Source of the DNA: Camelus dromedarius
Taxonomy: Eukaryota
Direction of reading: 5' to 3'
NCBI RefSeq assembly: GCF_036321535.1
Contig: NC_087436.1
Span: 31,622,001 to 31,686,000, forward strand
DNA: 64,000 nucleotides
Part shown: positions 1-64,000 of the stretch, piece by piece
Position numbering within the stretch: the first letter of the stretch is position 1
Layout of the letters: every line of letters begins with the position of its first letter
Notes under the pieces: generated by a model
The model's input: the letters and a program-made list of their open reading frames with translations, nothing else
The model's database searches: none
Told to the model about the DNA's origin: nothing
Made by a program: the position numbers and the translations under genes

Positions 1-380
1 AAGTGAAATAAGTCAGAGAAAGATAAATACCATACGATTTCACTTATATGTGCAATCTTAAAAATGAAGCATATAAACATAACAGTGGAAACAGAGCTAT
101 AGAAACAGTGAACAAACAAGTGGTTTTCAGAGGGGGTTTGTAGAGGTTGAGGGATAAGTGAAGTGCAGGAGTATATTAAGAGGCAGACTTACAGTCATAA
201 AATAAGTCATAGGGATGTACTGTACAACATAGGAAATATAGACAATAAAATAGTGTAATAACATTGGTGACAATGGTAACTAGACTTACTGTGGTGATCA
301 TTTTGTAATGTATAAAAACATTGAATCACTGTGTTGTACACCTAAAACTGATAGAACATTGTGAGCCAATTATACTTCAG
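1..380 (+). mobile_element. 3' end of an older LINE-1 (L1MA-like ORF2 terminus and 3'UTR); outermost host of the nest
   Basis: The stretch aagtgaaataagtcag...tcacttatatgtg...tgtacacctaaaact...caattatacttcag is a typical L1 3' terminus. Its A-tail resumes at 4972. Confidence 0.85.
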
Positions 381-2626
381 CTTTTTTTTTTTTTACAGCT
401 ATGGAAAATACTTTTTAAAAATTTTTTTTAACATTTTTTAATTGAGTTATAGTCATTTTACAATGTTGTGTCAAATTCCAGTGTAGAGCACAATTTTTTA
501 GTTATACATGAACATACATATATTCATTGCCACATTATTTTTCACTGTGAGCTACCACAAGATCTTGTGTATATTTCCCTGTGCTATACAATATAATCTT
601 GCTTATCTATTCTGCATATGCCTGTCAACATCTACAAATTTTGAACTCCCAGTCTGTCCCTTCCCACCCTCCTACCCCTTGGCAACCTCAAGTTTGTATT
701 CTATGTGTATGAGTCTGTTTCTGTTCTGTATTTGTGTTCTTTTTTTTTTTTTTTTTTTTTTTAGATTCCACATATGAGCGATCTCATGTGGTATTTTTTC
801 TTTCTCTTTCTGGCTTACTTCACTTAGAATGACATTCTCAAGCGACATCCATGTTGCTGCAAATGGCGTTATGTTGTCTTTTTATGGCTAAACAGTACTC
901 CATTGTGTAAATATACCACCACTTCTTTATCCAGTTGTCTGTTGATGGACATTTAGGCTGTTTCCATGTCTTGGCTATTGTAAATAGTGCTGCTATGAAC
1001 ATTGGGGTGCAGGTGTCTTTTTGAAGTAGGGTTCCTTCTGGATATATGCCCAGGAGCAGGATCCCTGGGTCATATGGTAATTCTATTCCTAGTCTTTTGA
1101 GGAATCTCCATACTGTTTTCCACAGTGGCTGCACCAAAGTACATTCCCACCAGCAGAGTAGGAGGGTTCCCTTTTTCCACAGCCTCTCCAGCATTTGTAA
1201 TTTGTGGACTTTTGAATGATGGCCATTCTGACTGGTGTGAGGTAATACCTCATCGTAGTTTTGATTTGCATTTCTCTGATAATTAGTGATATTGAGCATT
1301 TTTTCATGTGCCTATTGATCATTTGTGTTTCTTCCTTGGAGAATTGCTTGTTGAGGTCTTCTGCCCATTTTTGGATTGGGTTGTTTGTTTTTTTCTTATT
1401 AAGTCATATGAGCTGCTTATGTATTGTGAAGATCAAGCCTTTGTCGGTTTCATTGTTTGCAAAAATTTTCTCCCATTCCGTAGGTTGTTGCTTTGTTTTG
1501 CTTATGGTTTCCTTTGCTGTGCAGAAGGTTGTAAATTTCATTAGGTCCCATTTGTTTATTCTTGCTTTTATTTCTATTGCTTGGGTAGACTGCCCTAGGA
1601 GAACATTTTTGAGATGTATATGAGATAATGTTTTGCCTGTATTTTCTTCTAGGAGGTTTATTGAATCTTGTCTTATGTTTAAGTCTTTGATCCATTTTGA
1701 GTTTATTTTTGTGTATGGTGTAAGGGAGTGTTCTAGCTTCATTAATTTACATACTGCTGTCCAGTTTTCCCAACACCATTTGTTGAAGAGACTGTCTTTT
1801 TTTTTTTTAACATTTTTTTTTTATTGAGTAATAGTCATTTTACAATGTTGTGTCAAATTCCAGTGTGGAGCACAATTTTCAGTTATACATGAACATACAT
1901 ATATTCATTGTCACATTTTGTTTTTCACTGTGAGCTACCACAAGATCTTGTATATATTTCCCTGTGCTATATACAATATAATCTTGTTTATCTGTTCTAA
2001 ATTTTAAAATCCCAGTCTGTCCCTTCCCACCCCGCTACCCCTGGGCAACCACAAGTTTGTATTCTATGTCTGTGAGTCTGTTTTCTGTTTTGTATTTATG
2101 TTCTTTTTTTTTTTTTTTTTTTAAGATTTCACATATGAGTGATCTCATATGGTATTTTTCTTTCTCTTTCTGGCCTACTTCACTTAGAATGACGGGGAAC
2201 ATCCATGTTGCTGCAAGTGGCGTTATGTTGTTGGGTTTTGTGGCTGAATATATTCCATTGTGTAAATATACCACCACTTCTTTATCCAGTTGTCTGTTGA
2301 TGGACATTTAGGCTGTTTCCATGTCTTGGCTATTGTAAATAGTGCTGCTATGAACATTGGGGTGCAGGTGTCTTTTTGAAGTAGGGTTCCTTCTGGATAT
2401 ATGCCCAAGAGGGGGATCCCTGGGCCATATGATAATTCTATTCCTAGTCTTTCGAGGAATCTCCATACTGTTTTCCACAGTGGCTTTCCTTGCTTCCCTC
2501 TCCCACTCTTAATGATTTAGATGTCTTCTTTTACAATTTTGTGTTTATTCTATTTGTAATTCATGGTAGTTATCACTTTTCCAGTTAGAAGTTTCTCATT
2601 TTTGTAACATCCTGCTTCTTTTCTAT

Positions 2627-3524
2627 TTAGAGTAGACCTATCAGTATTTCTTTTAGCATGGGTTTCGTGTTGCTAAACTCTTAGTTTTTGCTTGTCTGTG
2701 AAGTTCTTTATCTCTCCTTCTATTCTAAAGGATAGCCTTGCTGGATAGAGTATCCTAGGCTGCACCTTTTTTTCACTCAGGACTTTGAATATATCTTGCC
2801 ACCCTCTTCTGGCCTGTAGTGTTTGTGTAGAGAAATCAGCTGAGAGCCTTATGGCGGTTCCCTTGTAACTCACTCTTTGTTTTTCTCTTGCTGCCTTTAG
2901 GATCATTTCTTTATCCTTGACGCTGACCATCTTGATTATGTATGTCTTGGTGTGTTTCTGTTTGGGTTCTTCCTGTTTGGGACCCTATGAGCCTCCTATA
3001 CTTGGATATCTGATTCCTTCTTTAGGTTTGGGAAGTCTTCAGTCATGATTTCTTCAAAGACCTTTTCAATCCCCTTTGTTCTTTCTTCCCCTTCTGGAAC
3101 CCCTATTATGCATAGATTGGCACGCTTTATATTATCCCATAGATCCCTTATATTGTTTTCATTTTTTTTTATTTGTTTTCCTCTTAGCTGTTTTGATTGG
3201 GTGCTTTCTGTTGTCCTGTCTTCTAGGTCACTTATTCGTTCCTCTGCATTATCTAGCCTGCTTTGTACAGCCTTTAGTTCAGCTCTCATCTCAGCAAATG
3301 AGTTTACTAATTCTACTTGGTTCTTCTTTATAAATTCTATTTCATTTTTGACATTTTATATCTCTAAACACTATTTCTTTTATTTCTTTCAGTACTTTGA
3401 TTACTCCTTTTTTGAAATCTTGATCTAGTAGGTCATCAATGTCTATTTCCTTGATCATGCTTTCAAGGGATTTCTCTTGATCTCTTAATTGAGAGTAGTT
3501 CCTCTGCTTCTTCATATTGCTCAT
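2627..3524 (-). pseudogene. L1 ORF1p, broken by frameshifts and stops
   Basis: Three ORF pieces: MSNMKKQRNYSQ..., ...EERISDLED...LWDNIKRANLCIIGVPEGEE..., and ...ILKAAREK...IRLSADFS...ARRGW...YPARLSF. These carry the diagnostic ORF1p motifs. Confidence 0.92.
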
Positions 3525-3539
3525 ATCTCTCTGGCAATG

Positions 3540-4652
3540 GTGGGCAGGTGGGTCATTCCCCCTACCGATGTCACAATCAGATGCTGTGTTCGGGTGAGGC
3601 AGGTGGGCAGATCACGCCCCCTCCCAGCACCGTGGTCAGGTGCTGCGTTCCTGCCAGGAAGGCGGGTCGCTGCTCGCCCTCTGCCTGCGCCAGTTGCTCT
3701 GCTTCTCTGTGCAGTTGCCCGCTCCACCTCGGGTCGGCGCTCCGTAGGCGGGCTCAGGAAAGACTCAGAACAGCCCTGCCCCTGCTCCGTGACAAATCTC
3801 AGCTCCTTGTTTGTCTTGGCAGTACGAGTTCTCTGAGGTGCCAGGGCAGAAAGATCTTACCTACTTTGGGCTGTAAACAAGTCTCAGTCCTGCCTAGGAG
3901 GTTGTGGAGCCCCCGGGTGCAGAGTCAGGGCTTGGCCCCGGCTCCGACCCCGACCAGGTGCTGCGCACAGGAGGATATGGCAGCTGTGTCTGCGCCCTGC
4001 CTCTCTTCTCGCGAGAAGCACCAGTAATGGCACCGTGGTCTGAGGAGACAAAGGCTACAGCACCTCTCCCCCCAGGGCACACCAGATGTGTTGCTTTGCT
4101 TTTTTCTCAATTTATGGGGGACCGAGGTTGTTCTGCTCCGTATCCCCTCCCAGCCATGGCGCACAGCACCCTGCGGTCCCCCAGGGCTTCCTCAGTGCAG
4201 CCGCCCCAGTCCTCCACCAGCTCGGGCAGCCTGTCCTGGCCCCCAGCTGCCAGCTCACATCTCGGGCTGGGTGTCACAGGGACCCTCTGTGCCTGTTTAA
4301 CTTAGTTCTGTCGGACAAGGGGTGCTCTGGGCAGATCTGAGCCTCGGAGGCTACCCCTCCGTCCCGCTGACCTCTCCGTTGGAAGAGGGAGACCCAGTGA
4401 ATGAGCACTAGTCCTCCTTTGCCGCTCCCTCCCTGCAGGACCGGTCCCGCACTGTTTTGCTTTTTCTTCTTTCTTTTTTCCTTTTGTCCTACCAGATTTT
4501 TGGCGTCTTTGTCTTTCGAAGAGGGCAGTGTTCTATAGGAGTTTGGCAGGTGCTCTGGTTGGCTGAGTGGGTCCGTAGATGTGAGTTTTGGTAAATTTGT
4601 GGGAGAGGTGAGCTACAAGCATCCTTCTACTCCTCCATCTTGCTTCTCTCCC
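3540..4652 (-). promoter_or_regulatory. GC/CpG-rich L1 5'UTR (internal Pol II promoter region)
   Basis: The only strongly CpG-rich block in the window. A YY1-like aagatgg motif sits at the element's 5' end. Activity is not shown by the sequence. Confidence 0.65.
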
Positions 4653-6155
4653 TGAAGAGACTGTCTTTATTCCATTGTATATTCTTGCCTCCTTTGTCAA
4701 AGATTAGTTGACCAAAAGTTAGTGGGTTCATTTCTGGGCTCTCGATTCTGTTCCATTGGTCCATATGTCTGTTTTTGTATCAATACCATGCTGTCTTGAT
4801 TACCGTAGCTCTATAGTATTGTCTGAAGTCTGGGAGAGTTATTACTCCAGCCTCTTTCTTTTTTTCAGTAATGCTTTGACAATTCTGGGTCTTTTGTGGT
4901 TCCATATAAATTTGATCATGATTTGTTCTAGTTCTGTGAAACATGTCCTGGGTAATTATACTTCAGTTTTTAAAAAGTGACCTTGCAAGCTAAAATCTTG
5001 GGAGTGATGTTTATAGTCAATGGCTTAAAATTATTGTTTGGGACCTTCAAAACATTTTTCCAAAATACTAAAAACTGTCTTACTTTTGATTAAAACTTTA
5101 CTGTTTGTTATAAATGATAAGTTTTTTTTGTTACAAAGAAAGGAAATATCTTAATTCTTAACTTTATAATTTTAAATAGGTGTACTAAATAAATATAATT
5201 TTACTATTATATAGTTTCATTTCATTGTTAGTTAAAAAGTATTAGCGGACAGCTAAATTGATTAAGATGGAAATATTTGTATGGTGGGAAAGAAGGAATA
5301 TTATGCCATCCTTAAAATATCTACAGAAAACTTTATAATATGGGAGAATGCTTTTGTTTCAGTAATACACTTTAAAAAGCAGATTATAATAGCAATGTGT
5401 CCACTTTTAATGGAGAGTAAAAACTCTGCTAGAAAATACATTACAGCATTATTAATGGTTTTTCTCTGAGATTTGGTATGTCTTTTTTGTTAAACTCTTG
5501 TTATATTTATGTATTGATAATTTTTATCTTATGCAAATGTCATTTTATATCAGAGAGTAAGTACTTCTAATACTATAAGATATTTAAAAGTAAGAACCTT
5601 ATGTTACTGATACTTCTAAGTACTTAAAAAAATTTTCGTTAGAGAATAATTAGCAGTTGTCCTTTTTTTAGGGAGTAATGAAGTTTCTTGTTTTTGATGA
5701 GGTATTTGTCTTATGAGCTTCATTGTATTTGATGAACTTTGTTTTCAATAAATATATTTTTAAAATTAAGATTGGATTTTTTCTAGTTTCAAAGAAGATT
5801 TTTTCCTTTGGTAGATAATTCTGTTTAAATTATTTTAGAGAGATGGATGTAACTCTGGAAAATTTTTATCTTGAGATGTGTTTATAATAATATTTTCTGC
5901 TTATAATATAAATTGTTTTCAAATTTTTCTAATGTTATGAAATGTTTTTCCTTCTAGGTTCATATAATTTTGATATAAAAATCTAATTAGTCTTTTAAGT
6001 TGAACCTTTTTATGCTTTTTTAAAAATTTTAAAGCATGAAATATAATTTAATGTAAGATTAAAGTTGAATTTAAGGTTTCCTAGGTATGATCAAGCTTAT
6101 TAAGAATGTGCTGGAAAAGAAAGCCTCTAGTCTTGATTTCATAACCATGAATAAT

Positions 6156-6240
6156 TTTAGTCAGCTCTAGTTGAACTAGTTAGATGTCAGATGCGTTTAG
6201 TCAGCATCTAACTTGAACTAGTTAGATGTCAGATGCGTTT
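6156..6240. repeat. Tandem duplication of a ~40-bp unit with internal quasi-palindromes
   Basis: Units tttagtcagctctagttgaactagttagatgtcagatgcg and tttagtcagcatctaacttgaactagttagatgtcagatgcg. Confidence 0.9.
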
Positions 6241-6294
6241 TGTGAAGCACAGTGAAGAAAATAACAATAGTACAAGGTTTAAAATTCCATTTCC

Positions 6295-7221
6295 TGCTTA
6301 ATAAAGCTAAACAAGCAATTCTCCAAGGAAGGCATACAAATGATCAATAGGCACATGAAAAAATGCTCAATATCAGTAATTATCAGAGAAATGCAAATCA
6401 AAACTACAATGAGGTATCACCTCACACCAGTCAGAATGGTCATCATTCAAAACTCCACAAATGATAAATGCTGGAGAGGCTGTGGAGAAAATGGAATCCT
6501 TCTACACTGTTGGTAGGAATACAGTTTGGTGCAGCCATTGTGGAAAACAGTATGGAAATTCCTCAGAAAACTAATAATAGACTTACCATATGACCCAGCA
6601 ATCCCACTTCTATGCATATATCCACAGGGAACCCTACTTTAGAAAGACATCTGCACCCCAATGTTCATAGCACTATTGACAATAGCCAAGACATGGAAAC
6701 AATCTATATATCCATTGACAGATGACTGGATAAAGAAGATGTGGTATATTTATACAATGGAATACTACTCAGCCATAAAAAATGATAAAATAATGCTATT
6801 TGCAGCAACATGGAAGAATGTCATTCTAAGTGAAATAAGCCAGAAAGAGAAAGAAAAATACCATATGATATCACTCATATGTGGTATCTAAAAAAAAAAA
6901 AAAAAAAGACAGATGAACTTAATATATAAAACAGAAACAGACTTTCAGACATAGAATACAGACTTGTGGTTGCAGTGCAGAGAGGGGTTGGAAGGGATAA
7001 ACTGGGAGTTCGAGATTTGCAGATACTGACTGTTATATATAAAATAGATAAACAAGATTATACTGTATAGCACAGGGAAATATATTCAATATCTTGTAGT
7101 AGCTTATGGTGGAAAAGAATATGAAAATTAATATATGTATATTCATGTATGATTGAAGAATTGTACCATACACCAGAAATTGACAACATTGTAAATTGTT
7201 TATACCTCAGTAAAAAAAAGA
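6295..7221 (+). mobile_element. 5'-truncated L1 (ORF2 tail and 3'UTR)
   Basis: Encodes [14 protein letters not shown]...YHMISLICGI. TSD aaaattccatttcc (6281-6294) and aaaatcccatttcc (7222-7235), preceded by TTT/AAAA. Confidence 0.92.
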
Positions 7222-7599
7222 AAAATCCCATTTCCATTTAAGTAACTAGATGAAATTACTATCATATTTAAATTTTTTCTGAATGAGTTATTTCATCCAC
7301 TAAAAAGGTATAATTTCTGAATTTTACTTCTTTGAAAAATTAAAATCTTCCTAGGACAAACTGAATTATGTATGCTTGAATTAATTATGACCAATTTAAA
7401 TCATTCAAAATTGTGATATAATATTTTTTCTTACAGCACATTATTTAATGGTGATTAAACACTGTAAATTTTGAGGTTGACTTAACAATGATTTTTGTGT
7501 AAAGAATGATTAGACCCCACTGTTTATTTATTTAACCTTGAAACAGTAATTCCTGTTACTAAAATTAGATTATTTTTGTGTTAACTGTTTGTTCCAAAG

Positions 7600-7735
7600 G
7601 TTGCACAGTGAATTAAAAGATGCCGTTGAAAAGCAAGTGGATGCCCTTCCCTTTGGCACAGAGATGGGGAATGAGATATATACAGATGATGAAACAGTCA
7701 GGAATCTTCAAGAACAACTGCAACTGGCCAATCAA
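7600..7735 (+). CDS. SCLT1: SCLT1 coding exon (human exon 6 equivalent), 136 nt
   Basis: Boundaries ccaaAG|G ... CAA|GTgagt. Encodes (R)LHSELKDAVEKQVDALPFGTEMGNEIYTDDETVRNLQEQLQLANQ, matching recalled human SCLT1 RLHSELKDAVEKKLEAFPLGTEVGTDIYADDETVRNLQEQLQLANQ. Confidence 0.96.
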
Positions 7736-10334
7736 GTGAGTGATTATATATATATTGAATTATATCTTGAATAAACAGTTTCTTAAAATCTGTGTTAATC
7801 CTTATTTATTAATGATAATAACAGAATATCAAAGTTGTTAATGGAATAATTTTCTGTAATTTGCAAAATAGTTGACAGATAACAAAACTTTTGCACTATG
7901 TACTCTCAGTGTTATAAATGTAGTTGCCATATATATATTTTAATTGAGTTGCAAAGCTAGCTTTTGGCATAATTTTTTGTGTTATAGAGTATTTTAATGC
8001 CAAAAAAAATTTTTAAAGAAAATAATTAATTATCCACTTGCCTAAATTTACATTTTTTATTTTTTGTGTTTTCTTCTGATAGTGTGTTTTCTTCAATTTT
8101 CAAAGATTTTAGAATTATAATTTTCTAAAGTTATACTTCTTTTAGAATTAGACTTTTTCTCTTTTTTTCTTCCTCACAGTAATTGAAATATTTGTAAGCT
8201 ATGTTGTATATATCCTGTTTTTAGCACTGTAATTTTTTGGTTATAAGTAAAGGAATTTAATTTTAATTTAAAATTTTCTATCCCTGGATATCTTGTATCT
8301 TGTATGGATTTGAATCCCATTTTTCTACTTAGCAGTTGTGCTTCAGTTTCATTTTATAAATGGAGATTAGAAATTCTGTATCATGATTTTGATTTTATGA
8401 TTATCTATGAAAAGTCTTTTTCTTTTCAATTCCTTGGGATTTTGGTTTTGGAATTCTTTGCTTTTGAAAGTGATATTTTAAGTCAATCAGATAGGCTGTA
8501 TCTACTTAATGGAGCATTGTGTAGCACCAGAATTCTTTTTTAATGTGTAAACAGAAGGAATTTGAAAACATAGTAGAGGCAAAAAAATAATTAGGAATGC
8601 ATGTTTTTCACTCTGTTCTAGAATAGTATTCAGGAAAGATTTATTAATGTTGATATAGAAGTAAATGAAAATAATTTAGACTTATTAATGCTCTCTTTGG
8701 AAAGCTGTAGCAGAATAAACATTTCTTATTACTCCTGAAAAGTACTGACAGACCATACGTAAAATAACCCTCTCTTGTACACCTTACCTATAGGCAATGA
8801 TTATTTGTCAGTCATACCTCAGTAAAACCAAAAAAAATTAGTTTAATTTATAAAAAGAAAGTGGAGTGCGAAACTGGGTAAGATTTGTAGTTTCAAAAAA
8901 CGAAACAAAATGAAAAAGAATCCTGTCTCTAAAAATCGTCTCTCTGTAGTACTTTTGTCGCTATAATTTCCAATGCTAAATTTTACTAAAACTTGAAAAT
9001 TATTATTTTTTTAAATCCAGTTGTTCTCATTTCTCACTTTTTTCTCCCTTAGCTTCTCCTCTCTTTGCCTATCTCCATCTGTATCTTGCTTAGTATTGTA
9101 TTATGTTTCTGAAGAAGGTCCTACTTTTTTGCTGCATTTTGGATTATTACTTCATAGAAGATTTGGTGAGGTTCAAGTTTGAGCAGTCAAAAAGAAAAAA
9201 CACAGATGTGTTCAAAACAAATTTTCCCACAAAATCCCTAATGTACTTTGTATATAAATATGAAGTTTTAACAGTATGAAAATTTAGGCATTTTTGTAAA
9301 GTATGAATAATAGAAAATGTTAATAAATCCATAAACAATAATATCAAATGTTAATTCTGCCTATTATTTATACATACATGTTTATGTATTTTGTTTTTTA
9401 AGTTCTGATGAAACACATTGTTTTTGTATTCATCACTAGATTGAAAGACCTTTGTGTCATGCATGAAGACTAGTTGAATCCAAACTGAACAGATAAAAAC
9501 TGAAATACAATTTATAGTAGAAAATTGAGAGAAAAGAGAATTCTTCATTATATTATGCTTCATTAAAGTAATAAATGCAGAGAATTTAACAAATAATCTT
9601 CATTCATTCCACAAATATTTACTAGGTATCTATGAGATACGAGTCACTGTGCTTCATGTTGATAATACAGTGAAGAATGTTGGCTTCTGCTTTTGTGGAA
9701 CGCACAGGCTTTAGGAAGAAAAGTCTGGTCAAACGTCTTGAGTTTGGTCTCCATTCTACTTTCTGGCTCTTTGATCTTGGGGAACTTCTTTGTGCTTCAC
9801 CTTCCTTATTTATGTATGGAGATTATAATAATTCTTATCTTATGGAGTTCTTATGGGAATTAAATTTTTAAATTCCCATGTAACACTTAGGATAATGCCC
9901 AGCATATATGTAAGTTCATAAATCTACCTATTATTTTTATCATCATCATTATTTCACAGCAAGATAAACAAAGAAGAATTAAAATTAGGTGCAAAAGTTT
10001 CTGTGTAGAGCAAGTATAATTGCTTTGGTTGCTGAGAGCACTAATATACTATCATACACCTACCTTAATATTTTTAGCTTGGAGTATTTTGTTCTATAAA
10101 AATGTGATTTGTAATATTTTTTCTGGAGGAAAGTTTAGCAAAAAGAACCCTAGAAATGTTCATATCCTTTGACCAATTAGATGGTGATACCACATAGATT
10201 CTAGCAATCTGTCCTAAGAAACTATAGTATTATAGTATTGTTTTGATATTTAAAAATTGAAGTTGTTTAAAAATCTAAAAATATGGAGTCACTGAAATAA
10301 CATTTTTTCCAAATGATGGGTTTATGTATTAGTA

Positions 10335-10487
10335 CGGTGGTTCTCAAATTGTAATCACCCGAGAGCTTATTGAAATAAAGATTGTCACCCCTCACCCAAG
10401 CTTCTGATTCAGGAAGTCTGAGATATGGTTCAGTTTACATTTCTAACAGGTCCTATGGCAGTGCTGCTAGTCCTTTGAGAACCACTG
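10335..10487. mobile_element. MER5A-like hAT-Charlie MITE
   Basis: Terminal inverted repeats cggtggttctcaaa ... tttgagaaccactg, with internal ctgattcag and catttctaaca motifs. Confidence 0.8.
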
Positions 10488-10611
10488 GTCTAGGAGAATC
10501 TACATTTTCTAACTAGTAATCCAGATGATTCTTATCGTCAGGCAGGTTTGGAAAACTGCAGTCGTTTGAAGTATGAGGCATTTTAATGATCATTCTATTG
10601 AAAAGAAAGTC

Positions 10612-10673
10612 TTAAGGAAATAAAATAAACTGTCCAGGATTATTAAGGAAATAAAATAAACTGTCCAGGGTTA
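10612..10673. repeat. 31-bp tandem duplication
   Basis: Two copies of ttaaggaaataaaataaactgtccagg(a/g)tta. Confidence 0.95.
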
Positions 10674-11222
10674 TTCAGTCAGGATTAGAAATCCAACCCA
10701 AGTCTAATGGTTCCAGATTTGCTTTTGTCTATAAATTTTAAGACTGTGTATGTTTTAGGCAAAACTAATCAATGATTTTCGAAGTCAGAATAATGGTTCT
10801 TTTGGGGGAGATTCATGGTATCTGGAAGAGAGCAGGGCATCTTCTAGGTGCTGGTAATAATGTTCTCTTTCTTGAATTGGGTCCCAGTTACATGGGTTCA
10901 CTTAGTATACAAATTCATGATTTGTGTGTTTCTGGCTGCAGGTTATACCTCAGCAATAATTTCCTTTAAACTTATAAACATGTATTTTAAGTATATACTC
11001 ATTATGTTCCAAAAATGTGTTATCTTTTCACTACACCTTCTTACCTGCTTACTAAAACTGAGAGAGGATTATCGCTGACCTGGGATTTAAAAGCTTGGAT
11101 TTCAGAGACAAAGAGGTTTCTTCTTGACTCTGTCAACAACTTGCTGAGGGACTGTAGGCCAAAAGCTTGAACCTTAGTTTCCACTTCTCTAAAAAGAGAA
11201 AAACGCTTTCTGTATGCTAGCT

Positions 11223-11546
11223 TAGAGTTTCTCAACCTTTTTGGTTAAGGATCCCTCCTTAGGATGCTTAAAAATTATTGAGGACTTAAAAGAGCTTTTT
11301 ATTTTTGTGGGGTATTTATCATATTACTAATTAAAACTAAGTTTTTTTAAAATAAATGGGAGCATGAGAATACATTTCGGTAGCCACCAGAGCAGTGACA
11401 GCATCACACATCACATCACATAAACTTTGAAAACCTCCACTGTACATTTATGAGAGGATGAGGGTGAAATAGGCAAATAATGTCTTTCTATTATTATGAA
11501 CATAATTTTGTCTTCTGGGAATCCCATACCACTCTTTGAGAATTGC
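11223..11546. mobile_element. hAT-Charlie-type DNA transposon relic
   Basis: Degenerate TIRs gagtttctcaa ... tttgagaattgct, and an internal aaaaattattgaggac...aagagctttt motif recalled from Charlie elements. Confidence 0.6.
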
Positions 11547-12225
11547 TCTAATGAAAGAATTAATGACTTGAGAAAATTCTTCTTATAAACTGCCAAGTGA
11601 AAATAGTACAATACAAACAGCACACTATATGATTCCCAATTTTGTTAAAAGAAAAAAAAATACAAAATTCTCCCCCAAATCCTATTTATAAACAAGAATA
11701 CATCCAACATTTATAAAGATGATTGTATTCAGATGTTAGCAGTATTTATTATATCACGTGTTAAAACTATCAGATTATTTTATCTTCTCTATTTTTCTGT
11801 ATTTTCCTAATTTTCTACAATAAACATTTATTACTTTTGCAGTCAGAAAAAAAACTTATACTTTACCAAGGAAGTTTTTTTTAGATATTTCTGTGGCTTA
11901 CACTTTCTTGTGGAACAAGGAGAGTGGTTTAAATGTCTACCTCTGATTGAAGGGTTTTAATTTTAATTATGAAATCCAAATAAAAAGAAGATTTCAAACT
12001 AAGGAATTTTTATCTTTTGATTTTTTCTAAATTTAAGTTTAATAATTGAGTTTATAATTATTAATAAACTTAATCAAAAATATTATGACTGTACCATCTT
12101 TATATAAGTTCTGTTTTTATTTTGTGTCTTTATATACAAGAATTCCTTCTGTAAAAGAAAATGATTCATTTGTACTGTGCAATAGCCTACTAATAATTTA
12201 ATGAGTTCTCAAATTTTTTTAATAG

Positions 12226-12348
12226 GAAAAAACTCAGGCTGTGGAACTCTGGCAGACTGTTTCTCAAGAGTTGAATAGACTGCAGAAACTTTACCAGGAA
12301 CATATGACTGAGGCCCAGATTCATATAGTAGAAAGTCAAAAACAAAAG
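12226..12348 (+). CDS. SCLT1: SCLT1 exon (7), 123 nt, phase 0-0
   Basis: Boundaries aatAG|GAA ... AAG|GTaatc. Encodes EKTQAVELWQTVSQELNRLQKLYQEHMTEAQIHIVESQKQK. Confidence 0.96.
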
Positions 12349-14034
12349 GTAATCTTGTATGTCATGGTTTTCTTATATATCAGTAAGAAGTTGCATTCTG
12401 GAGAAATTGTTTGGAAAGAATGCCTGAATCTCTACTGTGTTATTTATGTTGGCAGTAAATAGGTCTTCGATGGTTAGAAGTCTCTTGAACACATAAGATA
12501 ATTATGTGCCTAGTATACACTGGGTTTTAAAATGTGATTAGTAATGAAAGCTGTAATTAGTGCTGAGAAACACCCTGTAAGATTATTATGTGTAAATGGA
12601 CCTCCAAAGCTTTTATGTTCTTGATTTTCTACCTGGCTTAAAAAAGACAAAAACTGTTCATTAGATTATGGACAATGAAGAAGCCTACTCAAATGTAGTG
12701 ACAATGCCATATAAAATGAAAATGTTAACAACATTAAATATGACCTTTTACTAAAATTCATGTGAAGTTTGTCTAACATAAATTAATCAGAATAGGATTT
12801 TACAATAGGAAAGAATCTTAATGGCTATTAAGGGCTTCTTTCTATTCAAAGCAAGAATCATTTTATATTCTTTCAAAATGGGCATCTATCTTCTGCTTTA
12901 TACCTCTGTTGACAAGAATTCACTATCTCACATGACCATCCATTCCATTGGAAAATCTACCTCCTTTATCTTTCCGTTGATTCTTTTTCTGCTAGGTATA
13001 TTGAAAACTATGGAGTAATTCCAATTCTTATCCCTTTCCTGTGGATTTTGAGAAGGCATCTGTTTAAATATATTAGTTATCATGCCTATCTTCAATTCTC
13101 ATTTATAGGCTTTTCAAATTCCAGTTTATGACTGTTCCTATTATTATTATTATAACCAGAAATTTCTACCTAAAGAAGTCATAATAATGCTTAATGATGC
13201 TTTGCAGTTAACAAAATGAGTTTTTCATACATGCCCTGGTTTGAAAATAACCCTCATGTAGTCTAAGCCATAACTCTTACCCTGAGATCTAGAAACCATT
13301 TCTAATACAAGTATGTTCTTTAAGGCTGTTTCTTCATTTAGGTCAAACAACTAAGCCTTTAGGTTTTTGGAGTATTTTTCTACCTGAATAAGATCAGTCT
13401 TATGCTATTGCTATGCAGTTAGGGTTTTGGTTTTTTTGCGGGGGGGATTTTGGTTGGGTTTTAGGGGGTGCAAGACTTTACAAATAATACTTTGTCCTTA
13501 TTTCCCTAGTTACCTATCAGTTTTGAGTTCTGTTACGTGATATAATAGCAACCCTTCCTAACCTTGTGTCATCTGCTCATATAATGTTGAATCAGATTGT
13601 AACAGATAATCAAAAAATTTAAAACTTGTGGGTCATTCAAGCCATGAGAATTTTAAAGAGGGGAAAGGCACAATAACTCCTTGACTGTGATTTATATCGT
13701 AGGTTTTAAATAGGTTTGAATGTGGTTTTTCAGTATTGGGTAAGGTCTTTCTAGCATATCTATTTATTAATGGATTGAGTTCTAGAAATAATGATTTCAC
13801 ATAAAACATAGATTCTTATATTAGTTTCCATGTTATCACTTTGTTTAATTTTGTAATTATTAAAAAATTTATTTTTTCATTTCAACTGTTAACTCACACA
13901 ATAATTGTTAGAAGGAATATAACTGATGTCTTCTAGACTTAGGCATAATGATTTTAGACATGATTTTAGTTTAATTTTAAATATGGGCTGTAAACAAAAT
14001 GCTATTTATGTACCCCTCTACCTTCCTACTGTAG

Positions 14035-14100
14035 GATCAGCTGACCAATTTTCAACAACTAACCAAGCAACTTCATGTTACTAATGAGAACATAGAAATG
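14035..14100 (+). CDS. SCLT1: SCLT1 exon (8), 66 nt, phase 0-0
   Basis: Boundaries ctgtAG|GAT ... ATG|GTaagt. Encodes DQLTNFQQLTKQLHVTNENIEM. Confidence 0.95.
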
Positions 14101-16859
14101 GTAAGTGAAAATATCCACTTAGTGCCCTTGTTATATAAACTAGAAAGTGTCACACTAAGTAATAATATTTATTTTTTGCTAAGGCAAATCAATAAGAAAA
14201 AACTAAAAATAGGTAGGCAGTACTTTTTGCTTTTTATCTGTCTTTTTCTTTCACATTCAATAGCAAGACATGAGCATTCATAGTAGTTTCTAGAGATCTA
14301 AAATTAACAGCTATCTGAAATATATTCTAATCTGAAAATACTCTTTGGGTCCTTAGTAAGATCTCTTGAGAGTAATCTAGACTGTTAGCTTCTCAAGAGT
14401 AGGACTTAGGCTTTGTTCTTAGTATTTCATCTAGAACACGGTTAGGTATACAAAGAAAATAGTGGAACTGTTAGACAGATGAATAGCCCAAATCCTTAAA
14501 AATAATAGGATACTAAGAACCACTTGTTAGTTGATTGACCATCAGTCACCTAAATTGGTGCACCTAAATTCCCTTTAATTTTTTCCTGAAAGAAGTACAA
14601 TTAGTCTTCCCAGTTCTGCCTTTTTGCCTTTTTTCTTCTCTCACTTTTATTTTCTTTTTCTCTTCTTTTCTTTTCCTTCTTGGAATTTTATGTTACCTTA
14701 TTGTTGAGTAATAGGATTATGACATCCCAGGTATTTCCTCTTTTCCTTTCTTCATTTTGCTTAGTTACCCTGTTAATTCTTATTAGTACCTAATGAAAAA
14801 TGCCTTTAAGAGTGGAGTTGTGCCATCAAAAGTAAGTTTATTTGATCTCATTCTTCTTTTTAAAATTTTCTCCTTTAACCATGTAAAAAATTATTAAATA
14901 AATTTCTCCCTATTTTACTTATGTTAACATTTAGAATTTCTATTCACTTAAAATTTTTGATAATGTGACTTCTTAGTTTTAAAACAGTATTAAAGTACTC
15001 CAGAATAAAATGATGACTGATTTCCATAATTAAGAAATCCTATTTCTACATGACATTAATAGTCTAACCTAACATCACAATTGTTTATTCTTTTAATATT
15101 TGCTAGAATTGTGGAGATTATCTAATCCTTTGATATTTTATACCACAGAGCCTATATTTTGTTATATACAACCCAAAACCATTCTGATAAAAGTCATGGG
15201 GAAAGAATACTTGAATACATTAAAAATTTCTAAGGCACAAGAATTCATAGTTTCAGACCAAAACTAAGAATAATAACCTAGGGATACAATAAAAGTGATA
15301 AAGGAGTGACAAGATGGATGAAGCATTGTGTTACAAAGAACAAATAAAAGACTATCCTGGTAGTTAAAATAAAGAAAAATGGCTAAGAGAAATTTTTAAG
15401 ACTTAAGAGTTTTTCTTAATGTAACGAACACTGTGGTATCAAACAAGACTCTACCAAGTGTAAAGGGAGATAGTTAAATGATTATAAAGATTTTTTAAGT
15501 CTCAGCATTCAGAGTGTGGTCATAGGAGCAAGTTTGAGTCAAAAATCAAACAATGTCCATTAAAAATTTTTCAGATTACATAAATAAACTCAAGAAATGA
15601 GTAAGTTCTTACAGATGTACAAGAAATTGATGAATATACAACAAATAAATAATCTTTTATAACCAGTGCACTTTAATAATATGCAGAAGGTAAAATGCCC
15701 TGACCTGAATGGTAAATAAAAATACAAATTTATATTTATTTATTATTACTAGAGATACAATAAGTTCACATTTCCTAGAGATTCTCTTTACTGAAATTTT
15801 ATTTTTCTTGAGATTTATTCATCTCCATAAAGTAACCCAAAAATATTTGTTTATTTCATCTTAAGTTCCTTCCACTGCCATGGGTTCTTTCGTTGTAAGA
15901 GAAGTGTGCATGTATCCACAAAGCCCCTGTCTATTTGATAAATGCCAACTGAAATAATCAGTGATAAGATAGATGATGTAAAGGGATACTTCCCTGGACC
16001 TTTAGGAATCTACAAATTCTGTAACATTGATATAATTTTTTTTGTAATCATAAATAAAAAATAAAGCCATGTTCAGATGCAGTTATTGAGCTCTTACTAC
16101 ACTTGCTAGCAAGTTGCATGTGTTTGTTTCCAACACTAGCTTCTTAGAATTCACAATTCTAATTTATACTTCTGCTAATCTCTTTACATAATTTACCTTT
16201 AAGGTGCTCCCAAATAGTAAGAAACACAAGAATTACTTATGCTATGTCCAAGACTGTACATAATAAAATGTTATGGTGCATTACAAATATTATACAGGAA
16301 TTCAGAGATTGAATCAGTTTGGGCTGAGGTCATTGAGACAGCTTCACAGGAGAATTTGAAATGATATTAAAGGTCATCTGTTCCCTCAAATGATATATAA
16401 AATTCTATTAAATGCTTTTCAGATGATCCTCTAGCCTTTGCTTTGAATATCCTCTGTAAGACATACTGTCATTTCCACTAAGAGCCTGTTTCTTTGAACT
16501 CTGATTATTAGAAAGCTAAAATCTCTTACTAGATTTCCTCCCACTGATACATAATTTTATCTTTTGGTGTAACATACAACAAGCTCATTTCTTTTTCAAG
16601 TCAATCCTTCAGTTATTTGCATATACCCATTATGTCTTTCATGACTCATGCCCGGTGTTACACCCAGTGTTTTGTTTTTAACTTTTCTGGTGTGGTATAA
16701 TTTACTTACCTCTCATTAGTCTGGCCATCTTTCTGTGTGTACTATAGTTGGTCTTTTAAATTGTGGTCTATGAATTAAATACTAAATTCTTGTCTGGAAC
16801 AATCTACTTCCCAAGATAAAGATTCAGTTCTCAGACTCTCTTTCATGTCTCAGTAAAGG

Positions 16860-17310
16860 CATTTGTTCATTAATTCCTTAAAAGTATAGTACTTAGAATG
16901 TACTAAATCATGTGTTAGATGCTGGGAGTTCTAGGTGAAGCTAGTCTTCAAAAAGAGGCTCATATTATAGCCAGGAATACATAAACTTTAACTATAGTAC
17001 TTAAGGGCAGTGTGCATTGTAAAAGTATATGTAAAGTTTTATCAAAATGCAAAAACTAAACAATTAATTCTACCTTAGAGTCAGTGAATCACTCAGTATA
17101 TGCAGGGCTGACTGCTGGCAGAATGATGACATCCCAGGTAGAGGGAAATACCAAAGTGTATTAAAAATGTGAAGTCAATGAAATTGGGTAGGGTGTGAGA
17201 AAAGCACAATGAAAACTGCCTCAGGGAGTTTGGTTGGAGAGGTATGTATGATTTGTTAGAATGGAAAGAGACTGAAATCAAGACTATCAGTTAGGAGGTA
17301 AGTATAATTT
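16860..17310 (-). mobile_element. L2 relic
   Basis: Degenerate reverse of the L2 3' end (ttgttcattaattc...tgtgttagatgctggg) followed by a purine-rich body. Confidence 0.5.
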
Positions 17311-17419
17311 ATGTGACTTTGCCTATAAGGCATATAGGTAAGGATGAGGAATTTGTACCATCATGATAATTTTTTTCTACACTTAGAAGAATGCTTCACA
17401 TCTTTCTTTAGCATTAGTA

Positions 17420-17880
17420 GACTCTGGGAAAGGAGTTCCAAAGCATGTCACTTATTTAGGAGATAATACCAGGAAGTACCAGTAGGGGAGTGGAGAAATG
17501 AGACTGGGAAGGGAAGATAAGGCAGCCAATAAAGGACTTTTAACAATCGAGCAAATTAACACTGTGGGTAACTGAAACTTAATCCCACTGATGAACTCTG
17601 GAACCCAGTTTAGAACACAGGGCTCAGAGATATTCCACCATGGGGCATGGGAGTTAGGGATTTTTACACACCAGTTCCCTTCAATCTTTGTTATTGAGCT
17701 CTTCCAGAACAGACTGGGAACATGAAGTCTACAACACCTATAGCCTTCTGCATAGTTAGGTGAACAAAGGCGGCTCAGAAAGCCAGAGAAAGCCAGAAGT
17801 CACAGAAGTGAGGATGCAGGTGGTTTGAAGGGAAGCAGGCACCTACTGAAGTAGTAAAGGCAGGGAAAGGTGGCCAGGGT
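17420..17880. mobile_element. Old ERVL/MaLR-class LTR relic; partial second copy at ~18370-18525
   Basis: Motifs ccagtaggggagtggagaaatgagactgggaagggaag..gcagccaataaa, typical of old ERVL-type LTRs. Subfamily uncertain. Confidence 0.6.
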
Positions 17881-18016
17881 TATATTTTACCATCGAAAAA
17901 TCTAATAATCATCATGACTTCATTTTATTTTCTTCTACTTGTATACTCCTGTAGTTAGCGTTTAAAGATGTAGTTTTAAATGTTCTAATACTGTATGTTT
18001 TTTTTTCTTGTGGCAG

Positions 18017-18087
18017 ACTAATCAACACTTTCTGAAAACAGTAACTGAACAAAATGTGGAAATCGAGCAACTCCGAAAACAACTTAG
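18017..18087 (+). CDS. SCLT1: SCLT1 exon (9), 71 nt, phase 0-2
   Basis: Boundaries ggcAG|ACT ... AG|GTattt. Encodes TNQHFLKTVTEQNVEIEQLRKQL(R). Confidence 0.95.
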
Positions 18088-19133
18088 GTATTTTCAGAAA
18101 TGATTTTTGTTAATTTATTAATAATTATTTTTCTTCAAAGAAAGTGATGATGTCAAAATTTTTCCCATGAGTTTTTTTTCCCCTCCCTTTTAATCTTCTG
18201 TCAATAGCTTTTTGTATGTATGCTCTTTGGGGACAAGAAGAGACTGAAATCAAGACTGTTAGGAGGCAAATATAATATATATATATGAAGGGATGTTCCA
18301 TGATGGCAAAACCAGTGTTTGTGGAAGAAAATCAGTTCTCTTTAAGTTTTTCTACACATATTTCTTTTTGGATTCCCCCATAAGCAGACCCTAAAAGTCC
18401 CAAAGTGCGTCAGTTTACTTAGAGGTAATACCAGGGAGCACCAGTGGAGGAGTGGGGAAGTGAAGCAGGGAAGGGGAGGAGAAGGCAGCCAATAAGAGGT
18501 TTTTAAAAATCAGACAGCTTAATACCATATGTATATTATGGTCCAGTGGTTTAATAATCATTGCATTAATCGACTTTACTGAAAAAACCCTAAATGACCA
18601 AAGAACTTTTCACTTTTCATTCCCCTTAGTTACAATACTTTAAATTCAGAAGTGTAGTCATATAAGATTTTGTGCTGTGATGCTGTCATATAGAAATATC
18701 TTTAAATTGTATTGGAAATTTTATTTTATAAGAAATGTAGGTTACTGTTTATTAAAGGAATCTTGCTATTCATTTTGTTTTTCCTACCATCATGATTTTG
18801 CCCTGCCAAATAATACCTTATTTTTTTAAGAAACACTTATTTTACAAAATCTTATATGCCATTTAAAAATATTTTAATTTTATTACCTTCATGAACTTTT
18901 AAATTTAATTTAACAAATTTACCTTCTTTTCCTCAGACATTTTTACTTGTGGGCTCTTATTTGGTCCTATTATTTCTTTTGATGTAACTGATTTTACAGT
19001 TAAAATAGCAGTGATTTATTTAATTGCAAGATCTCATTACTCTTTTTTCGAAGTGAAAGTAGTTTTTTAAATTATGAAAGTAATGTACATCCATTATAAA
19101 AAAATCTTTAGATAGTATGACAGTATATCAAAT

Positions 19134-19976
19134 TGCAGTACAGTTCTGGCAGTAAGTTAATACAGATTCCACAGGTTAAAAGCACAATCCCCAACATGAC
19201 TACACCCACACAGACACCAGTCACGAGTTCAGGGCTCCCAGGCCACCTGTACTTGTGACCAGTTGACTATAAATCTGAGTGTTCCCACTAACCTCCCAGG
19301 CTCGATAGTTCTCTAAAATGGCTTAGAAAAGTAAGGAAAGCACCGCACTTAGGATTAAAACTTTATTACAAAGGACATAAATCAGAACCAGCCAGAAGAA
19401 GAGACTTATTGGGTGAAATCTAGAAAGGTCCCAAAAGCAGAGCTTCTATGTCCTCTACCCATGGAATCAGGGTGTGTCACCCTCTTGCACATCAGTGTAT
19501 TCACCAACCAGGAAGATCAGCTAAGACTTGGTGTCCTGAATTTTTATTGGGATTTTATTATATACATATGATTTATACTAAATGTAAATAAATTGGTGTT
19601 ACAATTAAATTAAATTTATAATGACTACATCATAGAACAAAACTCTTTTGAATTTTAAGTGTTATATGACTGATTGAATGAATCATTGATCACTTGTTTG
19701 AACTTAATCTCCAGACCTCTTCTCCTCCCTGAGAGTCAGGAAGTTGGGCCTATATGACATGGCTCAAAGTTCCAACCCTGTAATTACATAGTTGGCCTTT
19801 CCAGCCAACCTGCTCACATCCTGAAACTATCTAGGGGCCTACTATTGAGTCATTTAATTAGCATAAACTTAGGTATAGTCCCAAGAGCCTACTATGAATA
19901 ACAAAGTTATTGCTATTACTCCAGAAATTCCATCCCAGAAACTTAGACAGAGACCAGACAAATTCTTTATTATACA
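19134..19976. mobile_element. MER21-like solo LTR
   Basis: Sequence cagacaccagtcacgagttcaggg..ccaggccacctgtact..gactataaatc ... gaccagacaaattctttattataca recalled as MER21. Confidence 0.7.
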
Positions 19977-20539
19977 ATTCAAGTGGAAAATAAAAATCTT
20001 ATAATTCCATTATTTAGAGTTAACTATTACTAACTTTTTGAATGTATAACTTAGGTTTGTGTATTTAAGTATTTTAGTAAAAAAGAAGTATGATATACAC
20101 ACTAATAGCCTACTTTTTTTTTACTTATTGATAATATAAACATATCAATATTTCAACCTTAATGTTATGTAGTATACTATTATACGGATGTATTATATTT
20201 ATTAGTTAAATTCTTATTCACTCTCCAGTTATTCCTTTTCCATCTTTAGTAGAATATTTAGTATCTTTTTTATAGGCTATCTATTCATTGAGCATTACAA
20301 TTAGAACAGTAAATGCATGATAGTTAGCCCTAAGTTAGTCTTAGTTATTATTGTTGTTTATTATTATTAAATAAAAATTTAGTACTGTTAGAGAAATTAA
20401 AATGAAATTTATCTAATTTAGGACAGTTAAAAGAAAGGCCAACTTGGTTGAATGTTTTGTTATACATTTTTTCAACTTCCTTTAAAAATTGTTTTATGAT
20501 AAAAATGCTAGACACTAAACATAAACTGCTAAAGCATGA

Positions 20540-22700
20540 AGTGCTAGAGAAAAACAAAATAAGATCAGGATGAGAGATCTGGAGTGTTGGGGGAAATGCT
20601 GGGATTGGAGTTTTAATAGAGTATTCAGAGTAGGCCTCACTGAGAGGTTGAGATTTGAACAAAGACTTGAAGGATGTGAACAGATTATCCATGCAATACA
20701 TGGAGAGTGTTCCAAGTAAAGAACTTGCCATTTCAAAGGTAGAAATGTGCTTGAGGAACAGCAAGGAAGCTAGATGTCTCTTATCTATTGCTAAGTAACA
20801 AACCATTGTAAAACTTGGTGGCTCAAAATAATAACTTAAGTAAATTATGATTTGGGAGACAATAGAGCAGGTTTCTGGTCTGGGCCTGCTGCGTGTCTGC
20901 TGAACTTGCCTATTTGTATCTAGCCAGCTGGTTTGTCTGCTAGCAGAAAGGTCTTGTAGTTGGCAGTGGATGATAAAACAGTCTGACAACTGGCAGTTTC
21001 TTCACCAGATCAACAGGGCGAATCTTACTTCTTTACTTGGTCATGGCACAATTTGCAAGAAGAGCAAGAGTGCAAATCCCAGTGTACAGATAATTTTCAA
21101 GCCTCTCTTGAATCATTTTTGGTAATTACTCATAGAAAAGCAAGTCACCTAGTTAACCCAAATTCACAGGATAGGGAAAAGAATACCCCTCTTCATGGGA
21201 AGATTTTCAACATCATGTTGCAAAGATGTGGATGTAGAGGGGGAAGAATTTCTTGGCCATTTTCACAATTTCTCATACTAGTATATCTGGAACACAGTAA
21301 ACAGGGAGGAGAGTTGTAGGAGATAAGATCAGAAATGTTCCAGAGGGTGGGAGACAAGGTAATATGGGGCCTTGTAGGCCATCATGAGGACTTTGTTTTT
21401 TTTTTTTTTTTAACTATGGATAAAATAAGAATGACTTTTAATAGGAGATTGACATAATCTGACTTATATTTTAATAGGACTGATCACTGTGACTGCCACA
21501 TTGGAAACAGACTGTAGAGAGGCCCCAAAAAAAGAATGGAAGCAAGGAGATCAGTAAGGAGGTGTTACAGTAATCCAGACAAAAAATCATGTTGACTAGA
21601 ACTGTGGTGGTAGCAGTAGGAGTTAGTGAGATGTGGTTAGATTCTGGATATGTTTTTAATGTTTTTTATGGTGGATTCAAGAAGATTTTCTGATAGATTG
21701 AATGGATACAATAGAGAGATACTGAGGCATCAAGGATGACCCTAAGTTTTTTCCACAAGCAGCTGGAAGAATTGTATCGTCGTGGACTGAGAAATCTATG
21801 TATACAGGTGGTCAGATTTGGTGAGGAAGGGGCCAGTTTGGGCCATGCTGAGTTTACAGTTAGTACTGGAAATCCTTGTGATGATAATGATTGACAAACA
21901 CTTCAGTTAAGAAATCTGGACTGAAGATAAACGTTTTTGATGATCAATATACAGTTGTGTTTAAAGTCATGAAACTGTAATAAATGATTATCAATAGAAA
22001 AGGAGAATCTTTGACCGCGGTCTGGGACACTCAAATATTAAGAAGTAAGGGAAAAGAGAAGGAATCAACAAAAGAGGCTGAGAAAAGATGAGTGACATAG
22101 GAGGAATACCAGGAAGTATGGTGTCCTGAAAAACCAAGTGAAGGAAGTATATCAGAAAGGAAGGAGTGATTGCTGAGTCAGGTGCTTTTGGTAGGTAAAA
22201 TAGGATGAGTTCTAAGAATTGACCATTGAATTTAGCGACATGGAGGTGTATTTGTTTCCTAGGGCTGCCATAACATTACCACAAACTTGGTGGCATACAA
22301 CAGAAATTTATCCTGTCAGTTCTGGTGGCTGGAAGTTTGAAATCAAGGTGTTAGGAGGGCCATGCTCCCTCTGAAGGTTCTAGGGAAGAGTCTTTCCTTG
22401 CCTCTTCCAGCTGCTGTTGGCCTTGGGTATTCTTGGCTTATGACAACATAATTCCAATCTCAGTCTACCTTCCTTTTCACATAGCCTTGTTCTCTCTATT
22501 TCTTTGCGTATCCTCTCTTCTTGTAGGTGCACCAGTCAGAGGATTTAGAGCCTGCCCTGGTTCAGGATGATTTCCTCTTCAGACACTTACCTTAACGATA
22601 TCTACAGAGAGCCTGTTTCCAAATTAGGTTCCAGATGGACCTGAATTTTGGGGGGACAGTATTCAACCCACTACAGAGGTTGTTTTGACGTTTACAAAAG
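20540..22700 (-). mobile_element. Long L2 relic interrupted by MaLR LTRs (~20783-21265 and 22247-22675)
   Basis: L2 motifs ggccttgtaggccat, gaggtgttacagtaatccag, gattctggatatgttt and gaattgaccattgaatttagc. Confidence 0.7.
22247..22675. mobile_element. MLT1 (MaLR) solo LTR
   Basis: TG...CA termini, tttcctagggctgccataac...caaacttggtggc and attcaacccactaca. Flanked by gagg on both sides. Confidence 0.85.
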
Positions 22701-23454
22701 TACTGCATAATTTGCTTTCTTTTCATATCTATATAAAACATTAAAAAATTGAACTCATTTTGGGTGGTAAAAGGTAATTCTTCACAATTTTCTTAGGTTT
22801 GATTTAACATAGACCACAGTTTCTTAGGACAGGGCTATTAAGTTTAAAATCAGTAAGAAAAAGATACCTAGGTAATTCCCATAACTCTGGAAATGAAGAA
22901 GCATATTTGTGCACTTAAAATGATTTGTGCAGCTTAAAATGATCACTACGTTCAATCCAATTCCAGTCAAAAACCCAGGAGAATTTTTATAGAATTTGAA
23001 AAGCTGATTCTAAAATTTATATGGATATACAAAAGATAAATAGATAAACATTTTTGAAGAGGAAAACAACCTGGGTGGACTTCCTGTACCAGGTTATTAT
23101 GACTTAACTGAAAAATCAAAAGATCGTAGTATTGACATGAGGATAGATAAACTGAGCAGATTAGAGAGGCCAGAAACAGATTCACACTTACATGAACTGT
23201 TGTAGTTTTCAAAAATGATGACAATCCTTTCTTTCTGCCTGTATCCATGTCCTTTGCACAATGACTTCTATGGCATCGACAGATGCCATATTTAGCACAA
23301 GTACTTAGTGTTCAAGCTGGAATTAGTTAAATAGCCAAAGTAGTATATGAGTGTACATGTTCTGAACAATATTAGCAATAATAACCTTATTAACTAAAGA
23401 AGGACAAGGTTTAACTAGGTTTTAAATTATAGTGAACATTTTTATTAAAGAGCA

Positions 23455-24265
23455 GTAGTGGAAGATGGTGCAGTGTTTTTTTCTATTCCTCCTGCTAAGT
23501 ACAACTAGAACCACAGGACATATATACAAAACAAACATAAGAAGACTGAAAGGTGTAGAGAAGAAAGCAGATTGGCTAGGTGCCTCAGGAGCCAAGGAAT
23601 GGCACTGTGGTCAGTTCCCTGGGTTTTTTTGGTTTGAGTTCTGTTTTTGACTCATATATCCCAGACTTGGAACTGAAGAAGCTGGCATTGTGATAACACC
23701 AACGAGGCTCAGACCAAAATAGACATCACCCCAACAAAGACTTTCTCCCTCTAGCCGAAGGACCAGAAAAGGAGCAGCCAAGTATGATAAAAGCTTCTGA
23801 AGTATAACCTCTCTACCTCAGCCAAGTACCACAGAAAAAAACTATGGACCACCTGTACCCATGCCAGAAAAGCCTGGTAGAATCTGGACCCCTGCTTGGC
23901 AGTAAAAGACAGCCCCTTATTCCACCAAAAGAAAGGTACCAGAGGAAATAAGCTAAAATAAGTTAAAATAATACTAGAATCTCATAACATGATACCCCAA
24001 AAGTCTAGGTTTCTACAAAAGTCATTCATGCCAAGAATCAGAAAAAATCTCAATTTGAATGAAAAAGACAGTAGAACCAACACTTAGATGACAGAAATGT
24101 TAAAATTGTGTGACAAAAATTTTAAACAGTCATCAGAAAAATACTTTAATGAGAAATTATGAACAAGCTTGAAACAAATGAAAAAATAGACATTCCCAGC
24201 AGAGAAATGGGAAGTCTCAGCAAAGAAACAGAAGATATACAGATGAAGTAAATGGAAAATTTAGT
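23455..24265 (+). mobile_element. Old L1M 5'UTR / ORF1-start relic
   Basis: Sequence aagatgg...aaacataagaagactgaaaggtgtagagaagaaagcaga..., followed by A-rich ORF1-like decay. Confidence 0.6.
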
Positions 24266-24346
24266 TGGTTGGGATGATTAAATTCTCTAATGAGAATAAG
24301 ACTTCCCAAATCTTTAGAATTAATATAGTTTATATTAAAACCCCTG

Positions 24347-24348
<2 letters not shown>

Positions 24349-24388
<40 letters not shown>

Positions 24389-24428
24389 ATGTGCATGCAT
24401 GCATGCATGTGTGTGTGTGAGAGAGAGA
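24349..24428. repeat. Compound microsatellite (GT)n-(GCAT)n-(GT)n-(GA)n
   Basis: Read directly from the sequence. Confidence 0.95.
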
Positions 24429-25941
24429 AAAAGAAGAGAAAATGCAACTTGAAAAACTTACCCTAGCATGAAATGGTGAGGTGTCATACCAAAACCATTC
24501 TGTAGAATAAAATGCTGTGTTGTTTACAGGAATTTGAGTTTGGCAGAATAGAGCAGAAGTTCAGTATGTGACAGAGGTGGTAGCAGCGTAAATCAGTAGG
24601 GAAACAATCATGTTAGGAATTGTAGCTGTCTCTGGGGAAAAAGCCTGCTTTTCACATTTAGGCATTTACATGGTTTTATGGATTAAATAAGTAAATGAAA
24701 AAATCAAAACTTTACAGATTTTAAAATACTCTCCTTTCAGTATTTTGCTAGGGAAGTACTTCTTAATCAGAATTTAAATACAAGCCCAAAAGGAAAAGAT
24801 TCATATATTTGAGTATGTTAAAATGTAAAACTTCTGTTATAAAAATTAATATATCAGATGAAAAGGCAACCCACAGTCTGGGAGAAGACATATGCAATGT
24901 ATGTAACTGATAATACATTACTGTTGATACATGAACTAAGTATTGATAAAAATAAAAATTCATGGACTATTGGGCAAAGAAAAGACTCTATAGGGAAAAT
25001 GGGCAGAACCTGGTGATACTGGTCTAAAGGACAGGGGAAGAATCATGGAATTTTATTGCTAAAGGTATCTTATGATCCTCTTAGTTCAGATTCATAAGTT
25101 TATGGAAGAAACCAAACTGAACCAAAGGCTCAGAAATTGTCCAGGGTTGCACAGCAAATTCATAGAGGAGCCAGAGTAGAACTTGCATCTTGTGATTGCT
25201 AATCTAGTGAGTTTCTAAACCTGACTCTCTGACAATGTTCACAGCAGTAAGGAAGTCAAGAATGAGAGTTTATTGTTAAAGGATGATGCATGAATACATC
25301 ATTTTTTGTCATCTGTGTGAAAGTTTCATTTGGCTTTTGGACATTTGGGCTTAAAGATTATAAACTGAGATTAGAGATTAATAAAAACTAGTTGTGGTTT
25401 TCTAAAGCCTGAAGTATCTGAAGTGTTTAATTGTCCATGAGCAACTTTGCCATAATATTTACTGACAGTATTCCATAGCTTAACACTAAGCAGTTCAGAG
25501 TTGTATACATAAAACTGCTTGCTTTTCCTGCCACAGATTTGAAAGAACATAAGGATAAGCAGATGCTTCTTTTAGGGAAAAGGGTGTTGCTTTCAAGTTT
25601 GACAGATTCTGAATGATGGGCATATTGATATTACCAGAATTTGGGTTTTGAGATGCCCTATATAACCATGCCAAGAATAACTAAATTAGAATCTCTTTAA
25701 ACACTAGATTTGTTTAAGTTTGTACTTATACTGAAAACATATTAGTTTCATTTGTTGTCTGATGTTATGGTTCCCAAAAAAATGAGAATCGTGTGAACTT
25801 GTAATTAAAGCTTTTATCGTTTTCCTTTTTAAGAGTTTCTGGTGATACTTTATCGTAGCAGGTAAAACTCTTTAGCCTAGTTTCTAAGAACTTCCATTCA
25901 CCTGATCCTTCCTAATCCTCAAATTATATACAGTAGTCATT

Positions 25942-26092
25942 TTTTTGTCTTTTTTAATTTGTATTATTTTATTTTGGTGGGGGTAGGGAGATAATTAGGT
26001 TTATTTATTTTTTAGAAGAGGTACCATAGATTGAACCCAGGACCTCGTGCATGCTAAGCATGCTCTCTACAACTTGAGCTATACCCCTCCCC
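25942..26092 (-). mobile_element. Camelid Vic-1-type tRNA-derived SINE, full length
   Basis: Minus strand reads ggggaggggtatagctcaagttgtagag (A box) ... ggttcaatc (B box) ... aaataaacctaatta, then an A-rich tail. Degenerate TSD acagtagtcatt / acaatagtcgtt. Confidence 0.85.
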
Positions 26093-26879
26093 GAACAATA
26101 GTCGTTGTGCTGTTTCTCACAGAAGAACTTTTGTTTTCTTCCTTTTTGCTTTTGATCATTATTCTGTTTCTTAGAAAAACTGTAACTTTATAAATCTGCT
26201 TAAAGCTTGTCTTCTTGAGGAAGATTTCTCTGACTCATTCCACCAGATTTTTACTCTTCTTGTGGATATACTGAGCATTTATTCATTCTAACTGAGATTT
26301 TATTCTATTTCTCTGTAGGTAACTTTTTTGTCATATATAGTTGTTTATATGCTGCATTATGGAAATAATTATTTTTCAAGCCATATATGCTCAGATTTCA
26401 TATTTGCCTTGTAAAGTCTTTGAAAGATTTTCATTTGTGTATATCTTTCAGGAATAATTAATATTATCTTTGTAAAAGGTTGTATTGTAAAGACTGATTC
26501 TAAAGTATTTGCATAGGGGTCCATATTATCCTCTCAACAAAGTGACAGTATTAGAATATTTATTTTAAAAAATTAAACCACTAAGGAATGATTTCATTAG
26601 CAGACATAGATACTACCTTCATATAAGAAACTGTAATTTGTCAATCTATTTTGTATTTATTGAGCACTTAATATACCTGTATGCTTTGAGTGTGGGAACA
26701 ATCTTTAATAAGTTTACATATGATATGATAGCCTCAGAATCGCTGAAATTGGACCTGTTTCATCTCATGTATACTTTTGTGGCTTTAACAATCTCTAAAG
26801 GTGAGATCCCATTAAATTTTTGTAGTTTGAGGTTTCCCCTGGTTATCTCTACCCAGATAGGTCAGAGGCACTAAACTAA

Positions 26880-27690
26880 GCTTGTTACCATCTCTCCCGA
26901 ATCTTCTCTTTGTATTTCTAAATGGTACCACCCAGTTTCTGCTTCAGAAAACTAGGATGCGTCCTGAATCCTTTCTGGCCCAACTCTACCTTCTAAGTGT
27001 CTCTCAGATCCTTCACTTCTGCATCATTCATTATATTCTCATTGCCTTTGCATCATCACATCTGAGCTACTCCAGTAAGTTCCAAATTGGCTTACCCCTC
27101 CCCCATCTTCCTTTTTACTGTCATCAAAATGATCTTTCTAAAATAAAACCTGATCATGTCAGTCTCCTTCAGTGTCTACAAAATGCCTGTGGGATTTAAT
27201 CCAAATTACTCAGCATGACATGAAGTCTTCTATGGCCTGACCCCTGCCTACTTAACTATCTTATTACTCTTCATCTCAATTTCCTAAACTATTGCTAGTT
27301 CCCCCAAACAAGCCATGCTATTTTATAAATCCCTCCTTTGCTCACATTATTCAGGCTGCCTAAAAATGCCCTTTCTTGATAAATATCCTCTCAACTTTCA
27401 AGATTCAGTTCAAGTGTCACATCTTCTAGAAATCTTTTTCTGAATCTTTATGGTTTCTTCCTCCCGGGTAGAACCAAATTTGCCTTTCTTTGTGCCTCAG
27501 CTGTAGACGGCAATATATCTGTCACAGGATCTTTAGTGTACTTAATTCTTTACAAATTAATCTCTCTTTGCTAATTTTTAAACTCCTTAAAGGTATGGAT
27601 CATAATGTAGCCATTTTTATCATGCCATCATCTAACACAGTGCTAGACACATGGCAGGTGTTCTTAAAAACGACTTTGAGCCATTAAGTC
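26880..27690 (+). mobile_element. L2 3' relic
   Basis: Pyrimidine-rich L2 body (ctgatcatgtc, tggcctgacccctgcctac) ending in acagtgctagacacatggcaggtg. Confidence 0.65.
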
Positions 27691-27869
27691 AGTTAATGAA
27701 ATTGTACTTCATTGGAAAGACAGAGCTGAACTGATTTATGTGGGTTTTCTACTTGTGTATTTTGCAATTGATCTTTTGGGGCACAACTGTTTTCTTGACT
27801 TTTCTTGACAGTCATTATTTAGAAAATTATATTTTATATTCTTCAACCATGCAGTAATGTGTGTCCACT

Positions 27870-28568
27870 TAGTAGTCCTGTGTGATAAAATCTCACACTG
27901 TCCTGCTTTGTCCTACCCAGTTGTGAATTATCTTCTTTGTCCACTGTATCCCGCTGTACCCCATCACTTAGTAGTGTCTCCGTTATCAGATTGACACTCC
28001 AGGATATTGCAGGCTTGTGTCCAAGTAACCCTTATTTAATAGTGGCCCCAAAGCACAAGAGTAGTGATGTTGGCAGTTCAGATATGCCAAAGAGAAACCT
28101 TAAAGTGCTGCTTCTAATGAAAAGGTGAAAGCTCTCTATTTAATAAAAAAAAAAAAAAATCTTCTGCTGAGTCTGCTGAGATCAATGGTAAAAACGTATC
28201 TTCTGTCTGTGAAATTGTGAAGAAGTAAAAGGAAATTCATGCTGGTTTGGCTGTCGCATTTCAGACTGCAAAAGTTATAGCCACAGTGTGTGATAAGTGC
28301 TTAGTTAAGATGGAAAAGCATTAAATTTGTACAGTAAGGTATCTTGTGTGAGAGAGAGAAGCTACACTCACATAACTTTTATTACAGTGTGTTGTTATAA
28401 TTGTTACTAGCTACTGTCATTAATCTCTTAATGTGCCCAATTTAAACTTTATCATGGATATATATGTATAGGAAAAGTATGCTGTATATAGGGTTCAGTA
28501 CAATCTGCAGTTTCAGACATCTACTGGGAGTCTTGGAACTTCTCTCCTGCAGAAAAGGGCGACTACTG
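27870..28568. mobile_element. MER44/Tigger7-type TcMar DNA transposon
   Basis: Motif ggccccaaagcacaagagtagtgatgttggc, with terminus gggcgactactg followed by TA. Confidence 0.8.
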
Positions 28569-29699
28569 TATATGTACCTTTGCCAGGTAATAGTTTTATT
28601 TTAGCTAAGATAACAGATTTTTCTAAGATGTTTCATATTCCAATTTGAATAATATTGTGTCTTTTATTATAAGAATGCTATATGGAAATCTGGAATTCAT
28701 GGATCACTAGTTTTGATTCATAGTGTCTCTTGGAAACTATCCCAAGTGAGAAATGGCCCTGAGCAGATGTGCTTAGTCATAAGAATTGCCAGAGAGTTCC
28801 TCATGTGTTGGCAGCTAGTTTTATGAGCATAGAAAATATGTTTTAAGATAAGAAATAGGGCCTTGCTGTCAGTTTCCTATATCTTCACACTATTTTACTT
28901 TAATGTTAAAGGGTTACTTAGTCACCCCTTATACAAAAATGTTTATATCTTTCCCACTTAATCTTTCAGGGGCATAAAGAAGAATATGAGACTTTACATT
29001 TAGAACATATTAGTCAAGAGTAGAAATAAATTTATAACTTCATTGTTTGGAACTTTTGCCTGAAATAGGTGATCCCTGATTTATTTCAAAATATGTATTT
29101 TATTGATAATTATGATTTTACTTTGCAAATACTCCATATTTACCCACTTAACCTAAAAGTGCACTTCCATGTGATGCGACGTATAAAGAGCATAGGCTAT
29201 GAAGGCAGACAGCTCTAGATGAGTATTCTTATTTTTTATTTTCTATTGACTTGGGCAGATTGCTTAACTGAACTTTAGTTTCTTAATCTCTAATAGAAAT
29301 AAAATGAGCTTCTTTACAGTGTTGCAATATACTGTAACTCATTTTTGCTTTTCTCTATTCTACTTTAGTATCCAACCTGTGTAGGTAGGCTTGTGTAATA
29401 TTTACAAATCAGTTGCTGATAGACTTGGAAGTTAGTATTAATGCAATAAATAGACAGTTGACATTTCCCTTCTAGCTCTAGAAATCAGCCTTACCTCTGT
29501 TGTTGCTGCTGTAATTTCTAGGAACCAGATTAAGCTTTCCTTTCTTTTTCACTCCTTTCTATTTTTATATCCCCATGTCTTGCCAACTGTACAACCCTAA
29601 ACTCTGTTTCTTCTTCTGTGTTGTTCCATCAGTTATATCGATTCTTTTTAAAAATAATAGTCTTTTGGGTTTCTTCCAAGACCACAGGCATAGGTATAT

Positions 29700-31260
29700 A
29701 CCTCGAGGCCCTGATGATTCCTCAGATTACTGTTTTCTTCTCATTCTTTGAAATTGCTTGGAAGAAGAGCCTCTATTTGCTATAGTCACTCTTCAGAATT
29801 TCTTTTACTTTAGATTTGGTCCCACGTCTTTTATTCTTCTCCTCAAAATTATTGGTACCCCTTTTGCCTTGAAACAGAATCCTCCTTTCTCCTTGGTCAT
29901 TGATTCATTTTGATTGATGATTTTTTTTCTGCCCTTGAACATTTTTCTACTAGGTCTTTTGTTTTTGTGTCCTGATTTCTTCTCTGACCTTTGTCACCAT
30001 TTCTTTGCCTTTGCTTTTCCCATTTCCTTATCCTACCTACTAAAGTAGACGTTTATTAAATTTTTAGACATGTTGCATACTTTCCCCCACTTATCACGTT
30101 TACCCTACTCAACTTAAACTTTCATCTCAGTAATAATGTTTCCCACATGTATACCTTTGGCCTTGATCACTTTGTTGAGCTCTATATTTGAATTGCTAGA
30201 CAGTGGTTTTCAAACTTTAACAACAGAAGCCCTTAAAAAAAATTGTATACATAGAACCCCAATATATAACACTGATAAAAGTGGAATTGCTGTGATTGAA
30301 GTAAGAAGCGGAAATCTTCCCCAAGTTAGTAGCTAATACTGTCATCAAACCTAAGAAGTTTTCTTGACTCCTCTCTCGCTTTACCCCCAGATCCAAGTCA
30401 TGCTGGCTTTGGATACAGATTATCACAAATTCAGTCATCACCACTATCATTGCTACCCCAAGCCACCACTACCTCTTGCTTGCATTTGCCTCCTGTCTGG
30501 TTGCCTGCTTTTACTTTTATCTCACTGTTATTTATTCTTCACACACCAGCCCAAGTCGTCTCCTCAAAACATAAAACAAATCACATCACTCACCTGCTTA
30601 AAACACTCAGTGGGTTTTAATTGCAATTGGAACAATTTCCAAAATTCTTACTATACCCAAAGACACATATGATCTGAGAGACACAGAGAGAGCTGCCTTC
30701 CTTTGACTTCATCTTACTCGTTTCTATGAAACATCCCTGCTAATTGTCATTTATTTAAGTGACTTTCTCATACTCTGCATTTATTGTTAAATCCCTCTGC
30801 CTATAATTCTTTCATCTTAGATTTTCTTAAATTGACTTCATTGTCCTTTAAACCTTAGATCAAATATTTCTTCTTTAGAATAGGTTGTCACTGATGACCT
30901 AAGTCTCTCTCTCATTGTTATTTATCATTTGTTTCATTGCATTATCACTTTCTGCAGTTATCTCATTTATCTGTTTACATATTTACTGTCTGTCCTCCTC
31001 TAATACAGTGTAAACTTTTTGAAGTCAGAGCCTTTGACTCCTTGTTTATCACTGTATCACCAGAACTGACAACAGTGCTTAGTGTGGTTTATGTAGGTGC
31101 TCAATAAAATAAGTCTAGGGCTTCTGAAATACAGTTTAAAAAAAAAAAAAAGCTGGACATGCCATGACCACATGAAGCTCAACATGTCCAGATTATATTC
31201 ATAGTGTCTGGCATATCATAAGCATTCAGTAAATATTTGTTCAAAGAATGAATGTATGGA
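29700..31260 (+). mobile_element. L2 relic(s)
   Basis: Pyrimidine-rich body with 3' ends gtaggtgctcaataaa (~31100) and cagtaaatatttgttcaaagaatgaatg (~31240). Confidence 0.6.
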
Positions 31261-34200
31261 GTCTGTTAAATTCTCTCTGTAAAATCTATGCCATCTCTCC
31301 AAGTGGAACTGCTTACTTATTGTTACCATCACTTTAGTTTAGATATTCCCATCATCTTGCCTATTTACTATGATAGATTGGTTAAAGAAAGATGAAACCA
31401 TCATTCTAGTCCATTCTTTTTCAACAATGCCAGGCTTAAATTCCTAATGTGCAGCTCTGATCCCATTATTTGAGCAGCTCTCCATTGCCCTTAAATTAAT
31501 ACAGATCACTTAACTCGTCAACTAAGGTCCTTGACATTGTAACCCCAATGCCTTTCCGGTCTCCTTTCCCACCTTCCCCACTTTCCTACCTTTATGCTTC
31601 TACTTATTTTATTCCTTCCTGAAACTTTCTCTTTACCTCTGCTTGTGAGATTAACTGTTCCTCTGCCAATTCTTATTTTAAATACCTCACACTTCAATAT
31701 TCCCTGAACTAAATGCAAATATACTATCTACTATGAATTATAATGCTTTATTTTAATCTTTTGTGATGCTTTAAGTCAGCTTTGTGGCCCTCCTAAACAT
31801 TACTGTATATCACATATCTTTGTTTTGTATTATCTCACAGAACACCTTCTGTGTTCCAAACATCACAGACACGTGGTAAGCATTTTTTGAGCATATCCAT
31901 TGCATAAGCCTATTTAATAATACAAATGAATAAATATGTTCTCCACTTTGTCAGTGGTACCCAGTGATATGACTCTAAAATTACATTTTTAATAATTATT
32001 TACAACCTTTTGGAAAGATAAGCCTGTTAATTGTTTGGTTATTATGTAAAATCTAGGCAGTGGCTGTATATTAGAATCACCTATATAGGTTCTGAAAAAC
32101 AGATGAGCAGATACCTCTCCCATACATTCTGAATGAATAAGACTCAGACAGAGACTATGCATATATAATTGCAAAAACTTTCATTCACAGAAAGTATAGA
32201 GATCTACTACTAGTCTGATGGAAAATTGTATTCCGACATAGAAATTAGAATTTTGAACTACTTTAAATTGTATATAATAATTTGAATTATGTAAAAATTA
32301 TATACAAATGACTATTTCAAGACTGAAGAGACTTTTAAAGTTTTGATAACTCAGTATGTGAATTATTAAAATCTGTTGCTTTTAAAGTTTCTTTGTAGGC
32401 TTCTGTCTTTTGAATTGTTTTAATCATTAGACTGCTACTAAAGATTGAAAGGAGAAAAAATGAAAATAAATTTTTTCCAGTTTTGCTACTTACTATTAGT
32501 TTCCTAAAAGCAGAAGTGATCTTGAAAATTCAGAACCTTGTCTAAAATTGAGGATTTTCTGAAGTATTTAAAAATAAATGATTGACTTTATTATACTGGA
32601 TAATTTTAGAAGAACTTATTTAAAGTACCTAAATGTATGCATTTTTGTTTTATTTTAAATTCTAAAGTTTAGACTATGTGTCAAATCCATAAAAACTGGG
32701 TCTTTCTCTCAGAATGTTAGCACTTTTCGTTATATGAAAGAAATATTGTAAATATTTCTAGGATTCTCTTGATATGAGCCTATAAAAGACAGAAATTTAT
32801 CTTAAAATGGACTCATTTTGTTTGCTGTAAAATCTCAAAAAAGGCATTGATAATTAAAGCATTTTAATTTCTGTTGAGATTGATGCTAGTATATATTAAT
32901 AGAAAATACATACACGTATCCTGTGTTTTATGTTATATTTGATTATACTTTGCTTACAGAGCAAAGCTTTGTTTTTGAAAGATTTAATTCAGACCTCTTT
33001 AATATCATAAATGATGAAAATTACATTAAAGAAAAATCTCGGAAATTTTAAATTGCTTGACAAGGAAGCATACCTGAATACAAAATAATTTGCTTTTAAA
33101 AATTCTTTGTAGCAAAAATAAAATATGTGAGTACTTATGACATCAAGATTGTTAATATTTAACTATTCTTATTTTTTAATCAAATTTGTTTTTTAAGGTG
33201 AAAACTGTTTTTTAACCTTTATAAAATTATGTACATAAGCAGACATATATCTAAAACATTTACGTGTAAAATAGTATAAATGTATAGTTATTAAAGGCCC
33301 TTCATAAAATAAAATTATAGTTATTTTTGTTGGCAACTTTAAAGATTTCATAAATTTGAATATTTGGAATGACTCACAACATTCCACAGAGCATACTCAC
33401 ATAAAGCTTTTATTTAAAGGGGAAAGATATTGTGCAGTAAGAAAAAAGAGCATCAGGAAGCATGGGGGCCCAAGTGACATCCAGGCACAAGTGCCCTAGG
33501 GTCTTTATTCATACAAAGACATGCTTTGTCTCCAGATTGAACTACCAAGATGTGTGCAATGAATCTAGGCTTCAGGAAAGCTCAGCGCAGAAGGTTTTTT
33601 TTGGCCCCTCTGGTCATATGGTCTAGCCCGGCTGTCTCACCAGTTATACCAGGTGAAAGCCATCAGCAAACAGATCCTGTTGGGGGTTAGCGGAGGCAAT
33701 TCAGACTTCAGCAGCACACCATAAATCTCACTTTTCATTTCTTGGCCCAGAGTCAAGGCCAGACATTCAGACATCCCCCAAGCTTTTTCAAACCAGCTGT
33801 AAATTAATGCTGTACCACGCATTCTTGACAACTTGAAATCTAAAAAGGGGCAAGATTATGGTGATAGTCTTTGTGTAAACTACAATAAAGTTTATAAAGT
33901 GATTTAATATGTATTAGCTTATTTGAACTTTATGATAATTCTGTGAGCTATGCAGGAAAATTCTTTTTTATCTCAAATTTATAGCTACAATTCTGAGACT
34001 TGGAGAAGTTAAGTGATTGGCTCAGTTCACATGGCCTTTTGTGGTGATAGAGGCAGGTTTAAGACAGACCTTACAACTTTTATTCTAGAATATTTTTCAC
34101 TGTTTCACGCCAGAAGGAGATATAAAGAACTATTTCTTTGCTATCTTGTGGAACAATGTATAGGAATAAATATATATAAAACTATTACTTATTTTTCCCC

Positions 34201-37074
34201 CAAAACATGATTCTTTGTGTGTTTTAGGAAATATAATTAAATGCTTTCAGGGTATTTTTCCTTTTAATACTTATAAAAATAGATCATAAGACCAGTACCT
34301 GAATTTTTTTCTTTTATGTATGAGATTCTGTTTCAAATGAGATAGGTATGGAAGAATTGTTCACAAAATTACTATTTTAGGCTTTCCACATATAAATAAA
34401 AAATTGGATATGCGAGACCTGAGTAAAAGTATCAAGATATAATTGTACCTGTGACTCTCTCTCTCTCCCCTTTCCTTTTGTACTCTCTTTTATTCACTTA
34501 TGGTATATTTACTTGTCTGCTATATGCCAGGTACTGTGTTACCTCCGAGGATTTAAAAATTAATACAATGTGATCCTTGCCTTTAATGATCATACATACC
34601 GTAATTTTTTCATAAACTCACAGTTCCACAAGGGGAGTATCTGTTAACAATGTAGAAAAAGTATTATGTTTTATGGGGACTGGGATTATAGGGCCTTTTG
34701 CCTAGGCGAAATTAGGGAAGACTTGAAATGAGGACACTTTTAAGCTAAGTCTTGAAGATTCTTGAGGAATTTATCAGAAAAGGCAGGCAAAGGCTACTTA
34801 AGTCAAGCATGTAAACAAATAGACAAGGATATGTTTAAGAAACAGGATTTGGTAGTCTCTCCTACCTGGAACAGAAATTATATGAGGGGAATTAGCAAGA
34901 GATGAGATGTTTGAGGTCAGATGATGACTAACTTTATGTGTCATGCAGAAAAGTGCTGATTATATGCCCAAGGAAGTGGGGAACCCAGAAATCATTATTA
35001 AACAAGAATTTTTATCACCAGATAATTTTTTTTTTTTTGCAGATGAGATTCATTGTAGAGGATGAATTAAAGAGGAGACCAGCAGCAAAGAAATCAGTTT
35101 GAAATCCATTGGAATAGTCCTGGAAAGTTATGATGAGATCAAACATTGGGCCATGAAAGTGGAAATGGAATACACAATTGAGAGAAAATTTAGAAGTAGA
35201 ATCATTAGGCAAATTAGATAGAAATCAGGAAATCATGTATTATAGAACTTTAGTTTTGGCACATTATCTAATCTACTTCTCTGTTGTTGGATATGAGACC
35301 GCTGAGACACTCTTGTGGTCAAGTGAAGTACATTAAGCCTCATCACTGGTTAGTGACAGAACTGAGTTCCTTACTCTAGGATCCTCTACCTTGGACCTCA
35401 TTCCTACTGTGTCTCTAACACAATTTTTTTTTCTTTAATCATGCTCTGACCTTACATTTCTTTACAGTTTACAGTGCACTTTAATGTACATTATCTATTT
35501 TGACTTGTGCAGCAACTCCGTGACACAAGTAGAACAAGCATTATTATCCCCTTTCTAAAGGCAAGAAAACTAAGTCAGAGTGGATGCTATGCTTAGTCAG
35601 AGGTTACTCAATTTTATCATTACCAGATAAATATCTTACCCCTTCAGTTTTTCCTTTTAAAATAAAAAGAATTTTATATCTGGTAGATTTATTTATTGAT
35701 TTATATAGTAGATTCACTTCTGAAATTATCTCTAAGCTTAGATTTTACATGCACTGGTATAAGGTAGTTTTTGTTTTTTGTTTTTGTTTTGTCATCTGAT
35801 GAATCATTTTGCAAGCAGAAAAAAAATTATTTTATCTGATAGTCAAATTTTTATAAATTGGAGATATTTAAAGCAAAGCATTTCCTTATATGCTTAATCT
35901 TATGCAGTATTATTGGGGCTATTTTTTAGTTGCCAGTATATCAGAGGACTCTGTTTAAATATCAGTTTCATTGCTTACCTGTGAATACTTGCAAGTTAGC
36001 AAACCTCTGTCAACCTTACTCTCTAGACTTCAGTTTGATATAACAATATTACTTAATGCACAGAGTTATTGTGGTGAGACAGTGTCTACAAAGCATTTAG
36101 GACAGTTCCTGGAACCTAGTAATTACCTGATACATTTTAGCTATTATTAGCTTTTTTATTTCCTGTTGTTTTATGCTAATCAATAATGTAATTCTGAATA
36201 CCGTTAAGAGTCAAAGTAAGTGAATTGACATTTATTGTGAATTTTGCATCAAATAATTTATTTACGTTCTACAGCATTAATGTGGTTTATATTTATAATA
36301 CATACATAAAATAAAAAGAAATAAATATAGGCAGTTCCTAAAGTACCTTCCTTCCTGAAAAGTATATTTTTTAACATAATCCACATGTTCTTTATTTATA
36401 CTTAGTGCTTAATTGGTATGATATTAAAAAGTCTTTTTCTGTTTCAGAAAGTCTTATTTTATTATTCTAAAATCTTTATAGGGAGTGGAGGAGATACTGA
36501 AACTTACTTGATAATATTAGAATATTCAAAAACTTGTCCTTTTTGTCCTTTGCACCTACAGTCTCTGAAGAAAGTAGATATTAGACTATCTTGAGACCAG
36601 TGTTTCAATTCATTATGTTACGTACTTCTAGTGTTTGGGGAATGATCAAAGTGTTGAAGCTTGGATTCATTTTCATAAAAAGGCCCATTAGCAATACTTC
36701 TCTAACTCTATTTGGGAAATTATAGATGTAACTGTATTCTACTTAATGCACTGACATTCTTGTTAGGTAATTCATTATGATGATAAAGTTCTTCTTCATG
36801 AAATCTATTGAATTATTTGAGTATAAAATATAATTTATCCAAATAAAGTATTAATGACTCCCACTTCGCGCTCACTCTTTCAGATATACTTTTTCTTCTT
36901 TACTCTTTTCCACATACATTTACTAGAAATAAAGGAATCTTTCAATATTAACCCCTTACATCCATTTTTAGGTGCATAATGGTTAGTACTGATTTTACCA
37001 AATTTAAATTTCTTTTCTAATTTTAAAAAAATTTTGTGGTCTATGAAAACAGTGTTTTTTACTTTGTATTTTAG

Positions 37075-37165
37075 GCAAGCCAAGTTAGATCTGAGAGTTG
37101 CAGCTGCAAAAGTGGAAGAGTTAACTAAAGTGACTGAAGATCTTCAAGGACATGTGCAAAAGAAG
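37075..37165 (+). CDS. SCLT1: SCLT1 exon (10), 91 nt, phase 2-0
   Basis: Boundaries tttAG|G ... AAG|GTattt. Encodes (R)QAKLDLRVAAAKVEELTKVTEDLQGHVQKK. Follows a ~19-kb intron. Confidence 0.96.
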
Positions 37166-37699
37166 GTATTTTCCTTTTTTCTAAGACAAGTGGATGCAGA
37201 TGCCTGTAGCATAGTTTTCTATGTATCTTAATGTTGATCTGTTGTGGATTAGTGTTAAAGAGCGTTGCTGGAAAATGAATTTATCATTTTGTTGCCCTCT
37301 ATATATAAAGTTAGGAAGCTAAATTATAATATTGGAAATAACTTTTTATCTCTATTTACTTTATGCTAAGTCAGTAAAACATCATAACATCATAATCATC
37401 CCTAAATACATCGTTACTGAAATGCATGTTAATGCAAAATCAGGTTTTGATTAATTGGTTACATGTAGATAGAAAAGAAGTATTTAATACTACATTTTGT
37501 TTACTATATTTTGTGCTATTTATTGGCATAAGAGACTGTTTCTTTTTATGTGTAATAGGGAAGTTTCAAGAATATATCAAGGAAAAGTCAGGCTTTAGAT
37601 TTAGATGGATCTAATTATTAAAGTTTTAACCCTGTCACTTATTAGCTGTGAAACTTTTCTGAGCCTTATTTCCAAATATGTAAAAGTTGGTTATAGATT

Positions 37700-39960
37700 T
37701 CCAATAATGGTGGATTTGTGAAAGGCCTATGCAAACCTTCTCATATATAATAGTTAAAAAATTGGATAAGTTTTTTGAAACACTGCAAAGCACCCCAAAA
37801 CAGAAAGACACTGAAAGAGAGAATTATGAGTTTTTAACTTTCTGACCTGAGAGTTCTCCCTAACCCCTACAGCTATGCTTCAGAAAACAAAAGCTTTATA
37901 TGCACTTATAGTGGCGCCCAAGATCAAAGTTTAGGGCTCAGTTGAGAATTTAAAGAAGAAATATTAGCAGCAAGAGAGCCACACAAACGATAAAAATTGA
38001 GACCCAAATTCTGAGTATAAACTGACCAGGTTCATAACTGACAGTCAAACTAAGTGTCCAGGGCTAGGATAGGGTCCCCAGGAACCCAGTGAAGAAGTAG
38101 GCAGAGACCTGAGAGAAATCTGCTCTTGAAAGATACAGCTGTATGGAACTAGATATTTAGGTTTGCTGCTTTTTATAATTGAGTGCATTCCCAAAATGTG
38201 TGCAGCTTGAGCAGGAAAGCTGAAGCATGAGTGTTTGAATATCTGTGGACAGAACCTAAAGCTGGCAGAGCAGCTGGAAATTACAAGGGGATCTCTAAGA
38301 GCAACAAACAACAAAGAGGATGAGCCCTACCTCTACCCAGATCTTGACTAATCCTCACATTACACAGACACAGTGAGTTTCCTGGGAGCCTAGCAAAAAA
38401 ATTTAACAGTGGAAAGAAATTAGACTCATCACAGATGGCAGCTGCTACATACTGTGGGGAAGACACTTCAGAGTTTGAGTCTAGGCAAGATAATTGCCTA
38501 ACTGAGCAAAAAAGCTAATAATCTTCAAAAGAGCAAAACAGAATCCAGAGAAACAACGATACATTATCTTTGTTATCCAATTTTCAACCAAAACTTACTA
38601 GACACTGAAGCGTGACTGCTAGGGGGAGGGTGAAAGAGGAAAGTCAATAGAAACTCACTTTCAGTGAGTTTGGATTTAGCTGTTGGATTTAACAGGCAGA
38701 GACTTCAAATAAGCTATTATGTTCAAGGAATTAAAATCTATTTTTAAATTACAGTAAAATATGTTTCAGTGAAGGAACAGATAGAGAATTTTTAATTGAG
38801 AACTAGAAAATAATTTTAAAAATAGAAATTCTAGAGTTTGAAAGTAAAACAACCCAAATAAAAATGTCATTAGATGGCTTCAAAAGTTAATTGGAAAAAG
38901 CAAAATAATCACTGAACTTGAAGACTGATCAATAGAAACGTTCCTATTCAAAGAATAGAGTTTAAAAGATGGAAGAAAAATGAACAGAACCTCAGTGATC
39001 TGTGGGACAATATGAAGCAAGCCAATGCAAGTGTGGTTGGAATAGGGGTAGGGGAGTGGGAGCAGTGCAGAAAAGATGTTCAAAGAAATAATAGCTGAAA
39101 TCTTTCAAAATTTAGTGGAAAACATTAACAGAGCCAAGGATCTCATTGAACCCTTAGCGAGATGAATACAAAGAAAATCACTTTCAACACATCATGACAA
39201 CACCGACAGCCAGTTAAAAAGAGAAAACTTAAAAGCAGCAGTAGAAAAATGGCGTGAACAGGGAAATAGAGATAAGAATAATGGCTGACTTCTCAAGAAA
39301 TTGTGGAAGCAGAAAACACTGGAGTAATATATCTGAACTGCTGAAGGGAAAAATAATGCTCATTAAGAATTCTGTGTCCAGTGAAACTGTGCTTCAAAAA
39401 TGAGGGCAAAATAAAGGCATTTTCAGGTAAACAAAAACTGAGAAAATGTGTCACTTAGTAGCTGTTCTTCAAAAAATTCTTTAGGCTGAAAGGAAATAAC
39501 ATCAGTTGGCAACTCAGATGTAAGAAGAAATTAAGAGCAACAGGAATTTTAAATATGAAAGATATATATACATACTTTTCTTTTCTCTTATTAGTACCTT
39601 AAAAGACTTGAATGCTAAAAGCAGAACTTAACACTATTTGATGGGCTTATAAAGTATGTAGGTATAATATATGACAACAATGACACTAAAGACTAGGATG
39701 ATACATGGAAATAAATACACTGTTGCAAGGTTCCAGTGTTTTCTCTGAATTAATTAACTATTAACTAAATAAATTGGGATAAGTTAGAGATGCAAATTGT
39801 AGCTAGGGCAACCACTAAAAAATAATTCAAAGAGGTATAACTAAAAACCAATAGAAGACCACCAAAAAAGGCCAGAAAGGATGAACAGGAAATTTTTTAA
39901 AGATGGTGCAAATAGAACCTGTTCATTTATTTTGAAGCAACACTGTTCAAAAAAGAAATA
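37700..39960 (+). mobile_element. Old L1M 5'UTR-ORF1 relic
   Basis: gatctgtgggacaatatgaagcaagccaat (DLWDNMKQAN), atggctgacttctca and ccagtgaaactgtgcttcaaaaatgagggc are decayed ORF1 motifs. Confidence 0.75.
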
Positions 39961-40334
39961 ATCTACGATTATAATGGGATGCAGTGTAACCTAGTTAAAA
40001 GAACACATGCTAAGGGCAGACAGTCTGCATACAAATTCCTGCCTTGTTTTGTTAGACTTGGGCCATAAAAATAATTTGAAATATTGGTAGAAATCTGTAT
40101 GTAGTGACTGTTTTGGTTATTGTTTTTCTAATACAGAATTGATAGTGAGGTTCTCATCTCCCTTTTTTAGTATATGCATGATTTGCTCCCAAAGTGATAG
40201 TGCTTCTTTAAACTTACATATGAAATTCTAGAAATACAGTAACTTTATATAATGAACTGCTTTCTTTATGCTATTTAACGGTGCTTTGAATTTTCACATA
40301 CTCAAGATAAGCATACAGTTTCTTTATTTTCTAG

Positions 40335-40426
40335 GAGGAGGATATTGTGTCTGCCCAAGGAAGAGAGGAAGCATCAGATAGGCGCTTACAGCAGTTGCAA
40401 TCTAGTATAAAACAATTAGAAACAAG
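40335..40426 (+). CDS. SCLT1: SCLT1 exon (11), 92 nt, phase 0-2
   Basis: Boundaries tctAG|GAG ... AG|GTaaat. Encodes EEDIVSAQGREEASDRRLQQLQSSIKQLET(R). Confidence 0.96.
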
Positions 40427-43400
40427 GTAAATACATCTGGCTTTGTTTATATGCTTCGAAAGTGATTCCACATTAGAATTTCAGTTTATGGTATTTTCTA
40501 GAATATATATTTTACAAGTGCTGAGTGAACTGTAAGTATAAGTTTAAAATCTGGTTTTCTGGACATTTTTAAAAATCATATTCAAAAGATTGGTGTATTT
40601 TAAACACATGTTCAAGAATCATTTTTGTCTTTATCTTTTTTCCAAAACAGTAATAGTCAAATTTAGTCCCAAAACCAAAAATACTCTGTTTATCTTAAAG
40701 CAGGGGGAAAATAATAGTGAAGTTGGGTAAAAATTACATAGAAAAATAATTTCTCACTGAGTGGATACCCAAGAGAAAGAATACTTGAGGAATCATTATA
40801 GATGTGTTTCTTGGAGCCTTACAGAACAATAATTTTCAGTCATCTTTGAAGGTGTGGGCTACTTTTTAAATACATTCTGTAGCTTTGTCTTTAATTGCTG
40901 TCTTAATGCAGATGTTCACTCTAGAATCTTTTGTTGTCATTTTCTAGTTCTTGTTGGACGTTCCCTTAAGAAACTTGAAAATGGTCATTTGTAATCTATT
41001 AAAGATACAGTGACTACAGCCCATAAGATCACATTATGGTTTATAGTCAAAAAATGTACTCTTTTTACTGAAGTCTGTTACACTCAGAAAGAGTCTACTG
41101 ATCTTGAGCACCTCAAAAATTGAGATCTCAGTTCTAGTCACATACCCATGACTGATATTTTTTATTCAGAAACAAATTAGTAGCTTTGAACTTCTGTTTT
41201 CTCTTATCCAAAATGTTAATGAAAGTCATTTCTTTGTTCACTGAGTTCAGAACTAATTGATTTTAACCTCTAACTTAGACTCTGGTGAAAGGAGTTGTAT
41301 TTTTTTAAGTGCTAGAATTCTCTGGGTTTTGTTTTTCATTTTCAAAAGTTTTCAGCAGTTGAGTGATTATTTGACTGCTTTCTTCAACTTCTTTTTGTTA
41401 AACTTAGAGAAAAAGTTTGTGGTTGTCACTTCTGTTATTTCAGTAGCATTCTATGCTGTGAAAATAAATGCTAGACGCTTGAAACAGTGAAATTGGAATG
41501 AGTGAATTTCACTTCCTTCGATCTGGATAGGATTTCATAAGGAATCGAAGTTGTTCATTCATTAGTGCTTTAAGTTGTCTTTTTAGTGTTGAAGGTATGG
41601 GGATTTTTTTTAATTGTTTTATTTTGTTTTGCTTTTAGTCTAAAGTTATAACCTAACTAAACAGCTTCCTAAGAAGAGATCACTGCATTGTAAGAAAATC
41701 TCAGGATATTTTTTAAAGTCTAGTGTTCAGCTAGTTACCCCTGGCAAGGAAATTTTTACATTGGCTGTCTTTTGAAGCTATTATAATAACATTGTTTATA
41801 TTATGATTAAAAAGTTACATTTTAAAGTTTAAAAAAATCTTTAATTTTATATAAGAGAAAGCAGAGTTATTAGTGTAGTTGATATGTATTTCTAAACAAT
41901 GTTCAGCCAATGTTTTAGGTGTGAATATATCCTATTTAATGAACTACCAGATAGAAAAGCTATGTTTTTAATGGTCATCTTTTTTCTATTAAAAAAAGGA
42001 CATTTTGGCCTTAGCAAATACTGAATTATTGATAATTATTTATTATTTATTTCTAAAATTATTATTTGTGATCCTTTTAAATGCCATAAACATCTAAGAA
42101 GCATAAATCATTTCTTTCCATCTTCCAAAGAAAGGCCTCCTCTCCCGCCTTTAAAGATAACTCATGGTTACTGGGAATTATATTCGGGGAATGACAGTCC
42201 TCTCTGAGAAAGGCTGCTGGTTTGTATATGCCCTGCTAAATAAGACCAGAGTGAAATGAAGAGAATTGCTTTAAACTTTTTAAATTTGGTGCTTTTTTAA
42301 TTTAGTGTTTTCTTTCAAAATAAGAACATGCAAATAAGAGCAAGAAATCTTTATTTAGGTGACTGGTGAAAAGTGATTTTCATTTGAACCACTGTTCAAC
42401 TTTTTGTTTGCTATCCCTACTCCTAAGCAAAATAGACTGTATGAATCTTTTAATTGAAGATATTGAAATATGGTCCTGATTATATGTGGAATAGGAGGCC
42501 ATGCATTGGAAATTAATGAATATGAATGGATGAAGTATAGAGGGCCTTGTGAGTAAGGTAAAGTTGAATTTGAATTTCATGCAGTATATTACAGATTCTT
42601 TAACTGGGACTACATGATGAAATTAATCTTTATGAAGATTAATTTGATGGTATTTTAAAGGTGAGGATGTCTGGGGACAGGAATATAAATTGTTGGAGTA
42701 GAAAGATTTGAGATTTAGAGGCAAACAATTTCTGGTTCTAGTATTATGTTTTTGTATATTGGGAAAGTTAACCACCCTCACTTAGCTTCAGTTTCTTTAG
42801 AATTAATTGAAGTAAGAATATATAGGTGACCCAGCACCAAGTTTATTATTTTCTTCCTTAAATCTTCCACTTCTTTCAGACAAAGGATAACTTCTCCCTA
42901 GAAAATTCAAAATTATCTCACTTTAAACTTTTATGTCTTATAAGATTTAGCATTTTACACAGTCAGCAGACATTTGGAAGAGAACTAGTTTACTTAAAAG
43001 ACAAATAAACTATATTCTCAAAGGTAAATTTTTTTTTTAAGTTTCAATGGCCTTAATGAAATAGAACAAGGTAGGAAGAAGGGCTATAAGCAAATGTTAC
43101 AAAGAATAAAATAGTCTTTAATGTTACATAGAATGACAACCCTCCATCTGCTGCCTCAGATTAGTCTTTTCATAAGGACTGATGCAAGCTCTTACCCTAA
43201 AACTTCAATTCATTGTGGTCCTAGAACTTCCTTCTTACCACTCCTATGTTGTATCCTGTGTCTTTTGCATCCCACAGTTGCTAATTTCTTTGTTGACTCT
43301 CAAATTTTAATGGATACCATAACTGAATACACATGGGAAGTACATTTTTTAAGACCTTGCTTATTTAGAAATATCTTTACCCTACCTTTAAAGGTGTTTG

Positions 43401-44158
43401 ATAGTTTGGCTGAGCAGTGAATCCTAGATTGGAAATCCTAGGTTTTAAATTTTTTCTTAAAGTGTAGAGATATTTTCCTTATATTACCTAAGTTCCAGCT
43501 GTTAAAAAAAAATTTCCTGTGCCATTCAAAATTCCAGTTCTTTGTATTTGCCCTGTTTTTTTTTTTTCCCCTCTGGAGAGTTTCAGGATCATACACCCCA
43601 CCACAACTAATATTCTAATTGTGCAATGTGCATATTTAGTTAAGAATCCTTTTCTATTTGGGACATTTCAATCTAGAAATTCATGTTCTTCAACTTTGTG
43701 AATTTTTCATGGATTTTCAATTTAATCATTTTTTTCATTTTTTCTGTTTTTTTCATTTTTTTTGGTAGTTGTTATTAGCTGAGTAATGTGTCTAATGGAT
43801 TGATTCCCTAACTTTCATGTCTTTTCTCTCCCATTTTCCATTTCTTCATTTATTTTCTACTAACTTGGAAGTTTCCTTAAATTTTCTTCTAATTAACCAT
43901 TTTTTTGAATATTTTATTTTAGCTATCATAAATTTTTAAAGAGCCACTTATGCTCTGAATGTTTCTTTTTCTATAGTATCAGTATAAATGTTACATCATC
44001 TCTTAGTAAGTATATTAAATATATTTTTAAAGTTTTCGTCTGCTATCTGCATTGTCTCTGCTTTTGCTACATTCCTTTTTCATGTGTGCCTGTCTGCCTT
44101 CCTTGAAATGTTTTGGTGATCCTTTCTGTCCACTGATATTTAAAAGTATGACACCAAA

Positions 44159-44252
44159 GTGCTCACTTCAGCAGTACATATACTGAAAACTGGAACATAC
44201 AGGGAAAATTACCATGGCCTACACTCAAATCCATGAAGTGTTCCATATTTTT
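44159..44252 (+). pseudogene. U6 snRNA retropseudogene (5' part of a U6/L1 chimera)
   Basis: gtgctcacttcagcagtacatatactgaaaactggaacatacagggaaaattaccatggcc...acactcaaatccatgaagtgttccatattttt aligns end to end with U6, with CpG decay and an internal deletion of roughly 15 nt. Confidence 0.92.
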
Positions 44253-44914
44253 AAAAACTGAACTCATAGATACAGAACAGACTGGTGGTTGCCAGAGGCA
44301 GGGAGGTAGGGGGGGAGCAAAATAGGTGAAAGGATCAAAAGGTACATACTTCAGTTTTAAAAGAAATGAGTCATGGAGATGTAATGTATAGCCCGGTGAC
44401 TATATTTAATAATACTGTGTTGTATATTTGAAAGTTGCTAAGAGAATAGATCTTAAAAGTTCTTATCACAAGAAAAAAATTGTAACTATATGGGGTGATG
44501 GATACTAACTGGACTTTGGTGATTATTTCAAAATATATCAAATATCAAATTATGTTTTACACCTGAAACTAATACGCAGTTGTCCCTCAGTATCCAACAG
44601 GTTTTGGTTCCAGAACCCTGTGGATACTAAAATCTATGGATGTCCAAGTCCCTTATATAAAATGGTGTAGTATTTGCATAAAACCTGCACATCCTTGCAT
44701 ATACTTTGAATCACCTCTAAATTAATTACTGATACAATATAAATGCTGTGTAAATAGTTGCTGGTGCATGGCAAATTTAAGTTTTTCTCTCTGGAACTTT
44801 TTGTAATTTTTTTCCAAATATTTTTAATCTGTGGTTGGCTGAATCCATGACGTAGAAATTGCCGATATAGAGGGTTGACTATAATGTTTTATGTCAATTA
44901 TATCTCAATTTAAA
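44253..44914 (+). mobile_element. L1MA-type 3'UTR fused to U6, interrupted by MER2
   Basis: Sequence aactcatagatacag..tggtggttgccagagg ... gtcaattatatctcaat with an A-tail. TSD 44142-44158 / 44915-44931 encloses both U6 and L1. Confidence 0.88.
44577..44881. mobile_element. MER2 (TcMar-Tigger) MITE
   Basis: TIRs cagttgtccctcagtatc ... gatatagagggttgacta followed by TA. Internal caagtcccttatataaaatggtgtagtatttgcata. Confidence 0.85.
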
Positions 44915-45583
44915 AAAATTAAGACACCAAAAAGTAGATAGGTAGTTAGGTGTGTATAGATGGACTTACAGTCTGACAGACTTACTGTATTATGTTTAGG
45001 CAGTGAGCTGACTTTTTCCTTGGACAATCCCCAGATATCAAAAACTGGGGGTGCTCTTTCTTGGGCCAGTTTCTTCAGGTTGGGATCCATCAGTCTTCTG
45101 CTGCGGGCTGGGAATGTAAGTGCACAAGCCTGAGTGTATTCCAAAACTGAGGAAAGATTCTGGGGGGTAATATTGTTCCATATGCAAGCTTTAATTCAGC
45201 ACCGTGGGCTTTAGTATGTCTCCTCACCCCAACTTTACTTGAAGTGATAGCCTCTTGCTGTATACTAACAGATACATAGATCTATGAGTTGAATCTGTAT
45301 TAAGTGAAAGTTTCTGTTTGGCAGTCTAGCATATTTATTAGGATCGCTTACTCTGGACCCAAACTGACTTGAGTTCAAGCTCCAGCTTCACCAATAACTA
45401 GATCAATAACCATGGGCAAGTTACTTACCCTCATTGTATGTAAGTTTCTCTTTGTATAAAATAAATATAATGATTTAAGCTCCCTCATTGGCTATATGAT
45501 ACTAGCTTCATATCTACCTCATAGGCTAATGATATAACCTGTTTCATAGTGTTTTTTGAAAATATTGAGGATTATGTTTTCTT

Positions 45584-45695
45584 AATTTAAAAAAATTTTT
45601 TATTGAAATACAGTCAATTACAATGTGTCAATTTCTGGTGTACAGCACAATGTCCCAGTCTTGTATATACATACATATATTTGTTTTCATATTTT
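45584..45695 (-). mobile_element. Short L1 3' tip inserted in a MIR (~45315-45770)
   Basis: Sequence tttttattgaaatacagtcaattacaatgtgtcaatttctggtgtacagc. TSD gattatgttttctt (45570-45583) / gattatgtttttcttt (45696-45711), followed by AA. Confidence 0.8.
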
Positions 45696-45771
45696 GATTA
45701 TGTTTTTCTTTAACATATGTAAAGTACCCAGTACAAAGTGTGTTCTTACAAGTGTTTGCTATTATCATTGA

Positions 45772-45775
45772 TGTT

Positions 45776-45851
<76 letters not shown>
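45772..45851. repeat. Compound trinucleotide microsatellite (TTG)n(CTG)2(TTG)n(TTA)n at the MIR tail
   Basis: Read directly from the sequence. Confidence 0.95.
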
Positions 45852-45854
<3 letters not shown>

Positions 45855-48760
45855 TATAAAGAGGGAACTTGGCCCAATTTTAGTAAGTTCCAAGAAAGGA
45901 TTCTTATAAGATTTGGCTGTAGAGCATGTAGAAGCGCCTTTATGAGAATAAGAATAGTAGTAATACATCTTCTATGTTATAAAATTATGGAAACCTATAA
46001 ATTATGAAGCTGATTATCTGAAGCTACTTTCCTGTAACTCTACTCCTAACACCAATCTGACTTTTCAGAGCCAAATGGTTACTGGATCTGCCAGACTGTT
46101 AAATACATATGAAACCTTTATTTGCAAGGCTTTTTCTGACATGGGTGAGTGTCAAGCTTGAAGACAAGAGTCAGAGAGTTTTGACTGAGGATTGGAATTC
46201 ACCAAGTCCTAAACAGAGTTTGCCCTGTTGAGCCCCATGGGCTTTTGGAAGATGAAGTTTGCATAAACTCTTCATGAGTCTACCTCCTCTACCTGGCCCC
46301 CAAGAGGCCATGGTGAAGCAAATGGGTGAACTGCTGCTAGTAAAGTGTCAAATGTCCTGTACCTCTGTGGGGAGATGGCGATTGCTTCAACATCTACCAC
46401 CATGCTTTAACCAAAGTAAGATGGAATGAATAATGTCATATACGTAAATCATTGAAGTATGAGAGGAGTGAATTCCATTAAAAGGCAGAGACTTGCAGAT
46501 TTTAATTAAAAAGCAAGTCCTAGTAATATGTTACTTTAGAAAATACCTAAAAAAAAGAATAAATGAACAAAGATACTGAGAAAGGAAGGATGAAGAGGAT
46601 CTGTTTTAAATTTTAAAGGTTTTAGTGGAGAATATTAACAACTATAAACAAGAAAACAAGAATGACAATATCACACAAAGTAGAGTTTAATGATAAAAGC
46701 ACTAAACAGAATAAAGAGGGACCTTATCTAATGAAAAATGGCACCATTATGAAAAAGATACAACATTAATAAATCTAAATATGGCAGATAATAGGACAGC
46801 TAAACATGTAATGCAGAAGTTAGGAAATGCAAGGGTGATTTGATGAAAATACACTTATGGTTATTATTTTTGGCCATCTGCCTCTTACCTTCCTACAATG
46901 TTTGGGGAATTCCCCTCTTCATTGGAGACCATCCTAATCCTGTGATGAAGTTCCAGGCATGTTCCCTTACTATAAAGCTTCAAACTTGGTTCTCCAGCTC
47001 TCCTAGTGAGTCTGTGAATTTACCAATATCTTTTTTTTTTTTTTAATAAACTCTTTATCTGCTTAAATTAGAGTTAGTCTACTGCTGGCAACTAGGAACT
47101 CTGGCTAAAATACTGGTAGACTTTAACTCAGTTCATTCAGAATTAAACAGATCTACCCAGCAACAACAACAACAAAGGTTTAAAAATAGAGAAATTAAAT
47201 AAAAGTGAGGCTGAGTCCTCTCAATTTCTAAAGCTGGGAAAATGTCAGGTGTGCTGGAGCAGGGATGCTTCCTCCTGGAACTCCTGTGTTTGGGTGTGGG
47301 TAGAAAGGGTGGGGAGAGAATACAGAAGGCTTCTCCTGCCAACACTTAGATAAAAGAAATGCTTGAAAAAAAACAAAGAAAAATATATAATGTAAGAGAG
47401 AATTGTCTTATCTGACATCAGAACATGTTATAAAGCCACTTAAATCAAATTAATATGATTTGGGCATAGAATAGACAAATAGGTCAGTGAAACATGACAA
47501 TCCATAAGGAAGTCATAATTTGCATATTTTCGTTCTGATACGGAGTTATTTCAGTTCATCAGTTACTAATGGTACTCATGTAACTAGCCGTCAATCTGGG
47601 AGACAGGTAAACTAGACTCCTTCCTTATAGAACATTCAGAAGTAAATTCCAGATTGATTAAAGATTTACAGGTAAAAATATTAAAGGTAATTTTTCAAGG
47701 AATTCTAGGAGATGACATTACATTTATAAAAACTGAAATCCCAGATGTTGGGGAAAAAAGGTCAAATTTAGCTTTGTTAAAGGGAACATTTTAGTGTAAT
47801 AAAGATATCCTAAATAGAGTCAATAGGCAACAACAGAAAGGTAGATTTGGGAAAAATATTTGCCATATAGAAGACTGAGGGTTAGTATCTTAATATTCAA
47901 AAAGTTCTTATAAAGAAAAGCAAAGTAAATAAGCCATCAGAAAAAATGGGCAAAGGCTATGAAGAGAAAATTCAAAGAAGACAAATCACATAGCTAACAA
48001 ACTTTTAAAATAGGCTTAAATTCTCCAGTATTTAACAGTGAAGAGAAGTTACATCCATCAGACTAGGAAGGGAAAGAGGTTTGGGATGTATTGTTTAAGG
48101 GGATTTTTGTAAGATATTATTGAGTAAGAAAATCAAATGCAGAAAAGGGTGTATACTATGATCTTAATTTTTATAACATAAAATATTATGTTTAAAAACC
48201 AGTGGATAGATGTATATATACTGTGTATGTATATTTAAATGTATACTGTGTCGGTATAAAATGATATGTGTGATATTATGAACATGGAGAAAAATATTCA
48301 AAGATATACATTAGTAAGTTAACATGAGTTACTTGGGTAGAGAGTAGGAAAGGGGAATCAAGCAAAGATAAAAATAGACCATATAGATAGAACAACTATT
48401 CTTTAAGAATTTACTTTATAACATTGTCATGTAACTATATGAGACAGTATGAGTTAACACAAGTAGAAAAGTGTAGAAAATGTAACATAATTAGTGTTAG
48501 AATACCTAGGCTTAGTCTTTGTCCCACTGCTCATTATTCATATGACCTTAATCAAATGTTTAAGCTCTCTGGGTCTGTCATTCTTTTAAATGGAAATAAT
48601 GAAACTTATTTTACAGAACTTTTGAGTGGATCCAATGAGAAGATACATGTGAAAGTAACTGGAATAATGCTTGTCCTGTAACAGATGCTCTGTAAATCTC
48701 TTGTCTCCCTCCTTCTTTTTAAAAATATTTAACTTTTGCGATGTGACTATTAATTTTTAG

Positions 48761-48938
48761 GTTATGTGTGACAATCCAAGAAGCTACCCAATTAAGAGCA
48801 GAAAAAACACATTTGGAAAAACAGACCACAGAGTTACAAGCAAAGTGCAATGAATTAGAAGATGAGAAATATGAAGCTATTGTGAGAGCCAGAAATAGCA
48901 TGCAACTCTTAGAAGAAGTTAACCTTCAAAAAAATCAG
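48761..48938 (+). CDS. SCLT1: SCLT1 exon (12), 178 nt, phase 2-0
   Basis: Boundaries tttAG|G ... CAG|GTaaga. Encodes (R)LCVTIQEATQLRAEKTHLEKQTTELQAKCNELEDEKYEAIVRARNSMQLLEEVNLQKNQ. Confidence 0.97.
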
Positions 48939-50519
48939 GTAAGAAAAGTAATAAACATGTTTATAAATAAGTAAAATAGGTAATAAAATATTTAACATTC
49001 CCCCTTGTGACCTGATAGTAAGGAAATCAATAACTACAGAATAAACACAGAAAAATGAAAGTACTATACTCATCATTAATAGACATGCTACACTCTTGAT
49101 GTTAAGACTTAACATCATAAAATATGATAAAATGTCAACCTTCTCTGAAAACTTTCATATTAGAGTTTTTTTTTAATGTCTGCAGTTCTTATGTAACTAA
49201 TCTTCATCCCCTGTAGTCTCATACTTTTCAAAAAATCTGTTAAAGTACTTTACTGCAGCATGTGTACTCTATATATTTTATTCACTTGCATGAATCTTAC
49301 TCATCTTTATTTCCGCTTTGTCACCTGTCCAATTACTCTAATAGAATAGAATCTTAATTGATGGGAATTAAATTTAGCCATAAAGATTTATTAACTGGAG
49401 CCTTCATGTCACCATGCTGTATTTTTTAACCCTCTAGATATTGTGATTACTGTGCTATTGCATATCATAGTTTTCATCTTGTACCACTTCCATATGAATG
49501 GTATATAATTTATAGAAGTCACAAAGTAGATAATTTGTTTTTAATGTTGCTGCCTCTCATTAAATTATTATTTCATTTAACCAACATTTATTGAATACCT
49601 AGTATATGCATAGCACTCCACTGGGAAGTATGGGGAATACAAAGGAAATATTTTGTTTTATTTATGCTTTCTTTTTCACATAGTAGACAGTTTTCCAAGA
49701 GCACTGTTAAAAACAAAATAAGCTATAAGTTGCATATTAAGAAGCCACTAAGATGTAAAAAAGAAATAATTATCCAAATCTAAGCTGTGGGAATGTTTTG
49801 GTACTTATTACACCTTTCAGCTAACATTCCCACCTGTGATCTGAATACTGTTTCTTTAGAATGGTTGAAAGGTGCAAAAGAGACAAAATGTTCTTGGGAG
49901 TTGCTCTAAACACCTAAGTTAATTAGAAAAATTAAGAGCAGGGCAAAACTGTTTATCTCTTCCCCCTGAAGCCTAGTCATATGAACATTCTTAACATCAG
50001 GTCACAAAGGTGAACATTTTGTGTGTAGCACGATGGACAGAGAAGGTAGTAGTGACACTCACTGCCTATCCCACAGATCTTCTCACCCAAGTCGTAGGTC
50101 AACAGACCTTTACAGAGGCTATTTATGGCCACGGTATTAAGTTCCCTCTTGACTTGTTGCTTAATTGCCAGAGGGTTCCCACCTTCAGTTGTTTGTTCCA
50201 AGAAGTCAAGGGTTCTTTCAGCCAATCATACACATAGGCAAGAAGCAACCTTAGTATAGTTTCCTTATGAAGCTTCCCTTTTCCCCATTGTCCTGTTCTC
50301 CCTGAAAAGGTTGTGACATCAAAAGAGCAATTAATTCTCACTAGTTTACCTATTTAAGCGGGAGAAGATTTATTAAACAATAAAAAGCAAAGATAGGAAC
50401 ATGTATGGTATCTTTGGAAGACAGTGGGGTCAAAACAAAGAGCCACTTACCTTGTAATGATATTTAAAAAAAAAAAAAATTCACTCAAGACTAAAATCGG
50501 AGGAATTCCAGGCTCAGGA

Positions 50520-51420
50520 AGATCCTTGGACTAGAGATGTAAATTTGGGAATTGTCAGCATATAAATGGTATTTTAAAACCATGAGATTGGATTAGCCTA
50601 CCAAGGGATGGATGCAGTTAGAGAAAAGAACCAAGGACTAAGTCTTGGGTAGTTAAGTATTAAAGAGGTTCAGGAGAAGAGGAAGAAACAGCAACGCACA
50701 CTAAGAAGAAATAATCAGTGAGTTAAGAAGAGAACCAATACTGTGATGCGCTAAAAGCCAAATAAAAAAAGTAAAACAGAAATGAAAGTAATCCATTATC
50801 TCAAGTGCTGCTGACAGATATATAAGACAGTTACTCAAAATTGGCTCATGGGTTATCAGTATAGAGATCATTGGTGGTGAAAGCTTTATTGGAGTGAACA
50901 TGAGAGTTTTAGAGATAAGCAAGTGTAGACTTCAGAGGAGTTTGCTTCACAGGGAAGCAAAGAAATGGAGTGTGACTAAGAACAGAACTAGGATTGTAAG
51001 AATATTTTGTAGGTGAAATATTTTGTAAATGAAAATGATTGGATAGTTAGAAATGTCATAGAGATGAAGTAGGTAGTGTCTACAGTAAAGGAGGTATGAA
51101 GCAACAAGGGACATAATTTGAAAAAAAATAAATAATGGAAAGAAAGGGAAACCGAAAAGATTTTTCTGAGAATATAATATTTAAACTTGATTACTTATTT
51201 TGTATAGGGAATAAAAGAGAAAGAAAATTCAAAAATAATTCTAAATATCCAGCTGTAGAGGTCAGAAGAGTCATGGCACTGCTTGAAATGTCGAAGGAAA
51301 AGAATAAATTTTTGGTTAAGACATGGTCAGGTGAGGAGTTTAGGGAAAATAAATGTCATTCATAACTTAGGCAAGATCTCCAAGTGGAGATGTCTCAGAA
51401 GTTTTGAATAAGATATATGC
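50520..51420 (-). mobile_element. L2 relic
   Basis: ggactagagatgtaaatttgggaattgtcagcatataaatggtatttt is a typical reverse-L2 motif. Confidence 0.65.
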
Positions 51421-51522
51421 TTTCAAGAAAGTGATTAGTGGATAAGTTTTTACCCATTTATTATGTTATCTTTATTAATAATGATGCAGTCTATAATAAC
51501 ATCAAATTATTATTTTCTGAAG

Positions 51523-51621
51523 GCTCTGCTTGAGGAAAAGCAAAAAGAAGAAGATATAGAGAAAATGAAAGAAACCATTTCCCGGCTTCTGCAAGATGCC
51601 TCCGTAAGAACCAGGAAGGAA
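51523..51621 (+). CDS. SCLT1: SCLT1 exon (13), 99 nt, phase 0-0
   Basis: Boundaries tgaAG|GCT ... GAA|GTaaag. Encodes ALLEEKQKEEDIEKMKETISRLLQDASVRTRKE. Confidence 0.95.
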
Positions 51622-52589
51622 GTAAAGGATTTTTCATTATATTTAAAATCCAAAATTTTACAAAATTTCACAGCTTAAGACTAAATACTACCTGAGGTTT
51701 TGCCTGATTGACCTAGCTAATTAATTATCAGCTAATTGCATCAATTGTAGTAAATTTCCAATAAAAATCATTTCAAGATGGTAGCTCCTAACATTTGAGC
51801 TAGAGTGAGGCAGAGGGAATGGATAGGGGAAGTGGGAAGGAGAGAGATTTAGGCTAGGAATACAGTGCAGATTAACATACCTGAAACACAAAGTTAAAAA
51901 GAAAGCTCGAAAAGAAACTTAGAATTCATGAGAAGTAAGAGAAGAAAACCTACTGTTGTTTGCAGTATCTTAGAGTCTTGGGACCAGAGTACCAGAGAAA
52001 TCTGCTTTAACCTCTTATTTTATTGGTAATGAGACTGAAACCTGTGAGAGGTTATTGACTCACTCAAAATTATATACTAATTAAAGCCAGAACTTAGACT
52101 CATGCCTTCTCTTGGCTATAGTGAGCCCAGCGTTGTTTCAGTCACATCATGCTGATACTTGTACAACTTATGAATTGTGGTGGTGTTTGCAATTCCATTA
52201 TCAAGACTAAATCTTATATTTTTGTGTTAAAGCAATGATTTGGTTCTTGGTTAGAATTGTGAGCCTTATGAAAGTTAAAACTATCTTGGAAATACAAGTT
52301 TGCTTTCATATAGAAAGACAAAGAAGACATACATTTATTTGCCTTTTCCTCTGGTACAGATATGAATTAATTCGTAAGCAGTGTGATAAAGTTTGAAAGT
52401 GTTAAGTGACTTTAGGAGGAAGAAACCGCAAAAAAATATTTTAAAGATGAGAAACTGAAAAATAGAGTAGCTAACTAACTTGCTTAAGATTCCACCTCCA
52501 GGAAGTAGCAGAACTGGGTCACAAATGCAGTTCTTGATTCTTGAGCTCTACTCTCAATCACTGTGAGAAATTGTTTACCATTCATTTTG

Positions 52590-53650
52590 TATTGTTTTTA
52601 TTTTTAGGACTTTTCAAACCCATAAAAAGTTTGAAAGAGCTGCATAATGAACACTTATTTACCTCTTACCCAGAAAACTCTTAGTATCTTGCCACACCCA
52701 TTCCATCTCTCTTTACATACATATGCATTTTTCCTTTTTGCGAAATATTCACACATAAGCCGGAGGTCTCATGACTCTTCATCTTAGCATCTTTTTCCCC
52801 AGAAAGAGAGCATTTTGCTACACAACCACACCACTATTACCATACATTAAAAAAATCCATATTATTTCAGTCTAACTTAGATTTCCCTAAAATATTCTTT
52901 ATGGCTGTTTGTCTTTTTAAATTCAGACTCCAGTCCATATTTATACATCATTGCACTTGACTGCTGTATCTCTGTAGTCTTCCTTGATTTAACCAGTCCC
53001 CTGCCTTCCTTTGTATATGACAAAGAATCCTTTGTGGAATCCAGGCCAGTTGTCCTTTAGAATATTCCACATCTGGATTCACATGACTGTTTCATCTTGA
53101 CTAGATTTAGGTCATTTCTGGCAGAGCAATGTGTATACCTACCTCCCACTTCATTTCATTAGGAAGCTATAGTGTCAGGTTGTGTATTGGTGATGCTAAA
53201 CTTGACCACATTATTAGGGTGATAAGACTAGATGTCTCCATTTTATACTTTATAAACAACTGGGGAAGGTGCCATGTAGGTATCCTTTTCCACCAAAATC
53301 TTTCATCCAGTGGTTTTAGCATCCATTGATAATTCTTGCCTGAAATAAATATTTTATGGGATAATTAAAAACAATTACATTCTAATTCTGTCAGTCTTTC
53401 TATACATTTATTAGCTGTCAATTTTTTTGGTAAAGGAGAGTCCTCCCCCCTTTTTTAATGTCACTGTGGATTCATGGATCTTTCTTATTTTTTTTATTTC
53501 ATGAGCCATTACCATCAGTCTTTTTTATTCTCAAATTGTCTCTAGCTTTCTTGCATAAATAAGGGCTCTCTCTCATCTTGTACTTTCCCTGCCTCAGACC
53601 AGGAATCATCCAGCCACTTTTTGAAAAAGCCTTGGTTTTTTTTAATTTGA
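52590..53650 (-). mobile_element. Old L1MC/ME 3'UTR relic
   Basis: Motifs ttttcaaacccataaaaagtttgaaag, atattccacatctggatt and ggtgatgctaaacttgacca. Confidence 0.55.
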
Positions 53651-54361
53651 CATTTTTGTCAGAGACATGAATTAGCAAAAGCAGAAATTACTGTTTTCAT
53701 TTTTACAGTAATAATTACATTAAAATGCTCTCCTACATATTTGTAAAGGCTATCTATGAAATTAACAGATGATTAAAAAACTAATACTCTTTTAAGATGA
53801 GCTCTTACAGGATAGGTAGGTACACTGTATGTTCCTCCACTGGAGAGAACAAAGATGTTAGTTTTTTTCTTACCTATGTTTTTTCTTGTGTGGGCAATAT
53901 TATTTTCCTCTCCTAGGTAGATTGAAGTGAACTGGTTTTTAAAACCTCATCAGTTAAAAAAAAATAGAACTAACATGCTTGCTTTTCTCCCAAGCAACTA
54001 AGTGGTCGAGTTTTCACTCCAGTGAATTCACTGTATAATTCACTGTATTTTTCTTGCCACAAAACTATTTTTTAGAAATCTATTACTTTGTCATTGTCTG
54101 GCTGAAATTAGGTAATTTCCCAAGATAAAATTTATAATTTGAGACAGAATCCAAACTAAAGCCTGGGTTTTTTTAATTCCTAATCTTGTATATCCTTTCT
54201 GTAGGAATCCCTGTCCTATTCTTGGCATTGAGACTACTGTAACTTTGACGGTAGTTTAAAATATTGTTAATGACATATATTTAAAATAGATTAATACATT
54301 TTGTGGCTTTTAATGATAAAAATGTTTTATCAAACTACTCATGTTGTGAGAACTCTGATTT

Positions 54362-54420
54362 TCTTTTTTTTTAAACATTTTTTATTGAGTTACAGTCATT
54401 TTACAATGTTGTGTCAAATT
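54362..54420 (-). mobile_element. ~60-bp 3' tip of the young L1 family
   Basis: tttaaacattttttattgagttacagtcattttacaatgttgtgtcaaatt is nearly identical to 427-477. Confidence 0.85.
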
Positions 54421-54714
54421 AGTTTTTATTTCTAATATGGTAAATTTTAATAGAGAATCCATTATAAAGACAAAAATCTGTTTTATAGTGTAAAAAGATA
54501 GTAAGACCAAAAAGTTTGACAACCATTGTCCTTTAGAATGTAGCATCCTATTCACTTATTTCCACTGTCATGGTAAATTCTTGACTTTTTAATATAGCAT
54601 ATGCTTATCTATTATACCCTAAAAGTTATACTTTTTTATCAAAATCATTATCATAAGTGTTTTATTAGATGTTAATTATTCTATGGTAGACCTAATAAAT
54701 ATCTTAATTTACAG

Positions 54715-54786
54715 GTTATAAACGTAAGAAAACAATATTCTGTACAGATTTCTCGACTAACAGAAGAACTTTCAGCCCGTCAAATG
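54715..54786 (+). CDS. SCLT1: SCLT1 exon (14), 72 nt, phase 0-0
   Basis: Boundaries tacAG|GTT ... ATG|GTatgt. Encodes VINVRKQYSVQISRLTEELSARQM. Confidence 0.94.
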
Positions 54787-54936
54787 GTATGTTAGAAGAC
54801 TATATTGATACTTTCTTCTGAATATTGCTTATTTTAAAGGTCAAGATACATATTTTCAGGCATTCATTTATTCAGAAGATACTTATTAAGCCAGAAACTA
54901 TGCTAGATGCTAGGAAAAGAGTAAAAATCATCTGTA

Positions 54937-54940
<4 letters not shown>

Positions 54941-55006
<66 letters not shown>
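54941..55006. repeat. (GT)33 microsatellite forming the tail of the adjacent SINE
   Basis: 66 nt of perfect GT, followed by acgcgcgc. Confidence 0.97.
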
Positions 55007-55009
<3 letters not shown>

Positions 55010-55014
55010 CGCGC

Positions 55015-55134
55015 CAAGTGAAAGGTAATTAGGTTTATTTATACGTTTTTTTTCAGTGGAGGTACTGCGGATTGAACCCAGGACCTTGTGCATGCTATAC
55101 ATGTGCTTTACCACTTGAGCTATACCCTCCCCCC
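55015..55134 (-). mobile_element. Vic-1-type SINE
   Basis: Minus strand reads gggggagggtatagctcaagtggtaaagcac...ggtcctgggttcaatccgcagtacctcc...aataaacctaattacc. Confidence 0.85.
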
Positions 55135-56125
55135 TGGTCTGTCATCTTGAACTTACGATCTAGTAGGAAAGATGGATGGCATTTATCACCTTTTACTATG
55201 GTTACCTTTTTTGGACAAAGAATGTGCAGATTACTATTGAAGCATCCAGCTACAACTGCTACCATATGCTGGGTTCACCTGGGAGACCAGGGAGAAAGGA
55301 AAAGTATACATGACAGCAGGAAGGATGACAGACAGTCTTCCCAAAAGAAATGAGTTCTGAAGGATGAGTAGGTAAGGAGGAGAAGAAAGAGTACTTGAGT
55401 GACTAGAGGTGTGTGAGTAAATATATAAATTTAACTTGAAGATTTGATGAAATGGAATTTAATAATCTTGCTAAGGGCATAAAAGTACATGAATTTCCAG
55501 AGATTGGGAAGATATTTTCAACTTCACAAACTCTTATCTTTTCTGAATCTCTGTCACTTTTAATCTTTCTTATAAAATTTAGCGATGAATTATGTTTTGT
55601 AATAAATATTACACAAGTTCTCTCTTTCTGTCTCCTCATCTTCCCTCTCTCTGCCTCCTTCTCCCTCTCTTCATGAAAATCTTATCTTTCCAATTAGATT
55701 GTAAGCACTTCAAAGTAGAAATGTCATGTGTTCCTTTATTTTCCCCCTTGCCTAGTACAGTATTTTGCACAATATGTTTTCAATAAATATTTATTGACTG
55801 ATATTTAAACACCTCTGAAAGAAAGATCACATCTTTTTCACATTCTGCAAACTGTGAATGTGGAAATCTGGTATACACAATGGGACCTTCGTCACTGTGT
55901 ATAGGTCCTGAGAGTAATAGAACAAGAAACAATGTTACTTTTTGTTTACTGTCATTTGTTTTAACACTAAAGGAACATTAAGTAAAATTAATGGGATGTA
56001 GTATGGCAGATTAGTCATGTCTAGTTCTTTGTTGTGTTTCGGTTTTACTTCCTCTTCTGTCACCTTGCTGTTTTGCTTGTTCTCCTACATGGACTGATTA
56101 GCTATCAAAAGACTCATGGCTTTGA

Positions 56126-56203
56126 GGGGAGGGATGTAGCTTAGTGGTGGAGTGCGTGCTTAGCATGCACGAGGTCCTGGGTTCAATCCCCCCAGTAACT
56201 CGA
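56126..56203 (+). mobile_element. Vic-1-type SINE, tRNA-like head only
   Basis: Sequence ggggagggatgtagcttagtggtggagtgcgtgcttagcatgcacgaggtcctgggttcaatcccc. Degenerate TSD at 56107-56125 / 56204-56222. Confidence 0.85.
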
Positions 56204-57574
56204 AAAAGATTCACAACTTTGAAGAAGGGTTTTATCCCAGTCTAGGATTTTTTAATAGATTCTTAACTTTGGAAGGACAAGAACATTATTTCTATTTAGG
56301 AATGTGTGCTAGATGGAACCTGCAAGGATTTAAAAAATAACTCATAACTGTGTAGCAACCAGAGCTATATAAACTTACTTTAGTGTAAAAAAATTTTTTT
56401 TAATTTCAGATTATTACAAAAGGTGCTTCTAAGGATTTATAGTAAAACAATTGTAACTCATAGCTAAGTGGATTTTTCTAAAGATATTAAATATTATCGG
56501 ATGTCATGTTGGTTCAGTGAGGAAAACTGTACTAATTGAAGTCTTTGAAATATTAGACATTTAGAAATATGTTTGAAGGAAGACATGTTCAACTACTTTA
56601 AAAAGCACATTTTCTCAGGAAACTCAGATTACAGGTTGAGGCATAATAACCTGGCATCAATTACTGATTTCTATTCTGCAGTGCCAGTTTTACCACCTGT
56701 GCTAAAAAGATGAAGTCAGGGAGGGAAGGAAGCATATTTTAACCCCAAACTAAGTCATGCTTGCAGGAAGGAGAAAATCTTGTATTTTAGTTTACTGTAC
56801 ATATTTTTTGGTAGTTTTACTAAAAGGCCAGAGCCAGTCTATCTCAAGCCATATTTCTCCCTTAGGAGAGCAGCATACACAGGTATAGTTTCTCTTAAGA
56901 ATACTTAAAGTTTTAATTCTGCCAAGTAGCTGAGATTTCTGTTAATCTGTAGCAAATGCAGAAGAAGATTGGTTATAAATGCCCAGATTTTTGCAAGTAA
57001 GATAAAAAATTCATTATAATCTTTTTTTGATCCATGAATTTTTTGAAAGTCTAATGTTAAATTTCTAAATACAAGGATATGTGGACATCTTTTAATTACT
57101 GACTTATAATCTGGTTAAGTAGAGGCCACAGTCTATGTGATATTTATTTTAATATTTGTTGAGACTTCCTTTGTGATACACTATGGAGGTATGATTTTGG
57201 AAATACTCCATGAGTACTTAAAAAAATGTCTAGTAGCATTTGGTCGTATCTGCCCAAAAGGTAGGAATACTGGTGGTGATTAATAGCAAATATCTGTGAA
57301 AGCCTTTTAATAGTCATTTTAAATGTTAGCTTTACTATTTAGTGCCTTTCTAATAGAATTTTTATATCTCTCCATAAAGATTTCATCTTTTCTGTCTCAT
57401 TTTAACTTCATTATCTTGGGTTAAACAAATATTCAGCCATCATCATTTGGCAGTTAAATGGTGGACTGGGTAAAAAGGGTTGCATAACATATTTATAACA
57501 TACCTTTCTTTTATATGCTACTCACAGACCAGAAATGTGATCCTGCCTTGTAATTAATATCTGCATTAAAAATC

Positions 57575-59780
57575 CTTTGAGAATCATATAAATAAATGCA
57601 GAAAAAGCATTTGACTGAATCCAGCACCCATTTATGATAAGAACTCTCAGTATACTAGGAACAAAAGGGAACTTCCTCAGTTTGATAAAGAATAGCTACA
57701 AAAAACCTACAGTTATGAAACTGAAAACTTTCGCACTAAGATCAGGAACAAGGCAAGGATGTCCCCTCTCACTACTACTTTTCAGCATCATACTGGAAGT
57801 ACTAGTTAATGCAGTTTGCCACCCTCAAAAGGAAATAAAAGGTATACTTTGCAGATAACATAGTTGTCCATGTAAAAAATCCAAAGAAAAAAGGAGAGAC
57901 TTGGAACAAAGAAGTGATTATAGCAAGGTTGTAGGATAAAAGATTAATATACAGGTCGATTGCTTTCCTATATACCAGCAATGAACAAGTAGAATTTGAA
58001 ATAAAAACCTAATACTATTACATTATCACCCCCAAAATTAAATAAATGTAAATATAACCAAATATATAAAATCTATATGAGGAAAACTACAAAACTCTAC
58101 TGAAAGATATCAGAGAAGAACTGAAAAAATGAATGAAGTACATGTTCATGGACAGGAAGATACAATATTTTCCATATGTCATTTCTTCCCAACTTGATGT
58201 ATAGATTTTTTACAATTCCAGTCAAAATCACTGCAAGTTATATTGTGTATTTTGGCAATCTGATTCTAAAGTTTCTATGGAGAGGCAAAAGACCCAGAAT
58301 AGCCAACTCATTATTGAAGAAGAGGAACAAAGTCAGAGGATTGACACTGTACCAGACTTCAAGAGTTACTCTAAACCTTCAGTAGTCAAGACAAAGTGAT
58401 ATTGGTGAAAGAATAGACAAATAGATCAAAGGAACAGAATATAGAACCCAGAAATAAACTCACATAAATACAGTCAGCTGATCTTTTACAAAGAAGCAAA
58501 GGCAATACAATGGAGCAAAGATAGTCTTTTAAACAAATGGTACTAGAACAATTAGACATCCACATGTAGAATAATGAATCTAGACACAGACCTTACACAA
58601 AAATTAATCCAAAATGGTTCACTGACAAAAATGCAAAACACAAAACTGTAAAACTCATCTAAGATAGCATAGGAGAAAATCTAGATAATCTTGGGTTTGG
58701 CAATGAGTTTTTAGATACAACACCAAAGCTATGATCCATGAAAGAAACAGCTGGTAAGTTGGACTTCACTGAAATTAAAATCTTCTTCTCTGTGAAAGAC
58801 ACTATCAAGAAAATGAAAATTCAAATCATGGATTGGGAGAAAATATTTACAAAAGGCATATCTGATAAAGGGCTGTTACCCAAAATAATTCAAAGAACTC
58901 TTAAAACTCAACAGTAAGAAAACAAACAACTTGATTAAAAAATTGGCCAAAGACCTTAATAGTCACCTCACCAAAGAAGGTTTACAGATGACAAATAAGC
59001 ATATGAAAAATACTTCCAAATCATATGTCAAAATGCAAATTAAAACAATAATGATTGTAAATCAACTATACTTCAGTAAAAGAAATAAAAAATTAAAAAC
59101 TTTAAAACCTTTTAAAATTAAAAAATAAAATCAAGCTATAATGAGATACCACTCATTACACCAAGTAAGTGCCAGATACACTTATTAGAATGGCCAGAAT
59201 CTGGAACACTGACACCATCAAATGCTGACAGAGAAATGGAGCAGTAGAACTCTCAGTTGCTGCTAATGGGAATGCAAAATGATACAGCCACCTTTGAAAG
59301 CAGTTTGGTGGTTTCTTAGAAAACTAAATATACTCTTACCATAGGATCCAACAGCTGCATTCTTTTGTATTTAGCCAAAGGAGTTGAAACTTATGTTCAC
59401 GTGAAAACCTGCTGATGGATGTTTATAGCAGCCTTTTTCAGAATTACAAAAAGGGGTTGAGGAGGATAGAGAGATGAATAGGGGCATAGGCAAAGCACAG
59501 AGGATTTTTAGGACCATGAAATTGTTCTGTCATTATAAATTTCTCCAGACCCATAAAGTGTACAACACCAAGAGTGAACTCTAATGTAAACTCTGGACTC
59601 TAGGTGATAATATTGTGAGATGTACTTACATCAGTTTTAACAAATATACCACTACATTGCAGAATGTGGATAATGGGGGAGGCTATGCATGTACAGGGTC
59701 TGGAAATACAGGGGAAATCGGAGACTTCCCCTCAATGTTGCTGTGAATGTAAAACTATTCTAAAAATAGTCTGTTAAGAA
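57575..59780 (+). mobile_element. L1MC-like element, decayed ORF2 RT/C-terminal region and 3'UTR; small L1 tip inserted at ~59055-59127
   Basis: Peptides LRSGTRQGCPLSLLLFSIILEVL and LILKFLWRGKRPRIA. 3'UTR gtacaacaccaagagtgaac...tgctgtgaa. Confidence 0.88.
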
Positions 59781-60806
59781 GAAAATCACACAAAATGACT
59801 TATGAATGTAAGAGAAATCGCAAATTTCATACCATAAAGTGCCTTTTCATAGATTAGTGATTTATATGAATATATGGAACATTAAATTTGCATTTCTTAT
59901 ACACTGACAGTTCTATCTTAATAAAAGATAAACTTAGATTAACCCTCTAATTTATAACATAGGGCTAAAGATCTTCATTATAATCAGAGTTAATTTTTGG
60001 TCACAATTTAGAAATTTATTTTAAACATTAAAAACATTGATACATAGTACTTCTGTAAAATAAAGTTATGATAAAAGTAATTGAATATTAATTGGCAATA
60101 TACTGTTAGCAAAGCAGATTCATCCAAAGCATAATTTACAATCAGTAGAAAATAACCACATCCATTCTCAAAAATAAATAGCAAATAACAACTGTGAAGA
60201 ACTAGTCATTATGATGATTGTTTTTAGTTTTCGTCTCATTTGCAAATTTTGCATTTTATTGACTAACTAATATGCTTGCTTGATTTTACTGATAAAGCCC
60301 TTTTGAGCCAGAAATGTTTTATGTCCATTGGCTGTTTATAAGTTTTGCAACAGAAAATTAGCTATTCTAGAATTTATATACCCATACGCCTTTTAGGCCA
60401 TAGGTTATCCTATGGTGGTGTGCCACTGACCTGTTCTGTTGTCTTTTAAAATATGTGATAAGAGAATATGAAAAGGAACACTGTAATATGAGAAGGGGGT
60501 CTCATTTATTTATTTTTTCCCCTGGAATCCCTCAATCTCTATTATCTACATAATATGTTCAATTAGAACTCCTTGACATTCTGTCCTGGAGGTGATTTCT
60601 GAAATCCTGAGATAGGTAACTCTTTAAAGGTTGAGGGCTTTTTTTTTTTTTTTTTTAAATATATATAATCGATATGGTCCTGCTGTATACAATGTGTATA
60701 AAGTGTGGTATTCCTGTTATAAACAAATCATTTTACTTTTCCATTTTCCTCATTTTTCTTAAGGTTTTACAGATATATTTATTTACAATATGATTTGAAT
60801 TTATAG

Positions 60807-60881
60807 GAGTGTGCTGAAAAACAAGACCAAATTGATCAAGCCATTAGGGAGAAAAAATCAGTGGAAGAAGAACTAGAAAAG
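60807..60881 (+). CDS. SCLT1: SCLT1 exon (15), 75 nt, phase 0-0
   Basis: Boundaries tatAG|GAG ... AAG|GTaaag. Encodes ECAEKQDQIDQAIREKKSVEEELEK. Confidence 0.95.
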
Positions 60882-61797
60882 GTAAAGAGAAAACAGAAAA
60901 AATAACTACCTAAAACCCAACTGCAAATATTCAATATAATTTTCTGCTTTCATTATACTGTCTACTAGCAACCCCTTTATTATAAGTATTCTCTTGGTGA
61001 GTGCTTTTATTTGCTTGAAAAATATTCAGAATCTGCATTTAAATACTGGTATTGCCTATATTCATTTCTTTACAAGAATGGCCACATTATTTGAACTTTT
61101 TACTTAAAAGTATAAATTTGACAGAGTAGCTATATTTCTTGCTTAGAGCTTATCCTCATTTTGTCTTTCTTATCTTTTTAAATTCTCTGCCAACTCTTAC
61201 TGGGTTTAGGCCATCTATAACTATAACATGTGTGTATATCCAAAAAATTATAATACTGCTATAATTTTAACCTTTAAAGTACAGATTTTTATTTGTAGTT
61301 AGGAAAAATATTTACCCCAGTGACATTTGAGAAAGAATATTGTGAGAAGTCTAAATTTAAAGTTTAAAATATATTTCTTATTTAAATGACTTTTTTTTAT
61401 TAGCAGTAAATATCCCAGTCTTTTAAAATGCCTTGGGGTGGGGGAAAGGCTAAATTTGATTCAGCACATACTGTGTTTGAGATGCTGCATTAGTAACTTT
61501 CATAGAGAGGTTAAGTAACTTCCCCAATGTTAAAAAATAGTAAATGGTAGAGTCAGAGTTTGACTTTCAAAGAAGAGCTATGTAGCATAAAAAACCTTTG
61601 ATGTATCTATGACAACATCAGATTGTAAAAAAGTAATTTACAAAGCATAATATAGTGTATAGTCCCATTTGTGTAAAAAGAAAAAGAAAAATACACATCA
61701 TGTTCAAGTTAGACCCTTCATGGTCACCACTGTCCTGCAAAGTTGATCTCTTCTGAGTTTCGATCTGTTACGGAGTAGGAACAGGTCGTATTTAGAT

Positions 61798-62201
61798 TGT
61801 AACCTGACATACCTCGGTGTTTGAGTGAAATTTTTTTTTAATATCACATGGTATAGGTTAAGGAATAGGCTTTATTGGGGAAATATAAAACCCACAAGGC
61901 TAAAGGCAACAGGTAAAGAGAAGTCACAGCTTTTTCTTCTCCCATGGTTCCACAGACAAGCATGCTACAGTCAAAGTACTGCTGAGACTGCAGTATAGGT
62001 CTATATTTTAGTAGCAGGACACTGGTATGCCAATATTCTGTCTTTTTGTAGAGCAGGAGTGACAAAGCAGTCTTGTCAGTGGGAGAAGACACAGGTTACT
62101 TGGCCAGGCAGTTTGGATTTAGAGGGTTCCTGTGTGTAGGGTTTTGCTGAAAATGTGAGCTGCCTAGCACCTAGAGACCTTGTGAATCATGGGATGTTAC
62201 A
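61798..62201 (-). mobile_element. Probable ancient solo LTR
   Basis: Inverted termini TGTAAC...GTTACA 404 bp apart, and an AATAAA on the minus strand (~61871). No TSD is visible. Confidence 0.45.
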
Positions 62202-62763
62202 GCCTTTGTTGTAAGTGGAAGCCCAGTCTCACAGGAAGCAGAACATGGGTATAACCACTTCTGCTAGGGAAAGGGAAACCATTTCAGCTAGATCATCTTC
62301 TAGTTAACATAGAGTGAGATTCTGGAGTCACTTGCAGATAGTTCTTCTCATTGCACCACAGCATGTATCTGTACTGTTGAATATTGCAATACAGAATTAT
62401 CTTGAAGGTATTCATTAAAGAATCAAAGCATTTGTCTCTAAATGGTGACACTTAAGAGTGTTTTTTTTTAACTTCAGCTATTTTACATCTCTTTCTAAAA
62501 CATTAAAACTCTTTAAAAAGCTTACAATGAGCATGAATAATTTCAAAATTAAGTAATTATTTTATGTTATTTTTCATCATCTTATTTTGTAAATGTGAAG
62601 TAACCAAAATTAATTATTGATATGTTTTAATGTTACAGTGGGAACAGATGAACACATGATCATGGATTTTTATTTCTCATCATTTATTTCAGTTTCTAAA
62701 CTGTGTAATTTCTTAAGACAATTTCCTTCTGTAAGGTAGTATACATATAAGCCTCTTCTGCAG

Positions 62764-62909
62764 ATTTACCATGAAGGCAGAATAAATGAAAGTGATTACA
62801 GAAAACTGGAAGAAATGCACCAAAGATGCCTGGTTGCAGAGTGTTCAAAAGATGATCTTCAGCTAAGACTTAAGACCGCAGAAAATAAAATCAAACAACT
62901 TGAAATGAA
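62764..62909 (+). CDS. SCLT1: SCLT1 exon (16), 146 nt, phase 0-2; the gene continues beyond the window
   Basis: Boundaries tgcAG|ATT ... AA|GTaagt. Encodes IYHEGRINESDYRKLEEMHQRCLVAECSKDDLQLRLKTAENKIKQLEM. Confidence 0.96.
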
Positions 62910-63431
62910 GTAAGTTACTCTTTTGGATTTTCAAAATTCAAACAATTTTGGACAGGTTTTATTTTTATACAACTCATAATTATATATTATGTTGAAAAAA
63001 AGACTGTTTCGGCCAAACAATTTTTTTCAAGATTATTTTTGAAAACTAATTTCTTCAGGAAGAAATGATTTAACAGTACTGTACCATTTTATTTGAAATT
63101 TCTTGTTTCTGGCAGTTAAATAGAATGTTCATGAGATCTTTTTTTTTTCATGGTAACTGTACAGCTATTAAGGAGCTCACTTATAATTATTGCTTTTATA
63201 CTCAGTTTGTATTTATATTTCTTGAGGTATTGAGTAGTCAAAAATAATCCATCATGTTTATGTATTTCATTATTTGTTAAAATGATAAACTTATAATCTG
63301 TCATATCCACACTGAATATTTCTGTACCTTCCCCCCCAGATTATTACTTAGTATAGTAAATCTTGCTTATTTTAAGTTTTATGAAGTCTCGATCTCTGTT
63401 ATAAAATATGTTTAATAGATACTTAAAAATA

Positions 63432-64000
63432 AAGAGGAGTGATATCAGCAATATGGCAGAATAGGAAGTCCCCAGCCCATATCCCTCTGCAGAAACAAAT
63501 ATTTGACAGCCATCCATGGACAAAGTGTCTTTGTGGGAGCTTTGGGGTCTAAGTAGGTGGTTGCAAAACCCCAGTGGAGCCCCAAAATGAGGAGGCAAGC
63601 CTGTGCACCAGTGGCAGGCTCCCCAGCTGTGGTCCCATGTATGAACCCAAAGCAGCCCCATCTCTCTGTGGACCTGGCTCTAAGCCTGCATGCCCAGTCC
63701 TGCACCTAGCCCCTTCCCAAGGGACCCTTGTAGGTACTCTTAGTGATTCAAAGAAGTAATCAAAAGGGAAATCAAAAGTTGAGACAAAAATAGAAACAAA
63801 ATACACCAAATTTATGGGATTCAGCAAAATCAGTTCTTAGAAGAGAGTTTATAGTGATAAATGCCTACATTAAGAAAAGAAAGATCTCAAATAAACAACC
63901 CAAGTTTATACCTCAAGAAACTAGAAAAGGAAGAAAAACCTAAGCCTAAAGTTAGGAGAAGGAAGGAAATACCAAAGATTAGAGCAGAAATAAGTAGAGA
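63432..64000 (+). mobile_element. Old L1: 5'UTR-like segment (~63432-63745) joined to ORF2 post-endonuclease sequence, running off the window
   Basis: Start atcagcaatatggcagaataggaagtcccc, then ttatgggattcagcaaaatcagttcttagaagagagtttatagtgataaatgcctacattaag (LWDSAKSVLRREFIVINAYIK). Confidence 0.7.

What the first reader, a model, noticed from the sequence alone, without database searches (positions are those of the whole stretch)
1800..4652. TSD-bounded ORF1-only L1: candidate camelid half-L1 (HAL1-like) or spliced L1 retrocopy
Seen: a 2.85-kb minus-strand element between perfect 16-bp TSDs has an intact L1 5' end, a ~1.1-kb 5'UTR, all of ORF1 (now broken) and ~140 bp of spacer. At 2485/2486 it jumps straight to the tail of ORF2, so the endonuclease and RT domains are absent. 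The junction reads ...gaagcaaggaaAG-CCACTGTGG. The undeleted neighbour (1120-1140, minus strand) reads ...tactttggtgcAG-CCACTGTGG, so the right breakpoint falls exactly at a CAG. Established: HAL1 elements are ORF1-only non-autonomous L1 derivatives that arose repeatedly in mammals, and spliced L1 RNAs can retrotranspose. Inference: this could be one copy of a non-autonomous family mobilised in trans, a reverse-transcribed spliced L1 mRNA, or a one-off AG-microhomology deletion. I do not know of such a family being described in camelids, but I cannot search.
Basis: partly seen in the sequence, partly recalled or inferred. Interest (0 to 1): 0.72.

Follow-up and report, generated by a model that had tools for sequence, protein, structure and literature searches.

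The report
Half-length L1 family lacking ORF2
This is a decayed copy of a shortened LINE-1 jumping gene that kept its promoter and first gene but lost its copying enzymes, and it probably belongs to a multi-copy family that borrows those enzymes from intact LINE-1s.

Summary
The structure is real: a 2,853-bp minus-strand L1 between identical 16-bp TSDs, with a 1.13-kb 5'UTR, a broken 300-codon ORF1 and a 141-bp spacer joined to ORF2 at about residue 1150. Splicing is not supported. Undeleted copies continue GGAAA|TATAG, so the removed piece has AT..GC or TA..CA ends, the two sides share one base, and the break lies inside the CAG. A one-off deletion is unlikely. Contig depth across the junction in 3 of 3 DNA runs needs a junction-spanning class at 25-50% of local depth, about 90-190 single-copy depths. 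This is inferred from binned depth. No second locus was seen, 0 of 24 listed long contigs span the junction, and only about 2 of 25 RNA reads do. A rival model without that class fits the bins almost as well and is rejected only by checks on how the tool clips. Best reading: an independently arisen, fairly young HAL1-like family mobilised in trans, probably camelid. I found no camelid HAL1 in nine paper searches; Repbase and Dfam could not be checked.

The parts
4653..4668 (-). 5' target-site duplication (16 bp)
   Evidence: Identical to 1784-1799. The empty site reads 5'-CTTT/A-3' on the + strand, one mismatch from the TTTT/A endonuclease consensus given in PMC5860796 (passage).
3525..4652 (-). 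L1 5'UTR with presumed internal promoter, apparently complete
   Evidence: 59% GC, CpG o/e 0.45; abuts the TSD. That the start looks like an L1 5' end is recalled, not tested; promoter activity is inferred.
2627..3524 (-). ORF1 (300 codons), broken in this copy
   Evidence: Pfam Tnp_22_trimer, Transposase_22, Tnp_22_dsRBD; tblastn to P0122 in four pieces at 75-88% identity, frame changes near 3354, 2981-2942 and 2681; stop near 2996. The 2-base gap near 2681 behaves as private to this copy (tables 4 and 7).
2486..2626 (-). First 141 bp of the inter-ORF spacer
   Evidence: Thousands of contigs lay on it; undeleted copies continue beyond 2485 into TATAG and a T-run.
2484..2486 (-). Deletion junction; base 2485 (A) fits either side
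   Evidence: Loose ends at 2485 in 4 of 4 runs (table 7); alignment with the two undeleted L1 tails in the window.
2121..2484 (-). C-terminal remnant of ORF2, from about residue 1150 (human numbering)
   Evidence: phmmer E 9e-32 to ORF2p residues 1150-1232; 88% DNA identity to the host L1 tail. No Pfam hit.
1800..2120 (-). 3'UTR and A-rich tail
   Evidence: Aligns with the host and third L1 3' ends; carries a 22-bp gap absent from both.
1784..1799 (-). 3' target-site duplication (16 bp)
381..4953 (-). Host: older 5'-truncated L1 interrupted by the element inside ORF2 (near residue 920)
   Evidence: 13-bp TSD at 368-380 and 4954-4966; window 1407-1820 matches ORF2p residues 922-1057.

Best explanation
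It is one decayed copy of a non-autonomous, ORF1-only L1 family (HAL1-like) that arose independently from a young L1 of this lineage, probably camelid. One deletion with a single shared base removed the rest of the spacer and about 90% of ORF2 from a full-length L1 (shown for the structure; whether it was a template jump during reverse transcription or a DNA break repair is not known). The product kept the 5'UTR promoter, ORF1 and the 3' end with its A-tail, so it could be transcribed, make ORF1p in cis and borrow ORF2p from intact L1s (inferred from HAL1 biology). It spread to the order of 100 or more copies (inferred from depth). This copy inserted by target-primed reverse transcription into an older L1 (shown by TSD, A-tail, endonuclease-type site) and then decayed.
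For: TSD, tail and anatomy. In DNA runs X1, X3, X4 depth rises across the 30 tail-side bases (201k/263k/319k; 248k/359k/451k; 320k/511k/654k) with no notch at the junction. A least-squares fit of the first 6 of 30 bins gives error 0.5-1.4% with a junction class against 10-14% without; share 0.32, 0.37, 0.50; about 130-190 single-copy depths per start. The fitted minimum match (26-28) agrees with 26-27 from the far edge alone. An internal control, the private gap at 2681-2683, gives a spanning share of 0.38, 0.25, 0.48, or 93-172 single-copy depths. Contigs with a different letter reach past the junction at 2494 (X1) and 2510 (X3, X4) (table 3). About 2 raw RNA reads cross it. The window's own letters at 7 near-fixed differences hold only 0.3-5.6% of depth, so it is not this locus that is amplified.
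Against: No second locus with its own TSD was seen. 0 of 24 listed long contigs span the junction and 6 of 24 stop at 2485 (about 4 distinct loci; chance 0.20 at a share of 0.33, 0.06 at 0.5). Only about 2 of 25 RNA reads span (P 0.004 at 0.33 over all reads; 0.19 over the about 12 young-type reads), and they may be one molecule or the orthologous locus. A model without a junction class fits at 1.6-2.3% error if the tool laid 7-9 mismatched overhang letters; it is rejected only by checks on tool behaviour. The tool itself warns that summed contig depth is no copy number. Six bins, up to four fitted values.
Confidence: 0.76

Rival explanations
1. One-off internal deletion in this copy, made during its insertion or afterwards in the chromosome; no family.
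For: One-base microhomology suits a template jump or end joining. 0 of 24 listed long contigs span the junction. The end-to-end overhang model fits the bins at 1.6-2.3% error, with overhangs close to what an 80% threshold would allow. Junction 34-mer absent from metagenome contigs, but so was the spacer control, so that is uninformative.
Against: The tool appears to clip: at the private mismatch 2666, depth away from ends equals total depth (ratio 0.9998-1.0, against 0.82-0.90 relative to bin means elsewhere); the farthest reach at 2494 is exactly 10 in X3 and X4; RNA bin 3 equals 2 + 14/10; the private gap makes a deeper notch than the junction. With clipping, no junction-free fit is better than 10%.
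Confidence: 0.11
2. The same junction was made many times independently from full-length L1 RNAs, by a recurrent template jump or non-spliceosomal RNA join just before the U-rich spacer tract, so the copies are dead-end siblings and not descendants of a master.
For: Depth shows many copies but not their ancestry. The left break lies 9 bases before a long T-run (table 7).
Against: An exact recurrent join with one shared base has no evident guide; the joined RNA has no unusual fold (z 0.63). A single master is simpler.
Confidence: 0.06
3. Retrocopy of a spliced L1 mRNA (SpIRE-like).
For: A CAG lies at the right break; spliced L1 RNAs do retrotranspose (PMC5860796, passages).
Against: Undeleted copies read GGAAA|TATAG, so the removed ends are AT..GC or TA..CA, and on the other strand GC..AT or TG..TA. 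The AG is kept in the element. SpIREs are described as dead ends with damaged promoters, unlike this element.
Confidence: 0.03
4. A junction-bearing locus elsewhere was multiplied by segmental or tandem duplication, not by retrotransposition.
Against: This copy has its own TSD and private changes, and those private letters are rare in the runs.
Confidence: 0.04

Closest known systems
HAL1 (half-L1) elements of mammals
   Same: L1-derived, ORF1 without ORF2 enzymes, A-tail and TSDs, dependent on L1 RT/EN in trans, several independent origins (PMC5753468, PMC5322556, PMC5786205; passages).
   Different: Not descended from the ancient mammal-wide HAL1: its ORF1p is 82-89% identical to intact-looking L1 ORF1p and its tail 88% to the neighbouring L1. 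It keeps about 120 codons of ORF2. I could not read the defining paper (Bao and Jurka 2010), so its species list is unchecked.
SpIREs (spliced integrated retrotransposed elements)
   Same: Internally shortened L1 inserted by TPRT.
   Different: SpIREs have SD/SA ends in the 5'UTR or ORF1 and lose promoter function (PMC5860796, passages). Here the ends are not splice sites, the 5'UTR is kept and ORF2 is lost.
Repbase alpaca L1 families L1-1_Vpa, L1-2_Vpa, L1-3_Vpa
   Same: Likely parent families; listed with coordinates up to 6,207, 5,791 and 5,168 in a camelid annotation table (PMC6726744 supplement 4).
   Different: Those are ORF2-length consensus entries; the element is 2,853 bp. I could not align to them. 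The 6 HAL1 entries in that table are bat and tree-shrew names, but it covers only a 190-kb region.
Bipartite ORF1-present non-autonomous LINEs (HeT-A, Ag-Sponge)
   Same: Internal deletion keeping 5' part, ORF1 and 3' part (PMC5786205, passage).
   Different: Other LINE clades (Jockey, CR1) and other hosts.

Membership tests
HAL1-type non-autonomous L1 | L1-derived, encodes ORF1 but no ORF2 endonuclease or RT | tested here: met
   ORF1 domains present; only ORF2 residues from about 1150 remain.
HAL1-type non-autonomous L1 | A-tail and target-site duplication (inserted as a unit by TPRT) | tested here: met
   16-bp TSD and A-rich tail.
HAL1-type non-autonomous L1 | Multi-copy family sharing the same structure at dispersed loci | tested here: inconclusive
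   Depth modelling points to about 90-190 single-copy depths of junction words in 3 of 3 DNA runs; no second locus with flanks was seen.
HAL1-type non-autonomous L1 | Master copies with intact ORF1, kept under selection | not testable with these tools
   This copy is broken; one break (near 2681) looks private. Junction-bearing copies could not be separated from full-length ones.
HAL1-type non-autonomous L1 | Mobilised by L1 ORF2p in trans | not testable with these tools
   Inferred from the missing enzymes and the endonuclease-type site.
Ancient mammal-wide HAL1 (human HAL1 lineage) | Descent from the ancient HAL1 and deep divergence from current L1 | tested here: not met
   7 near-fixed differences in 271 bases (2.6%) from the majority of laid L1 contigs; ORF1p 82-89% identical to close L1 ORF1p.
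SpIRE / spliced L1 retrocopy | Removed segment bounded by GT-AG (or GC-AG, AT-AC) | tested here: not met
   Ends AT..GC or TA..CA.

The most novel reading that the evidence does not exclude
The junction is made again and again from full-length L1 RNA by a precise non-spliceosomal route (RT jump or RNA cut and join just before the spacer's U-tract), so that up to a quarter to a half of young ORF1-bearing insertions are ORF1-only products. This would be a recurring mechanism for the birth of half-L1s.
Probability: 0.06. Interest if true: 0.8.

Novelty: new member of a known kind. Interest (0 to 1): 0.52.

Why it matters
ORF1-only L1 parasites are known, but most are old or have an unclear parent. 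A family about 2.6% from the majority L1 sequence, with a base-exact breakpoint and a near-identical parent, would let one test how half-L1s arise, whether their own ORF1p is needed, and whether they compete with the parent for ORF2p. Its share differed between runs (0.32, 0.37, 0.50), which may reflect lineage-specific spread. A camelid repeat survey that keyed on RT and endonuclease (PMC8605555, section 15) would not see it.

Tried and rejected
No whole genome was held, so a direct junction search was not possible. Junction 34-mer in metagenome contigs: 0. Spacer 26-mer in metagenome, genome and viral contigs: 0, 0, 0, so those collections lack this L1 and the null says nothing. Protein search with the junction-spanning frame: none of the best 120 of 275 hits matched the first ten residues closely. 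ORF1p relatives P0121 and P0122 gave no loci and their clusters carry no names. A spacer-ORF2-tail fusion protein was rejected: the in-frame stop at 2519-2517 is the majority letter, other letter 0.9-5.5% of DNA depth. No special RNA fold at the junction. A 6-base match (GTGGGA) 15 bases upstream on both parents was not the crossover point, since the spacer is kept beyond it. No host gene found: 1 of 138 long frames hit Pfam, a weak RVT_1 (138 of 214 frames of 55 aa or more were given). Earlier findings of the scan: none in 3 look-ups.

Full report
Observation. The element runs from 4652 to 1800 on the minus strand between identical 16-bp repeats at 1784-1799 and 4653-4668. It has a GC-rich 5'UTR of 1,128 bp, an ORF1 from 3524 to 2627 that matches a 300-aa intact L1 ORF1p along its length in four frame pieces, 141 bp of spacer, and then an ORF2 remnant matching human ORF2p residues 1150-1232 (E 9e-32), a 3'UTR and an A-rich tail. 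ORF1 has three frameshifts and at least one stop. The element interrupts ORF2 of an older 5'-truncated L1 near residue 920; that host has its own 13-bp TSD. The empty site reads 5'-CTTT/A-3', close to the endonuclease consensus in PMC5860796 (passage).

The junction. No genome was held, so I laid four public runs from four coded organisms on window 2456-2755: three DNA runs kept as contigs (X1, X3, X4) and one raw single-cell RNA run (X22, about 1 in 100 read). Only 30 bases of ORF2 tail were included. In all four, a main loose end lies at 2485 (41, 33, 41 contigs; 14 reads; agreement 0.75-0.80). On the element strand undeleted copies read GGAAA, then TATAG and a T-run. The two undeleted tails in the window read GGTGCAGCCA. 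So the two sides share one A, and the removed segment has AT..GC or TA..CA ends. The break lies inside the CAG, not after it. Splicing is not supported on either strand. This rests on consensus neighbours; the actual parent copy is unknown.

One copy or a family. Summed contig depth rises steadily over the three tail-side bins and has no notch at the junction. I modelled 31-letter contigs of three kinds (tail only, undeleted spacer, junction) on the first 6 of 30 bins. Without a junction class the best error was 9.9, 11.5 and 14.0%; with it 1.4, 0.5 and 1.4%, at shares 0.32, 0.37 and 0.50 and about 130-190 single-copy depths per start (single-copy depth taken as the median of the 8 listed long contigs per run: 41, 72, 95). 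With contigs of 35 or 41 letters the gap narrows but holds (1.7-4.8% against 7.5-13.4%). The fitted minimum match of 26-28 letters agrees with 26-27 from the far edge alone. A second estimate used the 2-base gap near 2681, private to this copy, as a control for a unique break: recovery after the junction is faster than after the gap in 3 of 3 runs, implying shares of 0.38, 0.25 and 0.48. Contigs carrying a different letter reach beyond 2485 at 2494 in X1 (22 against a bound of 10) and at 2510 in X3 and X4 (29 and 31 against 26); these could also be alleles of the orthologous locus. The window's own letters at 7 near-fixed differences hold 0.3-5.6% of depth, so this locus itself is not amplified.

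Results against. None of the 24 listed long contigs spans the junction and 6 stop at 2485. Only about 2 of 25 RNA reads span it. About half of those reads carry older-subfamily letters (14 of 26 at 2494), and 2 of 12 is compatible with a third (P 0.19), but 2 of 25 is not (P 0.004). Depth sums favour short, high-copy contigs, so the true share among all ORF1-bearing copies is probably lower than fitted. A rival with no junction class fits at 1.6-2.3% error if mismatched overhangs of 7-9 letters were laid, which is about what the 80% threshold would allow. I reject it because the tool appears to clip: at the private mismatch 2666 total depth equals depth away from ends (0.9998-1.0), the reach at 2494 stops exactly at 2485 in X3 and X4, and the RNA bin equals 2 + 14/10. 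That is inference about a tool whose rules I cannot see, and the tool warns that summed depth is no copy number. No second locus was seen.

Mechanism. Shown: insertion as a unit, loss of EN and RT, a non-splice junction with one shared base. Inferred: a single deletion made a master that kept promoter, ORF1 and 3' end; ORF2p came in trans; the family reached the order of 100 or more copies. HAL1 elements are described as ORF1-only, A-tailed, TSD-flanked, dependent on L1 RT/EN and of several independent origins (PMC5753468, PMC5322556, PMC5786205, PMC4161310; passages). This copy differs from the majority at 7 of 271 bases, 2.6% (66 weaker rows were not shown). At a recalled mammalian neutral rate that is roughly 10 million years, a loose figure. 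The ORF2 remnant is probably not translated, since an in-frame stop precedes it in most copies.

Host. No tool named the species. The nearest named ORF1p relatives are pig (62%) and porpoise (53%). The 14 best holders are contig sets of 1.9-2.3 Gb from four coded organisms, with word shares of 0.53-0.60. The window holds three short tRNA-derived SINEs; a simple SINE, vic-1, is known in camels (PMC3531059, passage), but the match is recalled, not tested. Camelid is likely.

Novelty. Nine full-text searches (listings seen) showed no camelid HAL1. PMC8605555 (passages and section 15) never mentions ORF1 and keyed on RT and endonuclease; its supplements could not be read and may bear on this. PMC5203782 has no HAL1, Camelus or Vicugna in its main text. 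PMC6726744 supplement 4 lists L1-1, L1-2 and L1-3_Vpa and only bat and tree-shrew HAL1 names, for 190 kb. PMC13756887, PMC7830431 and PMC3342881 were seen as passages; the last shows abundant HAL1 families in bats. Bao and Jurka 2010 was not held, and Repbase and Dfam could not be searched, so an existing entry is not excluded.

Verdict. A real ORF1-only L1 insertion, not a splice product, and most likely (0.76) one copy of an independently arisen HAL1-like family. It works like a HAL1 and meets the structural tests; the multi-copy test is indirect. New member of a known kind, interest 0.52.

Noticed in passing
window 368-421 and 4954-4966: The host L1 has a 13-bp TSD, and about 30 extra bases lie between its A-rich end and a second A-run; possibly a short 3' transduction.
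   Followed up: partly
window 6307-7219 (+): A third, older 5'-truncated L1 3' end, 79% identical to the element's tail and undeleted at the junction site.
   Followed up: partly
window 25989-26092 (-), 55023-55132 (-), 56126-56201 (+): Three short tRNA-derived SINEs, 79-88% alike; one reaches the Rfam tRNA threshold. Probably the camelid vic-1 type (recalled).
   Followed up: partly
window 54364-54420: A 57-bp L1 3' tip, 95% identical to the host L1's end.
   Followed up: no
window 1800-2484: The element has a 22-bp gap in the 3'UTR absent from both neighbours and a 6-bp gap near the ORF2 end relative to the host (the third copy has its own gap there); possible family markers.
   Followed up: no
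window 2523-2592, 2582-2686, 2587-2687 (table 5): Other joined forms in single contigs; the 68-base skip 2523-2592 has depth 729 in X3 and 1,348 in X4 and none in X1, perhaps a spacer variant with several copies.
   Followed up: no
window 2592 and 2681 (table 7): Recurrent loose ends show older L1 subfamilies with different spacer and ORF1 end sequences in all four runs.
   Followed up: no
window 38964-39440 (+) and 57619-59054 (+): Old L1 fragments: ORF1-like at 28% identity and RT-like, weak RVT_1.
   Followed up: no
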